A DNA stretch of 63,861 nucleotides, filler included, from Eubacteriales bacterium (GTDB lineage Bacteria; Bacillota; Clostridia; Oscillospirales; CAG-382): assembly GCA_045636665.1 (NCBI GenBank). It is 10 parts of 10 records of this genome, joined end to end, with 100 filler letters (N's around TTAATTAATTAA, not from the genome) between each part and the next. Parts side by side here need not be neighbours in the genome. Positions count along the whole stretch, not along the records: positions 37,400 to 41,405 come from JAZTXY010000097.1; 9 more parts are not named here. The stretch is one strand, 5' to 3'. This document shows, in pieces, positions 1 to 63,861 of the stretch. Below the pieces are notes generated by a model. The model was not told the origin of the DNA. It ran no database searches and worked only from the letters and a program-made list of their open reading frames with translations. The position numbers and the translations under genes are program-made. Every line of letters begins with the position of its first letter. The first letter of the stretch is position 1.

Positions 1-330
1 TATGTGGAAATAGCTTCCGTCGGGCTTGCGGTAATAGTGCATTACGTGACGGCGTACATCGGTCACACCGCGTAATCTGAGCTTGTTTTCGATATGCTCG
101 GTAACCTTTATTACGTTTTCGGCAATCCTTTGCGGTTCGGAAAACACCAAATGGTTGACGCGTTGGAAGATGTATTCCCTTTCGCCGTTTTCGACAAGCG
201 TTTGAGCGAGATAAGTATCGTTTATGTTTCCTCTGCCGATGCAGTCGATTTTATTTATCGTTCCCTGAAGGTGAAATTCCTTTATTATCGTTGCAAAAAG
301 CAAATTAAGTTCTGCGGTACTCAAGATCAT
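1..330 (-). CDS. Aminoglycoside-phosphotransferase-fold kinase, N-acetylhexosamine 1-kinase (NahK/MdsC)-like; 3' part outside window
   Basis: Hand translation, not in the ORF track: MILSTAELNLL...CIGRGNINDTYLAQ...YIFQRVNHLVFSEPQRIAENVIKVTEHI. GxGNINDTY and YxxQRxNxxVF are typical of this family. ATG overlaps the TGA of the upstream gene (ATGA). Confidence 0.75.
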   Translation of the reverse strand, partial: MILSTAELNLLFATIIKEFHLQGTINKIDCIGRGNINDTYLAQTLVENGEREYIFQRVNHLVFSEPQRIAENVIKVTEHIENKLRLRGVTDVRRHVMHYYRKPDGSYFHI

Positions 331-1076
331 TCAATCCAATCTATGAAATAATATTGTTCTTCGCGGTATTTTTTATCTGCCTTTTCCCACATTGCTTTGG
401 TTTGAACCAAATGGCATTCCGCCGAAAGAATATTTCCCACACGCAATTCATCACCGACAAGAAGGTCGGCAAGGCGGTAATAGCATTGAGCGACACCCTT
501 AAAGCCGTGTGCGCGGCAGGGCGCTTTGTAGGTATTGCCGTTCGCATCGGTAAAGGTATATTCGAAATCGCCGCCGTAGAGATAGCTCGGCTCGCTTAAT
601 TCCTCGACCGCGTGCATCGAGGTGTTGCAATTCATACCGCAGCCGATAAACAAAATTTTGCCGTTCAATTCCATAACGCGGCGGAAGGGTGAATTCGCTC
701 CGCAGGGGGTTTTATCCAAAATATGTCCCGAAGTGACAAATTCCGCGTTTTTGCCGATAGCGGCGCAAGAATGAGTCGGGTTCATACTGCGGATAACGCC
801 TTTAACCTCGGTACGGAAATATTCGGGCAGAGCGCCTACGTTGGATTTTGTTTCGTAATAATCGAAATTCGGTTTGTTGGGATTGCAGTTTTGATAGCTT
901 AAGGTCGGGAAAACAAGAGTTCCCTCCTCGCCCAACGCGTCGCGCAGGCCGTCGATAACGTCTAAAGGCGTTGCGCCGCCGAGCGATTTGAGCGACGAAT
1001 GGACCAAAAGCGTGTCGCCTTTATTTATTCCGAGCAATTTCGCGTGCTCGGATATTTTTTTTGCGGTTTCGGTCAT
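327..1076 (-). CDS. AAC(3)/YokD family N-acetyltransferase
   Basis: Motifs LLVHSSLKSLG, GTLVFPT, RSMNPTHS, GKILFIG..NTSMHAVE. Confidence 0.85.
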   Translation of the reverse strand: MTETAKKISEHAKLLGINKGDTLLVHSSLKSLGGATPLDVIDGLRDALGEEGTLVFPTLSYQNCNPNKPNFDYYETKSNVGALPEYFRTEVKGVIRSMNPTHSCAAIGKNAEFVTSGHILDKTPCGANSPFRRVMELNGKILFIGCGMNCNTSMHAVEELSEPSYLYGGDFEYTFTDANGNTYKAPCRAHGFKGVAQCYYRLADLLVGDELRVGNILSAECHLVQTKAMWEKADKKYREEQYYFIDWIE

Positions 1077-1078
1077 TT

Positions 1079-2917
1079 TTAATTACCTTCTTTTATAATT
1101 CTTACCTGCTTCGGTGAAAGCGTAAGTACGTTTTCAACGATTTCGTTTGACATCAAATCTCTGCCGTTTATGCCGTTTGCGGTATAGTCGTTATCCGACA
1201 TATTGGCAAGGATATGAAGCTTTTCCCTTCCGTTTGTGCGGACGATATATGCGACACCTTCGGACAGCACCCTTGCCGACAGCTTGGTCGATTTGAAAAG
1301 CGATTCGCCGTTGCGTACCGAATTGACCTTTTTGAAGAAGTCGATATTTTTATCGTCAAACGCGTACGATGGGAAGGTTCTGCGGTTGAAGGGGTCGTGA
1401 TAGCCCTCCATACCAAATTCGTCACCGTAATAAATGCAGGGCACTCCGGGTAGCGATGCAAGTAAAAGGTAGGCTTGGTTTAAAAGCTTTAATGCATAAG
1501 CCCTCTCGGATGCCGACATTTTGCGGTGCGCGAGAACTTCGTTATCCTCGCCCATATCCTCTGCTCCGCCCAAGACGGTGGAAATTCTTTCGGTATCGTG
1601 CGAGCCGAGGAAGTTCATAACGCTTGCCAATTTATGCGGAGGATAATTGCGATAAAGCGTGTTGACCGTTTCGACAAGAAAATCGGCATTGCCGTATTTA
1701 ACGAAATCGATCATCGCGTTGCGGATGGGATAATCGGTCACAGAATCGAGCTGACTTCCGCGGAAATAGCGTTTTCGCTCGTCATAGGCGATTTTGTTGG
1801 ACGCATCCTCCCAAACCTCGCCGATAATCAAAGCATCGCTCTTACAATCCTTTATCGCCTTGACGATTCTGTCGAGAAAATGCGATTCAAGCTCGTCGGC
1901 GACGTCAAGACGCCAGCCGTCGATACCCATTTGCATATATTTGGGTATTACCTGTTCGGTGATGAAACTGATATAGCTTTCGCATCTGACGGTGCGCGGA
2001 AGGTTTTTTATTCCCCACCAGCTTTCGTAGACGTTCGGAAATTCGTTGAAGGTGAACCATTCGTAATAGGGCGAATCCAATCCCTTGCTGCAAGCGCCTG
2101 TGCCGTATTTGTTATAGGCATCGAAATAGATGCTGTCGTTACCGACGTGGTTGAAAACGCCGTCGAGTATGACCTTAATATCCATTTTATGCGCCTGTTC
2201 GATAAGATGCGACAGCGCTTTGTCACCGCCGAAGCTTTTATCGACCGATAAAAAATCGGCAGTGTCGTATTTGTGGTTTGAATATGCTTCGAAAATGGGG
2301 TTTAAATAAATACAGCCGACACCCAATTCCTTTAAATAAGGAAGCTTATTTGCAACACCGTAAAGCGTACCGCCGAAATGGGTGTTGTTGGGGAAGGAAT
2401 CACCGCGTAGTAACGGATATTCGGGGATGCCGTTTTCCCAATCCTCGTTATAAACGGCGTCTTCCCTTCTTGTTGCATTTTCGCTCTTTGCGAAGCGGTC
2501 GGGGAAAATTTGATACATAACACGACCGTTAAGCCATTCGGGGGTGGCATATTTTTCGTCGTAAATTAAAATTTGCGTTTCGTTGACGAATCGCGTTTCG
2601 GCATAGCAATTGTTCGATTCGTCAAACGCGGTGTAATAGCGCGTTCCGTTTGCGATAAATTCGAAATGGCAGAAATAAAGTCCGTCATCGGTCGGAAAAT
2701 CGTTTTCCGTCAGCAAAACGGCGCAAGAAAAGGAGGAAGCTTGATTTGTTACTTCAACCTCCCTTTGAATAAAAACGCGTTCGTCATTGCCGAGGTAAAA
2801 CCAAGCGTTTTGGCACTGTATATCGGCAGAAAGCGTTATTGATATTTCGCTCCCCTTCGGAAACGTTTGGTTGCCCGAAGGGGAGTTTTTTGACGTGATT
2901 TTGAAATTCAGATTCAT
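1079..2917 (-). CDS. GH13 alpha-glucan hydrolase (neopullulanase/cyclomaltodextrinase/amylopullulanase-like)
   Basis: YQIFPDRF, NHKYDTAD, DGVFNH, DGWRLDVADE, GEVWE, SHDTER, IYYGDE, DPFNRR. Confidence 0.92.
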   Translation of the reverse strand: MNLNFKITSKNSPSGNQTFPKGSEISITLSADIQCQNAWFYLGNDERVFIQREVEVTNQASSFSCAVLLTENDFPTDDGLYFCHFEFIANGTRYYTAFDESNNCYAETRFVNETQILIYDEKYATPEWLNGRVMYQIFPDRFAKSENATRREDAVYNEDWENGIPEYPLLRGDSFPNNTHFGGTLYGVANKLPYLKELGVGCIYLNPIFEAYSNHKYDTADFLSVDKSFGGDKALSHLIEQAHKMDIKVILDGVFNHVGNDSIYFDAYNKYGTGACSKGLDSPYYEWFTFNEFPNVYESWWGIKNLPRTVRCESYISFITEQVIPKYMQMGIDGWRLDVADELESHFLDRIVKAIKDCKSDALIIGEVWEDASNKIAYDERKRYFRGSQLDSVTDYPIRNAMIDFVKYGNADFLVETVNTLYRNYPPHKLASVMNFLGSHDTERISTVLGGAEDMGEDNEVLAHRKMSASERAYALKLLNQAYLLLASLPGVPCIYYGDEFGMEGYHDPFNRRTFPSYAFDDKNIDFFKKVNSVRNGESLFKSTKLSARVLSEGVAYIVRTNGREKLHILANMSDNDYTANGINGRDLMSNEIVENVLTLSPKQVRIIKEGN

Positions 2918-5346
2918 TTATCAGTTTTAACCGGCTTGATATTCCAGATGTTTTCGGCATAGTCGCGAATCGAACGGTCTGCGGCGAAGAAGCCCGAATT
3001 TGCAATGTTTGCAAGAGCCTTCTTGTTCCACGTTGTTCGGTCGCTGTAATCGGCATAGACCTGCTTGCGCGCTTCCTGATAAAAATCGAAATCGGCAAGG
3101 CACATAAACGGGTCGCTCACGCCGAAGGAATAAAGCAGATAGTTTGCGATGTCGGCAAAGCTTCTGCCGTTAAATCCGGTTTGCAGATAGTCGACCGCCG
3201 CCTTAAGCTCGGGGTTGCGGTTATAATAATAGGAAGAAGCATAGCCCTTATCCCAAAGCTCTTGTACCTCGGGTGCGGTGTGACCGAAGATATAAATGTT
3301 ATCTCTGCCGACCTGCTCTGCCATTTCGACGTTTGCGCCGTCGAGAGTACCCAAGGTCAACGCGCCGTTTATCATAAACTTCATATTGCCCGTGCCCGAC
3401 GCTTCCTTACCTGCAAGCGATATTTGTTCGCTGATTTCCGCAGAGGGCATAAGGTGCTCGGCAAGGGTGACGTTGTAGTTTTCGAGGAATACAACGCGCA
3501 GCTTTTGACGGAGCACGGGGTCCTTTTCGACGTCAGCCGCGATATAGCAGATAAGACGGATGATATCCTTTGCGGTGTAATAGCCGGGCGCCGCCTTTGC
3601 GGCAAAGATGAAGGTTGTGGGCGTTACGTCGGCATTGGGGTTTTCCTTTAATTTAAGGTAGACCGTGATGATGTTAAGCGCGTTTAAGAGCTGACGCTTA
3701 TATTCGTGCAGACGCTTTGCCTGAACGTCGAAAACGGTATTGGGGTCGATGACGATTCCCTTTGTTTGCTTGATATAGTTTGCGAAATCGACCTTGTTTT
3801 GCTTCTTTATCGCATCGAGCTGAGAAAGCACCGACGAATCGTTTTGATATTGCATAAAGTCGGTCAATTTACTTGCATCTTTGCGGTAATCGGTTCCGAT
3901 GGTTTCGTCCAAAAGCTTTGCAAGCTTGGGGTTAGAATAGCAAAGCCATTTTCTGTGCGCGATACCGTTGGTTACGTTGGTGAAGCGTTCGGGATACATA
4001 TCGTTATAATCCTTGAAAACGCTTTCCTTTAATATATCCGAGTGCAAACGCGAAACGCCGTTGACGGTATGCGAGCCGACAACCGAAAGGTTTGCCATAC
4101 GCACACTGCCCTTGTTGAGTATCGACATACGCGAAACCTTATCCCAATCGCCCATATAAGCATTCCAAGCGTCCGCGCAGAAGCGACGGTTGATTTCCTT
4201 GATGATCGAATGGATTCTCGGAAGTCTGAGCGCAAAGAGATTTTCGTTCCAGCATTCAAGCGCTTCGGGAAGCACTGTGTGGTTGGTGTAGGAAATTGTA
4301 CGGGTTACGATGTCCCAAGCACGTTCCCACGAAACGTGGTGGTCATCGACAAGGATTCTCATCAATTCGGGGATACAGAGCGCAGGGTGGGTATCGTTGA
4401 TATGGATAGCCACCTTGTCGGGAAGGTTATCGAGCGATTTGAAGCGGAAAAGATGACGCCAAACGATATTTTGGAGCGATGCCGAAACGAGGAAATATTG
4501 CTGAGTAAGACGGAGCAATTTACCCTCGTAATGATTATCCGCGGGATAAAGCACCTTGGAAATGGTTTCGGCGATGGCGTTATCCTCGACCGCCTTAAGA
4601 TATTGTCCCTGCGAGAAGGCTTCCATATTGAAGTTGTTAATATCTCTTGCCTTCCAGAGTCTTAAGGTGTTGACGGCTTTTCCGTTGCCGCCCGAAATGA
4701 GGAGGTCATAGGGGACTGCTTCGACCTCGTCGTAATCCTCATAGATTATTTCGCAATGCGATTCCTTCCATTCCTCGCGGATTCTGCCGCCGAAGCGCAC
4801 CTTGCAGGCGCGGTCGTGACGGGGAACGAGCCAGTTTTGACCGTCGGGAAGCCAGATATCGGGAAGCTCGAGCTGTTCGCCCTCTACCAAGCGTTGCTTG
4901 AAAAGTCCGTATTCATAAAGAATACAGTAGCCTCTTGCAGGATAGTCCTGACTTGTGAGCGCGTCCATAAAGCAGCTTGCGAGTCTGCCAAGACCGCCGT
5001 TACCAAGACCGGGGTCGGTTTCGCATTCGTAAACGTCTTCGAGCTTAAAGCCCATTTTTTTAAGAACCTTGCGGTATTCATCCTCGAGTCCGAGGTTGCA
5101 GAGGTTCATTTTCAAGGATCTGCCGATGAGAAATTCCATACACATATAGTAGACCTGCTTTGCTTCGGTCTTTACTACCTCATCGGTAAATTCCTTGTTT
5201 CTCGTTGCGAGAACGTCGCGCACGGACAATACCGTGGCGTTGTAGATTTGGTTAAGGTCAGCGTCGCCTTCACTTATTCCGTAATAGCGCGAGAGCTTTT
5301 GATTAAGTGCCTCGCGGATTTCGTTCGCGACAGTTTTGCTTGCCAT
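2914..5346 (-). CDS. glgP: Glycogen/starch phosphorylase
   Basis: GLGNGGLGRLASCF, INDTHP, KRLHEYKRQLLN, PLP motif EASGTGNMKF; 810 aa. Confidence 0.97.
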   Translation of the reverse strand: MASKTVANEIREALNQKLSRYYGISEGDADLNQIYNATVLSVRDVLATRNKEFTDEVVKTEAKQVYYMCMEFLIGRSLKMNLCNLGLEDEYRKVLKKMGFKLEDVYECETDPGLGNGGLGRLASCFMDALTSQDYPARGYCILYEYGLFKQRLVEGEQLELPDIWLPDGQNWLVPRHDRACKVRFGGRIREEWKESHCEIIYEDYDEVEAVPYDLLISGGNGKAVNTLRLWKARDINNFNMEAFSQGQYLKAVEDNAIAETISKVLYPADNHYEGKLLRLTQQYFLVSASLQNIVWRHLFRFKSLDNLPDKVAIHINDTHPALCIPELMRILVDDHHVSWERAWDIVTRTISYTNHTVLPEALECWNENLFALRLPRIHSIIKEINRRFCADAWNAYMGDWDKVSRMSILNKGSVRMANLSVVGSHTVNGVSRLHSDILKESVFKDYNDMYPERFTNVTNGIAHRKWLCYSNPKLAKLLDETIGTDYRKDASKLTDFMQYQNDSSVLSQLDAIKKQNKVDFANYIKQTKGIVIDPNTVFDVQAKRLHEYKRQLLNALNIITVYLKLKENPNADVTPTTFIFAAKAAPGYYTAKDIIRLICYIAADVEKDPVLRQKLRVVFLENYNVTLAEHLMPSAEISEQISLAGKEASGTGNMKFMINGALTLGTLDGANVEMAEQVGRDNIYIFGHTAPEVQELWDKGYASSYYYNRNPELKAAVDYLQTGFNGRSFADIANYLLYSFGVSDPFMCLADFDFYQEARKQVYADYSDRTTWNKKALANIANSGFFAADRSIRDYAENIWNIKPVKTDK

Positions 5347-5370
5347 GCAGTTAGTTTCCTTTTATATTCG

Positions 5371-6795
5371 TTAAAATTGATTGTAAAGTTCTTTATAGGA
5401 GATTGCGCTTTGCTTCCAAGAGAAGTCGACGCGCATAACCTTTTTTTGAAGCTTGTTGAAGCCTTCGCGGTCGTTTTTGAACAAATCGATAGCGCGGTTT
5501 ACCGAGCCGAGCATTTCATAAGCGCTGTATGCCGCAAAGGTAAAGCCGTTGCCGCCGCCTTCGCAACCGATATCCTTGATGCTGTCGTAAAGACCGCCGG
5601 TTTCGTGGATGACGGGAATCGCGCCGTAGCGTGAGCATATCATTTGCGCAAGACCGCAGGGCTCGCTTCTTGAAGGCATCAAGAAGACGTCTGCCGCAGA
5701 ATAGATGCGCTTTGAAAGGTCACGGTTATAGGTGATAAGCGTTTTGCACTTTTCGGGGAAACGCGCGGCGAGATTTTCGAAATAAGACTCATAGCTCTTA
5801 TCGCCCATACCCAAAACGACAAGCTGAACGTCATCGCGCAGTAAATCGTCACCTGCAAGCACGACAAGGTCGAGTCCCTTGTGACTTACAAGGCGCGAAA
5901 TTACGGCGATAAGCGGAACGTCGCGTTCGGGCAGACCGAGCATTCTTTGAAGTCCCGATTTGCAGATTGCCTTGCCATCGGTATTGCGCGAATTGAAGTT
6001 GGCGAATATTTCGGTATCCTTACTTGGGTTGTAATAATCCTTATCGATGCCGTTTAAAATGCCCGAAAGCTTAAACGAGAACATATTGAGCACGTTATCG
6101 AGCCCGTGCGAGAATTTGGGAGTCAAAATTTCCTTTGCGTAGGTGGGGCTTACGGTCGTCACCTTATCGGCGCAGACGATAGCGCCCTTTAACAGATTTA
6201 TACAGCCGTCGTATTCGACTATTTCCTTATCAGATTCCATAAGTCCGAATACGTCGCCGAGGATGGCGAAATCGTAAATGCCTTGGTATTGGATATTGTG
6301 GATGGTGAAAACGGCTTTTGTGTTCGCAAAGCGTTCATCGATTTTTGCATAGCATTGCTTTAAATAGATAACGCTTAAAGCGGCGTGCCAATCGTGCGCG
6401 TGAAGAATATCGGGTATAAAATCAATATCGGGCAAAATTTCCATCGCCGCGCGACAGAAGAACGCAAATCTTTCGGCATCGTCAAATTCGCCGTAAAGAG
6501 CCGCGCGCTTGAAATAAAATTCGTTATCAAGGAAATAATAGGTCACGCCCTTTTGCTTGTACTCGAAAATGCCGCAATATTGGTTACGCCACGAAAGCTT
6601 GACGGTTTTCGAGCCGATAAACTTCATCTTTTTGCGGTATTTTTCGGTCACTTGGGCATAAAGCGGCAATATTACGCGGATATCGTCCTCCTTTTGCTCG
6701 GAAAGAGCCGTAGGTAACGAGCCGATAACATCACCAAGTCCGCCCGAGGATGCAAAGGGCAATGCCTCACCTGCTATATAAAGTATTTTTTTCAT
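5371..6795 (-). CDS. glgA: Glycogen synthase
   Basis: GGLGDV, HAHDWH, FTIHN, NGID, PSRSEPCGLAQM, TGGLYDS. Confidence 0.96.
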   Translation of the reverse strand: MKKILYIAGEALPFASSGGLGDVIGSLPTALSEQKEDDIRVILPLYAQVTEKYRKKMKFIGSKTVKLSWRNQYCGIFEYKQKGVTYYFLDNEFYFKRAALYGEFDDAERFAFFCRAAMEILPDIDFIPDILHAHDWHAALSVIYLKQCYAKIDERFANTKAVFTIHNIQYQGIYDFAILGDVFGLMESDKEIVEYDGCINLLKGAIVCADKVTTVSPTYAKEILTPKFSHGLDNVLNMFSFKLSGILNGIDKDYYNPSKDTEIFANFNSRNTDGKAICKSGLQRMLGLPERDVPLIAVISRLVSHKGLDLVVLAGDDLLRDDVQLVVLGMGDKSYESYFENLAARFPEKCKTLITYNRDLSKRIYSAADVFLMPSRSEPCGLAQMICSRYGAIPVIHETGGLYDSIKDIGCEGGGNGFTFAAYSAYEMLGSVNRAIDLFKNDREGFNKLQKKVMRVDFSWKQSAISYKELYNQF

Positions 6796-6810
6796 AATTG
6801 TTATTCCTAT

Positions 6811-6908
6811 TTCTTAAAAATTAGTTCCGATTTTCTTTAAAATCAGTTCCGAGAGAAAAACTTTTTGGAAAAAGCTTTTCTCTCGGGCTCTCTTTTCAAA
6901 AACTTTTC
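6811..6908. repeat. REP-like palindrome with adjacent 20-bp tandem duplication in the glgA 5' region
   Basis: Inverted repeat CCGAGAGAAAAACTTTTT-GG-AAAAAGCTTTTCTCTCGG (6849-6886). Imperfect direct repeat TTCTTAAAAATTAGTTCCGA (6811-6830) / TTCTTTAAAATCAGTTCCGA (6833-6852). Confidence 0.55.
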
Positions 6909-6995
6909 AAACAAATAAAATCAAAAACAAAATACGAAGTATTTTTATAATAAAACCCCATAAAAATCCGCGACATGCGCGTGGATTTTTATACC

Positions 6996-7095
6996 NNNNN
7001 NNNNNNNNNNNNNNNNNNNNNNNNNNNNNNNNNNNNNNNTTAATTAATTAANNNNNNNNNNNNNNNNNNNNNNNNNNNNNNNNNNNNNNNNNNNN
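6996..7095. other. Artificial contig linker (N-run with TTAATTAATTAA); eight more copies at 18053, 24752, 34129, 37300, 41406, 52851, 55309, 60628
   Basis: Identical 100-nt N44-TTAATTAATTAA-N44 blocks with stops in all six frames; flanking genes are truncated. Confidence 0.99.
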
Positions 7096-7097
7096 CG

Positions 7098-9443
7098 CCC
7101 GAATTTGGAGAAAAAACGGGAACCGGCGGTCAAGGTGCGGAATTTACTGTTGCATCGGACGAAAAGATTATCGCTGTCGGCAATAAAAATTCGGATATCC
7201 CTTCCGACGGTTTTGTTTTGAGCTTCGGACCTGCAAAGGCAAATCAGCTTCCCGAAATCAGTGTAGGCGATTACGTTTATTTCGATAAGGATTATAACTG
7301 CGTAACTGTTGTTTCGGAAAACTATTCTCCTTTTGGCGAAAGCGTTCTTGCTTACGATGCAATCAATGCAACGCGCGCCGAAAATAAGCTCATCATTTAC
7401 CGCGGCAGAGAAGAAACCAAAACAAACACTTGGGGAGTTGAAGCGGTTGTTGATGCGAACGGAATCATCGTTTCAGTCGGCGGAAACAACAATAAAATTC
7501 CTCAAGGCGGTTTTGTTATATCGGGCGTAGGCAACAAAAAACAACCGATAACCGATTCTTGTGTGTTGGGCTATTCCGCGATTCTTGATGAAAAAGCAAA
7601 AACCATAACCGTTTCCTACACAAAAGAAAACGCATACAACAGCTACGAGCTCAAATGGAAGGAATTTGAATCCCAAATCAATTCGGCTACCTTGAGCTTT
7701 GCGGATATCGACTATAAAATGGTCGATGAATCTGCTAAAAAGCTTAAATCGATTTTACAAACAATCAAGAGCAATCTTGAAAATGATAAGGTGCACGACT
7801 TTATAAGAAACGGATATCTTTTTGATATCGAAGCTGAAAACCTTAAAACTGCGCTTGTGCCTTATATTCCGGTTGAAACAAGAACCGTTTGGCTTCGTAT
7901 TCCCACAAACGCAAGTGCTTCTACAGTTAAAAAGACGGTAAACGATATTTATGAAATGGGCTTTAACTCGGTTTGTATTGAGGTTCTTTTTGATTCTACA
8001 ATGATAATGCCGATGCCTGAAGACAGCTTGTTCGAACAAAATCCCGTCTTTAAAGGGCAAGATATGCTTAAGCTCTATACCGATGAATTTCACGCGGTCG
8101 GTATTGAGGTTCACGCTTGGGTATCTTGCTACAGAGTCGGACATGACGGCTCGGCAAACGTAGGCGTTTCGGTTGGCAAGAAAAAGCCCGAATGGTTGAA
8201 TATCGACCAAAACGGAAAAGAATCGGTAACAAACGAATACGGAAATGCGTTTTTTCTTAACCCCGCACTTCCCGAGGTACAGGAATTTTTGTTAAAAACC
8301 TATCGCTATATCCTTGAAAATTATGAAATTGACGGATTCCAGCTTGATTACGTTCGTTATCCCGAAAACTCTACGGTGAACTACGGATACGACGAATATA
8401 CAAAAGCGCAGTTCAAAGAAAAATACGGTATCGAAAAAGTTCCCACAAGCTCATCACAAGCGGGTTGGTCGGATTGGTGTGAATTCCGAGCTTCCTTTGT
8501 TACCGACCTCGTAAGAAAAACGGGAGAGCTTATTAAAGAAATCCGTCCCGACGTTCTTTTCTCTTGTGACGTAGCGCCCGGATACGAATCGACCAAGACC
8601 AAAATGTGCCAAGATACCGAAACTTGGCTTAAGGAAGGCCTTGTCGACGTAATATATCCTATGGCATACGGAACGACAGATGCGGTAATCAAGTGGACCG
8701 ATAATACAGTTGACCTTTCGGGCGACGGCATTCAAACCGTAATCGGACTTCGCGATAACGGTCCTGAAACTTACCGTGAACAAATTATCGCCGCGCGTAA
8801 ATGCGGCGCTGACGGAACAGCGTTTTTCTCGTACAGTCAATACGTTAGCGGAAGCTATAAGGAATACATCAAAAATTCGGTATTTTCAAAAGAAGCTATT
8901 TGTCCGTCTTATAATGCAAAGGCGGCTGTAATTGCACAGCTTGACCATATTAAAGATACAATCGTTTCGAGAATCTCAAGCGTTGCGAAAACCGAAGCTT
9001 CTTCTGCCGACGTTGATGCGCTTAAGGTGTATGCCGAAAAGCTCGGCGCGTTCACAAAGCAGCTTGCCGATAAAAAACTTTCGGAAGTTGAAAACGAATT
9101 GAACGGTCTTGTTGCAGAGGGAAACACGCTTGCGGAAAAATACGTTTCCGAAACCGATATCGTATCTGATAATATCAGCAAATATCTTTTGTCTTCTCTT
9201 AAAATCGCCGAAAAAGCGGCTATTAATTCCTTGGATGATGAAAAGAATTCATACAAAGAATCATTAAAGCCCGAAACAAATGATTCGTCCGAGATTACCG
9301 ACGAAAGTGTTTCTACCGATGAGAGCGATGGTGTTGAAGACACATCTTCCACCGTTATAACGGTAGTTTCCGTTGCGGCAGTCGTTGTTTTGCTTGGGGT
9401 TTTGGTGTTTTTCTTGCTCAAAAGCAGAAAAAACAAGACCTGA
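7098..9443 (+). CDS. Membrane-anchored glycoside hydrolase-like family 10 (GHL10/DUF187) protein, 5'-truncated
   Basis: Frame is open to the contig edge. ETRTVW, EVHAW, FLNPALPEVQ, IDGFQLDYVRYP, WxxFR, VIYPMAY; C-terminal TM helix plus KSRKNKT tail. Confidence 0.8.
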   Translation, partial: PEFGEKTGTGGQGAEFTVASDEKIIAVGNKNSDIPSDGFVLSFGPAKANQLPEISVGDYVYFDKDYNCVTVVSENYSPFGESVLAYDAINATRAENKLIIYRGREETKTNTWGVEAVVDANGIIVSVGGNNNKIPQGGFVISGVGNKKQPITDSCVLGYSAILDEKAKTITVSYTKENAYNSYELKWKEFESQINSATLSFADIDYKMVDESAKKLKSILQTIKSNLENDKVHDFIRNGYLFDIEAENLKTALVPYIPVETRTVWLRIPTNASASTVKKTVNDIYEMGFNSVCIEVLFDSTMIMPMPEDSLFEQNPVFKGQDMLKLYTDEFHAVGIEVHAWVSCYRVGHDGSANVGVSVGKKKPEWLNIDQNGKESVTNEYGNAFFLNPALPEVQEFLLKTYRYILENYEIDGFQLDYVRYPENSTVNYGYDEYTKAQFKEKYGIEKVPTSSSQAGWSDWCEFRASFVTDLVRKTGELIKEIRPDVLFSCDVAPGYESTKTKMCQDTETWLKEGLVDVIYPMAYGTTDAVIKWTDNTVDLSGDGIQTVIGLRDNGPETYREQIIAARKCGADGTAFFSYSQYVSGSYKEYIKNSVFSKEAICPSYNAKAAVIAQLDHIKDTIVSRISSVAKTEASSADVDALKVYAEKLGAFTKQLADKKLSEVENELNGLVAEGNTLAEKYVSETDIVSDNISKYLLSSLKIAEKAAINSLDDEKNSYKESLKPETNDSSEITDESVSTDESDGVEDTSSTVITVVSVAAVVVLLGVLVFFLLKSRKNKT

Positions 9444-9470
9444 AATTGAATTGACAAAAAACAAATAAAA

Positions 9471-9511
9471 AAGGATCCGAGAGGGAAGTAACTCTCGGAT
9501 CTTTCGTTTTT
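9471..9511. terminator. Bidirectional intrinsic terminator between the GHL10 gene and murQ
   Basis: AAGGATCCGAGAG-loop-CTCTCGGATCTTT flanked by A/T tracts. Confidence 0.8.
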
Positions 9512-9516
9512 AGGAA

Positions 9517-10353
9517 CTATTCTTTTTCAACGCCTTCGATTGCGTCTATAGCATCGGCAATAACGTTGTTTGCCTTTTCAAGCTCGATCGCGGCGCGTTC
9601 GGCATCGCAACCGGTTTTTTGACAAATCATTCTTATTGCGCGGTCGACAAGCTTTATGTTCGAGGGGACCATATAAGCCATATAATTGCCTCTGACACGG
9701 CCGTGACGAATCATTGCGCCGGTCGAAAGCATATTAAGAATCATTTTTTGCGCGGTACCGGCTTTCATTCTTGTGCTTCCGTTTATAACTTCGGGGCCAA
9801 CCTCGGCAACAATCGGAATATCGACCATAGGTACGAGATCGCTGTTTGGGTTGCAAGAAATACAAAGCGTATAAGCGCCGCATTCCTTTGCATATCTTAT
9901 AGCGCCCTTTACACAGTTCGCACTGCCGCTTGCGCTTATCGCGACAAGAATATCCCTTGCGGAAAAATCTCTTTTACGCATTTCAGAAACGATGCTTTCA
10001 AAATCGTCCTCTGCGAACTCTCGTGATGCATAAAGCGCTTCGTAACCGCCTGCCATAAGTCCCACAACGGTATCTGCGCTCACGCCGTAGGTAGGTACGC
10101 ATTCCGATGCGTCCAAAACGCCTAAACGTCCCGAAGTGCCTGCGCCGCAATAATATATGTGGCCGCCGGCATTCAAGCAATTTGCCATTGTTTCAATACC
10201 TTCGGCAATTTGTGTTAGGGCCTTTTCAACTGCAAAAGCGACCTTTTTATCTTCCTCGTTAATTGCTTTTGCGATTTCCAATGCAGTCATTTTATCAATG
10301 TTCTCGGTGTTTTTGTTAAAGCCCTCGGTTGTAAGTTTAGAGTATTCTGTCAT
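9517..10353 (-). CDS. murQ: N-acetylmuramic acid 6-phosphate etherase
   Basis: LTTE..N, GAGTSGRLGVLDASEC, GPEVINGSTRMKAGTAQKMILNMLST. Confidence 0.95.
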   Translation of the reverse strand: MTEYSKLTTEGFNKNTENIDKMTALEIAKAINEEDKKVAFAVEKALTQIAEGIETMANCLNAGGHIYYCGAGTSGRLGVLDASECVPTYGVSADTVVGLMAGGYEALYASREFAEDDFESIVSEMRKRDFSARDILVAISASGSANCVKGAIRYAKECGAYTLCISCNPNSDLVPMVDIPIVAEVGPEVINGSTRMKAGTAQKMILNMLSTGAMIRHGRVRGNYMAYMVPSNIKLVDRAIRMICQKTGCDAERAAIELEKANNVIADAIDAIEGVEKE

Positions 10354-10382
10354 AAAATTCTCCGCAAAACTATTTTTTTAAA

Positions 10383-10468
10383 ATATTAACACATCGCAAG
10401 AATATTGTCAATAAACTTCCAAAAAACACCTTGGCGTTATTGACAACCTTATGCTAATATGCTATATT
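10383..10468. promoter_or_regulatory. Divergent sigma-A promoters (murQ on -, GT2 operon on +)
   Basis: + strand TTGACA(10440)-17nt-TATATT(10463); - strand TTGACA(10411)-17nt-TAATAT(10388); both have TG extension. Confidence 0.7.
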
Positions 10469-10507
10469 TTACCTATAGAATAAGTACATTATTGTGGCGG
10501 ATATGGT

Positions 10508-11458
10508 ATGAATAAAAAACTTATTAGCGTAATCGTTCCTTGCTATAATGAGGCCGAAGCGTTGCCGTTCTTTTTCGCTGAATTAGAGCGCGTTATCGAT
10601 TCGATGCCCGAATATGATTTTGAGGCGATTTACGTCGATGACGGCTCCAAAGATCAAACTTTGGAAATTGTTCGCAACCGAGCAAAAGAGGATAGTCGTA
10701 CGCGATTTGTTTCTTTTTCGCGTAATTTCGGTAAAGAAGCGGGTATGCTTGCCGGTCTTCGCTCCGCAAAAGGCGATTATGCCGTTATTATGGATGCCGA
10801 TCTTCAGGATCCGCCCTCGCTGTTGCCTCAAATGATGGCGCTTCTTAACGAAAAAAAGGTTGATTCCGTTGCAACAAGACGCGGAACCCGTAAAGGGGAA
10901 CCGCCCGTCAGAAGCTTTTTTGCCAAATGCTTTTACGGAATCGTTAATAAAATTTCAAAAGTAAAGCTTGTACCCGGCGCACGCGACTATCGTCTTATGT
11001 CGCGTCGTATGGTTGACGCCGTGCTTTCGCTTTGCGAATACAACCGCTTTTCAAAGGGTATTTTTGAATGGGTCGGCTTTAAAACCGAATGGATAACCTA
11101 TGAAAATATCGAGCGCGTAGCTGGTAAGACTAAATGGTCATTCTGGGGACTGTTCAAGTATTCTCTTGAATGTATCGTTGCGTTTTCAACCGCACCCTTG
11201 GCAATCAGCTCTTTTTGCGGATTCTTTATGTTTCTTATTTCAATCATCGGCGCGCTTGTTATCATAATCCGCAAGATTATTGATTCAACTTCTTCTGTCG
11301 GCGGTTGGGCTTCTACAATCTGCGTTATTTTGTTTGTAGGTGGATTGCAATTGCTTTGCATCGGTGTACTTGGACAGTATTTGTCAAAAACGTATATGGA
11401 AACCAAGCGTCGTCCCGACTATATCGTTGCGGAAACCGAAGAAGATAAAACGGAGTAA
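10508..11458 (+). CDS. GT2 polyprenol-phosphate glycosyltransferase (GtrB/CsbB-like)
   Basis: VIVPCYNE, VDDGSKD, FSRNFGKEAG, MDADLQDPP, two C-terminal TM helices, TKRRPDYIV. Confidence 0.92.
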   Translation: MNKKLISVIVPCYNEAEALPFFFAELERVIDSMPEYDFEAIYVDDGSKDQTLEIVRNRAKEDSRTRFVSFSRNFGKEAGMLAGLRSAKGDYAVIMDADLQDPPSLLPQMMALLNEKKVDSVATRRGTRKGEPPVRSFFAKCFYGIVNKISKVKLVPGARDYRLMSRRMVDAVLSLCEYNRFSKGIFEWVGFKTEWITYENIERVAGKTKWSFWGLFKYSLECIVAFSTAPLAISSFCGFFMFLISIIGALVIIIRKIIDSTSSVGGWASTICVILFVGGLQLLCIGVLGQYLSKTYMETKRRPDYIVAETEEDKTE

Positions 11459-11461
11459 ATT

Positions 11462-11794
11462 ATGTTCGGATTTAAGAAAAAACCGCCAAAGGATACGAAC
11501 AGTCCCGAATTCAGATTATATATGTGCAAAAAGCTTGACGGTCGCGCTTTAAAATACGTTTTGGAGCGTGATCCCGAAAAAGGCGATTACGTTATCGGAA
11601 AAGGCGGAGTGCTCAGCCTTTTTGAGGGCGATTTTTCTGTCGTCAGCGGCGGAAAAACGCTGTTCACATGCAAGGCTGATGAATTGCACGCTTGGGAATT
11701 TATGTCGCTTGACGGCGCTACTTTGACCGGCTTTGATAAAGTTCAGGGCAAGGAACGTACCGTTATGGCGTATTACACTTATTACAGAGATTAA
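11462..11794 (+). CDS. Hypothetical protein (110 aa)
   Basis: RBS GGAG, in operon position, host-like codons; no recognised family. Confidence 0.7.
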   Translation: MFGFKKKPPKDTNSPEFRLYMCKKLDGRALKYVLERDPEKGDYVIGKGGVLSLFEGDFSVVSGGKTLFTCKADELHAWEFMSLDGATLTGFDKVQGKERTVMAYYTYYRD

Positions 11795-11833
11795 TTTTAG
11801 GAGGTTGCGCCCCTTAAAGGCGCGTATAAAACA

Positions 11834-12922
11834 ATGGCTGAAAAACTCAGAATTGGTATCATCGGTTGCGGTGGTATCGCAAACGGAAAGCATCTTCCCG
11901 CGCTTAAAGCACAACCTGACGTTGAAATGGTTTGGTTCTGCGATATCGTTCGCGAAAGAGCTGAAACCGCGGCAAAGAATTACGGCACACCCGATGCAAA
12001 GGTTTGCACCGACTATCGCGAAGTGCTTGAGGATAAAACTGTTGATGTAGTACACGTGCTTACTCCCAACCGTTCTCACAGCTTTATCACCGTTGATGCT
12101 CTTGAAGCAGGCAAACACGTTATGTGCGAAAAGCCTATGGCTATCAACGCGGCTGAAGCAAAGAAGATGGTTGATGCCGCAAAGAGAACGGGTAAAAAGC
12201 TTACTATCGGTTATCAAAACCGTCACCGTCCCGATTCACTTTACGTTAAGACAGAAGCTGAACAAGGCACCTTTGGTGATATTTATTATGCAAAGGCTAC
12301 TGCAATCAGAAGAAGAGCGGTTCCCACTTGGGGCGTATTTATGAACGAATACGAGCAAGGCGGAGGTCCTCTTATCGATATCGGCACCCACGCGCTTGAC
12401 CTTACTATGTGGTGTATGGATAATTACAAGCCCAAATATTGCGTAGGTACTACCTATCACAAGCTTGGCGAAAAATTCCCCTCCGGTAACGCTTGGGGCG
12501 ATTGGAAGCCCGGTGAACTCACCGTAGAGGATTCCGCGTTCGGATTCATCGTTATGGAAAACGGCGCTACCATCATTCTCGAATCGAGCTGGGCGCTTAA
12601 TATGCTTGATCCCCGCGAAGCGATAACGACTCTTTGCGGTACCGAAGGCGGCGTTGATATGCTCGACGGCGTTCGTATCAACGGTATTCGTAACGGCAGA
12701 CCTTATGTTCTTAAGCCCGGTCTTGGTGCAGGCGGCGTTGACTTCTATGATGGCTCGGGCGATGAAACTCCCGCAAACCGCGAAGCAAGACTTTGGGTTG
12801 AAGCAATCCGTAACGACACCGAACCCTTCGTAACTCCCGAACAGGCATATGCGGTAAGCTGCATTCTCGAAGGCATCTATACCTCGGCGAAGACCGGCGA
12901 ACCCTATTACTTTAACAAATAA
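11834..12922 (+). CDS. Gfo/Idh/MocA family NAD-dependent oxidoreductase
   Basis: GIIGCGGIA, CEKPMA, RRRAVPTWG, GGGPLIDIGTH. Confidence 0.93.
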   Translation: MAEKLRIGIIGCGGIANGKHLPALKAQPDVEMVWFCDIVRERAETAAKNYGTPDAKVCTDYREVLEDKTVDVVHVLTPNRSHSFITVDALEAGKHVMCEKPMAINAAEAKKMVDAAKRTGKKLTIGYQNRHRPDSLYVKTEAEQGTFGDIYYAKATAIRRRAVPTWGVFMNEYEQGGGPLIDIGTHALDLTMWCMDNYKPKYCVGTTYHKLGEKFPSGNAWGDWKPGELTVEDSAFGFIVMENGATIILESSWALNMLDPREAITTLCGTEGGVDMLDGVRINGIRNGRPYVLKPGLGAGGVDFYDGSGDETPANREARLWVEAIRNDTEPFVTPEQAYAVSCILEGIYTSAKTGEPYYFNK

Positions 12923-12934
12923 GAGGTAAAACCT

Positions 12935-13903
12935 ATGAAATTAGGAGTAATAACCGTCCTTTTCGGCGACAGACCGTTGGACGAAGCTCTTTCTTATCTC
13001 AAATCCTTAGGCATCGAAGAGCTTGAGGTCGGCGCAGGCGGATATCCCGGAAAAGCGCATTGCGATCCCGAGGTGCTTCTTGCCGATGATAAAAAGCTTG
13101 AAGAATTTAAAGCGACCTTTGAAAAATACGGTCTTAAGATTAACGCCTTCGGTTGTCACGGAAACCCCGTGCATCCCGATAAGGATATTGCGGAAAAATA
13201 TCGCAAGGACTGGCGCAACGCAGTTCTTCTTGCCGAAAAATTGGGCATTAAGAAGATAATCGGATTTTCGGGTTGTCCCGGTGATTGCGAAGCTTCCAAA
13301 TATCCCAACTGGGTTACCTGCCCTTGGCCCGAGGATTATCTTGCGGTTCTTGAATATCAGTGGAATGACGTTCTCATTCCTTATTGGAAAGAAGAAGCGA
13401 AGTTCTGTGCTGAACACGGAATTGAAAAGATTTGCTTTGAAATGCACCCCGGCTTTTGCGTTTATAACCCCGAAACCCTGCTTCGCTTGCGCGCGGCAGT
13501 AGGCGATATTATCGGCGCGAATTTCGACCCCTCGCATCTTATCTGGCAGGGAATCGATCCCGTTGCGGCTATCCGCAAGCTTGGAAACGCTATTTATCAC
13601 TTCCATGCAAAGGATACCAAAATCGACCAAATCAATACTGCAGTAAACGGCGTGCTCGATACCAAGCATTACGGTGATGAAATCAACCGTTCTTGGATTT
13701 TCCGTGCTGTCGGTTACGGTAACGATATGCAATATTGGCGCGATATGATAAGCAATCTCCGTCTTGTCGGTTACGATGACATTCTTTCTATCGAGCACGA
13801 AGATTCGCTTATGACCTCCGAAGAAGGTCTTGAAAAAGCTGTTGCTTTCCTCAAACAGTGTATTATGAAAGAGCCTGCTCCCAAAGGAATGTTCTGGGCA
13901 TAA
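12935..13903 (+). CDS. Sugar phosphate isomerase/epimerase family (xylose-isomerase-like TIM barrel)
   Basis: Metal ligands in FEMHPG, NFDPSH, HFHAKD, SIEHED. Confidence 0.9.
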   Translation: MKLGVITVLFGDRPLDEALSYLKSLGIEELEVGAGGYPGKAHCDPEVLLADDKKLEEFKATFEKYGLKINAFGCHGNPVHPDKDIAEKYRKDWRNAVLLAEKLGIKKIIGFSGCPGDCEASKYPNWVTCPWPEDYLAVLEYQWNDVLIPYWKEEAKFCAEHGIEKICFEMHPGFCVYNPETLLRLRAAVGDIIGANFDPSHLIWQGIDPVAAIRKLGNAIYHFHAKDTKIDQINTAVNGVLDTKHYGDEINRSWIFRAVGYGNDMQYWRDMISNLRLVGYDDILSIEHEDSLMTSEEGLEKAVAFLKQCIMKEPAPKGMFWA

Positions 13904-15001
13904 ATGAAGGTTCTTCTTGCTCCCGACTCATTTAAAGGTTGCCTTACCTCAAAAGAGGTTTGTGCGGCTATGTCGGAGGGTATTAAAAAGTATTCGGAAA
14001 ATATTGAAGTGATGCAATTCCCCTCGTCCGATGGTGGTGAGGGGTTTTGCGATTGTATGAGGAATATTTTCGGCGGTGAAGTAATCGAAAGGGAAGTTAC
14101 CTATCCGCTCGGAGATAAAGGCAATGCATCGTTTATATATTTATCCGAAACAAAAACGGCTTTTATCGAAATGGCTTCCGCTTCGGGACTAATGCTTGTT
14201 CCGAAAGAAAAAAGAAACGTTTTGCGTTCGACAACAAAGGGAACAGGCGAGCTTATTAAAGAAGCAATAACGTTGGGTGCGGAAACCGTTGTTTTGGGTC
14301 TTGGCGGCTCGGCGACCAATGATTGCGGTATGGGCCTTTTGCATTCTCTCGGTATGCGCTTTTTGGATTCGGCGGGATTTGAACTAAAACCCGTTGCAGA
14401 GTCGCTCGGTAAAGTGCAATACGTTGTGAAAAATGATTTCATCGATATCAGTAACGTGAAATTTATAGCCGCTTGTGATGTGAAAAATCCGCTTTGCGGT
14501 GAAAATGGCGCGGCGCGTGTGTTTGCGAAACAAAAGGGCGCAAGCGATGCGGAAATAGAAATGCTTGACAAAGCGGCGACTCATTTTGCAAAGAAGATGA
14601 ATATCGACCCCGATTTGTCAGGCGCAGGTGCCGCAGGCGGTGTCGGCGCTGCCGTTCTTTCGGTTCTTAACGGTGAATATGTAAGCGGTGCATCATTGCT
14701 TGTAAATTCAGAAAAGTTTAAAAATGCTTTGTCACAAGCTGATCTTTTGATAACAGGCGAGGGTAACACGGATTCGCAGACTGCATATGGTAAGTTGGTG
14801 AGCGTTGTTGCAACCGCAGCGAAATCGTACGGAGTGAAAACGGTTGTTCTTTCAGGCGGCTTGTCTGAAGGTTATGAGTCCTTGCGTGATTTCGGTGTAA
14901 CCGAATTTAGGTCTTTAATCGATAAGAACAGGGATCTGGACTATTGTTTAAGCCGCGCAAAAGAGCTTATAAAAGAAATAACTTATGAAATTATAAAATG
15001 A
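13904..15001 (+). CDS. glxK: Glycerate kinase (GlxK/GarK family)
   Basis: APDSFKG, SDGGEG, EMASASG, GLGGSATNDCG, GAGAAGG, ITGEG. Confidence 0.9.
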   Translation: MKVLLAPDSFKGCLTSKEVCAAMSEGIKKYSENIEVMQFPSSDGGEGFCDCMRNIFGGEVIEREVTYPLGDKGNASFIYLSETKTAFIEMASASGLMLVPKEKRNVLRSTTKGTGELIKEAITLGAETVVLGLGGSATNDCGMGLLHSLGMRFLDSAGFELKPVAESLGKVQYVVKNDFIDISNVKFIAACDVKNPLCGENGAARVFAKQKGASDAEIEMLDKAATHFAKKMNIDPDLSGAGAAGGVGAAVLSVLNGEYVSGASLLVNSEKFKNALSQADLLITGEGNTDSQTAYGKLVSVVATAAKSYGVKTVVLSGGLSEGYESLRDFGVTEFRSLIDKNRDLDYCLSRAKELIKEITYEIIK

Positions 15002-15034
15002 CTTAAAAAACCTCTTTTCGAGGTTTTTTTAAGT
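15001..15034 (+). terminator. Intrinsic terminator
   Basis: ACTTAAAAAACCTC-TTTTC-GAGGTTTTTTTAAGT. Confidence 0.7.
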
Positions 15035-15038
15035 ATAG

Positions 15039-15066
15039 CGTTACTTTTTTAAAATAAATTCGTCTT
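15039..15066 (+). promoter_or_regulatory. Putative ECF-type promoter
   Basis: CGTTAC-16nt-CGTC just upstream of the ECF sigma gene; similar to the AAC-N16-CGT pattern of Bacillota ECF promoters. Confidence 0.45.
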
Positions 15067-15096
15067 AATAAGTGAAAGGCAAAGGAGGGATTGCTT

Positions 15097-15639
15097 GTGA
15101 ATGACAACGAAATGATACTTTTGCTGTTTGAACGCTCGGAAAATGTTATAGCAGAAATTGAAAAACATTATAAACAACAATGTATGCGAGTTGCTCGCAA
15201 CATCCTTCATAACGAGCAGGATGCCGAGGAGTGCTTTAATGATGCACTCTTAAAGCTTTGGAATACGGTACCGCCAAATGAACCTCACTCGTTGTTTGCC
15301 TATCTGTCCGTAATAACACGAAACGTTGCGTTGGACAGATATAAATATCTTAGCGCCGATAAACGCGGAGAAACCGATTTGGTATTCGAAGAGCTTGAAA
15401 ACTGTATTTCTGCTTCGGATATCTTTGAGGAAAACGAGCTTGCAGAGATCATTGATGAATTTCTCGGTAATGAGGTAGCGGAAAACCGTAAAATTTTTCT
15501 TTTGCGATACTATGAAGCAAACTCAATATCGAATATCTCAAAAATACTCTCGCTTCCGGAGGCAAGTATTAAAATGCGTTTGTCGCGTATGAGAAAAAGA
15601 TTAAAAAAGCTACTTATTAAGAAAGGGGTTTATAAATGA
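15097..15639 (+). CDS. ECF RNA polymerase sigma factor
   Basis: DAEECFNDALLKLWN (region 2), RKIFLLRYY...IKMRLSRMRKRLK (region 4); GTG start 8 nt after GGAGG. Confidence 0.9.
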   Translation: MNDNEMILLLFERSENVIAEIEKHYKQQCMRVARNILHNEQDAEECFNDALLKLWNTVPPNEPHSLFAYLSVITRNVALDRYKYLSADKRGETDLVFEELENCISASDIFEENELAEIIDEFLGNEVAENRKIFLLRYYEANSISNISKILSLPEASIKMRLSRMRKRLKKLLIKKGVYK

Positions 15640-16904
15640 GAATAACAAAAGCAATGTCTGAAATTTCGGATATATACATTGACGAATTAAAAACCGTCAA
15701 TATGCCGATTAATAGAAGGCGTTCGTTTCGACCTATGGTTATTGCCGCGACCCTCGTTTCGCTCGTCGTATGCGTTTCGTTGTTTGCGGTGATTGGCTCG
15801 CAACCTCCGGAAACACCGGTGATTCCGCCTGACTTTTCGGAAACACTTTCGCAAAATACGTCGGCAAATAGCGATGATAATTACAATAACGTTTCAACAG
15901 AAATAAACGACTCGTCGGATTACTCTAACGAAACTTCAAACCAAAACACTTCAATTCCGAATAAAAATTCCTCCTCAGACGAAACATCGGCGCCCGATGA
16001 AAATTCGAATAATGAATCGTCTTGGCATCCTCCGTATATCGATGAAACCGATGCTGACTTTACTGCACAGCAGATTGCGGATATTTTTGACGTAAGAGAA
16101 GATGGTGGAACAAATAAATATGATGTGTTGGGCTTTGAAAGTGTGAACGATATTAAAACGGGTTCGATTCCGCAGGGCAATCTTCCGATGCTTTTGGAAA
16201 GCGATTGGGAATACGATTACCATAAATTTGCATTAGGCGGCATTGCTGAGCATTCGCTTTATCTTGACGGTAAAACCATAATTTTGCCCGAAGATGTATC
16301 GTATGAAGAAGTCTATTCGGTAGCGCTTGAATGGTTACCGCACTGTCAAAAGCATTTTGGCTTTAAATACGATGATATTGAGGTGATCGACATATATAAT
16401 GGATATAAGATAATATATTATGATTCTTCACAAAGTTATCCATATTTTTATTATGGCAGACCGATAATGTATACCAATGCGTTTTTGCAATTATATGTGG
16501 GTACTAATACCGATTCGGGAATAATTACACTTTCGTGGATTGAGTATAAATCTAAAAACAATACGTTTGCCGAAGGCGAAAGGTTCAATACAATTTCGCT
16601 TGAAGAAGCTGAAGTGATGCTTGAAAAAGGATATGTTTTCGGAGGGCACACTTGTCCACTTTGTATGCAATTGCAAGATAACGTGGATTTTACCGATTAC
16701 GATCACGTTGGAATTGAGTATGTACAACGCTTTACATTTGAAGGTGTTACGAATGAATATTACCCCTTCTATGCCTTTTATAAAGAGATCGAAGATGGCA
16801 AATTTGCACGCACTTACGTTCCCGCATTCAGAGTTAGCGGCTTAGAAGAATATTTTGAGGCACAAGAATCAAAGCATAATTCTTCAGGTTTAATTCCTGT
16901 TTAA
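15636..16904 (+). CDS. Putative anti-sigma factor (single TM, S/N/E-rich linker, extracytoplasmic domain with HxCxxC)
   Basis: ATGA overlap with the sigma gene; N-terminal AMSEISDIYIDE, TM at about aa 34-54, GHTCPLCM. Confidence 0.7.
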   Translation: MRITKAMSEISDIYIDELKTVNMPINRRRSFRPMVIAATLVSLVVCVSLFAVIGSQPPETPVIPPDFSETLSQNTSANSDDNYNNVSTEINDSSDYSNETSNQNTSIPNKNSSSDETSAPDENSNNESSWHPPYIDETDADFTAQQIADIFDVREDGGTNKYDVLGFESVNDIKTGSIPQGNLPMLLESDWEYDYHKFALGGIAEHSLYLDGKTIILPEDVSYEEVYSVALEWLPHCQKHFGFKYDDIEVIDIYNGYKIIYYDSSQSYPYFYYGRPIMYTNAFLQLYVGTNTDSGIITLSWIEYKSKNNTFAEGERFNTISLEEAEVMLEKGYVFGGHTCPLCMQLQDNVDFTDYDHVGIEYVQRFTFEGVTNEYYPFYAFYKEIEDGKFARTYVPAFRVSGLEEYFEAQESKHNSSGLIPV

Positions 16905-16921
16905 AAGAACTAAACAAAAAT

Positions 16922-16952
16922 AACCGACCGGTCTTAAAGATCGGTCGGTTTT
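16922..16952. terminator. Bidirectional terminator
   Basis: AACCGACCGGTCT-TAA-AGATCGGTCGGTT between convergent genes. Confidence 0.8.
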
Positions 16953-16965
16953 AAATTGTGATTAA

Positions 16966-17940
16966 TTAAAGCGCGTTTGCGGGAATAAAATGGGTTAAAA
17001 CGCCGTGTAAAACGTATCGCTCGTCATCATTCGAGGTAACGTTTGCGCAGGTGATAAGGGTTACAACGCGTGAATTTTCATCGTATTTATTGGTAACTCG
17101 AAGCTCGTTTCGAGAAACTACCTCGTCAAGAAATGCTTTGAAATCAGCGCTGTTTGCAAATATGGTTCTTTCGTAAAACCTATCGTCGTCGCGGTAACCG
17201 CTTAAGACCTTGTAAATGTAAAGTCCGTCTTCGGTATATATCTCGATATTCATCGCCTTGGCGGTAGAGTTTTTAACGGCGCTTTCCATAAAGGTTTTCA
17301 GCGATCTGAACATAAGGCCGTTTTTCATACAGTGCCCATAGATAACGTTGTTCATATTCGCGTTATAAACGTCGGATAGATTGGAATCGGCAGTAATACT
17401 TCCGTAAGATGATTTAACGCCGTCAATTGTGTGGTCGAGATAGTAATTAGTATAAGGACCCTTCATAACGGGGTAGTCGATATCTGTAAAATTAACGTAT
17501 ATCCAAGCATACATATCGGGATATTTCGTAATCTTATTCATATAGTTTCTGTATATCGAGCTTCGACGCTGCGAATCCTCGACAGAAACGATTGTATCGG
17601 TTTCGATTTCTTTATATTCACCGTTGGAATCGAGCATTTCTTTTAACGTGAGCATCGGAGAGGTTTCGGGCAATGAAGGCGAGGGCTTAACCGCCGAAAT
17701 AAAACCGTCGGCACGAAGATCACTGTAAAAATCATTTGCTTGTTCGGTTTCGTAAGCACTTGAAACAAGCTGAAAAACAGCATATCCGAACACCGAAATG
17801 CAAAGCATAATACAAATACAGCGTATAACAAGAGACGGTAACATTGCGCGTTTTCTTTCGTCAAAATCTCCGCTTACATAATTGTGTGAAAAGCTGTCAA
17901 CCGATTCCAAAAAGCTGTTACTGTTCTGATTATCGGACAT
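16966..17940 (-). CDS. srtB: Class B sortase
   Basis: N-terminal TM, IDYPVM, YYLDH, NVIYGH.MKNGLMF, TLITC, ERYVLHG; start placed at MSDNQ after a GGAGG RBS. Confidence 0.88.
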   Translation of the reverse strand: MSDNQNSNSFLESVDSFSHNYVSGDFDERKRAMLPSLVIRCICIMLCISVFGYAVFQLVSSAYETEQANDFYSDLRADGFISAVKPSPSLPETSPMLTLKEMLDSNGEYKEIETDTIVSVEDSQRRSSIYRNYMNKITKYPDMYAWIYVNFTDIDYPVMKGPYTNYYLDHTIDGVKSSYGSITADSNLSDVYNANMNNVIYGHCMKNGLMFRSLKTFMESAVKNSTAKAMNIEIYTEDGLYIYKVLSGYRDDDRFYERTIFANSADFKAFLDEVVSRNELRVTNKYDENSRVVTLITCANVTSNDDERYVLHGVLTHFIPANAL

Positions 17941-18152
17941 TAAAACCCCTCCTTTCGCATATATTATATACAAAAGTGCACTAAAATGCAACCTCTTAAT
18001 AATTATATTTAAAAAAAGGTTACAAAAGATTCAAAAATCCCCAAAAAGACTTNNNNNNNNNNNNNNNNNNNNNNNNNNNNNNNNNNNNNNNNNNNNTTAA
18101 TTAATTAANNNNNNNNNNNNNNNNNNNNNNNNNNNNNNNNNNNNNNNNNNNN

Positions 18153-18290
<138 letters not shown>

Positions 18291-18307
18291 CATTAAGGAA
18301 GATATTT

Positions 18308-19672
18308 ATGAATTACGACGTAATAATCATCGGCGCAGGCCCCGGCGGTATTTTTGCCGCTTATGAGCTTATGCAACGCCAACCGTCACTTAAGGTTGCG
18401 GTGTTCGAGGCGGGACACGAATTAAGCAAAAGACGTTGCCCTATCGACGGAGAAAGGATAAAAAGCTGTATAAGCTGTAAAAGCTGCTCGATAATGAGCG
18501 GATTCGGCGGCGCAGGCGCATTTTCCGACGGTAAATATAACATTACCAACGATTTCGGCGGAACGCTTTACGAATATATCGGTAAAAAGCAGGCGCTCGA
18601 TTTAATGTATTATATCGATGAAATCAATCTTCGTTACGGCGGAGAGGGTACAAAGCTTTATACCACCGCAGGAAGCCGATTCAAAACAACCTGCATTCAA
18701 CACGATTTGCATCTTTTGGATGCGTCGGTAAGGCATTTGGGCACCGATATTAACTATATCGTGCTTGAAAACCTTTTTGCATATCTTAAGGATAAGGTCG
18801 ACTTTTTCTTTGACACGCCCGTTAAATCGGTTTCGCGTACCGATAACGGATACGGCATCGAATGCGACAAGGGCGAATTTACCTGCAAGGACTGTATAAT
18901 TTCGGTTGGCAGAAGCGGAAGCAAATGGATGGAGCAGGTCTGCAAGGAGCTTGATATCAATACAAACTCGAACCGTGTCGATATCGGTGTCCGTGTTGAG
19001 CTTCCCGCCGAGGTTTTTGCTCATATTACCGACGAGCTTTATGAAAGCAAGATAATGTACCGTACCGAAAAATACGGCGATAGGGTAAGAACCTTCTGTA
19101 TGAACCCGAAGGGCGCCGTTGTTACCGAAAATACGAACGGCATCATTACGGTAAACGGTCACAGCTATGAAGACCCTGCAAAGCAAACGCGAAACACAAA
19201 CTTTGCGCTTTTGGTTGCAAAGCATTTTTCGGAGCCCTTTAAGGATTCCAACGGCTATGGCGAAAGCATTGCTCGGCTTTCAAATATGCTTGGCGGCGGT
19301 GTTATCGTTCAACGCTTTGGCGACCTTATCCGCGGACAGCGCTCGAATCACAAGCGTATCGAGGAAGCGTTTATCACGCCCACTCTCAACGCAACACCCG
19401 GCGATTTGAGCTTGGTGCTTCCCAAACGTATTCTCGACGGCATTATAGAAATGCTTTATGCGCTCGATAAGGTTGCGCCCGGCACGGCAAACGATGATAC
19501 TCTGCTTTACGGTGTAGAGGTCAAGTTCTATAATATGGAGGTCGAGGTTGATGAAAACCTTGAAACCAAGCATAAGGGACTTTACATTATAGGTGACGGA
19601 AGCGGTATTACCCATTCGCTTTCGCACGCATCGGCAAGCGGCGTTTACGTTGCAAGAAATATTACAAAATAA
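18308..19672 (+). CDS. FAD-dependent oxidoreductase (COG2509-like)
   Basis: IIGAGPGG, CP..CxxCxxC, GGAGAFSDGK, RTFCMNP, TNFAL, GVEVKFY, IGDGSG. Confidence 0.85.
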   Translation: MNYDVIIIGAGPGGIFAAYELMQRQPSLKVAVFEAGHELSKRRCPIDGERIKSCISCKSCSIMSGFGGAGAFSDGKYNITNDFGGTLYEYIGKKQALDLMYYIDEINLRYGGEGTKLYTTAGSRFKTTCIQHDLHLLDASVRHLGTDINYIVLENLFAYLKDKVDFFFDTPVKSVSRTDNGYGIECDKGEFTCKDCIISVGRSGSKWMEQVCKELDINTNSNRVDIGVRVELPAEVFAHITDELYESKIMYRTEKYGDRVRTFCMNPKGAVVTENTNGIITVNGHSYEDPAKQTRNTNFALLVAKHFSEPFKDSNGYGESIARLSNMLGGGVIVQRFGDLIRGQRSNHKRIEEAFITPTLNATPGDLSLVLPKRILDGIIEMLYALDKVAPGTANDDTLLYGVEVKFYNMEVEVDENLETKHKGLYIIGDGSGITHSLSHASASGVYVARNITK

Positions 19673-19684
19673 CGAATAAAAAAG

Positions 19685-19720
19685 AATGCACCCAAGGTTC
19701 TTGGGTGCATTAATTTTATT
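19685..19720. terminator. Terminator between convergent genes
   Basis: AATGCACCCAAG-GTT-CTTGGGTGCATT. Confidence 0.75.
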
Positions 19721-19729
19721 TGAGATTGC

Positions 19730-21424
19730 TTATAAAACGTTTTTGCCGTAGCGCTTGATTTTCTTCGTCGTTGTTTTTTCAAAGGCTTCCCAAACTACCT
19801 CGGTGATGATGATTTTTTTATAGGTCGGAAGCTTTTCGTTGATTTTCGCAACGACTTTCGCAATATCCTTAATTATATCTTCTTGCGAAGGAAGCTTTCC
19901 GTAAAGCTCTTTAATTTTATCAACATTGGGGAATATCTTTGCCTTGACAGCTTCTCCGCCTTTTGCGTTGGGCACGCCGAGCACAAGCGCTTCCGAAACG
20001 AAGTTTTCTTCTTCAAGACGTGTTTCAAGCTCCTCGGGATAAATGTTTTTGCCGTTTTGGGCAACGATGACGTTTTTGCATCTGCCGGTTATATAAAGAA
20101 ATCCGTCTTCGTCGAATCTTCCCAAATCGCCGGTGTGGAAATAACCGCCTCGCATAACGTGCGCGGTTCCTTCGGGGTCGTTATAATAGCCGAGCATAAC
20201 GTTATCGCCCTTTGCAATAACCTCGCCGATGCCTTCTTCGTTCGGGTTTTCGATTTTTATTTCAACGCCGTGAATAGGAAGTCCGACAGCCGCAGGGTTC
20301 ATAAAGAAGTCGTTGTTACCTGCAAGAAGCGGTGATGTTTCGGTAAGACCGTAGCCCTGATAGGTGGTAATACCAAGCTCGCAGAACGATTCGATGGTTT
20401 CGGGCTTTATGGGTGCCGCGCCGACGATAAGCAAGCGCAATTTTCCGCCCAACGATTTTTTAACCTTGCGTTTTACGACGTATCTTAAGGGGGCAGGGAG
20501 CTTTCTGAGCATTTCCTTTAAGGTTGCTCCCTCTTTCGGAAGCAGGAATTTCGGCAAAGATTCGCGGATAGAGGTGTCGATTCTTTTAAGGATAAATTCC
20601 AAAAGCAGGGGAACAACGATAAGCACGCTCGGTTGATATTCGTTGATGTTTTTTGCAACCTGACGCAACCCGTCGGCATAGGATATGCAAGAGCCGCCCG
20701 AAAGGAGCAAAAGATGCCCGAGTGTGGTTTCATAGGTATGGTGAAGCGGCAAGACCGAAAGCGAATGGAGTGTCGGGTCGACCTTTACCATCGTTGCGGT
20801 TTGGTTGATGTTGGCGCAAATGTTCTTTTGCGAAAGGCAAACGCCTTTTGAGCTTCCAGTCGTGCCCGAGGTGAAGATGAGAATGCTCATTTCCTCGGCG
20901 TTGATTTCCATGGTGTCAACCGCTTTGTTGCCGTTGTTATATATTGTTGCGCCCTCGGAAACAAGTCCGTCGAGCTTTTCAAACTCAATTTCGATTTTTT
21001 TACTCTCGGCAATGCTGAATTTCGCAACGTCTTCATTAATTTGAAGCTTTGCCAAAATCGCGCTGTCGGCAAAAACCGCCGAGCATTCCGCGGCATTCAT
21101 AAAATCAGCCATATCCGTTGCGTCAAGCTCTTTATCAATGGGCACGGCAACGCCGACCGTTGCCGACGCAAGATATGCAAGTATCCAACCGTAGCTGTTT
21201 GCGCCGATTATCGCAATGCGCTTTTCGGCATACCCGCGCGAGATAAGAGTGGTGCAAAGAGCGCGGTAATCGTTGGCAAAATCGGAATAGGTTACTGTTT
21301 TTTCGCGAAGTACAAAAGCAGGAAGCTCAGCAAAATCCTTTTCGCTTTCATAAACAAGCTCGCGGAAATTATAAACGGGACGAGTTTTGTGCTTTTTCGT
21401 AAGAAATTCTTCGTAAATGCTCAT
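19730..21424 (-). CDS. AMP-binding long-chain acyl-CoA synthetase
   Basis: FTSGTTGSSKG, LPLHHTYE, QGYGLTETSP, TGDLG, GRCKNVIV..NGKNIYPEE. Confidence 0.9.
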   Translation of the reverse strand: MSIYEEFLTKKHKTRPVYNFRELVYESEKDFAELPAFVLREKTVTYSDFANDYRALCTTLISRGYAEKRIAIIGANSYGWILAYLASATVGVAVPIDKELDATDMADFMNAAECSAVFADSAILAKLQINEDVAKFSIAESKKIEIEFEKLDGLVSEGATIYNNGNKAVDTMEINAEEMSILIFTSGTTGSSKGVCLSQKNICANINQTATMVKVDPTLHSLSVLPLHHTYETTLGHLLLLSGGSCISYADGLRQVAKNINEYQPSVLIVVPLLLEFILKRIDTSIRESLPKFLLPKEGATLKEMLRKLPAPLRYVVKRKVKKSLGGKLRLLIVGAAPIKPETIESFCELGITTYQGYGLTETSPLLAGNNDFFMNPAAVGLPIHGVEIKIENPNEEGIGEVIAKGDNVMLGYYNDPEGTAHVMRGGYFHTGDLGRFDEDGFLYITGRCKNVIVAQNGKNIYPEELETRLEEENFVSEALVLGVPNAKGGEAVKAKIFPNVDKIKELYGKLPSQEDIIKDIAKVVAKINEKLPTYKKIIITEVVWEAFEKTTTKKIKRYGKNVL

Positions 21425-21607
21425 TAAAATACCCTTTCAAAATCGAATGAACACATTATACACCATCTGACACCTAATTTCAATAGCTAAATGAAATAAT
21501 TTTCAAAACTATTTCAAATGATAACAAAAACAACATTATTTTGTCCTTGTAATATTTGGAACGATATGATATAATGAATCGATAATATGTATCAAGGAGG
21601 AGTTTTT

Positions 21608-22627
21608 ATGTTTAAGCAGATCATAGCAGTTCTTCTGATCCTTTCCACACTTCTTTTGGCAGTCGCTTGCGGAGAATCGACCGAAACGACTTCGACAACG
21701 GCTTCCGAAAACGCCGAAGAATCCAAAACCGAATCGAACACCGAAAACACGTCGAGCGAAGCGGATGCGGAGGCTTCTGAAGGCGGTCAAGAAAGCACCG
21801 AAGCAAGTAAAGACGAAAGCGACAAGATTCCCCCTGCATTTGTCGATGCAACCGACGGCAAATTAGAAGCAATCACACACAACGCAGGTGAAGAAATCGA
21901 TATTCTTGAAGGTCTTACCGTGCGCGATAACGTTACGGCGGATGCGGATATCGTCGTTTCGATTTCCGATGACGGCGGTTACAGCAAAGACGTTGCAGGT
22001 ACTTACACCGTTACCGTCGAAGCAAAGGACCAAGCGGGCAACACCGCAACCGTTACCATTGAAATCACCGTAAAGGCGGTTTCTTCCAAGAAGGAAATCG
22101 TTCTCGGCGGTAATATCCCTTACGTTCAGAACGAAGACGGCGCGCTTAGTTATACCGCATCGGGTACAAAATTCCGTAGCGCCGATAAGGTTCAGGTAAT
22201 GGATAAGGATTTCTTTATCAAGCAGTATAACGATTTTTACAAGGAACACACCAATAACGGACAAGTGCCCTATTTCCCCAACGGTATAATTATGATTACC
22301 GATAAGGATATGAATCTTGTTCAGGCTCGTCTTGCGGTTGGCGAAACTATTCAAATCGACTCCAAGGGCAACCTTACCAACAAAGAGCTCACTTGGACCA
22401 ATTCTCTCGACGCAACCAACGGCGGCGGTATGTTCAAAAATATTATTAACGACCTTAAATCGCTTATTCCCGACGGCGGTTATATTATCTTCGTGGGTAG
22501 CCCCGGCGATGCCGTTTGCCGTAATGCGCTTGTTAAGGAATTGTTCTTTACAGGATACGCAGGCGGTCCCGTTACACTTGACCAAAGCGACGTTTCTTTG
22601 GCAGATGCAAAGGTAAAGCTTGGTTAA
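21608..22627 (+). CDS. Lipoprotein with S/E/T-rich linker and Ig-like (DUF5011-like) domain
   Basis: GGAGG RBS, lipobox LAVAC, PP.F...LEGLTVRDNV..GTYTVTVEAKDQAGN. Confidence 0.75.
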   Translation: MFKQIIAVLLILSTLLLAVACGESTETTSTTASENAEESKTESNTENTSSEADAEASEGGQESTEASKDESDKIPPAFVDATDGKLEAITHNAGEEIDILEGLTVRDNVTADADIVVSISDDGGYSKDVAGTYTVTVEAKDQAGNTATVTIEITVKAVSSKKEIVLGGNIPYVQNEDGALSYTASGTKFRSADKVQVMDKDFFIKQYNDFYKEHTNNGQVPYFPNGIIMITDKDMNLVQARLAVGETIQIDSKGNLTNKELTWTNSLDATNGGGMFKNIINDLKSLIPDGGYIIFVGSPGDAVCRNALVKELFFTGYAGGPVTLDQSDVSLADAKVKLG

Positions 22628-22643
22628 TTTCGGGGTATAAGCA

Positions 22644-23984
22644 ATGAAAAAATTTATTCTGTTTTTGCTTGTCCTTTCGGCATTGCTCACCGCTTGCTCG
22701 GATAGCGGCGAAACCGTTTCCGTTGAATCGTCGGAATCGGCAGAGTCGACCGAAAACGCGGTGTCCGAGGAGGAAAGCAAGGCGCCCGATACCGAAAAGC
22801 CCTCGATTCGTATACCCAAAGGCGCGACCGAGGTTATCATCAACAAGGGCGATTCTTACGACCTTATGCAAAACGTAACCGGTTATGACAAGGTAGACGG
22901 CGACGTTACCGATAAGATACAAATTAATGACGGAGGTTTTGATCCGAATACTGTCGGAGAATATACCGTGACATATTTTTTGGCTGACAATGCGGGTAAT
23001 GCGGCTGACCCGAAATTTAAAAAGATAACAGTCCGCGAAACCGACGTTCTTGCCGCACCTCCCGTTTGGGACGGCAAAATCGACGGTGAAAAGCTTAACC
23101 CCAATGCACCTGCCGTTTTCGGCGGCGCTTGGTATCACAAGGCGGTTTCCTCCAAGGATAAATGGGTGGGAATCGAAGCGATAGTAACTCTTCCCGAGGT
23201 AACGATTCGCCGTTACAGCGGTGATTTCGATGAATCGCTTAATGTAGACCCCAACGTTAAAAATCTCGATAATCCCTCGGTTTATATGGGCGGCAACGCG
23301 TTGAGCGAATCCGACGTCGGACTTTCGTTCTCCAAGGCGTTGATCGATACAAAATCGAACACGCTCAGCACGGGAAGCATTGCTTTCCGTCCGTTTTGGA
23401 GATATATTACCGATAAGGATCAAGACCTTGGCGGTTATGACGCTCACGGCGGTGAATATGCGGTTTCTGCAAACGGAAACAACTGCATCGCCAACTACCA
23501 TTGGAAGTATACCGAATATTATTATCTCCCCGGCGATAAGATCCGTATGATCGTTTACGTTCCCGAAGCGGGCAAGATGCAGCTTCAAATCGAGGTGCTT
23601 GAGGTTTCGACTCTTCCCGAATCGGTCGCAATGCGTGAAAAATACGGTTGGAAGAATCCCGAAGACTTTTTAAGCCCCATCTTCACATCCCCCGGACACG
23701 GAACCGGTATGGATGCCGAATTCAAGCGCGTTAACGCTATCGACCAAGTAAGCAATGAGGGCGGTACCGCAATTTTCGGCGATACGCTTATAAGCAACAT
23801 TATCTGGCACGAAACCTATCTTTACCGCGAAATCGACGGCACGCTTTACCGCGTACCGATGAGCGAGGACAGACGCGGTGTTACCAACGCGCCGTTGGAT
23901 GAATATTTCGACGTTGATTTTGAAGGCGTTGAATCGAACCTCGGCGGCGAAAGGGTAACCATTCACCCCGGTTATAAAAACTAA
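22644..23984 (+). CDS. Lipoprotein with Ig-like (DUF5011-like) domain and an unassigned beta-rich C-terminal domain
   Basis: Lipobox LTAC, DTEKPSI...VTGYDKVDGDVT...GEYTVTYFLADNAGN. Confidence 0.75.
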   Translation: MKKFILFLLVLSALLTACSDSGETVSVESSESAESTENAVSEEESKAPDTEKPSIRIPKGATEVIINKGDSYDLMQNVTGYDKVDGDVTDKIQINDGGFDPNTVGEYTVTYFLADNAGNAADPKFKKITVRETDVLAAPPVWDGKIDGEKLNPNAPAVFGGAWYHKAVSSKDKWVGIEAIVTLPEVTIRRYSGDFDESLNVDPNVKNLDNPSVYMGGNALSESDVGLSFSKALIDTKSNTLSTGSIAFRPFWRYITDKDQDLGGYDAHGGEYAVSANGNNCIANYHWKYTEYYYLPGDKIRMIVYVPEAGKMQLQIEVLEVSTLPESVAMREKYGWKNPEDFLSPIFTSPGHGTGMDAEFKRVNAIDQVSNEGGTAIFGDTLISNIIWHETYLYREIDGTLYRVPMSEDRRGVTNAPLDEYFDVDFEGVESNLGGERVTIHPGYKN

Positions 23985-24099
23985 AAACAAGAAAATGCTC
24001 GTTTTTTATAATGGGCATTTTTTTACAATTTGGTATAGAAATATTGAAATTTATAGGTTATAATAAAGACGTAAAAACAAAGAAAGGATGTAAACAATA

Positions 24100-24408
24100 A
24101 TGTCTGTATTAAAGTTAAATAAAAGCAATTTCGATGAAGTGAAGAACAGCGAGAAAAAGGTTCTTATCGATTTCTATGCCGATTGGTGCGGCCCTTGCAG
24201 AATGGTTTCTCCCATCGTCGACCAAATCGCCGAGGAAAGCGATGAATATCTCGTTGCAAAGGTGAACGTCGATGAAGAGGGCGAATTGGCAAGTGAATTC
24301 GGCGTTTCGAGCATCCCGATGCTCGTTGTGATGAAAAACGGCGAAATAATCGCACAGTCTGTCGGTGCAAAGCCCAAGGAACAAATCTTGGCGATGCTTC
24401 AAGGTTAA
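24100..24408 (+). CDS. trxA: Thioredoxin
   Basis: DFYADWCGPC, VSSIP. Confidence 0.97.
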   Translation: MSVLKLNKSNFDEVKNSEKKVLIDFYADWCGPCRMVSPIVDQIAEESDEYLVAKVNVDEEGELASEFGVSSIPMLVVMKNGEIIAQSVGAKPKEQILAMLQG

Positions 24409-24411
24409 GCT

Positions 24412-24751
24412 ATGGAAGAACGTATTTACGATATGATAATCGTCGGCGGCGGGCCGGCAGGATATTCTGCGGCGCTTTATGCGGCGCGCGCGGGCTTGGA
24501 CACGCTTGTTATCGAGCGTATGTCGGCAGGCGGACAAATGGCGCTGACCGATATAATCGACAACTATCCCGGCTTTGAAAACGGTGTCGACGGGTTCGAG
24601 CTCGGTATGAAAATGCAGCAGGGCGCACAGCGATTCGGTGCAAAAACCGAATACGGCGAGGTTGTCGGCGTTGATTTTTCGAATGCCGTTAAATCCGTTC
24701 AAACGTCGTCAAAAGCCTATTACGGCAAAACCGTTGTTATCGCAACGGGTG
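24412..24751 (+). CDS. trxB: Thioredoxin reductase, N-terminal fragment
   Basis: [31 protein letters not shown]; cut by linker. Confidence 0.92.
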
Positions 24752-24851
24752 NNNNNNNNNNNNNNNNNNNNNNNNNNNNNNNNNNNNNNNNNNNNTTAAT
24801 TAATTAANNNNNNNNNNNNNNNNNNNNNNNNNNNNNNNNNNNNNNNNNNNN

Positions 24852-25189
24852 TTTTCCTTAGAGGTGTAGAAACCGGTGCATTCGAGAACTACGTCTACAT
24901 CGAGTGCCTTCCAAGGGCAGTTAGCTGCATCCTTTTCAGCGTAGATCTTGATTTCCTTGCCGTCAACGATGATGGAATCATCGGTGCAGGAAACGGTGTG
25001 AGCAGGGTTGGTACCGAGCTTGCCGCAGAAACCGCCTTGAGCAGTGTCATACTTAAGAAGGTGAGCGAGCATTTTGGGGCTGGTAAGGTCATTGATAGCA
25101 ACAACTTCATAACCTTCAGCGTCAACCATCTGGCGGAATGCAAGACGGCCGATACGGCCAAAGCCGTTAATAGCAACTTTTACAGACAT
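24852..25189 (-). CDS. gap: Type I glyceraldehyde-3-phosphate dehydrogenase, N-terminal fragment
   Basis: [34 protein letters not shown]. Confidence 0.96.
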
Positions 25190-25283
25190 TTTAAAAGTCC
25201 TCCATAAATTTAATTTAATTCACCGTACGATAGTTTATACCATTTGGTGAAAAATTACAATAGTTATTTTAAAAAAAATGGTA

Positions 25284-25952
25284 TTAATTTCCTTCTGGGT
25301 TTTTGTCGTTTTCGCTAATGAATTTGCGAATACGCAATTTTGCGCCGATTTTATCAACGGTTTCCTGACATTTCTTGATGTTTTCATCGCTTAAAGTGGT
25401 TTCGACAACCGAGAACTGAACCAAACCGATATTGCCAACACAACGTGATGCAAATTCAATCATCGCGTTATATGCTTTTTTGCCAAATACCGAATGACAA
25501 AGCTTGTCGTAATCGCATTCGTTTGAAGCGTTCATGCTTATCGAAATGCTGTCGATAAGTCCGAAAAGCATTTTTGTGCTGTCTTCGCCGTTAATGAGCT
25601 CGGAATGACCGTTAGTATTAAGACGGATAGGGATATTGGGGTATGCTTTTTTTAATTTTTGTGCAGTTTCGATTAATGCATCAAATCTGCAAGTCGGTTC
25701 GCCGTAACCGCAAAATACAAAGCTTTCGCAGTTTTCGAAAAATATTTTATCGACTTGGTCTATAATCTCGTCAGGAGTGGGTTCACGTTCAAGCCAAAGA
25801 CTGTTACTGCCGTATGCGGTATCGCCGTTGTTGCGCAAACAAAAGGTGCAGTCGTTTGTGCAACGGTTTGTAAGATTTAAATAAATTCCGTTACCGACAA
25901 TATATGCAAAGGTTTGCGAACGCTTTTTAGATCCCAAAAAGCCGCTTTGCAT
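25284..25952 (-). CDS. TatD-associated radical SAM protein
   Basis: YLNLTNRCTNDCTFC, WLEREP, FCGYGEPT, RLNTNG; directly downstream of and overlapping tatD; start uncertain (25952 or 25982). Confidence 0.88.
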   Translation of the reverse strand: MQSGFLGSKKRSQTFAYIVGNGIYLNLTNRCTNDCTFCLRNNGDTAYGSNSLWLEREPTPDEIIDQVDKIFFENCESFVFCGYGEPTCRFDALIETAQKLKKAYPNIPIRLNTNGHSELINGEDSTKMLFGLIDSISISMNASNECDYDKLCHSVFGKKAYNAMIEFASRCVGNIGLVQFSVVETTLSDENIKKCQETVDKIGAKLRIRKFISENDKNPEGN

Positions 25953-26682
25953 TTTCTTCGGTGATTCGTTCGATGTGTTCAAAAGAAGTTCCTCTGATTT
26001 CTGCTATTTTTTCAAGCGTGTATCTCATATAACTTGAGTCGTTGCGCTTGCCCCGAAACGGATGTGCGGTTAAATACGGCGAATCGGTTTCGGTCAAAAT
26101 TCTGTCTTCAGGTAAAAATAGTGCGTTTTCGACGGGATGCTTAGCGTTTTTAAAGGTTACCGTGCCGGGGAAGGAGATATACCAACCGCGGTCAATAAGT
26201 ATCTTGGCGGTTTCCTTGCTTCCCGAAAAGGCGTGAAAAACACCTTTTACGTTGTAATCAAGCACAATTTCCAAGCAGTCTGCAACGGCGTCACGTTCGT
26301 GAATAACAACGGGCATATCGTTTTCGACGGCTAATTCAAGCTGTTTGCGAAAAACCGCCTTTTGCTTATCCTTATTGTCGCTGACCCAGTGGTAATCAAG
26401 ACCGATTTCTCCTATTGCAACGACTTTTTCGTGCTTGATAAGCTCCTTCATTTTTTGAAATGAATCATCGTCGAATTTATCAACGTCAGACGGATGGAAA
26501 CCGACCGTTGCATAAATATTTTCATATTTTTCCGCAAGCTTTATAGCAAATAGGGAAGTTTCGATATTACATCCCGCATTGATAATTTTACTTACGCCTT
26601 TTTCATTAAAAAGCGAAGCTAAAAGCTCATCACGGTCGGAATCAAAAGCATCGTCGTCATAATGTGCGTGAATATCGATCAT
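25927..26682 (-). CDS. tatD: TatD family DNase
   Basis: DIHAH, GFHP, AIGEIGLDY, IHERDA, TETDSPYL. Confidence 0.94.
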   Translation of the reverse strand: MIDIHAHYDDDAFDSDRDELLASLFNEKGVSKIINAGCNIETSLFAIKLAEKYENIYATVGFHPSDVDKFDDDSFQKMKELIKHEKVVAIGEIGLDYHWVSDNKDKQKAVFRKQLELAVENDMPVVIHERDAVADCLEIVLDYNVKGVFHAFSGSKETAKILIDRGWYISFPGTVTFKNAKHPVENALFLPEDRILTETDSPYLTAHPFRGKRNDSSYMRYTLEKIAEIRGTSFEHIERITEENAKRLFGI

Positions 26683-28632
26683 TTATCTTACCTTGCTGCC
26701 GGGCTTTGCGTTTTCGTCGGCAAACATAACCTTAACGCCATCATCGGTGTCAGCCGCGAGAATCATACCGAAGCTGTCAATGCCGCGAAGCTTGGCAGGC
26801 TTAAGATTGGAAACAACAATAACGTTTTTGCCGATAAGCGAATCGGGTTCATAGTATTTGGCGATACCCGAAACTACCTGACGGGTTTCATTGCCCATAT
26901 CGACTTGAAGAACGAGCAATTTGTCGCTGTTTTCGGCTTTTGCGCACTCTTTGATTTTGCCGACGCGGAGGTCTATTTTAGCAAAATCTTCAATTCCGAT
27001 TTCCTCAAGTGCTTTTTCTTCCTTCTTTTCGGTCTTCTTTGCTTCTTTTGCGGCTTTTTTAGCCTCTTTTGCCTTCTTTTCGAGCTCTGCAAAATATTTC
27101 TTTTCGTCAATTCTTGCAAAAAGAATGGGAATTTCTTGAAGCTCAACACCTTCGCAGTAATATCCGTACTTGATAGCGGAATCGAAATCAAGCGCAGGTG
27201 CGTTGAAGATCTCGTTTATCTTATTTGCGGTGTCGGGAACAAGCGGCTCAAGAAGTACGTTGCAGATACGGATGCTTTCGACGAGGTTTGAAAGCACGTT
27301 TGCAAGCTCTTGCTTCTTTTCGGGGTCTTTTGCGAGAGCCCAAGGCGTTGTTTCGTCGATATATTTGTTACAAGCTTTGATGGTGTTGAAAAGTGCGTTA
27401 TCTGCATCTGCAATAAAGAACTTATCGAATTTGGAAACGGTGTCCTTTATGCCTTCGTTGACAGCGTTTTTAAGCGTTACGGCAAATTCGTCGTCATTGC
27501 CGTCGTTTTTGGGGATGATACCGTTGAAATATTGCTTAATCATTGCGCCCGTACGCGAAACGAGGTTGCCCAGAGTGTTCGCAAGGTCGGAATTTGTGCG
27601 CTTGATAAGATTTTCATAGGTAATGCTGCCGTCGTTAAAATATCCCATTTCAGCAAGCAAATAGTGTCTTACGGGATCAAGACCGAATTCCGCAACAAGG
27701 TCATCGCCATAGATAACGTTACCCTTGGATTTGCTCATCTTGTCTTCGCCGAATAACAACCAGGGATGGCAAAGTACTTGCTTGGGGAGGGGAAGTCCCA
27801 AAGCCATAAGGATGATAGGCCAATAAATAGTGTGGAAACGCACGATATCCTTACCGATTACCTGTACGTCTGCAGGCCAAAGCTTGTTGTAAAGCTCTGA
27901 CGGATTATTTATATCATAACCGATTGCGGTGATATAGTTGGAAAGCGCATCAAGCCAAACGTAGGTAACGTGCTTGGGATCAAACTCAACGGGAATACCC
28001 CAAGTAAAGCTCGTTCTCGAAACACAAAGGTCTTGAAGACCGGGCTTGATAAAGTTGTTTATCATCTCGTTTTTGCGGGATACCGGAGTGATAAAATCTT
28101 CGTTGCTGTTGTAGTATTCTATAAGGCGGTCAGCATATTTGGACATTTTAAGGAAATATGCTTCTTCGCTTGCCTTTTTGCATTCACGTCCGCAGTCGGG
28201 GCATTTACCGTCAACCAACTGAGTATCGGTCCAGAAGGATTCACAAGGCGTGCAATAATTACCTTCGTAAGATCCCTTGTAAATGTCACCTTGCTCATAA
28301 AGCTTTGTGAAAATCTTTTGAACACATTTTACGTGTTCTTCATCGGTTGTACGGATGAATTTATTGTAGCTAATGTTAAAGAGATCCCAAATGGACTTGA
28401 TTTGTCCCGCTACGTTGTCAACGTATTCTTGGGGAGTAATTCCAGCCGCTTCGGCTTCTTGCTGAATTTTCTGTCCGTGTTCATCAGTACCGGTAAGAAA
28501 ATATACGTCAAAACCTCTTAATCTTTTGTATCGTGCGATAGCATCGGTTAAAACCGCTTCATAAGTGTTGCCTATGTGAGGTTTTTTCGAAGTATAGGCA
28601 ATAGCGGTTGTGATATAAAATTTATTTCCCAT
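26683..28632 (-). CDS. metG: Methionyl-tRNA synthetase with C-terminal tRNA-binding domain
   Basis: HIGN, GTDEHGQKI, zinc knuckle, YVWLDAL, KMSKSKGN, C-terminal DLRVGKI..VSGIA. Confidence 0.97.
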   Translation of the reverse strand: MGNKFYITTAIAYTSKKPHIGNTYEAVLTDAIARYKRLRGFDVYFLTGTDEHGQKIQQEAEAAGITPQEYVDNVAGQIKSIWDLFNISYNKFIRTTDEEHVKCVQKIFTKLYEQGDIYKGSYEGNYCTPCESFWTDTQLVDGKCPDCGRECKKASEEAYFLKMSKYADRLIEYYNSNEDFITPVSRKNEMINNFIKPGLQDLCVSRTSFTWGIPVEFDPKHVTYVWLDALSNYITAIGYDINNPSELYNKLWPADVQVIGKDIVRFHTIYWPIILMALGLPLPKQVLCHPWLLFGEDKMSKSKGNVIYGDDLVAEFGLDPVRHYLLAEMGYFNDGSITYENLIKRTNSDLANTLGNLVSRTGAMIKQYFNGIIPKNDGNDDEFAVTLKNAVNEGIKDTVSKFDKFFIADADNALFNTIKACNKYIDETTPWALAKDPEKKQELANVLSNLVESIRICNVLLEPLVPDTANKINEIFNAPALDFDSAIKYGYYCEGVELQEIPILFARIDEKKYFAELEKKAKEAKKAAKEAKKTEKKEEKALEEIGIEDFAKIDLRVGKIKECAKAENSDKLLVLQVDMGNETRQVVSGIAKYYEPDSLIGKNVIVVSNLKPAKLRGIDSFGMILAADTDDGVKVMFADENAKPGSKVR

Positions 28633-28651
28633 TAAATTTTTACTCCTAACT

Positions 28652-30010
28652 TTAGTTTTTAAGACTGTGGATAGGTGCGGGGATTCTTCCGCCGCGGTTG
28701 ATAAATATTTCGGGGGATTCGGATCTGAGCTTCATTATTGGTGCTGTTCCCAAAAGTCCGCCGAAATCAACAGATTCGCCAACAGTTTTACCGTAAGCAG
28801 GTATAATTCTTACCGCGGTGGTTTTTGTGTTGGCAACACCTATCGAAATCTCATCGGCAATAATACCGCAAATTACAGCTTCACTTGTATCGCCGGGGAC
28901 TGCAATCATATCAAGTCCGACAGAGCATACTGCAGTCATCGCTTCGAGCTTTTCAATAGAAAGAACGCCCTTTTCGACTGCCGCGATCATGCCTGCATCC
29001 TCTGAAACGGGAATAAATGCACCCGAAAGTCCGCCGACGTGTGACGAAGCCATTACGCCGCCCTTTTTAACCGCATCGTTAAGCATCGCGAGTGCCGCCG
29101 TGGTGCCGTGAGCACCGCAGGTTTCGAGTCCCATGCTTTCCAAAATGTCAGCAACCGAATCACCGATTGCAGGGGTGGGAGCCAACGAAAGGTCAACAAT
29201 GCCGAACGGTATGTTCAAACGGTTGGATGCTTCTCTTGCAATCAACTGACCGACTCTTGTAATCTTGAAGGATTGCTTTTTAATAACCTCAGCAAGCTCG
29301 GACAGACTGCAATCGCCTGCTCTTTTAATAGCAGAGCTGACAACACCGGGACCGGAAACGCCAACGTTGATAATGGCATCCGGTTCGCCAACGCCGTGGA
29401 ATGCGCCTGCCATAAAGGGGTTGTCCTCTGGTACGTTAGCAAACACGACTAATTTTGCACAGCCGATAGAGTTATTATCTCTTGTAAGATAAGCGGTTTT
29501 CTTGATAATGCTGCCCATTTTTGCAATAGCATCCATATTAATGCCTGCTTTTGTAGTAGCAACGTTAACAGACGAGCAAACCATTTTGGTTGTAGCCAAA
29601 GCCTCGGGGATCGCATCGATAAGCGCATTGTCACAACGTGTGCTTCCTTTATGCACAAGCGCACCGAAGCCGCCTATAAAATTAATACCGAGCGCATCAG
29701 CGGCTTTGTCGAGCATCCTTGCAGCTTCAACGTATCCTTCACTGTCGAGCTTACCGCCGACAAGCGAAAGAGGGGTTACGGAAACACGTTTGTTGATGAT
29801 AGGAATGCCGTACATCTTTTCCAATTCGTTGCAAATCGGCACTAATCTTTCTGCGGTTTTTGTTATCTTATCGTATACGTTATTCAAAAACCTATTTTTA
29901 TCGTCGCTGACACAATCGAAGAGCGATATTCCCACGGTAACCGTGCGTATATCAAGGTTCTCTTCGCGTATCATATTTATTGTTTCAAGTATATCCTTTG
30001 TATCGATCAT
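28652..30010 (-). CDS. UPF0210/DUF711 (PFL-like) protein
   Basis: [45 protein letters not shown]. Confidence 0.92.
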
Positions 30011-30021
30011 AATTCGCTCCG

Positions 30022-30297
30022 TTAAATTTTGTGCATGGAATCAAAAATATCTTCGTGCATCGCGTGGATTTCCAAACCGATTTCTTTACCAAGGAGCGCA
30101 ACCTTATCAACAAATTCGGTAAAAGGAACGGTGAGTGAATTAATTTCAACCAACATTATCATTGCAAAATAATCCTTCAAAACCGTTTGAGAAATATCGA
30201 TTATATTTGCGCCAAATTCTGCACATACGTTGCTTACCTTTGCGATAATGCCAACGTTGTCCTTACCTGTTACTGAAATTACTGCTTTAGTTTTCAT
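30022..30297 (-). CDS. ACT domain protein (UPF0237)
   Basis: [34 protein letters not shown]; usual partner of UPF0210. Confidence 0.92.
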
Positions 30298-30769
30298 TTT
30301 TGTTTCCTTTCGGTCTTTTGCGTAATTCTGCAAAAAAATCTGATAATATTGCGGCACATTCTGTTTCCATTACGCCGCCGAGTATTTCATATTTGTGATT
30401 GAGCGGATATTCGTGAAGGTCAAAAACACTTCCGTATGCACCTGCCTTTTTATCAAAGCAGCCGTATACTACGCGCTTTATTCGTGAATTTACAATTGCG
30501 CCTGCGCACATAGGGCAGGGCTCCATTGTAACGTAAAGCGTGCAGTCGGTTAAACGCCATGCGGAAAGCTTTTTGCACGCTCGGTCGATTGCAATTATCT
30601 CAGCGTGGTGCAAAGCGTTTTTTTTGCTTTCTCGCATATTTCTTCCCGTTGCTACGATATTACCGTTTGCATCAACGATTACCGCGCCGATGGGCACTTC
30701 GCCGTGTTTTGCGGCTTCTCTTGCGCGAGAAAGCGCTTTTTTCATATAATAAACGTCATCTTTAATCAT
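30287..30769 (-). CDS. tadA: tRNA adenosine(34) deaminase
   Basis: GEVPIGAV, HAE, WRL, EPCPMCAGA. Confidence 0.94.
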   Translation of the reverse strand: MIKDDVYYMKKALSRAREAAKHGEVPIGAVIVDANGNIVATGRNMRESKKNALHHAEIIAIDRACKKLSAWRLTDCTLYVTMEPCPMCAGAIVNSRIKRVVYGCFDKKAGAYGSVFDLHEYPLNHKYEILGGVMETECAAILSDFFAELRKRPKGNKNEN

Positions 30770-30771
30770 AA

Positions 30772-31755
30772 TTAACCGTTTAGTAATCCCGGAAAATAGG
30801 ATAAAATTAATATAAAGGCATAAATTGCCGATAAGGGTATGAAAGCGAAGTTTAAAAACATTCTGCTTACGTATCCGAATATTGATAAGCTATAACCGCG
30901 ATGTGTTTGCTTGACTAACGATATGTTGTTCTTTTTGATTCCTTTGATTGAATAAACGATTATCGCCGCGATACCGCATCCCATAAAGGCGTACATCAAG
31001 ACGCCCAACAACAATAGGAATACCGAGTCTTGCGGAATAAGCGTACCGATAACAGAAATAGAATTGTTAATAAAGTGAATTAACATCGGAACAAGTATCG
31101 AGCCTGTATATTCGTAACAAACACCGAGCATTAAACCGAAAGCGGTGGCGAATATGATGCGTGGTGGATCGATATGCGCTAACCCGAATAAGACGGACGA
31201 GATTACAATTGCACCGCCTCTGCCGTAAGGAAGCATATTCTTCAGCAATACACCGCGAAACGCCCATTCCTCGAGAATAGCAGGAAGTACAGCGGTCATT
31301 ATAATGCAAAGGACAATATCAAGCGGATTATCTGCCGTCATAGTGCTTTCGGCACTGAAAAATTCAACGAATGTGGGGGCGAATAAACTAATGAGCAGAT
31401 TTATTACATAACCTACACCGATTGAACCTACAACGTAAAGAGCTCCGTATTTTGGGGAAGACCTTTTCGGTAGGAAGATTTCAGTGTTTTTATTAATGCG
31501 TTTAAAAAGCAACCATGCCGTTCCGTAAGGAATAATGATATATGCGGCGTATAATACAATATCAATCAAATAGGAAACGGTTGTATTTTTATAAAGAGCG
31601 GTTGTTGAAATCATCGAAACAATAAACGAAGACAACAACATAAACGCAAACATTAACGAAAGAGAAAAAACGCAAATTCCGGCAACCAAACGCGCGCGTT
31701 TACCGACAGCCTTTCTTTTTTGTTTTTCAATTTCATAAACTTCGCCGATATTCAT
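30772..31755 (-). CDS. CPBP (CAAX/Abi) intramembrane glutamic endopeptidase
   Basis: EEWAFRG, FGLAH, HFINN; multiple TM. Confidence 0.9.
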   Translation of the reverse strand: MNIGEVYEIEKQKRKAVGKRARLVAGICVFSLSLMFAFMLLSSFIVSMISTTALYKNTTVSYLIDIVLYAAYIIIPYGTAWLLFKRINKNTEIFLPKRSSPKYGALYVVGSIGVGYVINLLISLFAPTFVEFFSAESTMTADNPLDIVLCIIMTAVLPAILEEWAFRGVLLKNMLPYGRGGAIVISSVLFGLAHIDPPRIIFATAFGLMLGVCYEYTGSILVPMLIHFINNSISVIGTLIPQDSVFLLLLGVLMYAFMGCGIAAIIVYSIKGIKKNNISLVKQTHRGYSLSIFGYVSRMFLNFAFIPLSAIYAFILILSYFPGLLNG

Positions 31756-31877
31756 AAAATTCCTCCAAAGGGGGATAAACACTTAAAAATATTGATAAGC
31801 AAAGAATTTATATAAATTCATAATATATTATCATATTTTAACCAAAGAGTCAATATGTTAAAAGGCTGTCATATAAG

Positions 31878-31910
31878 AAATTCCACCTGCAAAAGCAAGT
31901 GGAATTTAAA
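31878..31910 (-). terminator. Probable terminator after the tag-nucleotidyltransferase pair
   Basis: AAATTCCACCTGC-AAAA-GCAAGTGGAATTT. Confidence 0.55.
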
Positions 31911-31916
31911 ATATAT

Positions 31917-32570
31917 TTAGGCATTTATACGTTTTTTACACCAATTGAATAAGTTGTCAGACCAACGCTCAAAATCAACGTCATCTTTGTTTTTGAACAT
32001 AAGAAAGCCTTCGACAATTAACCGTTCATCGGGAGAAACGTTTGTCAATAAATCTTTAAGCAAACGAATATATTTGTTTTGTGTTTTAAAGCATATCGCT
32101 TGAATGACAAAAATCGCAGATTTGTAAAGTCCTTTTAATACTTCAATGCTTTTTTCGTGCAACATATTGTGTACACAACCGTGATAGATGTTGCAAACGC
32201 CGATTCTTATTGCTCTTTCTATCGCATCACCGTCAATTAATAAAAGTAATTCGTCAAGCGATCCTTTAATGGGTGTTGTATCGTGGCAAAACTGAAAAAG
32301 GTCAGATGCTTCCCAGTTGAAAATTTCGCTTTTGCCGGAAAGAAATCCGCAAATTTTTTCTCTGTATTCAAGCTTGTCAAGCATTGCATTGTAAGTGCAG
32401 ATATCCTCGGTATTTAATTCATCAAGGATAACAACAACGTCAATATCGCTATCGTCGGTTGCTTCGTTTCGACTGAAGCTTCCTTGTAAACCGACAAACC
32501 AAGCTCGGTTTGAAAAAGTATTATTTAAAGCGGTTAAAAAATCATTCAACCAAGAATTAATATCGATCAT
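31917..32570 (-). CDS. Pol-beta-superfamily nucleotidyltransferase domain protein
   Basis: GLQGSFSRNEA..DSDIDVVV (GS...DxD). Confidence 0.85.
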   Translation of the reverse strand: MIDINSWLNDFLTALNNTFSNRAWFVGLQGSFSRNEATDDSDIDVVVILDELNTEDICTYNAMLDKLEYREKICGFLSGKSEIFNWEASDLFQFCHDTTPIKGSLDELLLLIDGDAIERAIRIGVCNIYHGCVHNMLHEKSIEVLKGLYKSAIFVIQAICFKTQNKYIRLLKDLLTNVSPDERLIVEGFLMFKNKDDVDFERWSDNLFNWCKKRINA

Positions 32571-33124
32571 AACTTCTCCTTGTTATGTAAAAAGCATTGC
32601 TTTTCGTGAGAACTGATCAAGCCAATCGCTTGAAGATAAGAATATATTATTGTCGAGCCGACAAACGTCATTCCACGTTTTTTCAAATCATTCGAAACAG
32701 CATCGGATAGCTCGTTTGTCGTCTTATCTGTTTCAAAAATGATTTTATCTCCCGAAAAATGCTTTAAATAGTTGTAAAACGAATCAAATTCATCAACAAT
32801 CTGCTTGTAAATTTTGCTGTTATTGATACTCGCCTTGATTTTTAATTTGTTGCGAATTATCGATTTGTTATTCAAAAGCTCGTTGATTTTAATTTCGTCG
32901 TATAAGCAAATTTTTTCAATATCAAAATTATCATAAGCCATTCTGAAGCTTTCGCGCTTGTTTAAAACACATTCCCACGATAATCCTGCTTGAAACGATT
33001 CCAAAATCAACATTTCATAAAGATACTGCTCGTCAAAATTAGCCTTGCACCATTCTTCATCGTGGTATTTGACATATATGGGATTTTTAACGTTGCACCA
33101 AGCACATCTTTTTTTACTGTTCAT
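32567..33124 (-). CDS. tag: DNA-3-methyladenine glycosylase I
   Basis: RCAW, YHDEEW, LESFQAGLSW, IIRNKLKI, FVGSTIIYSYLQA, H...C. Confidence 0.93.
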   Translation of the reverse strand: MNSKKRCAWCNVKNPIYVKYHDEEWCKANFDEQYLYEMLILESFQAGLSWECVLNKRESFRMAYDNFDIEKICLYDEIKINELLNNKSIIRNKLKIKASINNSKIYKQIVDEFDSFYNYLKHFSGDKIIFETDKTTNELSDAVSNDLKKRGMTFVGSTIIYSYLQAIGLISSHEKQCFLHNKEKL

Positions 33125-33435
33125 AATTAACGCTTCTTGATGTAAAAATTTAAAAGTACCGATTCGCGATTTTTGCTTGTAACTACAAATAGTATAACAT
33201 TATTTTCTAAAAAATAAAGAGTTTGAAGCAACTTTCTTTACCGAATCTTAACCGTTTTCGGCGATTTTGTTGTCAAAGACAAAAAAATGAAAAAAATCAC
33301 TTGAATTTTGTATTTTCTTTAATTGAAACGATTCTGATTATATGATATGATATTATATATGAAGAACTTTTTTCGGTAAATACTTAAAATAAATATAGCA
33401 AGCGCTGTGTTTATTAAATATAACGGGGGAAATTA

Positions 33436-34128
33436 ATGGCGCATATTTTCGCATCAATCAAAGAATCTTTAACGTCGGTTTTGCCGATTGCGCTGATTGT
33501 TTTAATACTTTCGGTCACCTGTGTAACACTCGATGCAGGCGTACTTGTTCTGTTTTTGTTCGGTACTATTTTACTGATTCTCGGAATGAGCTTTTTTACA
33601 GTCGGCTCGGGCATTTCAATGGAGCCGCTTGGTGACGGCATAGGTAAATCGCTTAACAAGAAAAAAAGAATACTTTTACCCCTTGTTATTTGTTTCGTTC
33701 TCGGTTTTCTTATTACGGTTTCGGAACCCGATTTGCAGGTTCTTGCCGAACAGGTGCCTACTATCCCCAATTCGTTGTTAATTAACTGCGTTGGCGCAGG
33801 TGTTGGTATTTTTTTGAGTATTACTCTTATCCGAAGCAAAAAAGAAGTTCCGCTTCGCAGGCTTCTTGTAATATTCTACGCACTTATAATCGCGCTCGCA
33901 TTCTTTGCGCCGATTGAATTTATACCCACCGCATTTGACTCGGGCGGTGTAACCACGGGCCCGATTACGGTACCTTTCATTATGGCGCTCGGCGCAGGTC
34001 TTGCGGCAAGCAAAAAGGGTAAAAACACCGGTGAACACAGCTTCGGTCTTGTTGCGCTTTGCAGTATCGGTCCTATTTTATCGGTGCTGCTGCTTAGCAT
34101 ATTCTATGACCCCCACCCCACAACCTCG
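33436..34128 (+). CDS. DUF1538 family membrane protein, 3'-truncated
   Basis: ITVSEPDL, AFDSGGVTTGPITVPFIMALG, SFGLVALCSIGPI. Confidence 0.88.
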
Positions 34129-34228
34129 NNNNNNNNNNNNNNNNNNNNNNNNNNNNNNNNNNNNNNNNNNNNTTAATTAATTAANNNNNNNNNNNNNNNN
34201 NNNNNNNNNNNNNNNNNNNNNNNNNNNN

Positions 34229-34254
34229 AGAACGACATGGCTACGATCCGACTT
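34229..34254 (-). other. Untrimmed MGI/BGI sequencing adapter
   Basis: Reverse complement is AAGTCGGATCGTAGCCATGTCGTTCT, the start of the DNBSEQ reverse adapter. Confidence 0.95.
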
Positions 34255-35139
34255 GGCGGCACCGATTTTGAATCGGTTTCGTCGGTTATTAAGGATGCCG
34301 ATGTTGTTGTTACCTCTTGGGGAAACAAGCCCATTGATGAACAGCATTTGGCGCTTTGCCCCAATTTGAAGCTTCTCATCCACGCGGCAGGCAGTGTTAA
34401 ACCGGTTGTGTCCGACGCGCTTTGGCAAAAAGGCGTGCGCGTGACCGCAAGCGCAAACGTGCTTAGCATGGGCGTTTCCGAAACCGCGCTTGGATTTACT
34501 ATCGCCGCATCGAAAAACTTTTTCGCTCATAACGAAAATATTCACAACGGCGGCTGGGCAGAGGGTAAGGAAAACATCCGCGAGCTTTATGACCTTACAA
34601 TCGGCGTTATCGGTTGCGGTTGGGCAGGCAGACACTATATCGAGCTTATGCAAGCGTTCGACGTTGATATCGTTCTTTATGACCCCTTTGTTTCCGATGA
34701 ACGCGCAAAAGAGCTTGGCGTTCGCAAGGCGGATTTCGAAACCGTACTTAAGGAAAGCGACATAATCTCTATCCACGCACCCCAAATCCCCGAAACCTAT
34801 CATATGTTTAACGAAGAAACTCTTAAGCTTATGAAAAAGGATGCAGTCCTTATCAATACCGCGCGCGGCACTATTATCGATGAAACTGCGCTTTACAACC
34901 ATATGGCTGCAGGCAACCTTAAATACGCTTGTCTTGACGTTACCGACCCCGAACCGCCTGCTGTTGACAATCCCCTTCGCACCCTTAAGAACTGCATAAT
35001 GACTCCTCACCTTGCAGGCCTTGCAAACAACGGTCTTAAAAAGATCGGTCAGCACGTTTGCGAGGAATTGGAGCTTTTCCTTGCCGAAGGCAAGCTCGAA
35101 ACCGAGGTTACCGAGGAAATGCTCGCCCGTATGGCATAG
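34255..35139 (+). CDS. D-isomer-specific 2-hydroxyacid dehydrogenase, 5'-truncated
   Basis: HAAGSVK, GVIGCGWAG, INTARG, LDVTDPEP, TPHLAG; the track's Met start lies inside the adapter. Confidence 0.88.
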   Translation, partial: GGTDFESVSSVIKDADVVVTSWGNKPIDEQHLALCPNLKLLIHAAGSVKPVVSDALWQKGVRVTASANVLSMGVSETALGFTIAASKNFFAHNENIHNGGWAEGKENIRELYDLTIGVIGCGWAGRHYIELMQAFDVDIVLYDPFVSDERAKELGVRKADFETVLKESDIISIHAPQIPETYHMFNEETLKLMKKDAVLINTARGTIIDETALYNHMAAGNLKYACLDVTDPEPPAVDNPLRTLKNCIMTPHLAGLANNGLKKIGQHVCEELELFLAEGKLETEVTEEMLARMA

Positions 35140-35142
35140 TAG

Positions 35143-35190
35143 TTGACAAACGCGATAAAGTGTGTTAATATGTGTATAATCTATTAACAC
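35143..35190 (+). promoter_or_regulatory. Sigma-A promoter overlapped by a 9-bp inverted repeat
   Basis: TTGACA(35143)-17nt-TAATAT; GTGTTAATA(35162-70)...TATTAACAC(35182-90). Confidence 0.55.
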
Positions 35191-35201
35191 GGAGGCAAAC
35201 C

Positions 35202-36056
35202 ATGAAAAAATTATCTGTTCTTGTACTTGCACTCGTTTTGTGTATGTCCTTCGCGCTTGTTGCTCAAGCAGGAAACTACACCATTCAAGAAGACGGCAAT
35301 GCAGTTTATGATACTGCTATCGGCTATGTTTTTGATATAAGAGCCGTTAACGATAAAATCACCGGTGAAGATGCAGTTATTATGACAAGCAATGATTTTA
35401 CCGGTCAGATCGGTAGCTGGTCGATTTGGACTATCGCTGAAGAGCTGGATGATAGCGGCATTTACAAAGCAATCAAAGATGCAGAACCGTCACAGGGCAC
35501 TCCTCCCGCGGTTCAGCTTGGTGAAAATCAAATTCTTATCGCGGTTCATTCCTCTACCTCTAACCCCAATAAAGCCGCAGAAAACAATTGGCATAACTGG
35601 GAAGATAAGGTTGCATTCCTCGCGGTAAAGAGCGGCGATTGCTTCGTATTTGACGGAGTTGACCTTGATAACGGCACCTGCACCAACGGTAAAATGCTTT
35701 GCGTAAGCGAAGATGATGTTTTAGCAGGCATAATCCAATGGCCCGACGGCACCGAAACGAGCGAACCCGAAATTAGCGAACCCGAAACAAGCACTCCCAC
35801 AGAAAACACTCCCGATGAAAGCGAGCCTACCGACGCAAGCGCTGAAGAAGAAAACAAGAGCGATTCCGAAAATGTGACCGGTAATGCAAGCACCGCTGAA
35901 TCCTCTGCTACCGAAATCATTGACGATTCCGAAGTGACTTCTTCCAATATCGAAATCGACGGCGACAGCGAAGGCCTTGGTGTATGGCTTTGGGTTATCA
36001 TCGGCGTGGCTGTTGTTGCAGTTATCGTTGTTATAATAGTTATTAAGAAGAAATAA
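35202..36056 (+). CDS. Secreted, C-terminally anchored hypothetical protein with acidic S/T/E linker
   Basis: GGAGG RBS, signal peptide AQA, linker, TM plus KKK tail. Confidence 0.8.
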   Translation: MKKLSVLVLALVLCMSFALVAQAGNYTIQEDGNAVYDTAIGYVFDIRAVNDKITGEDAVIMTSNDFTGQIGSWSIWTIAEELDDSGIYKAIKDAEPSQGTPPAVQLGENQILIAVHSSTSNPNKAAENNWHNWEDKVAFLAVKSGDCFVFDGVDLDNGTCTNGKMLCVSEDDVLAGIIQWPDGTETSEPEISEPETSTPTENTPDESEPTDASAEEENKSDSENVTGNASTAESSATEIIDDSEVTSSNIEIDGDSEGLGVWLWVIIGVAVVAVIVVIIVIKKK

Positions 36057-36070
36057 TTAAGCCTTAAAAC

Positions 36071-36100
36071 AAAAAATCCCGACATTCGTCGGGATTTTCT
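36071..36100. terminator. Bidirectional terminator
   Basis: AAAATCCCGAC-ATTC-GTCGGGATTTT. Confidence 0.8.
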
Positions 36101-36109
36101 TTATTTAAA

Positions 36110-37299
36110 TTAATGCAATTTCGCGCCTGCGGGGATGCGGTTGCTTACCATAATAAGATTAAGCTTTTCTTCATCCTCTTCGGTGTGGATTGCAGAAAGA
36201 AGCATACCGCAGGATTCTATGCCCATCATTGCTCTGGGAGGAAGGTTGGTGATTGCAATAAGCGTTTTGCCGACCAATTCCTCGGGCTCATAGAATGCGT
36301 GGATGCCGCTTAAAATCGTTCTGTCGGTGCCTGTGCCGTCGTCGAGGGTGAACTTAAGAAGCTTCTTCGACTTCGGTACTGCTTCACACGCCTTAACCTT
36401 AACGGCTCTGAAATCCGATTTAACGAAGGTTTCGAAATCAACGTTTTCCTCGTAAAGCGGTTCGATAACTACCTTGGAGAAATCGATAACCTCTTCAACG
36501 ATTTCTTCCTTTTCGGTTGCTTTTGCTTCCTTCTTGCTTCCCGAATTGAGCGATTTAAGGGTCGGGAAGAGCAAAACGTCGCGGATTGCTTGCGAATCGG
36601 TAAGGAGCATACACATTCTGTCGATACCGTAGCCGATACCGCCTGTGGGAGGCATACCGATTTCAAGCGCGTTAAGGAAGTCCTCATCGGTGTGGTTTGC
36701 TTCCTCGTCGCCTTGAGCAAACTGTTCTTCTTGAGCGGCGAATCGAGCGCGTTGGTCAATCGGGTCGTTAAGCTCGGAATAAGCGTTTGCCATTTCCCAG
36801 CCGTTCATAAAGAACTCGAAGCGTTCAACGTAATCGGGGTTTTCGGGCTTGCGCTTGGTAAGAGGCGAGATTTCAACGGGGTGGTCCATAACGAACGTAG
36901 GTTGAACAAGATGCTCTTCAACAAATTCTTCAAAGAAGAGGTTGAGGATATCGCCCTTCTTGTGGCGCGGTTCATAATGAACGCCCTTTTCGTCTGCAAC
37001 AGCGCGAGCTTCTTCGGTGGTGTTGATTTCGTTAAAGTCAACACCCGAATATTTCTTGACCGCATCAACCATAGTAATGCGTTCAAAGGGCTTGCCGAGG
37101 TCCATTTCGATGCCGTTGTAAACGATTTTGGTCGAGCCGAGAACTTCGTTTGCAACGTGGCGGTACATATTTTCGGTAAGGGCCATCATACCGTAGTAAT
37201 CGGTATATGCCTGATAAAGCTCCATAAGGGTGAATTCGGGGTTATGACGGGTGTCAACGCCTTCATTTCTGAAAACTCTGCCGATTTCATAAACCTTTT
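36110..37299 (-). CDS. lysS: Lysyl-tRNA synthetase (class II) fused to a C-terminal Trbp111/MetG-C tRNA-binding domain, 5'-truncated
   Basis: [46 protein letters not shown], then [29 protein letters not shown]. Confidence 0.95.
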
Positions 37300-37400
37300 N
37301 NNNNNNNNNNNNNNNNNNNNNNNNNNNNNNNNNNNNNNNNNNNTTAATTAATTAANNNNNNNNNNNNNNNNNNNNNNNNNNNNNNNNNNNNNNNNNNNNT

Positions 37401-37556
37401 CCGCGATAGCGGAATGTAATCAGTTCGCCTTGCGAACTGTATGTCATCAAGGCGGTAGCCTTGTATGTTCTTTTTGCGGCTTAATTACATACGCAACATT
37501 CGTTGCAATTACATACAAAGCTTTGCTTTGATTACATTCACACCTCAGGTGTGATT
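37401..37556. repeat. Repeat+hairpin array A (GWATGTAATC-type / RATTACATWC units)
   Basis: Left units at 37412, 37439, 37463; complementary right units at 37483, 37507, 37530; short variable hairpins between units. Confidence 0.85.
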
Positions 37557-37580
37557 TAATACATCAAGCACAAAAGGGTA

Positions 37581-37600
37581 GAATCCTCCTGCCCCTGCCA
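37581..37600 (+). other. Isolated tRNA 3'-end fragment (tRNA-Trp-like), candidate att-site remnant
   Basis: GAATCCTCCTGCCCCTGCCA resembles the T-arm/acceptor/CCA end of Bacillota tRNA-Trp; no 5' half upstream; terminator follows immediately. Confidence 0.65.
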
Positions 37601-37634
37601 GAAAAACCGACAAGTTTCGACTTGTCGGTTTTTC
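37601..37634 (+). terminator. Intrinsic terminator after the tRNA-like 3' end
   Basis: GAAAAACCGACAAGT-TTCG-ACTTGTCGGTTTTTC. Confidence 0.85.
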
Positions 37635-37637
37635 AAC

Positions 37638-37804
37638 TAAGTGCGCCTTTCGGCGCGTGAAGTTTGCTTCGCAAGTGAAGTTGTCCTATGGCCGGTGAAG
37701 TTTCTGCGGAAGTGAGCGGCGCACTTAACTTCACTTTGTGCCACAGCACAAAACTTCATTATGCCTTATGCATAACTTCACATCGGCGTTAGCCGATACT
37801 TCAC
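37638..37804. repeat. Repeat+hairpin array B (GTGAAGT / ACTTCAC units)
   Basis: GTGAAGT at 37657, 37675, 37695 (plus GTGAG 37712); ACTTCA(C/T) at 37728, 37753, 37775, 37798; short variable hairpins between units. Confidence 0.85.
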
Positions 37805-37844
37805 TAAAAAATGCAATACTTCAAATTCACACAAAACCATAAAC

Positions 37845-37875
37845 AAAAAACCGACTTGATTGACAAGTCGGTTTT
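37845..37875 (-). terminator. Terminator of the dockerin-protein gene
   Basis: AAAAAACCGACTTG-ATTGA-CAAGTCGGTTTT. Confidence 0.75.
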
Positions 37876-37881
37876 ACTGTT

Positions 37882-39012
37882 TTATTCGCCTATTTCGTAG
37901 GTGCCCAAAATTGCGCGCTTGATGAGGATGTAGTCAAACTTTTCGGTTTCGCCGTTTTTATTTACGTCAGCGGCGATGGTTTGGAAATCGCCCATATCGT
38001 AGGTACCGAGGATATCGCGCTTAACGAGGATATAGTCGTATTTATCAACCGCGTTATCATCGTTTACGTCGCCTGCGGAATAGAAAATCTCTTTTTGAAG
38101 CTTTGTTGTATTTTCGATGAGCTTGGTTGCGATTTCATCGCCGTTGTTTGCATTGCCCTTGTAGATTTGAGCAAGCTGTTCCTTGTAATGCGATCTGTCG
38201 ACGATAACAAGGCCGTGGTCGATATAGCTTTCGCATTTAGCGTTGTTCCAGTCGGGCTTACGAGCGTTTTTAACGCCGAGAATGAGTTCGATGAAGTTGT
38301 TGTAATCCTTGAAGCGGTCGCTTACCTTACCGACGTTAAAGCAGCCTGCGGAGCTGTAGGAATCGGGGGTAATGCCGTCAACGGGAGCACCGCTCCATTG
38401 GGTGCGCGCGTGGATATTGATATACTTCGAGGTGCTTACGTAATTGGTGGTTTCGGTGCAACGCATTACGGGAACCTGAGTACCGTCGTCCTCAACCCAG
38501 AGTGCCGCATAGCTTCCGCCGTGGTTGATGGATTGGATGTTGTAAATGCCGTCAAGCACGGTAGGTACGGGATCGCCCTCGTTGGTTTCGGGGTTACGGG
38601 GGTTATCGGGGAGAGTCGAATTGTTTTCGGATTCGTATACTACGGTAGGAACGCCGTCCTTAAGCTGGATTACCGCGCAGTAGGATGCCAAACGGTATTT
38701 GCTGTAATCGCTGTAGGTTTTATCATCAACGTTATCGCTGCAGCCGTCGAAGAAGAAAACGATGCTTTTGCCGTCCTTGAGATTACGTTCAACACGGTGG
38801 TTGTTGGTTTCGGAAAGCAGGTGGTAGCGCATCATAACGTCAACGTAGGTTGCGTGATATTTGTTGGAAATAATTGTGGACTTAACACCCTGAACGTCTT
38901 TTTCGGTGAACCAGGTATCCTCGGCAGAGGCATTGATGCCGACGGGAATCGCCGTGAGCAACATGCAAGCTGCGAGAAGCATTTTCAAGAATCGTTTTGT
39001 GACTTTTTTCAT
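37882..39012 (-). CDS. Secreted protein with a C-terminal dockerin and a putative His/Cys (L,D-transpeptidase-like) catalytic domain
   Basis: Signal peptide ASA; duplicated dockerin loops GDVNDDNAVDKYDYILVKR / ADVNKNGETEKFDYILIKR; INIH...SSAGCF. Confidence 0.78.
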   Translation of the reverse strand: MKKVTKRFLKMLLAACMLLTAIPVGINASAEDTWFTEKDVQGVKSTIISNKYHATYVDVMMRYHLLSETNNHRVERNLKDGKSIVFFFDGCSDNVDDKTYSDYSKYRLASYCAVIQLKDGVPTVVYESENNSTLPDNPRNPETNEGDPVPTVLDGIYNIQSINHGGSYAALWVEDDGTQVPVMRCTETTNYVSTSKYINIHARTQWSGAPVDGITPDSYSSAGCFNVGKVSDRFKDYNNFIELILGVKNARKPDWNNAKCESYIDHGLVIVDRSHYKEQLAQIYKGNANNGDEIATKLIENTTKLQKEIFYSAGDVNDDNAVDKYDYILVKRDILGTYDMGDFQTIAADVNKNGETEKFDYILIKRAILGTYEIGE

Positions 39013-39055
39013 AGCCAACCTCCAAGTTTTTGTTTTTACATAATATGCTGAATTT

Positions 39056-39141
39056 ACTATACTACATTTTACTCAATATGTCAATAAGTTTTAATAACGC
39101 ACTGCGATTATCTTGACAATTTGCACAAAAGATGATACAAT
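39056..39141. promoter_or_regulatory. Divergent sigma-A promoters
   Basis: + TTGACA(39113)-17nt-TACAAT; - TTGACA(39084)-17nt-TATAGT. Confidence 0.7.
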
Positions 39142-39178
39142 ACAAAAAATTATACAACACTTTTTGGAGTGATTTTTC

Positions 39179-40576
39179 GTGAAAAGAATTATAACGTCAA
39201 TCATACTTTCGTTGTTCTTTATATTCGTTATCGGCTGTAACGCAACCGATGAAAGCGATGCTTCGTCTTCCCTGCCCGAAAGCTCCGATTCGGTCGAGCA
39301 TTCGTTCGATACGTCGTCTGACGGCAAGGAATCGAGCGCAGACGCTTCGAACGAAGACGTAAGCCCGAACGGCGATGTTGAATCGAGCGCCGAACCGAAT
39401 AATGAATCGAGCAAGACCGAGGAATCGAGCAAGACCGAAGAATCGAGCAAGACCGAAGAATCGAGCAAGACCGAAGAATCGAGTCAACCCGAAGAATCGA
39501 GTCAACCCGAAGAATCGAGTAAGCCCGAGGAATCGAGTCAACCCGAGGAATCGAGCGAGCCCGAGGAATCGAGCGAACCCGAAGAATCGAGTGAACCCGA
39601 AGAATCAAGCGAGCCCGAAGAATCAAGCGAGCCCGAGGAATCGAGCGAGCCCGAAGAATCAAGCGAACCCGAAGAATCAGACGATATTGGAGATGCAGAG
39701 CTTTTGCCCACCAATTACATTATATATAACGGCGGATGCTATCACGGCACGAAATTCAGAGAAGACGTTGCCATAAATAATGCAAACGTATATGCCGAAT
39801 ATGCAAGACTTTTCCCAAACACGCGCATAAGCATTGTTAATATGCCGCAATCGGCGATTAACATCACCAACTCCACGGTACGCGGCTGGTTTGCTGACCA
39901 AGGCGAGATACTCGACAAAATGGAATCGAAGATATACGGCGGAGTTAATTTCGTTAATCTGAAAAACATTTTTACCGAGCACAGAGGCGAATATCTTTAT
40001 TTCAAGAGCGATTACCATTGGACACAGCGCGCGGCTTATTATGCTTACAACGCATTTGCGACCTCGGTAGGTCTTAATCCGACACCGCTTTCGGCATTTG
40101 AAGAAAAGATTATCACCGACGACTTTATCGGCAGGACAAACGATTATGCACATGACGACAGAATTTTGTCGTTTTACGATACCATTTATGCCTATATGCC
40201 GAGAAAAGAGCATACGATGACGATTTACGACGGCAGTATGAACCCTGTCAGAGTATTTAAAAACTGTATCGTCGAATCGAGAGATAGCTATTCCTGCTTT
40301 ATAAACGGCGACAATGCTTATACCGAAATAAACGTACCGAGCAACGACCAAGAAAAGACCGCGCTTGTTATTAAGGAATCCTCGGGCAATGCTTTTGTTC
40401 CTTTCCTTGTCGAGCATTACGGAAATATTATCGTTATCGACCCCAGACATATCAATATGGACATCCGCAATTTAGTCGAGCAAAAAGGCATTGACGATAT
40501 TATTATCTGCACGACCGCTTCGACAAGCAACGGCAACGACTTTACCAATTATTACAAAAGGCTTATCGGACGATAA
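39179..40576 (+). CDS. DHHW/AlgJ-AlgX-like SGNH lipoprotein with EESSxx repeat stalk
   Basis: Lipobox VIGC; EYLYFKSDYHWT..AAYYAY; YSCFINGD; KESSGNAFVPFL..HY..IIVIDPR. Confidence 0.82.
   Translation: MKRIITSIILSLFFIFVIGCNATDESDASSSLPESSDSVEHSFDTSSDGKESSADASNEDVSPNGDVESSAEPNNESSKTEESSKTEESSKTEESSKTEESSQPEESSQPEESSKPEESSQPEESSEPEESSEPEESSEPEESSEPEESSEPEESSEPEESSEPEESDDIGDAELLPTNYIIYNGGCYHGTKFREDVAINNANVYAEYARLFPNTRISIVNMPQSAINITNSTVRGWFADQGEILDKMESKIYGGVNFVNLKNIFTEHRGEYLYFKSDYHWTQRAAYYAYNAFATSVGLNPTPLSAFEEKIITDDFIGRTNDYAHDDRILSFYDTIYAYMPRKEHTMTIYDGSMNPVRVFKNCIVESRDSYSCFINGDNAYTEINVPSNDQEKTALVIKESSGNAFVPFLVEHYGNIIVIDPRHINMDIRNLVEQKGIDDIIICTTASTSNGNDFTNYYKRLIGR
39401..39679 (+). repeat. Coding 18-bp tandem repeat, about 15.5 units
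   Basis: GAAGAATCGAGCxAxxCC-like units encoding (N/E)ESSKT x4, EESS(Q/K)P x4, EESSEP x7. Confidence 0.95.
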
Positions 40577-40583
40577 AAATCAC

Positions 40584-40617
40584 GCTCCCGAAATTAATTT
40601 TTCGGGAGCTCTTTTTT
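40584..40617 (+). terminator. Intrinsic terminator
   Basis: GCTCCCGAAA-loop-TTTCGGGAGC-TCTTTTTT. Confidence 0.8.
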
Positions 40618-40709
40618 GCAAAATTATTAACAAAATCTTGAAAAAGGCTTACGCTTGTAGTATAATAAAGCATTAAAACGAAAAATCGATCCTATCAATT
40701 GGTGACTGT

Positions 40710-41379
40710 ATGAAAAACAATCTTAAGGGCTGGCTTTATTTACTGCCTGCAATTGTGTTTTTGGGTGTATTTTTGGTATACCCGCTTGTTGACGTTTTTA
40801 TATACTCGTTTGAGGAGGGCTTTAACTTCGCCTCGCAGACCTATCAGGGCATCGGCACATATAATTTTGAGTACGTGCTTCACGATCCTTATTTTCTTCG
40901 GGCGTTGGAGAATACCTTTATTCTCGTTTTTATTACCGTTCCGCTTTCGACCGCGCTTGCTTTGCTTATTTCGGTTGGGCTTTCCTCGATAAAAAAGCTT
41001 CGCAAGGCGTTTCAGACGATATTCTTCCTTCCCTACGTTACAAACACGCTTGCGGTCGGTTTGGTGTTTATGATACTTTTCAAGCAAACACCTTATAGCG
41101 ACGGACTTATAAACACGTTTTTGGGTTGGTTCGGCGTAAGCCCTATTGATTTTGTCGACGGACCTTATTGGGCAAAGATGACGATGCTTTCGATTTATAC
41201 GATTTGGATCGTTATGCCGTTTAAGATACTTATTTTCACAAGCGCGCTTGCATCGGTCAACGAAAATTATTACAATGCCGCAAAGGTCGACGGCGCATCG
41301 AGAGTAAAACGGTTCTTTAAGATTACGCTTCCGATGATTTCGCCGACTACCTTTTACCTTATAATTACCGGCTTTATCG
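40710..41379 (+). CDS. Carbohydrate ABC transporter permease, 3'-truncated
   Basis: LLPA..YPL, ALENT, FFLPYVT, EAA-like YYNAAKVDGAS..RFFKITLPMISP. Confidence 0.9.
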
Positions 41380-41405
41380 AAGTCGGAGGCCAAGCGGTCT
41401 TAGGA
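41380..41405 (+). other. Untrimmed MGI/BGI sequencing adapter
   Basis: AAGTCGGAGGCCAAGCGGTCTTAGGA, the start of the DNBSEQ forward adapter. Confidence 0.95.
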
Positions 41406-41506
41406 NNNNNNNNNNNNNNNNNNNNNNNNNNNNNNNNNNNNNNNNNNNNTTAATTAATTAANNNNNNNNNNNNNNNNNNNNNNNNNNNNNNNNNNNNNNN
41501 NNNNNG

Positions 41507-42121
41507 GTTGATTCGGATATCGAGATACTTAATCCCGATCACCACATCGCGACCGTTGAAATGGGCGCACCCTTCTTCATGGAGATTACTTTCGAACACG
41601 GCAGAGGATATGTTTCCTCGGAGAAGAACAAAGCCGCGGTTGAAAACCCTGTTATCGGCGTAATTTACACCGATTCAATCTTCACCCCGGTTCAAAAAGC
41701 TAATTTCACGGTTTCCAATACCCGTGTCGGCAATATTACCGACTTTGATAAGCTTGAGCTCGATGTTACCACTAACGGCACCATCGATGCAAAAGAAGCT
41801 GTATCTCTCGCAGCAAAGATTCTTAACGAGCACCTCAATCTCTTCATCGAACTCTCCGACGAAGCTATGAACACTGAAATCATGGTTGAACGCGAAGAAA
41901 AGATCAAGGAAAAGGTTCTCGAAATGACTATCGAAGAGCTCGATATGTCCGTAAGAAGCTTCAACTGCCTCAAGAGAGCGGGCATTGACACCGTAGAAGA
42001 TCTTACCAATAGAACCGAGGAAGATATGATTAAGGTCAGAAACCTCGGCAAAAAATCGCTTGAAGAAGTTATCCAGAAGCTTCAGTCCCTTGGTCTGTCG
42101 CTTCGCAAGTCGGATGACTAA
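41507..42121 (+). CDS. rpoA: RNA polymerase alpha subunit, 5'-truncated
   Basis: [52 protein letters not shown]. Confidence 0.97.
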
Positions 42122-42155
42122 GCTTAAAGCTCACTAAAATAAGGAGGCAAACGAA

Positions 42156-42620
42156 ATGCCCGGAACAAGAAAATTAGGCAGACCTACTGCTCATAGAATG
42201 TCTATGCTCAGGGGTATGGTCACCTTCCTTCTCGAAAAGGGAAGAATCGAAACGACCGTTACTCGTGCTGCCGAAGTAAGCGCTCTCGCTGACAAAATGA
42301 TCACTCTCGGCAAGAAGAATACCCTTGTTGCTAAAAGACAGGCAATCGCATTCCTCAAGAAGGAAGCAGTTGTATATAAGCTCTTCACCAAGATCGCTCC
42401 CCTCTACGACGAAAGAAACGGCGGTTACACCCGTGTTCTTAAGATCGGTCCCAGACGTGGCGACGGTGCCGAAATGGCAATCATCGAACTCGTAGGTGCA
42501 GAAGAACTCTACACCGTAAAGGAAGAAAAGAAGGAAGCAAAGGCTGAAGAAAAGCCCGCAAAGAAAACTTCCAAGAAGGCTGTAAAGGCTGAAGTTAAGG
42601 AAGAAGCAGCGGCTGAATAA
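42156..42620 (+). CDS. rplQ: 50S ribosomal protein L17 with K/E/A-rich C-terminal tail
   Basis: [32 protein letters not shown]; follows rpoA. Confidence 0.97.
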
Positions 42621-42635
42621 GTTTTAGCTCAACAT

Positions 42636-42666
42636 AAAAAGACAGGTCGAATGACCTGTCTTTTTT
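42636..42666. terminator. Bidirectional terminator
   Basis: AAAAAGACAGGTC-GAAT-GACCTGTCTTTTTT. Confidence 0.85.
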
Positions 42667-42679
42667 GTTCTGTAATAGC

Positions 42680-43489
42680 TTAAAGACCGCTTCGTTTAGC
42701 TTTTCTTTCAATTGCCGCCCATTCTTCACGGGCTTCGTTCATATCGCGTCTGAACAGCTTAATGAGCTTAAGATAATAAGCATATCCCGCCATCGTCGGC
42801 GCAAAGACGAATAGATTAATAAGATTCCAAACGGTATCGGAAATCTCTTTTGCACGTTCTGCTTCAAATCCTTCTGCCACCGGTGTGAAAATGGCGCGGA
42901 TGCCGAAAAACAGCTGAACCGCTATAAGCGCAAGGTAAATCATCAAAACCGTAATAAGTGCGGCTATAATAAAACCGCTTATACGTCCGCGCGGACTGTT
43001 ATCAATAGCATACTCGGGATATTCAACGCTGATTTTCAACCCTTTAAAGAATAGAAAATAAAGCAGAGCAAGTGCGACGAATATTAATATACCAACGGTT
43101 AAAACCGAATCATCTCCGCCGATAGTAATGAGCTCGATTGCGAAAAACAGGCATTCGGCAAGATACGAAAAACCAAGAAATTTAACCGAAAAATCAATTT
43201 TACAGCCGCCGTCGCTCTTTTCATTAAAGAAGCGGTAGGTTGAAAACAGTCCGTAAAAGACCAAGACTGCAAAGACCAAAGCGATAACCGCCGAGGTAAG
43301 CGTGAGTAACGTACCCGTTAAATCATTTTCGCCGTTTGCTGAAATCAACCAACTTATCGAAACAATAATATCGTATCCGCATTTAATGACCGCGCCTAAA
43401 AGCGTTAACGACATTGCAAGCAAAAATAACCTTGACGAGCCGTGTTTATAAAGTGTTTCTAATATCGGTTTGCGTTCTGTTTTGTTCAT
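42680..43489 (-). CDS. Hypothetical ~6-TM membrane protein (paralogue 3 of 3)
   Basis: KHGSSRLFLLA, GLFSTYRFF, FKGLK, FRRDMNEAREEW. Confidence 0.8.
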   Translation of the reverse strand: MNKTERKPILETLYKHGSSRLFLLAMSLTLLGAVIKCGYDIIVSISWLISANGENDLTGTLLTLTSAVIALVFAVLVFYGLFSTYRFFNEKSDGGCKIDFSVKFLGFSYLAECLFFAIELITIGGDDSVLTVGILIFVALALLYFLFFKGLKISVEYPEYAIDNSPRGRISGFIIAALITVLMIYLALIAVQLFFGIRAIFTPVAEGFEAERAKEISDTVWNLINLFVFAPTMAGYAYYLKLIKLFRRDMNEAREEWAAIERKAKRSGL

Positions 43490-43508
43490 ATTAATTCCAA
43501 ATCTTAAA

Positions 43509-44315
43509 TTATTTACGCTTCCGTAACAACAGCAGAACCTGCTTGAAGCGTTTCATAAGTATAATATAAATAACGGTCGAAGCAAGCGAAAAACCTAAAC
43601 TCAAAAATCTGCCGACGTTAAAAATGAGCGAATAAGTATAAACCGAGTTAAATAACCGTGGGATCACCGCAAGAAGGCAGATAGCGCAAATTACCGCGGT
43701 AATGATTGCATAAACATAAACGAAGGTGCTCGGCTTGCCCAAAATCTTGTTTTCATCTGCCGCGTAAGCGCACCCCACCCATTTCTTTATACCCTTATAG
43801 TTGATAATTTGCAAAACGAGTGCGCCGATAAATAACGGACTTGCAATCAAAACAGAAATTACGAGGATCGATCTAATTGCAGCGATCGAAGTACCTGAAG
43901 CGATGTCTTTGGAAACGGGTAAGTATCCTATAAGAAGAACACAAAGAATAACTACCTCGATAATTAAAATAATTATATCGGCAAGCGTCAGCTCGGTAAA
44001 CGTCTTAAGTCCGGTCCTTTTATCTGTTTTACCCGAAAAATAACGGTATGCAGAAAAGAGCGCGCCGTTCATAAATAAGGAAAAAACGACGTTTATCACG
44101 CAGATTACCAATGAGGAAAGGATAAAAATCGATGAAGTATAGCCGTATTCCGAAGCGGGTATTTGGATAGAGCTTTCGTCTATCCAAAATAGAAACGAGC
44201 CCAAAGCATTAGATAATAGTGCGATTATGCCGGAACAAACTGAAAAAACGATAGCTAAAAGGAAAAGTTTTAATGAACCGTTGCTTTTCAAAAAAGCGGA
44301 AATGTTTTGTTTCAT
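43509..44315 (-). CDS. Hypothetical ~6-TM membrane protein (paralogue 2 of 3)
   Basis: SNGSLKLFLLA, ALFSAYRYF, YKGIKK; GGAGG RBS. Confidence 0.8.
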   Translation of the reverse strand: MKQNISAFLKSNGSLKLFLLAIVFSVCSGIIALLSNALGSFLFWIDESSIQIPASEYGYTSSIFILSSLVICVINVVFSLFMNGALFSAYRYFSGKTDKRTGLKTFTELTLADIIILIIEVVILCVLLIGYLPVSKDIASGTSIAAIRSILVISVLIASPLFIGALVLQIINYKGIKKWVGCAYAADENKILGKPSTFVYVYAIITAVICAICLLAVIPRLFNSVYTYSLIFNVGRFLSLGFSLASTVIYIILMKRFKQVLLLLRKRK

Positions 44316-44353
44316 AACAGCCTCCTTTTAGTGTATTTAATTAACGTGTGTAA

Positions 44354-45247
44354 TTAAATATTATTATTTGATTGTTGCGAAGCAGCGTATTCACGAGCAC
44401 GGATTTGCGCTTTTTGCTGTTCGATAAAATACCACTCTTGCTTGGCAATTTCCATATCGCTCTTAAATCGGAACATAAGCGCGATAAACATAATAATCGC
44501 AGTTAACGACAAAGCCATAACGATAAAGCTTACCAAGTTTGAAATCATGGCGTATACACTTAAAAACGGCGATGTCGCAAAGGTGATTAACTGCATAAGA
44601 AGACTTATTCCGTTGCCAACTGCAGCGATAAACGCTATAACGAGAACAAAGATGCTAAGTTTACCGCTGTTTCGGTTTTCATAAGCCGACATAGCGTAAT
44701 TAATCGACTTTTTAATTCCCTTGTATTGGAAGATGCTCAAAACTATCACGCCGGCAATAATGGGGATGAGAATAACAGCCACTATTAGCATAAAAGCTTC
44801 TTTAATACCGGGAATGCCGTATGAATCATCCATCACGGAAAAGGTGCCAAGCGAAACTACGGGCAATTCAACAATGGTTATTATCATTTGCGCAAGAAAG
44901 ACCTTGGTAAAGGAATTAAGCGCGTTGGGGTTACCCGACCTTCCCGAAAAAAAGGAATAAGCCGAATAAAGATAGCCGTACTGAACAAATGAAAGAATCG
45001 AATTAACAACTGCTATCAAGAAGGTTGCAAAGATAACAATATAGTATTCTTCTTCAAAATATCCGCTTAGATCAACAAACGGAATCGAATTGTTAAAGGA
45101 AGCAACCGCCGAAAATATCGAATAAAGAATATTCAAAGCAACGGAAACGAATGAAATAACTATCGCGCTTAAAAATAATTTCGAGCTGCCGTGCTTGCGA
45201 ACCACCTCATTAAGCGGTCTTCTGTTAAGGTTGTAGCTGTTGTTCAT
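44354..45247 (-). CDS. Hypothetical ~6-TM membrane protein (paralogue 1 of 3)
   Basis: KHGSSKLFLSA, YLYSAYSFF, YKGIKK, FKSDMEIAKQEW. Confidence 0.8.
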   Translation of the reverse strand: MNNSYNLNRRPLNEVVRKHGSSKLFLSAIVISFVSVALNILYSIFSAVASFNNSIPFVDLSGYFEEEYYIVIFATFLIAVVNSILSFVQYGYLYSAYSFFSGRSGNPNALNSFTKVFLAQMIITIVELPVVSLGTFSVMDDSYGIPGIKEAFMLIVAVILIPIIAGVIVLSIFQYKGIKKSINYAMSAYENRNSGKLSIFVLVIAFIAAVGNGISLLMQLITFATSPFLSVYAMISNLVSFIVMALSLTAIIMFIALMFRFKSDMEIAKQEWYFIEQQKAQIRAREYAASQQSNNNI

Positions 45248-45411
45248 ATCTAAACCACCTTTCATACTATAAAAAGTCTAACATCTGCGACGAAAATTGT
45301 CAAGCGTTATATTAAAATGTTAACAAATAAAATAATATTTGATTGACATTTATTAGATATTGTGTTATATGTTAGTTATCTGAAAATATTGTTTTTTAAG
45401 GAGAATAAACA

Positions 45412-46461
45412 ATGGAAAAACTTAAAATAGGCGTCGTTGGCGCAGGTAATATTGCTAAGCACGGACATCTTCCTGCTTATAAAAAGTGCTATAATTGCGT
45501 ACCCCAAGCAATTTGTGATATCGATTTTGAACGCGCAAAGAGAGTTGCCGAGGAATACGGCATTCCCGAGGTTTATCCCTCTATCGAAGAAATGCTTGAA
45601 AAGGCAGATATCGATGCAGTAGATATCTGTACTTGGAACAATGCGCACGCACCCTGCCTTATCGCCGCGGCAAATGCGGGCAAGCACGTTATGTGCGAAA
45701 AGCCCCTCGCGATGAGTCTTGACGATGCTCTTAAAATGGAAAAGGCGGTAAAGGAAAACAATATCATCTTCTTCCTTGCAGTTCCTTCGCGCTTCGGTTA
45801 TGAAAATATGTATCTCCGCGATATGTATGACAACGGCGAGCTTGGCGACGTTTATTATGCAAAGACAAGCTATATTCGCCGTCGCGGTACACCCTCGGGC
45901 TGGTTCCACGATAAAAAGACCTCGGGCGGCGGACCTATCATCGATATCGGCGTTCACCGTATCGATGCCGCTTGGTACTTGATGGGCAACCCCAAGCCCA
46001 CCCGTGTTTCCGCAAACGTTTTCTATAAGATCGGCGATTACCAAACAAAGGGTATCAGCAGATGGAAGGGCACACCCTGTCCCGACAACCAATTCGACTG
46101 TGAAGATTCGGGTGCAGGCGCTATCCATTTTGAAAACGGCGCAACGATGGTATTTGAAGCAAGCTGGGCGCTTAACGGTCCCGACAAGAGCGAAACCTTT
46201 ATCTTCGGCACCAAAGCGGGCGCATCGGTTGAGCCTCTCACCATCTACGGCGAAAGAAACGAATTTCTTTCCACCGACAACGTTACCGTAAAGAATTCCA
46301 ACGATAAATTCCAGCTTGAAATCGAACACTTTGCCGATTGCGTTCTTAACAAGAACTACAATACCAAATATCCTATTGAGCAGGCAGTAAATATGCAAAG
46401 AATGCTCCAGGCGATCTATGATTCCGCAGAACAGGGCAAAGAAATCGTTATAGGAGAATAA
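45412..46461 (+). CDS. Gfo/Idh/MocA family oxidoreductase
   Basis: GVVGAGNIA, CEKPLA, RRRGTPSGW, GGGPIIDIGVH. Confidence 0.93.
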   Translation: MEKLKIGVVGAGNIAKHGHLPAYKKCYNCVPQAICDIDFERAKRVAEEYGIPEVYPSIEEMLEKADIDAVDICTWNNAHAPCLIAAANAGKHVMCEKPLAMSLDDALKMEKAVKENNIIFFLAVPSRFGYENMYLRDMYDNGELGDVYYAKTSYIRRRGTPSGWFHDKKTSGGGPIIDIGVHRIDAAWYLMGNPKPTRVSANVFYKIGDYQTKGISRWKGTPCPDNQFDCEDSGAGAIHFENGATMVFEASWALNGPDKSETFIFGTKAGASVEPLTIYGERNEFLSTDNVTVKNSNDKFQLEIEHFADCVLNKNYNTKYPIEQAVNMQRMLQAIYDSAEQGKEIVIGE

Positions 46462-46463
46462 TA

Positions 46464-47339
46464 ATGAAAAGTTGTATCAGTACTTATAGCTACCATCGTC
46501 TTTATGCCGACGGCAACTTCACACGCTTCGATGCTATCGACAAAACCAAAGAGCTCGGATGCGACGGCGTGGAATTCGTGCTTGACGATACCACTCCCGA
46601 CGGAAGCACTCCGCGTGAACATGCGCTTGCGCTTACCGCGCACGCAAAAGAGGTCGGCCTTGAAGTGCCGATATACACCACGGGCGCAAACTTTTTCGTA
46701 AAAGACCCCGAACAAGAGGTAGAACGTATTTGCAAGCATATCGATATCGCTTCCGAATGCGGTATTCCGCTTCTCCGTCACGATATTACTTGGAGTTACT
46801 ATCCCGAATATGAAGGCGTAAAGACCTATCAGCACGTTATCGAAGCGGTCGCACCCGTTATTTCAAAGGTTGCGGATTATGCAAAATCCAAAAACGTTAT
46901 GACCTGCTCGGAAAACCACGGAAGACTTATGCAGGATTCCAACAGAATGGTCGAGCTTTTCAATGCCGTTAACAACAAGAATTACGGCTTCCTTTGCGAT
47001 ATCGGCAACTTCGGCGGTGTTGACGAGGATTGCTTCACATCGGTATCGCGCCTTATGGAGCTTATCGTTCACGTTCACGCAAAGGACTGCTTCACTCGTT
47101 CGGGTATGATGTATAACCCCGGCAGAGGCTATAACCTCTCGCGCGGCGGCAACTATCGCCGTGCAACTGTTTTCGGCCACGGTAACGTTCCCACCTTCCA
47201 AATTCTTAACGCTATTCGTGCTTCGGGTTACGACGGATACGTAAGCCTTGAATTTGAAGGTATGGAGCCTTGCATGGAAGGCGTTACCATCGGTACCGAA
47301 AATCTTCAGCGTATGATCCGCGATATCGAAGGGAAGTAA
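46464..47339 (+). CDS. Sugar phosphate isomerase/epimerase family TIM-barrel protein
   Basis: SENHG, DIGNF, HVHAKD, VSLEFEG. Confidence 0.88.
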   Translation: MKSCISTYSYHRLYADGNFTRFDAIDKTKELGCDGVEFVLDDTTPDGSTPREHALALTAHAKEVGLEVPIYTTGANFFVKDPEQEVERICKHIDIASECGIPLLRHDITWSYYPEYEGVKTYQHVIEAVAPVISKVADYAKSKNVMTCSENHGRLMQDSNRMVELFNAVNNKNYGFLCDIGNFGGVDEDCFTSVSRLMELIVHVHAKDCFTRSGMMYNPGRGYNLSRGGNYRRATVFGHGNVPTFQILNAIRASGYDGYVSLEFEGMEPCMEGVTIGTENLQRMIRDIEGK

Positions 47340-47345
47340 ATTTTA

Positions 47346-48470
47346 ATGATAATCAAAAACGGCAACGTTCTTCTCGGCTCGACTCAAACCGTCGAGCAAA
47401 CCGATATAAGAATCGAGCAGGGAACAATCACCGAGCTGTCGCACGACCTTTCGGACAGAATCGAGTTTGATGCAAGCGGTTTGCTTGTTATCCCCGGTTT
47501 TATCGATACCCACATCCACGGATGCGTAGGGGTTGAATTTGCCTCTCCCGACGAGGATTTCACAAAAGCCCGCAAATGGCTTGCAAGTGAAGGTGTAACG
47601 GGATTTGCCGCAACGGTACGCGCGATGACACCCGACCGTGTGGTCGCCGCAGAAAAGAATATTCTGCGTGAGGTTGAACGCGAAACAGTCGGTGCAAGCG
47701 TGCTTGGAATCAATCTTGAAGGTCCTTTTGTTTCAAAGGTCAGAACGGGTGTTATGAATCCGCCCGATATCGAATGCACTCCCGAAACGGCAAAGCTTTT
47801 TGCCGATGAAGGAAAGGGTATGCTTAAAATAATGACTCTTGCGCCCGAACGCGAAAATGCGTTAGACGTGGTAAAAGTAGCCACCGAAAACGGCGTAAAT
47901 ATTTCGCTCGGGCATACCGATGCGACTTATTCCGAGTCTATCGACGCAATAAATTCCGGCGCAACGCGTGCAACTCACGTGTTTAATGCAATGCGCCCTC
48001 TTTCTCACCGCGAAACGGGTGTTTTGGGCGCTGTGCTTACCGATGACCGAGTAAATTGCGAAATGATATGCGACCTTGTCCATCTCGATGAAGCGACGAT
48101 TAAAATGGTCTACCGCCTAAAGGGTGCCGAAAATATCACGCTTATAAGCGATACGGGATTTATGTCGGGTTTGGGCGACGGCGAATTTGTAATCGACGGC
48201 AGAAAACGTACGGTTAAGAACGGCGTGTGCCGTAATGCCGACGGAAGAATCGCAGGAAGCTGTGTTTCGATGCTCGCAGGAGCGAAGAATCTGCTTAAAA
48301 TGGGTATCCCCATAAGCGATATTTCACTTATGGCATCGTTCAACCCTGCAAAAGCGCTGAACGTATCGACGTTTACAGGAAGTATCGAGGTCGGAAAGCA
48401 AGCAGACCTAATCGTTTGTGACAATGAGTTGAACATAAAAGCCGTATTTGTAAAAGGTAACAGAATATGA
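47346..48470 (+). CDS. nagA: N-acetylglucosamine-6-phosphate deacetylase
   Basis: PGFIDTHIHG, LEGPF, TLAPE, GHTDA, THVFNAM, ICDLVH, IAGS. Confidence 0.92.
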   Translation: MIIKNGNVLLGSTQTVEQTDIRIEQGTITELSHDLSDRIEFDASGLLVIPGFIDTHIHGCVGVEFASPDEDFTKARKWLASEGVTGFAATVRAMTPDRVVAAEKNILREVERETVGASVLGINLEGPFVSKVRTGVMNPPDIECTPETAKLFADEGKGMLKIMTLAPERENALDVVKVATENGVNISLGHTDATYSESIDAINSGATRATHVFNAMRPLSHRETGVLGAVLTDDRVNCEMICDLVHLDEATIKMVYRLKGAENITLISDTGFMSGLGDGEFVIDGRKRTVKNGVCRNADGRIAGSCVSMLAGAKNLLKMGIPISDISLMASFNPAKALNVSTFTGSIEVGKQADLIVCDNELNIKAVFVKGNRI

Positions 48471-49381
48471 AATACAGATTAGGTGTCGACATTGGCGGCA
48501 CAAGTGTTAAAATAGCGGCGCTCGATTCGGATTTTAACCTCACCGAAAAGCTTCGTTTTCCAACGGGCGAGGATTGCACCTCCGAGGAGATAATGCAGAA
48601 TCTTATTGAGCATTGCCGAGAATTTACAGAAAAGTATGACGTTGAAGCAATCGGTGTCGGCTCTGCCGGCGGAATAGACCCCCAAAAGGGTCTTGTTGTA
48701 ACAGCAGGCAATCTTCCTTTCCGTAACGAGCCGGTCGTAAGTAAGCTTCACGATGCTTTCGGCATCCCCGTTTTTATCGATAACGACGGTACTTGCGCCC
48801 TTATCGGCGAAAGAGCGGCAGGCGAATGTAAGGGCTGTGTTGATGCTTTAATAATCACGCTCGGCACGGGTGTCGGCGGCGCGGTAATTATGGATAACCG
48901 CATTATGCGCGGACGAAATAACCGCGCAGGCGAGCTTGGTCATTTCACGATCGACCGCAACGGCCCCGAATGCGAATGCGGACTTCACGGATGTCTTGAA
49001 CGCTATGCTTCGGCAACCGCGCTTATCGAATCGGTCGAAAAAGCAGTGGCTGAGAATCCAAACAGCATTGTTGCACAGGTTGCAAAGGACGGAATCAACG
49101 GCAAGACCGCGTTCGATGCAAAAGAACAGGGATGTGAGGTCGCAGCCCGTCTTCTCGATGAGTACGGACGTAATCTTGCAATCGGCGTGGACAGCTTAAC
49201 TCATATCTTCTCGCCCGAAACTATCGTCATCGCAGGCGGTATCTCAAACCAAGGTGCTGCGTTGCTCGACCTTATCACTCCCCATAGAGTAACAACAAAA
49301 AGCCGTGTTGTAACAACCTCGCTTAAAGGCGACGGCGGTATAATCGGCGCGGCACTTTTGGGCACCGAATACAGTAAATAA
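48467..49381 (+). CDS. ROK family sugar kinase
   Basis: GVDIGGT, IDNDG, TLGTGVGG, GELGH, CECGLHGCLE. Confidence 0.93.
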   Translation: MKYRLGVDIGGTSVKIAALDSDFNLTEKLRFPTGEDCTSEEIMQNLIEHCREFTEKYDVEAIGVGSAGGIDPQKGLVVTAGNLPFRNEPVVSKLHDAFGIPVFIDNDGTCALIGERAAGECKGCVDALIITLGTGVGGAVIMDNRIMRGRNNRAGELGHFTIDRNGPECECGLHGCLERYASATALIESVEKAVAENPNSIVAQVAKDGINGKTAFDAKEQGCEVAARLLDEYGRNLAIGVDSLTHIFSPETIVIAGGISNQGAALLDLITPHRVTTKSRVVTTSLKGDGGIIGAALLGTEYSK

Positions 49382-49389
49382 AAATATGC

Positions 49390-49418
49390 TTGACAAAGCG
49401 TAAAAAGTGTGATATATT
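49390..49418 (+). promoter_or_regulatory. Sigma-A promoter
   Basis: TTGACA-17nt-TATATT with TG extension. Confidence 0.75.
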
Positions 49419-49447
49419 AGCAAAAATTCAAAGAAAGGATTACGGCA

Positions 49448-49555
49448 ATGACTTATATGTTTTCGCATAACGTGAATAACGTACTTATGCCCCAAGCGGA
49501 TCGCCAGGATTGGAATTCGTCGGGCTTACATTGTCGTACCCAAAATTCATTATAA
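49448..49555 (+). CDS. Putative leader peptide (35 aa, MTYMFSHNVNNVLMPQADRQDWNSSGLHCRTQNSL)
   Basis: GAAAGGA RBS 8 nt upstream; ORF overlaps the antiterminator arm. Confidence 0.5.
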   Translation: MTYMFSHNVNNVLMPQADRQDWNSSGLHCRTQNSL

Positions 49556-49632
49556 TCTTTTTATAGGTTTTATTGAATAGCAGTACATATACAGTGTAAG
49601 TCGAGAAATCGATTTACACTGTTTTTTATTTT
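49522..49632 (+). promoter_or_regulatory. Transcription attenuator (terminator/antiterminator)
   Basis: Terminator ACAGTGTAAGTCGA-GAAA-TCGATTTACACTGT-TTTTT (49591-49627); GGCTTACATTGT..GTAC (49523-49539) is complementary to GTAC..ACAGTGTAAGTC (49583-49602). Confidence 0.75.
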
Positions 49633-49729
49633 AGAAAAAAGGAGGCAATTATCGTGTCAGAACAATCTATCTCTCACCAAGATGACGATGACGATCAACA
49701 ATATCACCAACTAAAACAAGGAGTTACTT

Positions 49730-50581
49730 ATGAAAACAATCGACTCGACTGTTCTGGCAGGATACAATGCCGGAATTGAAAGAAACCGTTTAAGAACAGG
49801 AATTGGAATTATCGAATTTGAAAGAACGAAAGAAATATTGCTTGAAAAGTTACCAAAACCACCGTCAGTAATTTATGATATCGGCGGGGGTTACGGAGAA
49901 TATGCTTGGTGGCTTACTTCGCTCGGATATGAGGTGCACTTATTTGATATATCAGAAACCAACATCAAAATGAGCGAGGAATTGGAAAGTGAATACCCAA
50001 ATGTTCATTTGGCAGCAGCAAAAGTAAGTGACGCTCGTTCTGTTCCTCGCGAGAGCAAAAGCGCAGATGCAATTCTGCTTATGGGACCTCTTTATTCCAT
50101 CACTGAATATGAAGAAAGAATACTTGCTATAAGGGAAAGCTATCGTTTGCTGAAAAATGACGGCATCCTATTCACAGCTGCTCTCACTCCGTATGGAGGT
50201 TTGCTTCATCGCATAACTATGTATCACAATTCAGAGGACAAAAAATCTTACGAGCTTGATAATCCTGCTGTTATATCCATGTTTGAGCGAGCGTTATCCG
50301 ATGGATGCTATATAAACCCCGAAAGGAATAACGCAAAAGGATTAGGCAGTTCACATTTACACACCGCAAAAGCATTGAGAGAAGAATTGCAGTGCGGTGG
50401 TTTCGAAACTTTGTCCATTCACGGTGTAATGGGAGGCGCATGGCTCGCACCAAACCTTGACGAATTATTAAACAACGAAGAAACAAAAGAAGTGCTTATG
50501 AAAACCGTTAGAATGTTAGACACCCACGAAGAAATTATAGGTTTGTCAGGACACTTGCTTGCGGTTTCAAGAAAGGAATAA
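49730..50581 (+). CDS. Class I SAM-dependent methyltransferase
   Basis: IYDIGGGYGEY, LFDIS, DAR, DAILLMGPLY. Confidence 0.88.
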   Translation: MKTIDSTVLAGYNAGIERNRLRTGIGIIEFERTKEILLEKLPKPPSVIYDIGGGYGEYAWWLTSLGYEVHLFDISETNIKMSEELESEYPNVHLAAAKVSDARSVPRESKSADAILLMGPLYSITEYEERILAIRESYRLLKNDGILFTAALTPYGGLLHRITMYHNSEDKKSYELDNPAVISMFERALSDGCYINPERNNAKGLGSSHLHTAKALREELQCGGFETLSIHGVMGGAWLAPNLDELLNNEETKEVLMKTVRMLDTHEEIIGLSGHLLAVSRKE

Positions 50582-50584
50582 GAT

Positions 50585-51349
50585 ATGATTATAAAAAACG
50601 AAATACCGATTTTAGAATTTGACACGGACAAAAATGCAGTAATAATGCCAACACACGCAGGATTAGATCTTAATCTTCCAGAAAGAGCCGTCTTTGCATT
50701 TTTAAGTGATTATATTGATGAATACGCAAAGATAACCAATGCAAAACAAGTGGCAATATTTGAATCAGCTACAAAAAATATCCCCATATATGTTCTTGAA
50801 TACAAGGGCGAAGAAATATGTCTTGTTCAAGCGCCTGTCGGAGCTTCGCCTGCAACACAAATTATGGATTGGCTTATTGGATACGGTGTCAGAAAGATAA
50901 TAGCCGGTGGTTGTTGCGGTGCTTTGAAAGATTATCCCGAAGGAACGTTCCTTGTCCCCACCAAGGCCTTGCGTGATGAAGGAACATCATATCATTATGC
51001 TCCACCCTCTCGCTTTATAGACATCAATGAAAACGCATTAAAAGCTATTGAAAATACAATTGAAGAAAACAACCTACAATATCAAGAAGTCATCACTTGG
51101 ACTACCGACGGTTTTTATAGAGAAACAAAAGAAAAGGTGGAATATAGAAAATCCGAGGGTTGTTCGGTTGTTGAAATGGAATGCTCTGCTCTTGCGGCCT
51201 GCGCTCAATTCAGAAACGTTGTTTTCGGACAGATTTTATATACTGCCGATACATTAGCGGATATTGAAAAATGGGATTCACGAAATTGGGGCAAAAACTC
51301 AATCGAATGCGCTTTGAAATTATGCCTTGATTCAGTTTTGAAGTTATAA
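50585..51349 (+). CDS. Nucleoside phosphorylase (PNP/UDP family)
   Basis: GCCG, RDEGTSYHY, WTTDGFYRET, VVEMECSA. Confidence 0.88.
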   Translation: MIIKNEIPILEFDTDKNAVIMPTHAGLDLNLPERAVFAFLSDYIDEYAKITNAKQVAIFESATKNIPIYVLEYKGEEICLVQAPVGASPATQIMDWLIGYGVRKIIAGGCCGALKDYPEGTFLVPTKALRDEGTSYHYAPPSRFIDINENALKAIENTIEENNLQYQEVITWTTDGFYRETKEKVEYRKSEGCSVVEMECSALAACAQFRNVVFGQILYTADTLADIEKWDSRNWGKNSIECALKLCLDSVLKL

Positions 51350-51362
51350 GGAGTACATAACA

Positions 51363-51914
51363 ATGATATTTACAGAAAAAGAAATCACATTAAAAAACGT
51401 GAAAACAGCGATATTGAAAAGTCCTGTTGAATCGGATGCGGAAGAATTGCTTAATATGATAAAACAAACTTGCGGAGAAACCGATTATTTGACAAAGTAT
51501 CCCGAAGAATGGAATATAACCGTTGAACAAGAGAAAAGATGGATCAACAATTTTGCCGCTGCTGAAAACGGGGTATGCATTGTTTGTTATATTAATGGTG
51601 TCATCGCCGGTAACTGCCAAATTAATTTCGGCAACGGTATAAAAACAAAGCATTCGGCAACGATCGGTATATCGATATTGAAAGATTATTGGGGCTTGGG
51701 CATCGGCTCTGCAATGTTCAAAGAAATGATTAAAATCGCAAAAGAACGCGGTGTTAAAATAATCGAGCTTGGCGTTATCGAAGGCAATGAAAGAGCAATA
51801 AAGCTTTACGAAAAATATGGCTTCAAAAGCGTTTGTAAACGCCCTAACGCCTTTATGTTGAAAGACGGAACGATGCAATCGGAGATTTATATGCAAAAGA
51901 GTGTAGGTGAATAA
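51363..51914 (+). CDS. GNAT family N-acetyltransferase
   Basis: ISILKDYWGLGIGS, NERAIKLYEKYGF. Confidence 0.9.
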   Translation: MIFTEKEITLKNVKTAILKSPVESDAEELLNMIKQTCGETDYLTKYPEEWNITVEQEKRWINNFAAAENGVCIVCYINGVIAGNCQINFGNGIKTKHSATIGISILKDYWGLGIGSAMFKEMIKIAKERGVKIIELGVIEGNERAIKLYEKYGFKSVCKRPNAFMLKDGTMQSEIYMQKSVGE

Positions 51915-51915
51915 A

Positions 51916-52500
51916 ATGGATAAAACCCTTGTAATAATTATCGGTCCGCACGCAGTTGGTAAAATGACTGTTGGTCAAGAGCTTGAAATAATCACAGGGC
52001 TGAAATTGTTTCACAATCATATGTCGATTGAGTTGGCTCGTAAGCTTTTTGATTTTTCCGATCCCGAATACAAAATACTCAACCAAACAATACGCGAAAC
52101 TGTTTTCAACTTGTTCGCAAAAGGTAATTTTAAAGGTTTAATTTTTACGTTTATGTGCGACTTTGACGTTCAATCCGAATTTGATTACTTGAATGATATA
52201 ATTACTTTATTCAAAACCAACGGCGCAAAGTGCCATGTGGTCGAGCTGTGCGCTGACTTCGATGAACGAATAGAGCGAAACAAAAGCGAAAACCGACTTT
52301 ATTATAAAGAGTCAAAGCGCAATATTGAATTCAGCGAAGCTGAAATGCGAAGAACAAGCGAAAGGCATCGCTTGAATTCTTACGACGGAGAAAAATTACC
52401 CTTTGAAAGCTACGTTAAGATCGACAACACTAATCTGTCGCCGGAGGCTGTTGCAAAAATAATAAAAGAAAAGTTCAAAATTGAAGATAAGCAAATATAA
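51916..52500 (+). CDS. P-loop nucleoside/shikimate-kinase-like protein
   Basis: IIGPHAVGKMT, LFHNH, VELCA..ERIERN, IDNTNLSP. Confidence 0.82.
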   Translation: MDKTLVIIIGPHAVGKMTVGQELEIITGLKLFHNHMSIELARKLFDFSDPEYKILNQTIRETVFNLFAKGNFKGLIFTFMCDFDVQSEFDYLNDIITLFKTNGAKCHVVELCADFDERIERNKSENRLYYKESKRNIEFSEAEMRRTSERHRLNSYDGEKLPFESYVKIDNTNLSPEAVAKIIKEKFKIEDKQI

Positions 52501-52503
52501 AAA

Positions 52504-52529
52504 ACGAGCAACCGATAAAGGTTGCTCGT
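52504..52529. terminator. Terminator hairpin between convergent genes
   Basis: ACGAGCAACC-GATAAA-GGTTGCTCGT. Confidence 0.7.
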
Positions 52530-52538
52530 ATGTCTTTT

Positions 52539-52850
52539 TTAAAGCATTTCGTTCAGGTCGTAAGGTGTGTTCTGGTAAACGTAATAGTTCAGCCAGTTTG
52601 CATAAAGCAAATGTGCGTGTGCGCGCCAAGTCGAAACGGGGGTTTTGGTGGGGTCATCATCGGGGAAGTAGTGCTTCGGTACCTCGGGGTTGATGCCTTT
52701 TTTGACGTCGCGTTCGTATTCGTTGCGTAAGGTATCAAAATCGTATTCGCAATGTCCCGTAACGAAAAATTCACGTCCGTTCTTGTTTGCGACAAGGTAA
52801 ACGCCTGCTTCATCCGATTCGGCAAGGATAAGAAGGTCGTCAACCTTTTC
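52539..52850 (-). CDS. metA: Homoserine O-acyltransferase, C-terminal fragment
   Basis: Hand translation ...[21 protein letters not shown]...HYFPDDDP...[23 protein letters not shown]. Confidence 0.95.
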
Positions 52851-52951
52851 NNNNNNNNNNNNNNNNNNNNNNNNNNNNNNNNNNNNNNNNNNNNTTAATT
52901 AATTAANNNNNNNNNNNNNNNNNNNNNNNNNNNNNNNNNNNNNNNNNNNNT

Positions 52952-53113
52952 ATCGGTATGACCTACGGTTCTCTCTTCGATGCTACTCAAACCATGGTAT
53001 CCAAGATCGACGACGATACCTATCAGGTACAAGTAGTTTCGTGGTACGACAACGAAAACTCCTACGTTTCTCAGATGGTTCGTACTATCAAGTACTTCGC
53101 AGAACTCAACTAA
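52952..53113 (+). CDS. gap: Glyceraldehyde-3-phosphate dehydrogenase, C-terminal fragment
   Basis: Hand translation [16 protein letters not shown]...[26 protein letters not shown]. Confidence 0.95.
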
Positions 53114-53125
53114 TTACTGCACTAG

Positions 53126-53156
53126 AAAACGGACGCCATCAAGGCGTCCGTTTTTT
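53126..53156 (+). terminator. gap terminator
   Basis: AAAACGGACGCC-ATCAA-GGCGTCCGTTTTTT. Confidence 0.85.
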
Positions 53157-53191
53157 CTAACCTATATATAGTATTTCTAAGGAGAATTTAT

Positions 53192-53743
53192 ATGACGGAG
53201 CAAGAAATCAAATTGATCGAAAACAGAATACTCACAGAAATGAGAACCGAATGGGATCCTTATATAGAATTAGAAACAAACAAGGATATTGCATTATGCA
53301 TCGAGCTTTTTGATTCACACGAGCCCGATATCGAAAAGATAAAAAAATGGTTCACAGAGGAGATTTCAAATAAAGATCCATACAACATAGAATTATTGCT
53401 GCTATTGCTTTTTCACTTTGGAATCGAAAAAAAGTTTGCCGATATACTTGGCCCGTTATTGATAGAAGATTGGCATACCTGCCATGAAGATATTGCGTTT
53501 TACTTGGAACACTCAAAGGATCCAAGCACCCCTAAGTATCTGTATACCGCTTCAACGATTGATTTTGATTATTTGGATTATCAGTCGGACTATCGTGCAT
53601 TAAGCAGAAAATGCATGTACGCGCTTTATTCCATCGGCAATGAAGAATCTATTGAATATCTTTATGCCCTTTCCAAACACGAAAACAATATTATTGCCAA
53701 TTTGGCAGTAGAATTTATTAGAATGCACGAAACAGGAATATAA
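53192..53743 (+). CDS. Hypothetical HEAT-like alpha-helical protein
   Basis: AAGGAG RBS; WHTCHEDIA, RKCMYALYSIGNEESIEYL. Confidence 0.7.
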   Translation: MTEQEIKLIENRILTEMRTEWDPYIELETNKDIALCIELFDSHEPDIEKIKKWFTEEISNKDPYNIELLLLLLFHFGIEKKFADILGPLLIEDWHTCHEDIAFYLEHSKDPSTPKYLYTASTIDFDYLDYQSDYRALSRKCMYALYSIGNEESIEYLYALSKHENNIIANLAVEFIRMHETGI

Positions 53744-53750
53744 TAAATGC

Positions 53751-53778
53751 AAAAGGAGCTATGTAAAAGCTCCTTTTT
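53751..53778. terminator. Bidirectional terminator
   Basis: AAAAGGAGCT-loop-AGCTCCTTTTT. Confidence 0.75.
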
Positions 53779-53781
53779 GGT

Positions 53782-54582
53782 TTAATCAAACTTATTCAAT
53801 TCAAAACCGTAGGTTTTTGCGGTATGTTCTTGCTGTTCATATGTAATGGAATTCAAAACAGGCATACCGCTCGATATAACCTTCAGTTTAATTTCTGCCG
53901 CCTTTTCGATTGCGTGCGCAAGTCCAAAGGCTGAAGCAACGCTATCACCCGAGGCGAAAACGCCGTGAAAAGACCAAACAACTGCATTATAATCTTTGAT
54001 TTTTTCTGCGGTCGCCGATGCAAGCTCCAAGCTTCCCGGTACAAAAAACGGAACCATGCCGACACCTTCGGGAAATACAAAGGAACACTCGGTTTCGCTT
54101 TCCCATAAAGCTTCGGAAAAGCTTTTGTCGTTTTGGGGTAAGACGTATGTAAGAGCAACTACGTTCGCAGGGTGGCAATGATAAACCGCGCGACCGCTAT
54201 CACGCTTTTTAAGCTCGCCTAACGACATCAAATGACCGCACAGCTCGCTCGTAGGCTTTAAACCGCCCCAAACGACGCGATAAGCAGAACCCTCATCGGA
54301 TATTTGGCAAACGCAAAACTTCGATTCAGGCGCGTTGTGGATGTCGATAAAGTATGAACCGGTTGCGGTTGTAAAAACAAACTCGTTTGCCATTTCGGGA
54401 ATGCTTTTTGGAATCGAAACCCACGCCCTATCGAACGAGAAATCTTCGTATACAGATTCGACTTCATTTACCGAAAGGCGCAAAGAAACATTTCCTGCGT
54501 TTCTTTCGTGCCAACCCAAATCGCAACCATATTTTATAAAGCGAATCGCTTCATTAAAGAAGCCGCTATCAAAAACCTTCAT
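53782..54582 (-). CDS. rhaD: Rhamnulose-1-phosphate aldolase (class II aldolase)
   Basis: GWHERNAGN, TATGS, PTSE..H, HCHP, TEC..VFPEGVG, W.FHG. Confidence 0.88.
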   Translation of the reverse strand: MKVFDSGFFNEAIRFIKYGCDLGWHERNAGNVSLRLSVNEVESVYEDFSFDRAWVSIPKSIPEMANEFVFTTATGSYFIDIHNAPESKFCVCQISDEGSAYRVVWGGLKPTSELCGHLMSLGELKKRDSGRAVYHCHPANVVALTYVLPQNDKSFSEALWESETECSFVFPEGVGMVPFFVPGSLELASATAEKIKDYNAVVWSFHGVFASGDSVASAFGLAHAIEKAAEIKLKVISSGMPVLNSITYEQQEHTAKTYGFELNKFD

Positions 54583-54584
54583 AA

Positions 54585-55208
54585 TTACTTAATCTCTTCA
54601 ATCAATTTGCATACAACGGGCGCAAGGGCATTTGCAATTAACTTTTTGCCCGCGGTATCGGGATGTACGCCGTCGGGAGATAATTCAACGTTAGGAACGC
54701 CATTAACGTTTGCTTCGACAAACATACCGTCAAGAGGAATAAATGCATCGGCATATTGCATTGCAAGCTGACGAACAACGTCAATCTTCTCGTTAAGGTC
54801 TGCACGCATATTGTCCTTATCCATGTTATAAAGCAAAAACGGTTCCATAATAACGATTTTTGCATTCGTTTCGGATTTAATGCGTTTTAAAACAGTTTCG
54901 TAATTTGAGCGGAAATATTCAATCGTTGTTTCAAGATTTATCATATATTTGTGCCAAGTATCGTTAATGCCGATAAGAATTGTTACGATATCGGGCTGAA
55001 GATTGATAAGATCGTTTTCAACGCGCGCGAGAAGATTTTCGGTACGGTTGCCGCTAATACCGCGATTAAAAAATTCAATATCCATATCGGGAAAAGCATT
55101 TTTTATCGCCTCTACAGTATAAACAACATATCCTTGGCCCAAATTGTTGGGATCATCATAAACTCGTTGACAATCGGTTACGCTGTCACCTTGAAATAAA
55201 ATTCGCAT
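54585..55208 (-). CDS. SGNH/GDSL hydrolase
   Basis: FQGDSVT, NRGISG, GIND, DGVHP. Confidence 0.92.
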   Translation of the reverse strand: MRILFQGDSVTDCQRVYDDPNNLGQGYVVYTVEAIKNAFPDMDIEFFNRGISGNRTENLLARVENDLINLQPDIVTILIGINDTWHKYMINLETTIEYFRSNYETVLKRIKSETNAKIVIMEPFLLYNMDKDNMRADLNEKIDVVRQLAMQYADAFIPLDGMFVEANVNGVPNVELSPDGVHPDTAGKKLIANALAPVVCKLIEEIK

Positions 55209-55231
55209 AATTAATCCTCCGCAGATTTAAT

Positions 55232-55267
55232 AAAACAAAAGCCCGAACGCGATTGCGTTCGGGCTTT
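55232..55267 (-). terminator. Terminator after tRNA
   Basis: Minus strand AAAGCCCGAACGC-AATC-GCGTTCGGGCTTTTGTTTT. Confidence 0.8.
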
Positions 55268-55308
55268 GGTCTGAGTGACAAGACTTGAACTTGCGGCCTC
55301 TACCACCC
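55267..55308 (-). tRNA. tRNA-Pro, 3' half (cut by contig end)
   Basis: Minus strand GGGTGGTAGAGGCCGCAAGTTCAAGTCTTGTCACTCAGACCA: T-loop GTTCAA, CCA end, Pro-type acceptor; anticodon incomplete. Confidence 0.8.
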
Positions 55309-55408
55309 NNNNNNNNNNNNNNNNNNNNNNNNNNNNNNNNNNNNNNNNNNNNTTAATTAATTAANNNNNNNNNNNNNNNNNNNNNNNNNNNNNNNNNNNN
55401 NNNNNNNN

Positions 55409-55464
55409 TGTTGACAAATCAACAAGTTTGTGTTATAGTCTATGCTTGTTGAGAAATCAACAAG
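55409..55464 (+). promoter_or_regulatory. Sigma-A promoter with two palindromic operators (probable MarR sites)
   Basis: TTGACA(55411)-17nt-TATAGT(55434); TGTTGA-CAAA-TCAACA (55409-24) over the -35, and CTTGTTGA-GAAA-TCAACAAG (55445-64) at the start site. Confidence 0.8.
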
Positions 55465-55542
55465 TTCTGTTTGGACAACAAATTTAAAAATAAGTTGGAT
55501 TTTCGAAGCAACAACATAAAGAAAAAAAGGAGTTAACTATCA

Positions 55543-57246
55543 ATGAATAGCGAACAGTTACATCCTAAAAGAGAATTTAAAAGTATTCGTCATATAGTAG
55601 AATATGCCGCAAAGACCTATGGCAACAGCGTTGCATTTTCTTATCGTTTGAAGCCCAATGACAAGGAAAAGGTCACCGTCAGTTACGTTGAGTTCCGCGA
55701 TGACGTAAGAGCTCTTGCAAGCGAAATGCTTTCTCGTAAAATGGAGGGAAAGCATATTGTCGCAATCGGCAAAATGTCTTATGATTTTGTAGTTACATAT
55801 TACGCCACCCTTCTTATCGGCGCGGTTCTTGTTCCGCTTGACCGAGATTGGAGCGCTTCGGAGTTGGCAAACACCGCAAAAAGCGCTGATATCGATTATC
55901 TTTTCTGTGACGAAGACCTTTTGGAAAAGAGCGAGGAAATCCAACGTGTTTGCGATTTAAAAGCTCCGACTACCTATTTCGGTGCAACGGGTGAACAAAG
56001 TCTTTCGACTATGATAGCTCAAGGCCGCCGTAAATATTTAGAGGACAGAAGACCGTATTTCGCCGTGGACTTTGACAATCGCAAGCTTTCGCTTCTTGTT
56101 TATACCTCGGGAACTACCGGAAAAGGCAAGGGCGTTATGCTTTGCACCGATTCGATTATCCGAAATATGTCCGACGCTTTGCCTTATATCGATTTTGCAA
56201 AGAAGACGGTTTCGGTTTTGCCGCCGCACCATACTTACGGTTCTACCGTTATGCTCATAGGACACGTAATGATCGGAACCGAGGTATATATATCCAGCGG
56301 TATACGTTACGTGCAAAAGGAGCTTATGATCGAAAAGCCCGGCCATCTTGTTTTGGTTCCTCTTTATCTTGAAACCTTTTATCGAAAAATACAAGCAAAT
56401 ATCAAGAACCAAGGCAAGGATGCAATAGTAAGCAAGATGATAAAGCTTGCAAAGGTTACCCGAGCCGCAAGCTTTGGACTTGTTGACTTAAGAGAAAAGC
56501 TCTTTTCTCAGATAAGAAACGCTTTTGGCGGAAGAATCAAAACCATTGTAACGGGCGGCGCGCCGATCAATCAAGAAATCGTTTCGTTTTTCGAGGGCTT
56601 GGGAATTTCGATTTTGAACGGATACGGCATAACCGAGTGCTCGCCGTTGATTTCGGTTAATCGAAGTCTTAACGTCGTGAAGGGCAGTGTCGGTACCGTT
56701 CTCGATATGGATGAGGTCAAAATCAGCAAGCCGAACGAGGCAGGCGAAGGAGAAATTTGCGTTAAAGGCCCGAACGTTATGCTCGGTTACTATAAAGACG
56801 AAGCGGCAACCCGCGATGTGTTCGACAGCGAGGGCTTCTTCAAAACGGGAGATTACGGAAAGCTTACCAAGGACCGAATCCTTTATATTACCGGCAGAAA
56901 AAAGAATTTGATAATTCTTTCCAACGGCAAAAACGTATATCCCGAGGAAATAGAAAACGAATTGATTTCCATTCCCGGTGTGCAGGATATTATCGTCTAT
57001 GAAGGACAAAGCCGCAGAGGTATAGAGCACAACGCCATTGTTGCCGAGATTTTCCCCGACGGCGAGTATATTTCCAAGAACGAAATAACCGACGTCAAGG
57101 CATATTTGCAGCCGTATATCGAAAAATATAACAGAGCCGCAGTTCCGTACAAGAAGATTAACGTGGTGAGGATTCGTACAGAAGACTTCCCCAAAAACAC
57201 CTTGCGAAAAATTATGCGTTATAAGCTCGATATGAGCATCGATTAA
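55543..57246 (+). CDS. AMP-binding long-chain acyl-CoA synthetase
   Basis: YTSGTTGKGKG, LPPHHTY, NGYGITECSP, TGDYG, GRKKNLI..NGKNVYPEE. Confidence 0.9.
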   Translation: MNSEQLHPKREFKSIRHIVEYAAKTYGNSVAFSYRLKPNDKEKVTVSYVEFRDDVRALASEMLSRKMEGKHIVAIGKMSYDFVVTYYATLLIGAVLVPLDRDWSASELANTAKSADIDYLFCDEDLLEKSEEIQRVCDLKAPTTYFGATGEQSLSTMIAQGRRKYLEDRRPYFAVDFDNRKLSLLVYTSGTTGKGKGVMLCTDSIIRNMSDALPYIDFAKKTVSVLPPHHTYGSTVMLIGHVMIGTEVYISSGIRYVQKELMIEKPGHLVLVPLYLETFYRKIQANIKNQGKDAIVSKMIKLAKVTRAASFGLVDLREKLFSQIRNAFGGRIKTIVTGGAPINQEIVSFFEGLGISILNGYGITECSPLISVNRSLNVVKGSVGTVLDMDEVKISKPNEAGEGEICVKGPNVMLGYYKDEAATRDVFDSEGFFKTGDYGKLTKDRILYITGRKKNLIILSNGKNVYPEEIENELISIPGVQDIIVYEGQSRRGIEHNAIVAEIFPDGEYISKNEITDVKAYLQPYIEKYNRAAVPYKKINVVRIRTEDFPKNTLRKIMRYKLDMSID

Positions 57247-57263
57247 AACAGAAAGGCAAGCTT

Positions 57264-57716
57264 ATGCAAGAAAGATTTGAAACGTTTACCGTTCTAATTA
57301 ACAGAATCAGCCGAAATATTCGTAAGATTAAAAACCAAGAAATGGCAGAATACAATTTGAGAAGCGCTCACGTTTCCTGCCTTTATTATCTTTACTCTGC
57401 CAAGGGCGCAACCGCAACAGACCTTTGCGAGCGTTGCGAAGAAGACAAGGCGACAATTTCGCGTGCGCTCGATTATCTTGAAACAAACGGCTTCTTGACC
57501 TGCGAGTCAAAGTGCGCAAAGAGATACAAAAGTCCGCTTGTGCTTACCGACAAGGGAAACGAGGCAGGCAAAAAGATTTCGGACAAGATAAACGGAGTTC
57601 TTGATGCAATCAGCGATGGGCTTACCGAGGAAGAAAGAGTGGCGTTTTACCGCAGTCTTTCCATCATAAGCGATAGCTTGGACACCGTTTCCAAGAATAG
57701 CGAAAACAAGGAGTAA
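57264..57716 (+). CDS. MarR family transcriptional regulator
   Basis: 150 aa, DKATISRALDYLE..G, LTDKG, GLTEEER. Confidence 0.9.
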   Translation: MQERFETFTVLINRISRNIRKIKNQEMAEYNLRSAHVSCLYYLYSAKGATATDLCERCEEDKATISRALDYLETNGFLTCESKCAKRYKSPLVLTDKGNEAGKKISDKINGVLDAISDGLTEEERVAFYRSLSIISDSLDTVSKNSENKE

Positions 57717-57718
57717 TT

Positions 57719-58927
57719 ATGTTTTTTCCAAAAGCAGTATTTTGCCGTGTTTTTCAAGCCGCATTCAGAATGGCTATGCCCTTTCTTCCGTACAGAGAAC
57801 CGAAAATCATTAATTCCTGCGCAGGAATTAAAGAGGTATTAGCCAAAGAAAACGCAACACACGTGCTTGTCGTTACAGATAAAGGCATCGTTAACAACGG
57901 ACTGTTAAATCCCGTTGAGGAGGTCTTGAAAAAGTGCAATATTCCTTATTGCGTTTACGATGACACGCTTCCGAACCCCACCGTTAAAAACGTAGAGGAT
58001 GCATTAAAGGTGTATCACGGCAACAGCTGTAACGCTATTATTGCTATCGGCGGCGGTTCTGCAATGGATTGCGCAAAAGCGGTCGGCGTTCGAGTTGTAT
58101 ATCCGAAAAGAACGGTCAATCAGTTGGGGGGCAAGTTAAAGGCGTGGCGCAAGCTTCCAACGCTGATTGCTATTCCCACCACCGCAGGAACGGGAAGCGA
58201 AACCACTCTTGCGGCGATGATTACCGATTCCGACACACACCGCAAGTATGCAATTATGAGCTTTCCCTTGATTCCCCATTATGCGGTTTTGGATGCATCC
58301 TTGACATATTCGTTGCCGCCGCACTTGACCGCAAGTACGGGAATGGATGCGCTTACTCATGCGGTTGAGGCATATATCGGCCGTTCGACAACACAAGAAA
58401 CAAGAGCGCTTGCATTGGAGGCGACGAAGCTTGTGTTTGAAAACGTTCACGTTGCATACTCCGACGGAAAAAATCATAAGGCAAGAGAAAATATGCTTCA
58501 CGCGGCATATAAGGCAGGCATAGCTTTTTCAAAATCGTACGTTGGATATATCCACGCGCTTGCTCATTCGCTCGGCGGCCTTTACGGCACTCCCCACGGT
58601 CTTGCCAATACGGTTATTATGCCGTATGTGCTCGAGGCTTACGGCGAAAGCGTGTATAAAAAGCTTTACGAGCTCGGAGTTGCTTCGGGCGCTTGTAACG
58701 AAACCGATTCGCACAGAATCGGCGCCGAGAAATTTATAAGCGCGATAAAGAAGCTCAACGCGGAGATGGGCATCCCCGAAAAATTAAAGGGAATAAAAAA
58801 AGAAGATATTCCGCATTTGTCAAAGCACGCCGAAAAGGAAGCAAATCCGCTTTATCCTGTGCCGAAGCTTATGACACGAAAGGAACTCGAAAACTTCTAT
58901 TACAAATTCGCAGATTGGAGCAACTAA
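57719..58927 (+). CDS. Iron-containing alcohol dehydrogenase
   Basis: GGGSAMDCAK, PTTAGTGSE, DALTHAVE, HALAH, HGLAN. Confidence 0.93.
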   Translation: MFFPKAVFCRVFQAAFRMAMPFLPYREPKIINSCAGIKEVLAKENATHVLVVTDKGIVNNGLLNPVEEVLKKCNIPYCVYDDTLPNPTVKNVEDALKVYHGNSCNAIIAIGGGSAMDCAKAVGVRVVYPKRTVNQLGGKLKAWRKLPTLIAIPTTAGTGSETTLAAMITDSDTHRKYAIMSFPLIPHYAVLDASLTYSLPPHLTASTGMDALTHAVEAYIGRSTTQETRALALEATKLVFENVHVAYSDGKNHKARENMLHAAYKAGIAFSKSYVGYIHALAHSLGGLYGTPHGLANTVIMPYVLEAYGESVYKKLYELGVASGACNETDSHRIGAEKFISAIKKLNAEMGIPEKLKGIKKEDIPHLSKHAEKEANPLYPVPKLMTRKELENFYYKFADWSN

Positions 58928-58928
58928 A

Positions 58929-60311
58929 ATGACAAGCGAACAGATTTCTAACCTGCTTGAGGCTCAGCGAGCATATTATAAAAGCGGCGCAACCGTTTCG
59001 GTTAAGTTTCGTATCGAACAGCTTAAAAAGCTTTACGCAACCGTCAAGAAATACGAATCCGAGGTTAACGACGCGTTAAAATCCGACCTCGGCAAAAGCC
59101 ATTACGAGGCTTTTATGTGCGAAAGCGGTCTTGTGCTTTCCGAAATTTCTTATATGATACGGCATACAAAGCGATTTGCAAAAAGGAAAACCGTTGCCAC
59201 TCCGATAACCAACTTTGCATCACACAGCTTTAAGCAACCGATTCCTTACGGTAACACGCTCATTATGAGTCCGTGGAATTATCCTTTTCTCTTAACGCTC
59301 GACCCTTTGGCAGACGCCATTGCCGCAGGTAATACCGCTATTGTAAAACCGAGCGCATATTCTCCCGCGACAAGTAAAATAATAGAAAAAATCATAACCG
59401 AATGCTTTGCTCCAGAATACGTTGCGGTTGTAACTGGCGGCAGAGCCGAAAATTCCGCACTGTTAGAGCAGAAATTTGATTTTATATTCTTTACCGGAAG
59501 CCAAGCCGTTGGCAAAGAGGTGCTTCGCCACGCGGCGGTGCATTTAACCCCGACCGTTTTGGAGCTTGGCGGCAAAAGCCCTTGTATTGTCGATAAAAGC
59601 GCAAATATCAAGCTCGCGGCGAAGCGTATCGTGTTCGGCAAATATCTTAACTGCGGACAGACCTGCGTTGCTCCCGACTATATTCTCTGCGATAAAAGCA
59701 TCAAGGATCAGTTTGTCGCCGAGGTTGTAAGGCAGATTAAAAAGCAGTATGGCGAAAATCCGCTTGAAAACAAAGATTACGGGAAAATTATCAACGAGAA
59801 GCATTTCAACCGTATTTGTTCCTTGATTGATAAAAACAAGGTTGTCATCGGCGGCGAGGTCAATGCCGATACCTGCCAAATCGCGCCGACCGTTATGGAT
59901 AACGTAACCGAAGGCGATGCGGTTATGGGCGAAGAAATCTTCCGCCCCATTATGCCGATTCTTACCTTTGATGATTTCGATTCGCTTGTTGATGAGCTCA
60001 AAGGAAAGGATAAGCCCTTGGCTTTGTATATTTTTTCAAGCGACAAGAAGCATATTAAGCGCGTCACAACCGAGCTTTCTTACGGCGGCGGCTGTATTAA
60101 CGACGTGGTTGTACATCTTGCAACAAGCGAAATGGGCTTTGGCGGCGTTGGTGAAAGCGGTATGGGCTCGTATCACGGTAAAGACGGTTTTGCCGCATTT
60201 TCGCATTATAAATCGGTTATGGACAAGAAAACGTGGCTGGATTTGCCGATGCGTTATCAATCGTACAAGAGCAAGCTTTATGAAAAGCTTTTACACATAT
60301 TCTTGAGGTAA
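58929..60311 (+). CDS. Aldehyde dehydrogenase (ALDH3/YwdH-like)
   Basis: PWNYP, FTGS, LELGGKSP, GQTCVAPDY, KPLALY, GFGGVGESGMGSYHG; EEIFRP instead of the usual EEIFGP. Confidence 0.92.
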   Translation: MTSEQISNLLEAQRAYYKSGATVSVKFRIEQLKKLYATVKKYESEVNDALKSDLGKSHYEAFMCESGLVLSEISYMIRHTKRFAKRKTVATPITNFASHSFKQPIPYGNTLIMSPWNYPFLLTLDPLADAIAAGNTAIVKPSAYSPATSKIIEKIITECFAPEYVAVVTGGRAENSALLEQKFDFIFFTGSQAVGKEVLRHAAVHLTPTVLELGGKSPCIVDKSANIKLAAKRIVFGKYLNCGQTCVAPDYILCDKSIKDQFVAEVVRQIKKQYGENPLENKDYGKIINEKHFNRICSLIDKNKVVIGGEVNADTCQIAPTVMDNVTEGDAVMGEEIFRPIMPILTFDDFDSLVDELKGKDKPLALYIFSSDKKHIKRVTTELSYGGGCINDVVVHLATSEMGFGGVGESGMGSYHGKDGFAAFSHYKSVMDKKTWLDLPMRYQSYKSKLYEKLLHIFLR

Positions 60312-60316
60312 ACAAT

Positions 60317-60627
60317 ATGAAAAATAAAATTATGCTTGCGGTAAACACCGTAATTATTTCTTCAATCCTCATACTGAATTATTTTTATCAAAGCAACGGC
60401 TTTGATTTCACGTTAAAGTGTATTTGCAGCGGCAGCTTTGCTCTGCTCGGTATCATAAACCTTTGTTATGCTGTAGCTTCCAAGCAAAGCAACAAGAGAT
60501 TTTACGTCGGGATGGCTTTCGGATTGGTCTTGGCGTTCCTTGGCGACGTTTTGATCGGTTACGATTTTATCATCGGCGCGGCAACCTTTGCGCTCGGTCA
60601 CGTTTGCTTTGTTATCGCCTATTGCTT
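60317..60627 (+). CDS. YhhN/lysoplasmalogenase-like membrane protein, 3'-truncated
   Basis: K in second TM, GLVLAFLGDVLI..FIIGAATFALGHVCFVIAY (GD...F..G...F..GH pattern). Confidence 0.72.
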
Positions 60628-60727
60628 NNNNNNNNNNNNNNNNNNNNNNNNNNNNNNNNNNNNNNNNNNNNTTAATTAATTAANNNNNNNNNNNNNNNNN
60701 NNNNNNNNNNNNNNNNNNNNNNNNNNN

Positions 60728-60982
60728 GATATACTCAAGGGCGTGCTTGAATATCTTGCTTCAACGGGCGAGGATTACCGCGTGCTTCTTCTCCCCGACC
60801 ATCCCACTCCCATAAGCGAGCGCACCCACACACGCGCACCCGTTCCTTTTGTAATCTATGATTCAAGCGATATTAAGGATAACGGAACGCTTGTATATTG
60901 CGAAAAAACAGCCAAGGCAAGCAATTTTATGCTTGACAAGGGCGAAAAATTGATTGAGCTTCTCATCGGAGGAATAAAATGA
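60728..60982 (+). CDS. apgM: Cofactor-independent phosphoglycerate mutase (ApgM-type), C-terminal fragment
   Basis: LLLPDHPTP...RTHT..PVPF. Confidence 0.8.
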   Translation, partial: DILKGVLEYLASTGEDYRVLLLPDHPTPISERTHTRAPVPFVIYDSSDIKDNGTLVYCEKTAKASNFMLDKGEKLIELLIGGIK

Positions 60983-61539
60983 GCGAACAACCCAAATATA
61001 AATTAAGAACTCTCGAATCGGAAGGGTACGTCACCCCGCGTGATTATTCGACCTACCTTAAATTCAACCTCTTAAAGGGAAGATATTACCGCATCAAGGT
61101 CATTGCGGTGCTGTTTTCCATTCTCGTGGTATGCGTGTGGCTCTTGCTTGCAGGCCTTGCGAACAACGACAGTAATCTTTGGATTGCCGCAGGCGCCGTT
61201 GCACTCTGCGCGTTTATGTTCCTTTATACAATCAGCGTAAACGTAAAAAGAATCTGCAACAAAAGCGCAAAGGTCATCCGCGCAAAGCAACGCACTCAGT
61301 TCGGTAAAAACGGCTTTGTTTTCGAGCTTTTGTTCCAAAACGAGGAAGAAAACGAATATAACGAAATATTCTATGACGAAATCGAAAAGATTTATCTCGC
61401 GCCCAAGGCGATGTATATCTATATAGAAAAACGCTCGGTGATCGTAATCCCCAAGCGTAATCTTAAGGTCGCACCTATCGAAGCGCGTGCCTTTCTTGCT
61501 AAATTCGTGCCTGCTCACAAGCTTATCGTTTGCGTCTGA
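60979..61539 (+). CDS. YcxB-like membrane protein
   Basis: Two TM helices then YDEIEKI...YIYI....IVIPKR. Confidence 0.7.
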   Translation: MSEQPKYKLRTLESEGYVTPRDYSTYLKFNLLKGRYYRIKVIAVLFSILVVCVWLLLAGLANNDSNLWIAAGAVALCAFMFLYTISVNVKRICNKSAKVIRAKQRTQFGKNGFVFELLFQNEEENEYNEIFYDEIEKIYLAPKAMYIYIEKRSVIVIPKRNLKVAPIEARAFLAKFVPAHKLIVCV

Positions 61540-62186
61540 CAAAATTCAATCAAGCGGTCGATTTCGGCGGTATCCTCACCGCGCGCAACCACACCCAAAC
61601 GACGTTTTTTCGCCGCTATGAGTATCTTTTCGCAGTAAAGCGAAAACTCGCGAGAGGGTAAACGCTCTTTGCCCAAAAACAAATCGATATAAGAATATTC
61701 GGTTCTTTCACCGCCGAATTTTATCTTCATTACGGTGTAGCTTTTGCCTGCCTCGTGAACGAAAAGCTCCTTTTCAATCAAAAAACCGTTGTCCCAAAGG
61801 TATTTCCGAAGGTCCTCCTGCGCCGACATCGGTTGAACGATAAGCGTCGCGTTGCGGGCTGCCTTGCTGCGGTCGATGATTTTTGCAATAAGCTCGCCGC
61901 CCATACCGCAAATCGCGGCAGAGGTTATCGGCAAATTATCTATCGCATCAAACCCGTCGGAAAGGTAAAAGTTCATTTTCACACCGCTTCTTGCGGCATT
62001 TTCCTTGCCCTTTAAAAGCGGTTGCTCGTTAATGTCCGAAGCGATTGCCGAAAGCGCCAAGCCGTTTTTCAAAACCTCGATCGCCAAAAATGCGTGGTCG
62101 CTTCCTATATCGGCAAAAAGTGTATTGTCATTTACTTCTTTAAGCAATTTCGTGACCGCCAAAAGACGTGAACCGATCAAACTCAT
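61515..62186 (-). CDS. trmK: tRNA (adenine22-N1)-methyltransferase
   Basis: ADIGSDHAFL, ASDINEQPL, SDG, ICGMGGELI, VQPM..LRKYL. Confidence 0.9.
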   Translation of the reverse strand: MSLIGSRLLAVTKLLKEVNDNTLFADIGSDHAFLAIEVLKNGLALSAIASDINEQPLLKGKENAARSGVKMNFYLSDGFDAIDNLPITSAAICGMGGELIAKIIDRSKAARNATLIVQPMSAQEDLRKYLWDNGFLIEKELFVHEAGKSYTVMKIKFGGERTEYSYIDLFLGKERLPSREFSLYCEKILIAAKKRRLGVVARGEDTAEIDRLIEFCQTQTISL

Positions 62187-62249
62187 TATGTAACTCGCTT
62201 TCCAAACGGCACGGCTTGTCAAAAAAAGCCGTCCGTTTTAAGAATTGTG

Positions 62250-62432
62250 TCAGGGAACTATCTTTTCTTCGATGGTCTTAAACGCCTTTTTCGCCTTGCA
62301 GGCTAAGGTTTCACAGCAACAGCAGTGATTAATAAGCATCTTTGCCGTAACAAAACCTGCCAAAGCGCCAAACAACACCATCGTAACACAAGTGCATCCC
62401 TTTTTCGATGCCACCGTTTTCTTGAAATTCAT
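62250..62432 (-). CDS. Small Cys-rich single-TM protein (60 aa)
   Basis: GAGGTG RBS; MNFKKTVASKKGCTCVTMVLFGALAGFVTAKMLINHCCCCETLACKAKKAFKTIEEKIVP. Confidence 0.6.
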   Translation of the reverse strand: MNFKKTVASKKGCTCVTMVLFGALAGFVTAKMLINHCCCCETLACKAKKAFKTIEEKIVP

Positions 62433-62547
62433 ACCGTTTTTCACCTCGATGCTATTATGCATCGAAGTTAACAAAGTTATACTATCACAAAAAAATCGCG
62501 CTTTCAACCTAAATTGGCGAAAATTACAAGATTTTTGGCTAAAACTA

Positions 62548-62576
62548 TTGACAAATGCGATAATCAAATATATAAT
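62548..62576 (+). promoter_or_regulatory. Consensus sigma-A promoter of the DUF177-rpmF operon
   Basis: TTGACA-17nt-TATAAT. Confidence 0.85.
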
Positions 62577-62620
62577 GGACAGTGCGTTTTTACGCGTGTT
62601 TTTCGGAAAGGGGTATAACG

Positions 62621-63106
62621 ATGTTAGATCTTAAAAAACTCGTCGACGGAAGCTTGGATTCTGTTGCCTTTTCCCAAACGGTTGAGGATATAAGCTTCCT
62701 TGACGGAATCGATTGCGGCAAAGCGACCGTAAACGGTGTTGTCACAAACCATTCGGGACTTATTGTTTTGGAGGGTGAAATCGATACCGATTTAACGGTT
62801 TACTGTGCGCGATGCGGTAAGCAATTCGGCTATAACGAACCGATAAAGCTTTATGCAAAAATCACCGATAAGCTTGCAAACGACGATGAAGACGAATTTA
62901 TCATAATGGAAAATTTCTCGATAGACGTCGATGAAATCGTTCGTTCCGCGCTCATCCTTGAATCTCCGACAAGATATTTGTGCAAGGCGGATTGCAAGGG
63001 TCTTTGTCCCAAGTGCGGATGCGACCTTAATCTTCGCGATTGCGGATGTGAATTAAGCAACCGCGATTCGAGATGGGACGTTTTAAAGGATTATTTTAGT
63101 GAATAA
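62621..63106 (+). CDS. DUF177 (YceD/YlbN) protein
   Basis: CARC, LCKADCKGLCPKCG.DLN..C.C, DSRW..L; upstream of rpmF. Confidence 0.92.
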   Translation: MLDLKKLVDGSLDSVAFSQTVEDISFLDGIDCGKATVNGVVTNHSGLIVLEGEIDTDLTVYCARCGKQFGYNEPIKLYAKITDKLANDDEDEFIIMENFSIDVDEIVRSALILESPTRYLCKADCKGLCPKCGCDLNLRDCGCELSNRDSRWDVLKDYFSE

Positions 63107-63143
63107 AAATAAAAATATATAACTATCAAGGAGGATTCCAACG

Positions 63144-63335
63144 ATGGCTGTACCCAAGAGAAAAGTATCCAAGGCAAGAAGAGATAAAAGACGTTCTTCT
63201 GTTTGGAAGCTCGACCTCCCCGGAATGACCAAGTGCCCCAAGTGCGGTGAATACATTCTTTCTCACCGTGTTTGCAAGAGCTGCGGTAGCTACGGCGGAA
63301 AAGTAGTTCTTCAGGTTAAGGATAAAGAAGACTAA
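63144..63335 (+). CDS. rpmF: 50S ribosomal protein L32 (zinc-binding form)
   Basis: [30 protein letters not shown]. Confidence 0.98.
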
Positions 63336-63342
63336 GCGAAAT

Positions 63343-63372
63343 AGCGTGTTGCACCTTGCAACACGCTTTTTT
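63343..63372 (+). terminator. rpmF terminator
   Basis: AGCGTGTTGCA-CCT-TGCAACACGCT-TTTTT. Confidence 0.85.
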
Positions 63373-63409
63373 GTAGTAACTCAAAACGTAAAAGTAAGGC
63401 GGTGGCGTA

Positions 63410-63861
63410 ATGGTAAGGATTACCGAGGTCGAAAAGGGCTCGTATTCGCAAAAGGTCGGCATAAAATCGGGCGACGTTTTGTTAAGCGTAAATTCAAATA
63501 TTATCAACGACGTGCTCGATTACCGTTTTTATATAATGGAATCGCTTCTCGTGCTGTCGGTCGAACGGAACGGTCATAATCTTTCGTTCACAATCAAAAA
63601 GGATGAATACGACGATATCGGCCTTGAATTTTCGACCTATCTTATGGACGAAAAAAAGCGTTGCCGCAATAATTGCATCTTCTGCTTTATCGACCAAAAC
63701 CCGTCGGGAATGCGCGAAACCGTTTATTTCAAGGACGATGACGAACGATTGTCATTCCTTCACGGAAATTACGTTACGCTTACAAATTTAAAGGAATCGG
63801 ATATCGAGCGCATTATTAAAATGCGTATCTCGCCGATAAATATTTCGGTGCATACAACAAA
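63410..63861 (+). CDS. DUF512/TIGR03279-type PDZ + radical SAM protein, 3' part outside window
   Basis: Hand translation MVRITEVEKGS...DVLDYRF...CRNNCIFCFIDQNP.GMRETVYFKDDDERLSFLHGNYVTLTN. Confidence 0.9.
   Translation, partial: MVRITEVEKGSYSQKVGIKSGDVLLSVNSNIINDVLDYRFYIMESLLVLSVERNGHNLSFTIKKDEYDDIGLEFSTYLMDEKKRCRNNCIFCFIDQNPSGMRETVYFKDDDERLSFLHGNYVTLTNLKESDIERIIKMRISPINISVHTT

Follow-up and report, generated by a model that had tools for sequence, protein, structure and literature searches.

REP, REPIN and BIME sequences are extragenic, multi-copy, hairpin-forming mosaic repeats that lie behind genes and terminators, are paired in inverted orientation and are sometimes tandemly amplified. 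REP-type repeats, which are associated with RAYT transposases, are thought to act as single-stranded DNA, and what is conserved in a REP element is the palindrome, while its flanks vary. For the BIMEs of E. coli, insulator, supercoil-absorber, nucleoid or gyrase-binding roles have been proposed. A second kind of element carries PF05635, the 23S-rRNA-IVS or Avd-like protein family, for which, to our knowledge, no catalytic activity has been described. In the literature consulted here, PF05635 is treated as an uncharacterised domain that comes with insertions in rRNA genes (PMC11270868), the Coxiella intervening sequence (IVS) is termed a selfish element (PMC4990558), and the domain is said to resemble Avd (PMC10053308), which is needed for cDNA synthesis from the RNA template of DGRs (10.1101/2023.10.23.563531).

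Two further systems come close at the level of structure. Gut-1 (Rfam RF01706) was rated "RNA? Y" from covariation in the motif table of Weinberg et al. (2010; PMC2864571), and its Rfam model covers one arm on one strand, as a small RNA of unknown function. A literature search on the motif name and on RF01706 found no paper on its function, and the family has remained unexplained since 2010. DNA mini-hairpins of the form GC-GNA-GC or GC-GNNA-GC are described from single-stranded DNA priming sites, where they occur singly, at phage and plasmid origins; RNA versions are given there as much less stable, with a Tm of 39 C (PMC13037366; PMC3201870). Here we compare with these systems a ladder of short words and hairpins, array B, in a 63.9-kb stretch of DNA from an Eubacteriales bacterium (GCA_045636665.1), hereafter the window, which consists of contigs joined by N linkers. 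Array B belongs to a widespread non-coding repeat family of gut Clostridia, of which it is one slightly worn, gene-less copy.

Structure of the Locus

The words and hairpins of array B can be read directly in the sequence, as the first-pass annotation of the window had reported. The left arm (37634..37706, plus strand) opens with CAAC, followed by a 5' box, TAAGTGCGCC (37638-47), its local partner GGCGC (37652-56) and three GTGAAGT words (37657-63, 37675-81 and 37695-701). Among its small hairpins, 37643-56 and 37664-74 are perfect, 37682-94 has one mismatch and one G.T, and 37702-11 is a 3-bp stem. The centre (37711..37727, plus strand) is formed by a GTGAG word (37711-15) and by GGCGCACTTA (37718-27), which also complements the 5' box, over more bases than GGCGC does; the box is thus complementary to both partners originally named for it. 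The right arm (37728..37804, plus strand) contains ACTTCAC at 37728-34, 37775-81 and 37798-804 and ACTTCAT at 37753-59, separated by perfect hairpins of 7 bp (37735-52), 5 bp (37760-74) and 6 bp (37782-97), whose loops are of GNNA type or related to it. On the minus strand, this arm reads as a second Gut-1-like array, head-on to the first. The pattern is far beyond chance: GTGAAGT occurs exactly nine times in the window, both strands counted, and six of these sites fall within array B's 148-nt stretch, where 4.7 +/- 2.0 sites would be expected in the whole window; folding of 37600-37880, both flanking terminator hairpins included, gives z-scores of -8.9 and -9.9 for the two strands. Array B holds no ORF.

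Array B is preceded by a 25-nt remnant of a tRNA 3' end (37576..37600, plus strand), running from a T-loop-like segment to CCA, which by eye is most like the tRNA-Trp ends in front of B-type copies elsewhere (L142, L155 and L171). Between the remnant and the left arm lies T1 (37601..37633), in which a G and an A-run lead into a 9-bp hairpin followed by a T-run; this segment travels with the module and looks like a bidirectional terminator. Behind the right arm, a shortened module tail (37805..37840, plus strand) matches the copy in a relative, G057, until about 37837; tails are longer in other module copies. Outside the module, in host DNA, T2 (37846..37876) is the terminator hairpin of a minus-strand gene for a dockerin type I domain protein (37882..39018; PF00404, E 3.6e-10), and it is also found beside the orthologous dockerin gene in G003, where no module adjoins. 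T1 and T2 are both CCGAC...GTCGG hairpins, but we take this likeness for coincidence, since G057 shares this T1 but lacks a T2 of that kind. Each of the two is a complete hairpin, and an insertion into a terminator loop is not seen at this locus.

A short distance upstream lies array A (37400..37565, plus strand; word ATGTAAT / ATTACAT), whose left end is cut by the contig start, as it begins at base 1 of a 4,006-bp contig. The two arrays had been described as unrelated in sequence; instead, both belong to one modular family. The array A word family recurs on C124 of G000, behind tRNA-Phe and before a PF05635 gene, and one metagenome contig prolongs array A leftwards with a C124-like start.

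A search with cmscan matched 37634-37706 to Gut-1 with 46.8 bits (E 3.6e-8, model positions 1-77, the whole model), short of the gathering score of 50 bits, at which no Rfam family matched anywhere in the window; homologous copies in relatives reach 91.4 bits. Gut-1 is recognised by three small hairpins split by a conserved UGAAAU-type (GUGAAAU-like) linker, and array B shows three GUGAAGU words with hairpins between them, as well as sharing the gut bacterial habitat. The first-pass annotation named prior cataloguing of such ladders as a ground for dropping its reading, and one half of the unit is indeed catalogued as Gut-1; the ladder is not a new class. The full unit extends beyond the Rfam model, with an inverted second arm, a box that has a long-range partner, a terminator-like hairpin and a tail. 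Its word differs among loci, and most copies follow tRNA genes. None of these features is found in the Gut-1 table, paragraph and supplement alignment of PMC2864571. Compared with the consensus of its subfamily, array B differs at 17 positions, some of them stem-breaking; it has lost stem pairs, and therefore this copy may be inert. Array B itself is an ordinary, slightly decayed member of its family.

Distribution of Modules and the tRNA Junction

Scanning this genome for the grammar of array B returned 17 matches, and none in each of three shuffled genomes. By eye, 12 of these are true modules and five are coding repeats; with array A, which the scan missed, the genome has 13 modules built on at least six different words, which bears out the proposal of a class defined by shape. 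Seven half-arrays were picked out on one arm only, and all of them possess a reverse-complement arm with the same word. Words are 6-10 nt long and locus-specific, and they change in concert on both arms. Other ladders use other words, for example of the GATGATATAC type. The common layout is a G and terminator-like hairpin, a two-armed ladder of words and hairpins, and a short tail. This is not the layout of a CRISPR array, the repeats being 6-10 nt long and the "spacers" self-complementary hairpins of 9-20 nt. The unit is hosted by uncultured gut Clostridia (MAGs of Oscillospiraceae/Acutalibacteraceae type): RF01706 matches occur in 72 of 101 genomes, 59 over the cut-off, and in 55 of 60 within the genus, with up to 37 per genome and many at contig ends.

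An association with tRNA genes had also been suggested, and for the modules in general it stands. Six of the 12 scan-found modules of this genome lie 34-87 nt downstream of a tRNA; for 36 of the 64 modules in relatives, a tRNA 3' end, of 13 tRNA types in all, lies 31-45 nt upstream, while 28 have no detected upstream tRNA, and 22 of 43 B-type copies are downstream of a tRNA. In the window itself, where ARAGORN detected no tRNA gene, the association comes down to the 25-nt remnant before array B. The junction is precise, CCA being followed by G in 34 of the 36 tRNA-linked modules and in one of the 24 module-less tRNAs of this genome; those 24, out of about 30 listed with a CCA end, have plain terminators. 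In other species, an identical T1 hairpin stands behind genes for tRNA-Ser, Gln, Tyr, Pro, Arg, Leu and Trp.

Covariation and Loop Sequence

Perfect hairpins make up 41 of 58 unique spacers in the left arm and 70 of 113 in the right arm, compared with 1.25 and 7.5 in shuffles. In a 10-sequence alignment of the B subfamily, 18 of 36 hairpin pairs have changed on both sides, with 3, 4 and 2 doubly changed pairs in right-arm helices 8-10. The local pairing of the 5' box is kept in 100% of cells, and its long-range pairing with 37718-27 (10 pairs) in 99%, each with two doubly changed pairs. Covariation thus supports the predicted small hairpins as well as both pairings of the 5' box, and the two alternative pairings proposed at the outset have both been kept in evolution. 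The rungs, in which a word would pair with its reverse-complement word, are barely tested by covariation, as only one of their 21 pairs is doubly changed; nor did a comparison of rung registers discriminate between alignments, partly because the word parser takes an overlapping site at the centre.

Wobble pairs provide additional clues on the molecule concerned. The hairpins of the B subfamily contain 804 Watson-Crick cells, 10 G.T and 12 A.C, and a wider hairpin set gives three of each mismatch; in the rungs, read on the plus strand, G.T outnumbers A.C by 35 cells to 2, although few events lie behind these counts. Triloops account for 66 of 113 loops. In the Gut-1 sense there are no UNCG or GNRA tetraloops and no GNA triloops, whereas 46 of the 66 triloops are TNC, which is GNA on the opposite strand. 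On that strand, the loops conform to the C-GNA-G or C-GNNA-G pattern of DNA mini-hairpins, the same rule for loop and closing pair as at single-stranded DNA priming sites, although there the hairpins are single, and here they form chromosomal intergenic arrays with a repeated word (comparison with the structures in PMC13037366 and PMC3201870). The favoured loops of the two arms sit on opposite strands. Together, loop and wobble statistics lean towards DNA, and an RNA annotation of these units may have the strand or the kind of molecule wrong. A search of sequencing runs turned up no RNA run that contains the stretch. A consensus scan found no promoter in module or tail; the promoter of the neighbouring tRNA matched the consensus at 12 of 12 positions.

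Spread Among Genomes

Copies of array B up to 96.5-97% identical are present in other species and in other contexts, mostly immediately behind the CCA end of various tRNA genes. The copy in G058 is 97% identical over 37629-37810 only, and that in G057 is 90% identical over 37598-37837, the same T1 included. The flanking dockerin gene, in contrast, reaches no more than 82% identity with its closest orthologues, and such a cross-species disparity points to transfer of the module and not to vertical maintenance. Among species-representative MAGs, 42 stretches contain the 23-nt centre motif without a mismatch, and 27 full-length copies have a median pairwise identity of 0.92. The orthologous locus is polymorphic: G005 has tRNA-Tyr and a GTGAAAT-type module, while G003 and G027 have no module at the gene end.

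The module is also mosaic. Metagenome contigs diverge from this locus at 37598-37602, 37630-40 and 37807-10, continuing into other tRNA ends, T1 hairpins, boxes and tails, and contigs from three runs skip 37678-37717/22; the number of rungs varies among copies. By eye, we recognised no terminal inverted repeats or target duplication, and no empty-site pair with both exact boundaries was obtained, the left boundary being fixed at CCA|G and the right one approximate. Phage and plasmid collections contained no match to the module. We also considered a composite transposon, given three convergent Gut-1 pairs 1-6 kb apart, but each of these resolved into two units of the usual tRNA-plus-module kind on either side of ordinary genes.

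Linkage to PF05635 Genes

All three PF05635 genes of this genome lie directly downstream of a ladder, an adjacency that is new here; a literature search found no description of word arrays upstream of PF05635, 23S rRNA IVP, S23p or Avd-like genes. Only three of the 13 modules carry the gene. One of them, on contig C14, has the same word as array B; four GTTATGA-word modules have no same-word gene in an assembly that is 80% complete. In four relatives, 12 of 20 PF05635 genes are directly downstream of a ladder by a strict finder and 15 by a looser rule, which 99 of 3000 random windows also satisfy, while by eye 19 of the 20 have a ladder. Across the order, only nine of 28 PF05635 genes have an upstream ladder by script, and about 14 by eye; in front of eleven stand simple tandem words that lack hairpins. 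For PF05635 genes across the order, the most frequent 6-mer is present a median of 5.5 times in the 300 nt upstream, compared with 3 times both downstream and far upstream. Of 31 genomes from other families, 13 have both Gut-1 and PF05635, three Gut-1 only, two PF05635 only and 13 neither (Fisher p 2.4e-4, with kin among the 31 genomes that are not independent).

In the gene-bearing units L189, L199, L201, L204 and L196, the last word is directly followed by a ribosome-binding site and ATG, and therefore the ladder would be in the mRNA of those units. For the gene after fuller copies, the closest solved relative by sequence is 2rld (E 2e-30), an entry with five chains. Among the first suggestions for the ladder was a multivalent protein-binding scaffold, which has now gained a candidate protein in PF05635, by genomic adjacency to the gene-bearing copies. 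We looked at whether the tail is the remnant of a deleted PF05635 gene region, but tails of gene-less copies show no similarity to the DNA after PF05635 genes, and origin by simple deletion is unsupported.

The rRNA IVS offer a close parallel to the gene-bearing units, as they too are small, sit at a stable-RNA gene, carry a PF05635 gene with inverted stem-forming flanks and are regarded as selfish in the accounts we draw on (PMC4990558; PMC11270868). The ladder units, however, lie behind tRNA genes or gene ends and not inside 16S or 23S rRNA helices; both of their inverted arms precede the gene and consist of words and mini-hairpins, and most copies, array B included, are gene-less. A likeness to DGRs lies in the PF05635 gene after fuller copies, which resembles Avd as characterised in PMC10053308, but the ladder units have no linked reverse transcriptase. 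The profile PF00078 was found in 16 of 61 genus genomes, in only two of the nine with at least 25 Gut-1 matches, and not in G000. A tRNA-primed retro-copying mechanism, with the left end corresponding to the end of a minus-strand terminator U-tract, was considered as well, and the distribution of reverse transcriptases gives it no support.

Origin and Possible Function

Family membership, spread over multiple loci and species, the tRNA junction, hairpin covariation and the PF05635 gene link are all well supported. On this basis we propose that array B is a gene-less, slightly decayed modular repeat whose ladder serves as a scaffold for PF05635 protein within a selfish element, a reading that we consider about evenly poised between right and wrong. 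The repeated words, held between fast-folding mini-hairpins, would form a multivalent binding scaffold for an oligomeric PF05635 protein, the scaffold being either single-stranded DNA or RNA. Together, this four-helix-bundle protein and the ladder may constitute a selfish element that lodges beside stable-RNA genes in the manner of rRNA intervening sequences. Gene-less ladders such as array B would then be non-autonomous derivatives, and array B could use protein made elsewhere, for instance from the same-word, gene-bearing module on C14. More tentatively, and with rather less confidence, we put forward that the Gut-1 ladder and the Avd-like protein form an undescribed selfish element of stable-RNA genes, in which the protein would read the locus-specific word, presented in several copies among DNA or RNA mini-hairpins, the unit would home to the exact CCA end of tRNA genes with its own terminator, and gene-less ladders would be its non-autonomous offspring. 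If so, this would be the first function for the orphan Rfam family Gut-1 and for the widespread 23S_rRNA_IVP family. The PF05635 gene, the exact CCA junction and the opposite-strand DNA mini-hairpin loops make the Gut-1 question testable at the bench.

Other scenarios have to be weighed against the proposed scaffold. The unit might encode a structured small RNA that acts as RNA irrespective of mobility. Its transcript would come from read-through of the tRNA or of the gene upstream, or would form the leader of PF05635 mRNA, and it might act as a ribonucleoprotein with the Avd-like protein or through a 5' box switch. Gut-1 was rated as RNA on covariation in the table of PMC2864571, stems do covary and both box pairings are kept, the ladder would lie in the mRNA of some gene-bearing units, G.T exceeds A.C in the plus-strand rungs, if through few events, and Avd is reported as required for cDNA synthesis from the DGR RNA template (10.1101/2023.10.23.563531). 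We nonetheless give this scenario only a fairly small chance, since the module starts after a terminator-like hairpin with a U-run and yielded no internal promoter in the scan, its hairpins lack wobble tolerance, its loops follow on the opposite strand a DNA consensus whose RNA counterparts are described as less stable (PMC13037366; PMC3201870), and the favoured loops of the two arms lie on opposite strands. The same DNA-like loops and the lack of G.T enrichment would suit a purely parasitic repeat of REP/REPIN or MITE type, mobilised in trans by an HUH enzyme of RAYT or IS200 type, or by another transposase working on single-stranded DNA hairpins, with PF05635 only as cargo or frequent neighbour. 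Its extragenic, multi-copy, hairpin-forming and mosaic character, with near-identical copies across species, is indeed shared with REP/REPIN sequences. Yet the ladder reverses their organisation: the sequence of its hairpins is variable, both inside a module and from one module to the next, around a constant 7-nt linker word, and no conserved imperfect palindrome recurs as the repeated unit. In addition, neither terminal repeats nor target duplications were seen, and the idea, raised in the first-pass annotation, of a substrate for a single-stranded DNA transposase fails to find its enzyme, as no intact Y1/HUH transposase was present in the five genomes searched. There, the PF01797 profile matched only truncated IS200-like fragments in G000 and G011, away from modules, and nothing in G041, G018 and G060, each of which has 35-37 Gut-1 matches. 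We see only a small chance for this scenario.

Maintenance by the host seems improbable to us. Under this scenario the module would be a tRNA trailer that, besides a terminator, provides insulation, supercoil absorption or a site for nucleoid or gyrase binding, and that spreads by recombination and not by transposition, which would account for its fixed position after tRNA genes, its terminator-like T1, its frequent location between convergent transcription units (the array B locus and L129-L131) and its retention in 55 of 60 genus genomes. Most tRNA genes of this genome, however, do with plain terminators; orthologous loci differ in the presence and type of module, the disparity in identity between module (97%) and flanking gene (82%) points to transfer, and 28 of 64 modules have no detected upstream tRNA. 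Still further from what we observe, and in our view very improbable, is a functionless by-product of replication, in which template switching at quasi-palindromes perfects hairpins and homogenises inverted words. Although perfect stems without wobble preference, words that change jointly on both arms and a variable number of rungs could all arise in this way, it leaves unexplained the strand-specific loop rule, with its absence of GNA triloops in the Gut-1 sense as opposed to 46 TNC among 66, and equally the fixed architecture across the order's families, the CCA|G junction and the PF05635 adjacency.

Whatever their function, these units have a practical effect, as they break metagenome assemblies at tRNA loci.

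Array B Belongs to the Gut-1 Family

On direct reading, array B (37638-37804) has the layout of words and hairpins described in the first-pass annotation. Three copies of GTGAAGT and one of GTGAG, with small hairpins in between, are followed by four copies of ACTTCA(C/T) separated by three perfect hairpins. At the 5' end, TAAGTGCGCC (37638-47; box X) complements both GGCGC (37652-56; X') and GGCGCACTTA (37718-27; X''). The 63.9-kb window has nine exact GTGAAGT sites, six of them inside the array, the whole-window expectation being 4.7 +/- 2.0. Folding against shuffles gave z-scores of -8.9 and -9.9 for the two strands of 37600-37880, a stretch that takes in two flanking terminator hairpins (T1, 37601-37633; T2, 37846-37876, the terminator of the flanking dockerin gene, PF00404). 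The 4,006-bp contig that holds array B, from a 1.8-Mb assembly of 139 contigs, has its first base inside the neighbouring array A (37400-37565; word ATGTAAT). The ten contigs are joined by linkers (N44, TTAATTAATTAA, N44; 37300-37399 and eight other places) and form no contiguous DNA, so any adjacency across a linker is not genuine. Neither tRNA genes nor Rfam families at gathering score were found in the whole window.

A whole-assembly scan for a repeated word followed by its repeated reverse complement returned 17 matches, against none in each of three shuffled genomes; sorted by eye, 12 of them proved to be true modules and the other 5 coding repeats. Array A was missed by the scan, which brings the genome total to 13. 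The words differ among modules (GTGAAGT, ATGAAG, GATGATATAC, GTTATGA, ATGTAAT, GCGATAT), but in every module the right arm repeats the reverse complement of the word in the left arm. Because the scan required both arms this count is circular, and half-arrays were therefore searched separately: a matching second arm was present in all seven real ones, two further matches being coding repeats. The proposed class of elements with one grammar and different cores is thus real in this genome.

Against Rfam, the left arm (37634-37706) matches the full Gut-1 model (RF01706) at a permissive threshold with 46.8 bits (E 3.6e-8), below the family cut-off of 50 bits. Part of the array is thus already catalogued. 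Weinberg et al. 2010 (PMC2864571) list Gut-1 among RNA candidates, met only in the gut and with its function unknown; a literature search by motif names and RF01706 found no papers on its function, the only other paper with these terms being one of 2026 on RNA structure-prediction methods. RF01706 is matched in 72 of the 101 related genomes and, within the genus, in 55 of 60; a single genome has up to 37 matches, often in tandem or at contig ends. Within this known repeat family, array B is a copy that lacks a gene and has decayed slightly.

Unit Layout and Conserved Pairings

Full copies in relatives define the layout of the unit. It opens with T1 (G and an A-run, then a hairpin and a T-run), followed by CAAC, a word-like start and box X with its local partner X'. 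Three word-plus-hairpin repeats lead to GTGAG and X'', which complements X over a greater length, after which come three or four repeats of reverse-complement word plus hairpin, and a tail. Array B follows this layout with GTGAAGT replacing GTGAAAT everywhere, word-like start and centre included, and has a paralogue behind tRNA-Glu on contig C14 of the same genome. The conserved tails of canonical modules (e.g., 1690-1760 of L012, a locus in a relative) have a TTCGAAT stretch and a ...ACA end before the next unit's G, loosely resembling a tRNA T-loop and 3' end.

Pairing was evaluated by aligning ten B-type copies (those of the array B subfamily). Of the 36 pairs in the seven local hairpins, 18 are doubly changed. 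The rungs, three helices in which word pairs with reverse-complement word, are 87-93% paired with 1 of 21 pairs doubly changed. The X:X'' helix is 99% paired (2 of 10 doubly changed) and X:X' 100% (2 of 5), so that both alternative folds of the 5' box, suggested earlier as mutually exclusive, have been equally preserved. Hairpins plus ladder have the best predicted energy both as RNA (-49.9 kcal/mol, against -31.1 for hairpins alone and -37.7 for the long-range fold) and as DNA (-33.4, -23.8 and -18.9, respectively). Between subfamilies both arms change word together, while some hairpins are unchanged. This joint change speaks for all words of one module being linked, by a constraint or by homogenisation.

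RNA or Single-Stranded DNA

Among unique spacers, perfect hairpins number 41 of 58 in the left arm (1.25 in shuffles) and 70 of 113 in the right (7.5). G.T is not favoured over A.C, with three of each in this set, and the B subfamily cells comprise 804 Watson-Crick, 10 G.T and 12 A.C. The loops (n=113) include 66 triloops and 38 tetraloops, with a C-G closing pair in nearly every case. Read in the Gut-1 sense (plus strand for the left arm) they are TNC or TNNC, hence GNA or GNNA on the opposite strand; no tetraloop is GNRA or UNCG in this sense, whereas antisense reading makes 17 of the 38 GNRA. On the strand opposite Gut-1 the loops therefore match the consensus of DNA mini-hairpins noted for extraordinary stability, the RNA counterparts being described as much weaker (PMC13037366; PMC3201870). 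The module starts behind a terminator-like hairpin, a consensus scan found no promoter within it, and a search of public sequencing runs returned no RNA runs with the array B stretch. From the loops, wobble counts, terminator start and promoter scan we lean towards the ladder acting as single-stranded DNA. In some gene-bearing units, to judge from sequence, it must also belong to an mRNA leader.

tRNA Ends, Dispersal and Polymorphism

The suspected association with tRNAs is upheld. Six of the 12 scan-found modules sit 34-87 nt downstream of a tRNA; in relatives a tRNA 3' end, of 13 types, lies 31-45 nt upstream of 36 of 64 modules, and the same holds for 22 of 43 B-type copies, among which five have no recognisable start and two too little upstream DNA. 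In 34 of the 36 tRNA-linked modules of relatives, CCA runs directly into a G and an A-run, and G follows CCA in only 1 of the 24 module-less tRNAs of this genome. Identical T1 hairpins behind different tRNAs indicate that T1 is part of the unit. A 25-nt remnant (37576-37600), located between array A and T1, is similar to the 3' end of the tRNA-Trp genes that stand before B-type copies elsewhere. Such a remnant before a module is the pattern left by DNA insertion at a tRNA 3' end. Similar remnants precede modules without a full tRNA at four loci in relatives (L107, L118, L143, L111). At L107, L118 and L143, from three species, a B-type or C14-type module stands behind the end of one shared coding region, recombinase C-terminus-like by eye and ending in tRNA-like ...CCACCAG, a context which suggests that an integrated element may have displaced the tRNA end along with the module.

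Copies in two relatives are 97% identical to array B over 37629-37810 only (G058) and 90% identical over 37598-37837 with T1 identical (G057); the closest orthologues of the adjoining dockerin gene reach at most 82%. Exact matches to the 23-nt centre motif were found in 42 stretches from species-representative MAGs, titled Acutalibacteraceae, Oscillospiraceae, Faecousia, Eubacteriales or Clostridia and many from ruminant guts, the closest being 96.5% identical to array B. From its subfamily consensus array B differs at 17 positions, several weakening stems 37682-94 and 37760-74. The orthologous dockerin locus is polymorphic: it holds tRNA-Tyr, T1 and a GTGAAAT-type module in G005, only T2 with unrelated upstream DNA in G003, and no module in G027. 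Contigs from four public DNA runs, compared at 88% likeness over small shares of the runs, pile up on 37601-37801. Their breakpoints at 37598-37602, 37630-40 and 37807-10 lead into different tRNA ends, T1 hairpins, boxes and tails. Contigs in three runs skip 37678-37717/22, and one of 819 nt carries array A without T1 and array B. Together, the locus differences and breakpoints show the unit to be mosaic and polymorphic.

A PF05635 Protein as Candidate Partner

At the C14 locus in relatives, the module and a small downstream gene move together. This gene encodes a PF05635 protein (23S_rRNA_IVP; E 4e-28) whose closest solved relative is 2rld. All three PF05635 genes of the genome (C14:58372-58689, C123:15573-15893, C124:18581-18895) lie directly downstream of a ladder in canonical orientation, which gives the protein-binding scaffold of the first-pass annotation a candidate protein. 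Two of these gene-bearing modules share their word with gene-less modules of this locus, C14 having that of array B and C124 that of array A. In four relatives the 20 best PF05635 genes were examined for an upstream ladder: the strict finder counts 12, a looser rule that 99 of 3000 random windows also satisfy counts 15, and inspection by eye 19. Across the order the figures are 9 of 28 by script and about 14 of 28 by eye, with a plain tandem short-word array in place of the ladder at 11 genes; the median of the top 6-mer count is 5.5 upstream of the genes, compared with 3 in each of the two control windows. Of 31 genomes belonging to other families, 13 have both Gut-1 and PF05635, 3 have Gut-1 alone, 2 have PF05635 alone and 13 have neither (p 2.4e-4, over genomes that are kin and thus not independent).

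Our best working model, to which we give an even chance on this sequence evidence, is that the ladder is a putative multivalent scaffold which the PF05635 protein would bind at many points, and would be part of a selfish unit trailing stable-RNA genes. Published accounts liken PF05635 to Avd, a protein of diversity-generating retroelements (PMC10053308), place it as an uncharacterised domain on insertions within rRNA genes (PMC11270868) and term the Coxiella IVS selfish (PMC4990558). Neither reverse transcriptase genes nor Y1 (HUH/IS200-type, PF01797) transposase genes are linked to the module in the genomes searched, which speaks against the single-stranded DNA transposase of the first-pass annotation. 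Truncated IS200-type fragments of 83-86 aa occur at C130:5131-5244 and, in a relative, at G011:C50:10922-11068, with no ladder adjoining.

Short-word arrays regularly precede the PF05635 gene (C14, C123 and C124; L188-L237 in relatives), as hairpin ladders in this genus and often as hairpin-free tandem heptamers or octamers in other families of the order, where the same word is sometimes found again after the gene. A figure on CRISPR discovery that also covers CRISPR-array-associated proteins lists "23S rRNA IVP" among its domains (PMC10910872), and word arrays beside PF05635 genes might have been called as CRISPR arrays. At L129, L130 and L131, two tRNA-plus-module units are set head to head with 0.7-5.5 kb of ordinary genes between them, which in one case include a PF05635 gene adjoining the inner module.

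Follow-up and report, generated by a model that had tools for sequence, protein, structure and literature searches.

We propose that a contig from a Eubacteriales bacterium carries a MarR-repressed operon that probably serves to dismantle lysoplasmalogens. The window that we analysed is a stretch of 63,861 nucleotides in which ten contigs are linked by N...TTAATTAATTAA...N, and inspection of its joins established that positions 55409-60627 are the whole of one 5.2 kb contig, C102; the genes to the left and right of it in the window are therefore not its physical neighbours. The contig carries a putative ANL-family fatty-acid ligase, a MarR-family repressor, an iron-type alcohol dehydrogenase (Fe-ADH), a class-3 aldehyde dehydrogenase (ALDH) and the start of a YhhN gene (Table 1), all on the plus strand and separated by 17, 2, 1 and 5 nt, an order and spacing given by the initial annotation and upheld by the coordinates and Pfam matches. 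The annotation had also placed the contig end within the last gene, and C102 does stop after 103 YhhN codons. In a sister species (locus L022) the same operon is bounded by terminator-like hairpins at 2758-2784 and 8551-8574.

Table 1. Features of the candidate operon in window coordinates, and the remainder of its last gene on another contig.
Feature	Position	Strand	Evidence
Predicted operator 1, (C)TTGTTGA-N4-TCAACAAG, cut by contig start	55409..55426	+	palindrome
Sigma-70-type promoter, TTGACA-17 nt-TATAGT, TG before -10	55411..55439	+	read from sequence
Predicted operator 2, CTTGTTGA-GAAA-TCAACAAG, just 3' of -10	55445..55464	+	palindrome
Ligase (ANL-family, fatty-acid, putative), 567 aa; acyl-CoA or acyl-ACP synthetase	55543..57246	+	Pfam AMP-binding 192 bits
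MarR-family repressor, 150 aa	57264..57716	+	Pfam MarR_2 31.8 bits (cut-off 27); MarR 27 bits, above cut-off
Fe-ADH, iron-type, 402 aa	57719..58927	+	Pfam Fe-ADH 152.8 and ADH_Fe_C 162.4 bits
ALDH class-3 (hydrolytic), 460 aa	58929..60311	+	Pfam Aldedh 291 bits
YhhN family, first 103 codons of 227	60317..60627	+	Pfam YhhN 29.1 bits (cut-off 25.6)
YhhN remainder, outside window	G000 contig C2, 11945-12383	-	Pfam 70.9 bits, profile positions 50-181

Each step of the pathway that we propose is drawn from homology and gene context. The eight-helix YhhN protein would act within the membrane on a lysoplasmalogen, cleaving its sn-1 vinyl ether by hydrolysis to yield a long-chain fatty aldehyde, which the class-3 ALDH would oxidise irreversibly to the fatty acid while the Fe-ADH would reduce part of it to the fatty alcohol. 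Acting as a pair, the dehydrogenases would effect a dismutation, in which the reactive aldehyde is cleared while the NAD(P)H balance stays unchanged or nearly so. The ligase may then convert the fatty acid into an activated thioester that can be used in membrane-lipid synthesis, a task that DegV/FakB would perform in other species, and MarR would bind palindromes over the -35 element and the transcription start, presumably to be released by a lipid signal. A route from lysoplasmalogen through aldehyde and acid to acyl-CoA had been suggested in the initial annotation; the identity of YhhN, conservation of the cluster, gene fusions and an ALDH resembling fatty aldehyde dehydrogenase all speak for it, but the ligase step proves to be lineage-specific. 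The annotation had known of no such operon, and we too found none of this kind in the literature searched.

That the last gene belongs to the YhhN family, as first supposed from its truncated start, is confirmed by an intact, 227-aa orthologue in the sister species (L022:7793-8473), which matches positions 7-181 of the 182 in the Pfam profile (PF07947) with 82.7 bits (cut-off 25.6). The fragment in the window covers profile positions 7-70, and the missing part was located on another contig, C2, of the same genome (G000). The AF2 model of YhhN (mean pLDDT 95.1, pTM 0.91) consists of eight helices (residues 2-26, 31-54, 60-80, 84-105, 110-129, 138-165, 168-193 and 197-226), and the alternation of Lys/Arg-rich loops reads as if both ends were cytoplasmic. 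Mutagenesis has shown that TMEM86A and TMEM86B need K, (G)D, H, G, SD and Y, which in TMEM86A are K43, G81, D82, H104, G182, S189, D190 and Y213 (PMC11994398). When matched by order and spacing rather than by direct alignment, seven of the eight essential residues named there appear to be retained in YhhN: all 34 sequences compared share K34, D77, H95, S183, D184 and Y207, while G76 is present but not invariant. At the presumed counterpart of G182, which precedes the S-D pair by seven residues, the lineage of the window has Ala and more distant members have Gly.

Homology and gene context lead us to infer that this YhhN is a lysoplasmalogenase (EC 3.3.2.2 / 3.3.2.5), which would release an aldehyde from 1-alkenyl-lysophospholipids. 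We regard it as unlikely that the operon is instead a lipid-aldehyde detoxification module in which YhhN acts on another enol-ether or acetal lipid (e.g., glycerol acetals of clostridial plasmalogens) or on a non-ether lysolipid. Such a role would fit the fact that only family motifs are common to this subfamily and the characterised enzymes, but the motifs in question appear to include the residues required for lysoplasmalogenase activity; and the three YhhN proteins characterised so far, which come from mammals, Legionella and Mycobacterium, are all described as specific lysoplasmalogenases, two of them from sources that make no plasmalogens (PMC9052158). It would also suit the lack of any named NCBIfam model matching this subfamily, the occurrence of YhhN without a PlsA-like gene in two near-complete genomes (G011, 98% complete, and G013, 96%), and the presence elsewhere in the genus of an isolated ALDH that is accompanied by none of MarR, Fe-ADH, YhhN and the operator (G007, G008, G012 and G013). 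Set against these observations, plasmalogen-bearing anaerobes are abundant in the gut and rumen (PMC9702350).

The ALDH had been described as an ALDH3-type fatty-aldehyde enzyme, and its solved relatives, of which the best is 6k0z (5e-130), the second human fatty aldehyde dehydrogenase (FALDH, 4qgk; 7e-119) and the next ALDH3A1, support that description; it appears closest to the fatty aldehyde dehydrogenases. The active-site residues of FALDH, N112, E207, C241 and E331 (PMC4109017), align with N117, E212, C246 and E336 (an offset of +5), and with no change at any of these positions across 24 sequences the enzyme should be hydrolytic and not CoA-acylating. The tail (433-460) is conserved, with D432, K433, K434, D438, P440, M441, R442 and Y443 invariant, and a predicted helix at 449-459 sits in the place of the FALDH gatekeeper helix, although the monomer model gives it low confidence (pLDDT 52-60). 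The 460-aa protein contains no transmembrane anchor. In the Fe-ADH, the GGGS nucleotide motif (G111-S114) and D210, H214, H279, H283 and H293, which we take to be the metal ligands, are invariant in 17 sequences, and an N-terminal extension (CRxFQ...PxLPYREP) is conserved.

The Fe-ADH, the ALDH and the ligase all score below cut-off against every NCBIfam model. The top match of the ALDH is benzaldehyde dehydrogenase MdlD (430 bits, under the cut-off of 550), and the nearest solved relatives of the Fe-ADH use short substrates (Zymomonas ADH2, 1,3-propanediol and lactaldehyde reductases), its best named relatives being lactaldehyde, propanediol and ethanol enzymes. These matches would suit an ordinary operon for short-chain or aromatic alcohols and aldehydes that happens to lie beside an unrelated membrane protein, a reading that we hold to be extremely improbable and that is brought close to refutation by gene fusions. 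At locus L087, YhhN, Fe-ADH and ALDH form a single protein of 1134 aa, and at L085 YhhN and Fe-ADH form one of 633 aa; natural fusions make up nine clusters in the protein collection, seven of YhhN–Fe-ADH–ALDH and two of YhhN–Fe-ADH, with up to 127 members each, and chance adjacency cannot explain them. The genes stay linked as YhhN identity falls from 100% to 33%, despite changing gene order (YhhN-MarR-ALDH at L059, YhhN-FeADH-ALDH at L087), and neither this nor a common operator nor the presence of DegV within the operon can be put down to chance adjacency.

For the linkage itself we sampled gut Clostridia, comparing 67 loci with a related YhhN, some of them incomplete, and counted as partners those genes that share the strand of YhhN and lie no more than 4 kb away. 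The ALDH adjoins YhhN in 35 of the 67, the Fe-ADH in 28 and at least one of the two in 37, and MarR is found in 22; neither dehydrogenase lies within 4 kb in 30 loci, none of the four operon genes is present in 28, and no unrelated gene cluster recurs near YhhN in more than seven. The cluster is conserved, but the ligase occurs in only four loci. The well-supported branches of a quick YhhN tree force at least five gains or losses of the ALDH link. Among the 30 best loci of a class-wide sample, an ALDH or Fe-ADH adjoins YhhN (±1.5 kb) in just three, and the coupling is therefore confined to this YhhN subfamily rather than common to all YhhN proteins.

The claim of a single promoter with twin operators also stands, on direct reading and on palindromes conserved in 18 of the 67 loci. 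The site corresponding to the promoter is the top promoter match at L022 (11 of 12 bases, with the TG extension), and the counterpart of operator 1 in the sister species is a perfect 14+4+14 palindrome with the -35 hexamer inside its left arm; operator 2 is the sole perfect copy in the 1.8-Mb genome. In these 18 loci the operator precedes the first gene, whether this is the ligase, MarR, Fe-ADH, ALDH, YhhN or DegV. There are 31 matches (with at most two mismatches) in 873 kb of related loci, where 0.23 would be expected and five shuffles gave 0, 0, 0, 1 and 0; this count is far above chance. MarR is presumed to be the protein that binds the twin operators, one over the -35 element and the other after the -10.

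The ligase is a lineage-specific addition, replaced by DegV/FakB in four other loci; a DegV/FakB gene lies within the operon at L026, L031, L033 and L035, and directly behind the operator at L043. The best NCBIfam match of the ligase is a long-chain-fatty-acid-CoA ligase (207 bits against a cut-off of 476), and its matches to solved structures are weak and mixed; seven long ANL ligases are encoded in genome G000. The arrangement recalls the incorporation of exogenous fatty acids in Firmicutes (FakA/FakB, where FakB is a DegV protein, and acyl-ACP/acyl-CoA synthetases), in that DegV or an ANL ligase stands in the operon at the step at which a free fatty acid would have to be activated, and PlsX is present. 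It differs in that the operon DegV reaches only 64.9 bits on the FakB1 model (cut-off 350) and that the genome from which the window derives, which is 80% complete, yielded no DegV.

A ligase at the head of the operon could also indicate the biosynthetic direction, with a fatty acid activated and reduced to aldehyde or alcohol and YhhN building an ether or acetal lipid, which would supply the unexplained 'aldehyde route' into bacterial plasmalogens; in whole cells, long-chain aldehydes, and not alcohols, enter these lipids (PMC9702350). LuxE and LuxC, which make fatty aldehydes, are encoded directly upstream of YhhN in six related species (including L073, L074, L076, L077 and L081), and are consistent with this direction. 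We nevertheless think it very unlikely, because the full hydrolytic class-3 active site of the ALDH implies irreversible oxidation that would destroy the supposed precursor, and because this enzyme is the most constant partner of YhhN and is also fused to it. The rarity of the ligase points the same way, as does general chemistry, the hydrolysis of enol ethers being downhill.

Breakdown of lysoplasmalogens being our preferred reading, their source has to be considered, and the initial annotation had allowed for both own and scavenged ether lipids. A candidate PlsA/PlsR of 1437 aa is encoded in G000 (C24, 1095-5408), with two BcrAD_BadFG stretches and a DUF2229 match of 300.6 bits, and its length agrees with the 4248-4920 bp of single-gene plsA forms (PMC12838417). 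YhhN is present in eight of 25 genomes of the genus and a PlsA-like gene in seven, yet both occur only in G000 and G003; the anticipated co-occurrence of YhhN with plsA was therefore not seen in the genus, which favours scavenged lipids over endogenous ones. Of type II fatty-acid synthesis we searched for a single gene, that of the FabF/B ketoacyl synthase, which is the core enzyme of chain elongation. It was not found in G000; it is present in only two of 24 genus relatives and absent from eight of the nine that are at least 95% complete. Since the genus mostly lacks FabF/B and a plasmalogen synthase is missing from many YhhN carriers, the operon would most likely serve to scavenge and detoxify ether lysolipids from neighbours, host or feed, a role in turning over endogenous lipids being less probable. 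None of the genes of the operon encodes an sn-2 deacylase that would make the lysolipid.

The proposed system has partial analogues elsewhere. In AdhE and the Eut/Pdu systems an ALDH and an iron-type ADH are likewise physically joined or co-encoded, drawing on one cofactor pool, and toxic aldehyde is handled with no drain on NAD(H). The ALDH of AdhE is CoA-acylating and N-terminal to the ADH, whereas here it is of the hydrolytic class 3 and C-terminal, and a fused membrane hydrolase is predicted to make the substrate, in contrast to both AdhE and Eut/Pdu. In mammals, the lysoplasmalogenase TMEM86A or TMEM86B acts first and ALDH3A2 (FALDH) then oxidises the fatty aldehyde (PMC9471318, PMC3137066). 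The same two protein families, with the catalytic residues retained in both (in YhhN, apparently seven of eight), would act here in the same reaction order, but as parts of one regulated operon and in some species of one polypeptide, in an anaerobe, with Fe-ADH as a constant third partner, an ALDH devoid of a transmembrane anchor and a fatty-acid activation step built in. Lpg1991 of Legionella pneumophila and Rv1401 of Mycobacterium tuberculosis share the YhhN family and its eight-helix membrane fold, come from bacteria that need not make plasmalogens and are proposed to clear toxic lysolipids of external origin and to make use of what is released (PMC9052158); their sources differ in being aerobic intracellular pathogens that act on host lipids. 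The words 'operon', 'neighbor' and 'aldehyde dehydrogenase' each occur 0 times in that M. tuberculosis paper.

A bolder form of our proposal, possible but on balance doubtful, is that gut Clostridia seemingly without fatty-acid synthesis of their own (no FabF/B being found) run a membrane-anchored machine of three enzymes, a single fused protein in some species, that strips alkenyl chains from the ether lysolipids of neighbouring anaerobes or the host; ALDH and Fe-ADH would form a cofactor-recycling dismutase pair, and the acid would be fed into membrane synthesis. If true, this would be the first dedicated bacterial pathway for plasmalogen catabolism, and it would give gut organisms a new way to cross-feed on lipids.

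The operon fills exactly one contig, C102 (5219 bp), of the ten that make up the window, and because the window consists of separate contigs joined by runs of N, the genes to the left and right of C102 are not its neighbours in the cell. The five plus-strand reading frames, separated by 17, 2, 1 and 5 nt, are correct in every detail as first described, as is the termination of the contig inside the last gene. Its assignment to the YhhN family is borne out both by the fragment, which exceeds the Pfam cut-off, and by an intact orthologue, which scores 82.7 bits across nearly the complete profile. The remainder of the gene was located by a Pfam search over the whole genome (metagenome-assembled, 1.82 Mb in 139 contigs, 80% complete) on the minus strand at the end of a second contig, C2 (71 bits, profile positions 50-181). 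The final 66 nt of C102 recur without a difference on C2, and reading through the overlap results in a 227-aa YhhN frame. We rejected the possibility that C102 and C2 are non-contiguous because a sister species (G003, a public metagenome-assembled contig of 33.8 kb) carries the unit complete, with protein identities of 93-99%, in the order ligase, MarR, Fe-ADH, ALDH and 227-aa YhhN, followed on the same contig by the NIF3-like and BMP/ABC genes known from C2. At the extreme end of C2, 50 nt differ from C102 and constitute a short repeat, with copies on eight further contigs, for the most part at contig ends, and to which the assembly break is probably due. One possibility is that this repeat marks the tip of a mobile or repeated element, and there may be an insertion in yhhN near codon 82 in part of the population; contig C75, which carries one copy, has no transposase, its only genes being a formate-tetrahydrofolate ligase and a phosphatase-family gene. 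A search for sequencing runs listed four gut-metagenome runs of DNA, at shares no higher than 0.10, and none of RNA.

The single promoter with twin operators reported in the initial annotation was likewise recovered 5' of the ligase gene. At the sister-species locus (L022) the first operator is a perfect 14+4+14 palindrome with a left arm that includes the -35 hexamer, and the next gene after the unit has its own promoter-like site. The palindrome CTTGTTGA-N4-TCAACAAG, allowing up to two mismatches, is present in 31 copies in the 873 kb of 67 related loci, where 0.23 would be expected and shuffled sequences gave 0, 0, 0, 1 and 0. These copies belong to 18 of the 67 loci, 13 of which have them twinned, and always lie 5' of the gene that opens the unit, be it ligase, MarR, Fe-ADH, ALDH, YhhN or DegV; the sole perfect copy in the window's own genome (G000) is that on C102. 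Such a pattern would fit the typical behaviour of a MarR-type repressor shutting its own promoter, presumably until relieved by a signal.

Coordinates of the operon, its signals and related features (window positions unless a contig or locus is named)
Feature	Location	Strand	Description
Joints between contigs (examples)	55309-55408, 60628-60727		N runs around TTAATTAATTAA
GDSL-type lipase/acylhydrolase	54588-55208	minus	Pfam 83 bits; ends adjoining window contig, physical link to operon not implied
Operon (C102)	55409-60627	plus	Five reading frames
Promoter	55411-55439		TTGACA-17 nt-TATAGT, upstream of operon
Operators	55409-26, 55445-64		(C)TTGTTGA-N4-TCAACAAG; first cut by contig start
ANL-family ligase	C102	plus	567 aa; AMP-binding 192 bits
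MarR regulator	C102	plus	150 aa; MarR_2 31.8 bits, cut-off 27
Iron-type alcohol dehydrogenase (Fe-ADH)	C102	plus	402 aa
Aldehyde dehydrogenase (ALDH)	C102	plus	460 aa; Aldedh 291 bits
YhhN, first 103 codons	C102, end	plus	29.1 bits, cut-off 25.6
50-nt repeat	C75 103-152; ends of C9, C30, C95, C105, C117		Abuts yhhN at C2 end
Terminator-like hairpin	Sister locus 2758-2784		Frames unit upstream
Promoter	Sister locus 2887-2915		11/12 bases, top match in region
Second hairpin	Sister locus 8551-8574		Directly after YhhN
PlsA-like gene	C24 1095-5408 (L094)		1437 aa; two BcrAD_BadFG domains and DUF2229
Choloylglycine-hydrolase/Ntn-type linear-amide hydrolase	L050 4136-5374; L063 6761-7975		Within operon, two species
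GDSL-type lipase/acylhydrolase	L053 6651-7337; L065 852-1487		Just upstream of YhhN
LuxE/LuxC-like (acyl-protein synthetase, acyl-CoA reductase) and shorter YhhN	L073 6388-8588; L074 5494-8600		Human/animal gut Oscillospiraceae clade
Old-Yellow-Enzyme/2,4-dienoyl-CoA-reductase-type and aconitase-X genes	L026 3553-6919; L028 8683-12069; L042 4606-8036		After YhhN
YhhN, 365 aa	L017 4964-6058 (the place of L056)	minus	C-terminal extension of about 140 aa
DegV to YhhN-like frame	L043 1593-8543		Follows operator

Scanning a single genome from each species with an alignment of eight YhhN proteins yielded 70 loci, all from uncultured gut or rumen bacteria apart from three weak matches; L089-L091 (tblastn E 2e-4 to 6e-4; two Sphingomonadales and one Clostridia assembly) were excluded, leaving 67. 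Taking as linked any gene that shares the strand of YhhN and lies no more than 4 kb from it (tblastn E ≤ 1e-8, query coverage of 40% or more), we found ALDH at 35 loci, Fe-ADH at 28, MarR at 22 and the ligase at 4, with none of the four at 28. That the cluster should be conserved was a prediction of the initial annotation, and one or both of ALDH and Fe-ADH do adjoin YhhN at 37 of the 67 loci; where at least 3 kb is available on both sides (n = 46), the counts are 26 for ALDH and 24 for Fe-ADH. All-against-all clustering of 796 neighbouring reading frames gave no other partner family recurring in more than seven loci. The linkage persists over YhhN identities of 100% to 33% while gene order changes (YhhN-MarR-ALDH at L059, YhhN-FeADH-ALDH at L087), and in a maximum-likelihood tree built by a quick search from 60 YhhN sequences, from which seven with short or interrupted joined matches were left out (L036, L047, L050, L060, L066, L081, L086), ALDH-linked members are spread over several clades and well-supported branches force at least five changes of state. 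Among 400 Clostridia genomes sampled evenly, a YhhN-family gene occurs in 47, representing 35 of 219 genera, and ALDH or Fe-ADH adjoins it in 3 of the best 30 loci (±1.5 kb); the coupling is therefore a trait of this YhhN subfamily and not of the whole family. Four genomes of the genus carry a solitary ALDH (62-76% identity), near which no MarR, Fe-ADH, YhhN or operator was found.

The strongest evidence that YhhN, Fe-ADH and ALDH share one substrate stream comes from natural gene fusions. Locus L087 encodes a single protein of 1134 aa in which YhhN (71-251), Fe-ADH (301-662) and ALDH (674-1105) follow one another, L085 encodes a 633-aa YhhN-Fe-ADH protein, and the independent class-wide sample contributed another of the latter type (L121, a 639-aa frame). 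Among 5.8 billion proteins, searched at lengths of 623-1985 aa only and clustered at 90% identity, there are seven clusters of triple fusions (1092-1126 aa) and two of double fusions (633-634 aa). These nine clusters derive from several sources and the largest has 127 members, and for this reason we rejected assembly error as their origin. The fusions also leave almost no room for the suggestion that a short-chain alcohol operon has come to adjoin YhhN by chance, an explanation that we regard as exceedingly improbable, even if the named relatives of the Fe-ADH are short-alcohol enzymes.

We aligned 34 of the 67 YhhN proteins, 17 Fe-ADH and 24 ALDH sequences. An AlphaFold model of YhhN based on the 34 sequences has eight helices (mean pLDDT 95.1), and the alternation of loops rich in Lys/Arg reads as placing both termini in the cytoplasm, which is consistent with NAD(P)-dependent enzymes being fused at the C terminus. 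Searches for a solved structure of the family found none (by profile, 0 matches at E ≤ 1; by fold, none at E ≤ 0.001), the fold search giving a weak likeness to seven-helix receptors and rhodopsin, and a predicted complex of YhhN with Fe-ADH (score 0.01, mark 0.32) counts neither for nor against interaction. The residues K34, D77, H95, K157, S183, D184 and Y207 are invariant in YhhN. By order and spacing alone, they appear to correspond to the key residues of TMEM86A/B (K43/53, G81/87, D82/88, H104/108, G182/175, S189/182, D190/183 and Y213/206), at all of which except G81/G87 exchange for alanine cut activity (PMC11994398); the position equivalent to G182 is Ala in the lineage of the window's YhhN. 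A separate observation is a YhhN at L017 with a C-terminal extension that has no Pfam match. It is also conceivable, though we think it unlikely, that the aldehyde chemistry is right and YhhN acts on another lipid substrate.

The closest solved structures to the ALDH are 6k0z (5e-130), human fatty aldehyde dehydrogenase (FALDH; 4qgk, 7e-119) and ALDH3A1. The FALDH active site comprises N112, E207, C241 and E331 (PMC4109017), and since all four equivalents (N117, E212, C246, E336) are invariant, the ALDH appears to be of the hydrolytic, irreversible type. Its final 28 residues are strongly conserved and include a terminal helix predicted with low confidence (449-459, pLDDT 52-60), in the same place in the protein as the FALDH gatekeeper helix (445-460), removal of which reduces efficiency on C12 and C16 aldehydes and not on C8 (PMC4109017). 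The Fe-ADH has both family domains, with the GGGS, Asp and His positions invariant, and a strongly conserved N-terminal extension (C9, R10, Q13, F16, P21, L23-R26, P28), which comes straight after YhhN in the fusions. The ligase is clearly of ANL type and falls below the cut-off of every named model.

We consider it probable, on balance, that the operon encodes a MarR-repressed breakdown of lysoplasmalogen with fatty-aldehyde handling and acid activation. YhhN would split the vinyl ether to release a fatty aldehyde, which ALDH would turn into acid, while Fe-ADH, if it runs in the reductive direction, would convert some of the aldehyde to alcohol. That the fusions join one NAD(P)+-reducing enzyme to one NAD(P)H-oxidising enzyme suggests that the cofactor may be recycled by dismutation, which would suit an anaerobe, and the ligase, by way of a presumed acceptor, or DegV would then hand the acid to lipid synthesis. 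This chemistry would have its counterparts in mammals, where the route leads from TMEM86 to FALDH (PMC9471318), and in the lysoplasmalogenases known from Legionella and M. tuberculosis (PMC9052158). The path from lysoplasmalogen through aldehyde to acid, as originally put forward, is supported to the limit of sequence analysis.

Several other genes in or near related operons belong to long-chain lipid metabolism. DegV, of the fatty-acid-binding FakB family, sits between Fe-ADH and ALDH at four loci (L026, L031, L033, L035) and directly after the operator at L043; it fills the ligase's logical place in handling free fatty acid. Elsewhere there are a choloylglycine-hydrolase-type amidase, which may set fatty acid free from an N-acyl lipid, and a GDSL-type enzyme, which could make the lysolipid. 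Six related gut species have LuxE and LuxC homologues immediately 5' of YhhN (L073, L074, L076, L077 and L081, and in part L078 and L082); these are aldehyde-making, and breakdown of lysoplasmalogen does not explain them unless LuxC works oxidatively. They would be accounted for if the operon ran in the biosynthetic direction, and an older finding that aldehydes enter bacterial plasmalogens (PMC9702350) agrees with this, but such a direction is hard to square with YhhN having a hydrolytic ALDH for its most constant, and fused, partner, and we hold it to be improbable. Two further arrangements were observed. Old-Yellow-Enzyme-type and aconitase-X genes follow YhhN at three loci; at L043, DegV is followed by a PLD-type phospholipase/cardiolipin-synthase gene, ABC transporter genes and a 477-aa frame in which an ABC ATPase is joined to a YhhN without its first 50 residues, and the locus may be rearranged or decaying.

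If the operon does serve lysoplasmalogen breakdown, the lipid could be the cell's own or that of others. The PlsA-like gene on contig C24 has the same architecture and size as the single-gene plasmalogen synthase PlsA (PMC12838417), from which we infer that plasmalogens are probably made by this organism; a search of the genome for the HGD-D family (PF06050) gave none, and DUF2229 is the useful marker for PlsA. Contrary to the expectation of co-occurrence with plsA, YhhN is found in 8 and a PlsA-like gene in 7 of the 25 genomes of the genus, and both only in G000 and G003. YhhN occurs without a PlsA-like gene in the near-complete genomes G011 (98%) and G013 (96%), which is evidence against a role restricted to the cell's own lipids. 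A FabF/B-type ketoacyl synthase was not found in G000 at 80% completeness; just 2 of 24 relatives yielded one, and of the 9 relatives with a completeness of 95% or more, 8 are without it. All 14 control genomes scored. G000 has PlsX and seven long ANL ligases, and no DegV was found at the same completeness. On these grounds the genus looks incapable of fatty-acid synthesis and dependent on outside supply, and salvage would clearly be beneficial.

Anaerobic bacteria are major producers of plasmalogens, and we know of no description of plasmalogen breakdown or recycling within microbial communities. The titles and abstract openings searched, a literature with subscription journals mostly outside it, yielded no operon or fusion tying YhhN to aldehyde-handling enzymes; the M. 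tuberculosis YhhN paper is without 'operon', 'neighbor' and 'aldehyde dehydrogenase' (PMC9052158), and a 2022 review of bacterial plasmalogens without 'lysoplasmalogen' and 'degradation' (PMC9702350). The animal pathway and the bacterial enzyme family are known; the regulated operon and the fusion protein in gut anaerobes appear new against the literature searched. Together they provide a testable gene set, comprising a hydrolase, two aldehyde-handling enzymes, fatty-acid activation and a regulator whose operator is defined. If our reading is true, it would account for YhhN in bacteria without plasmalogen synthesis and for how bacteria apparently without fatty-acid synthesis harvest the lipids of their neighbours, and the enzyme, sensor and promoter would offer tools to measure or alter plasmalogen turnover in the gut.
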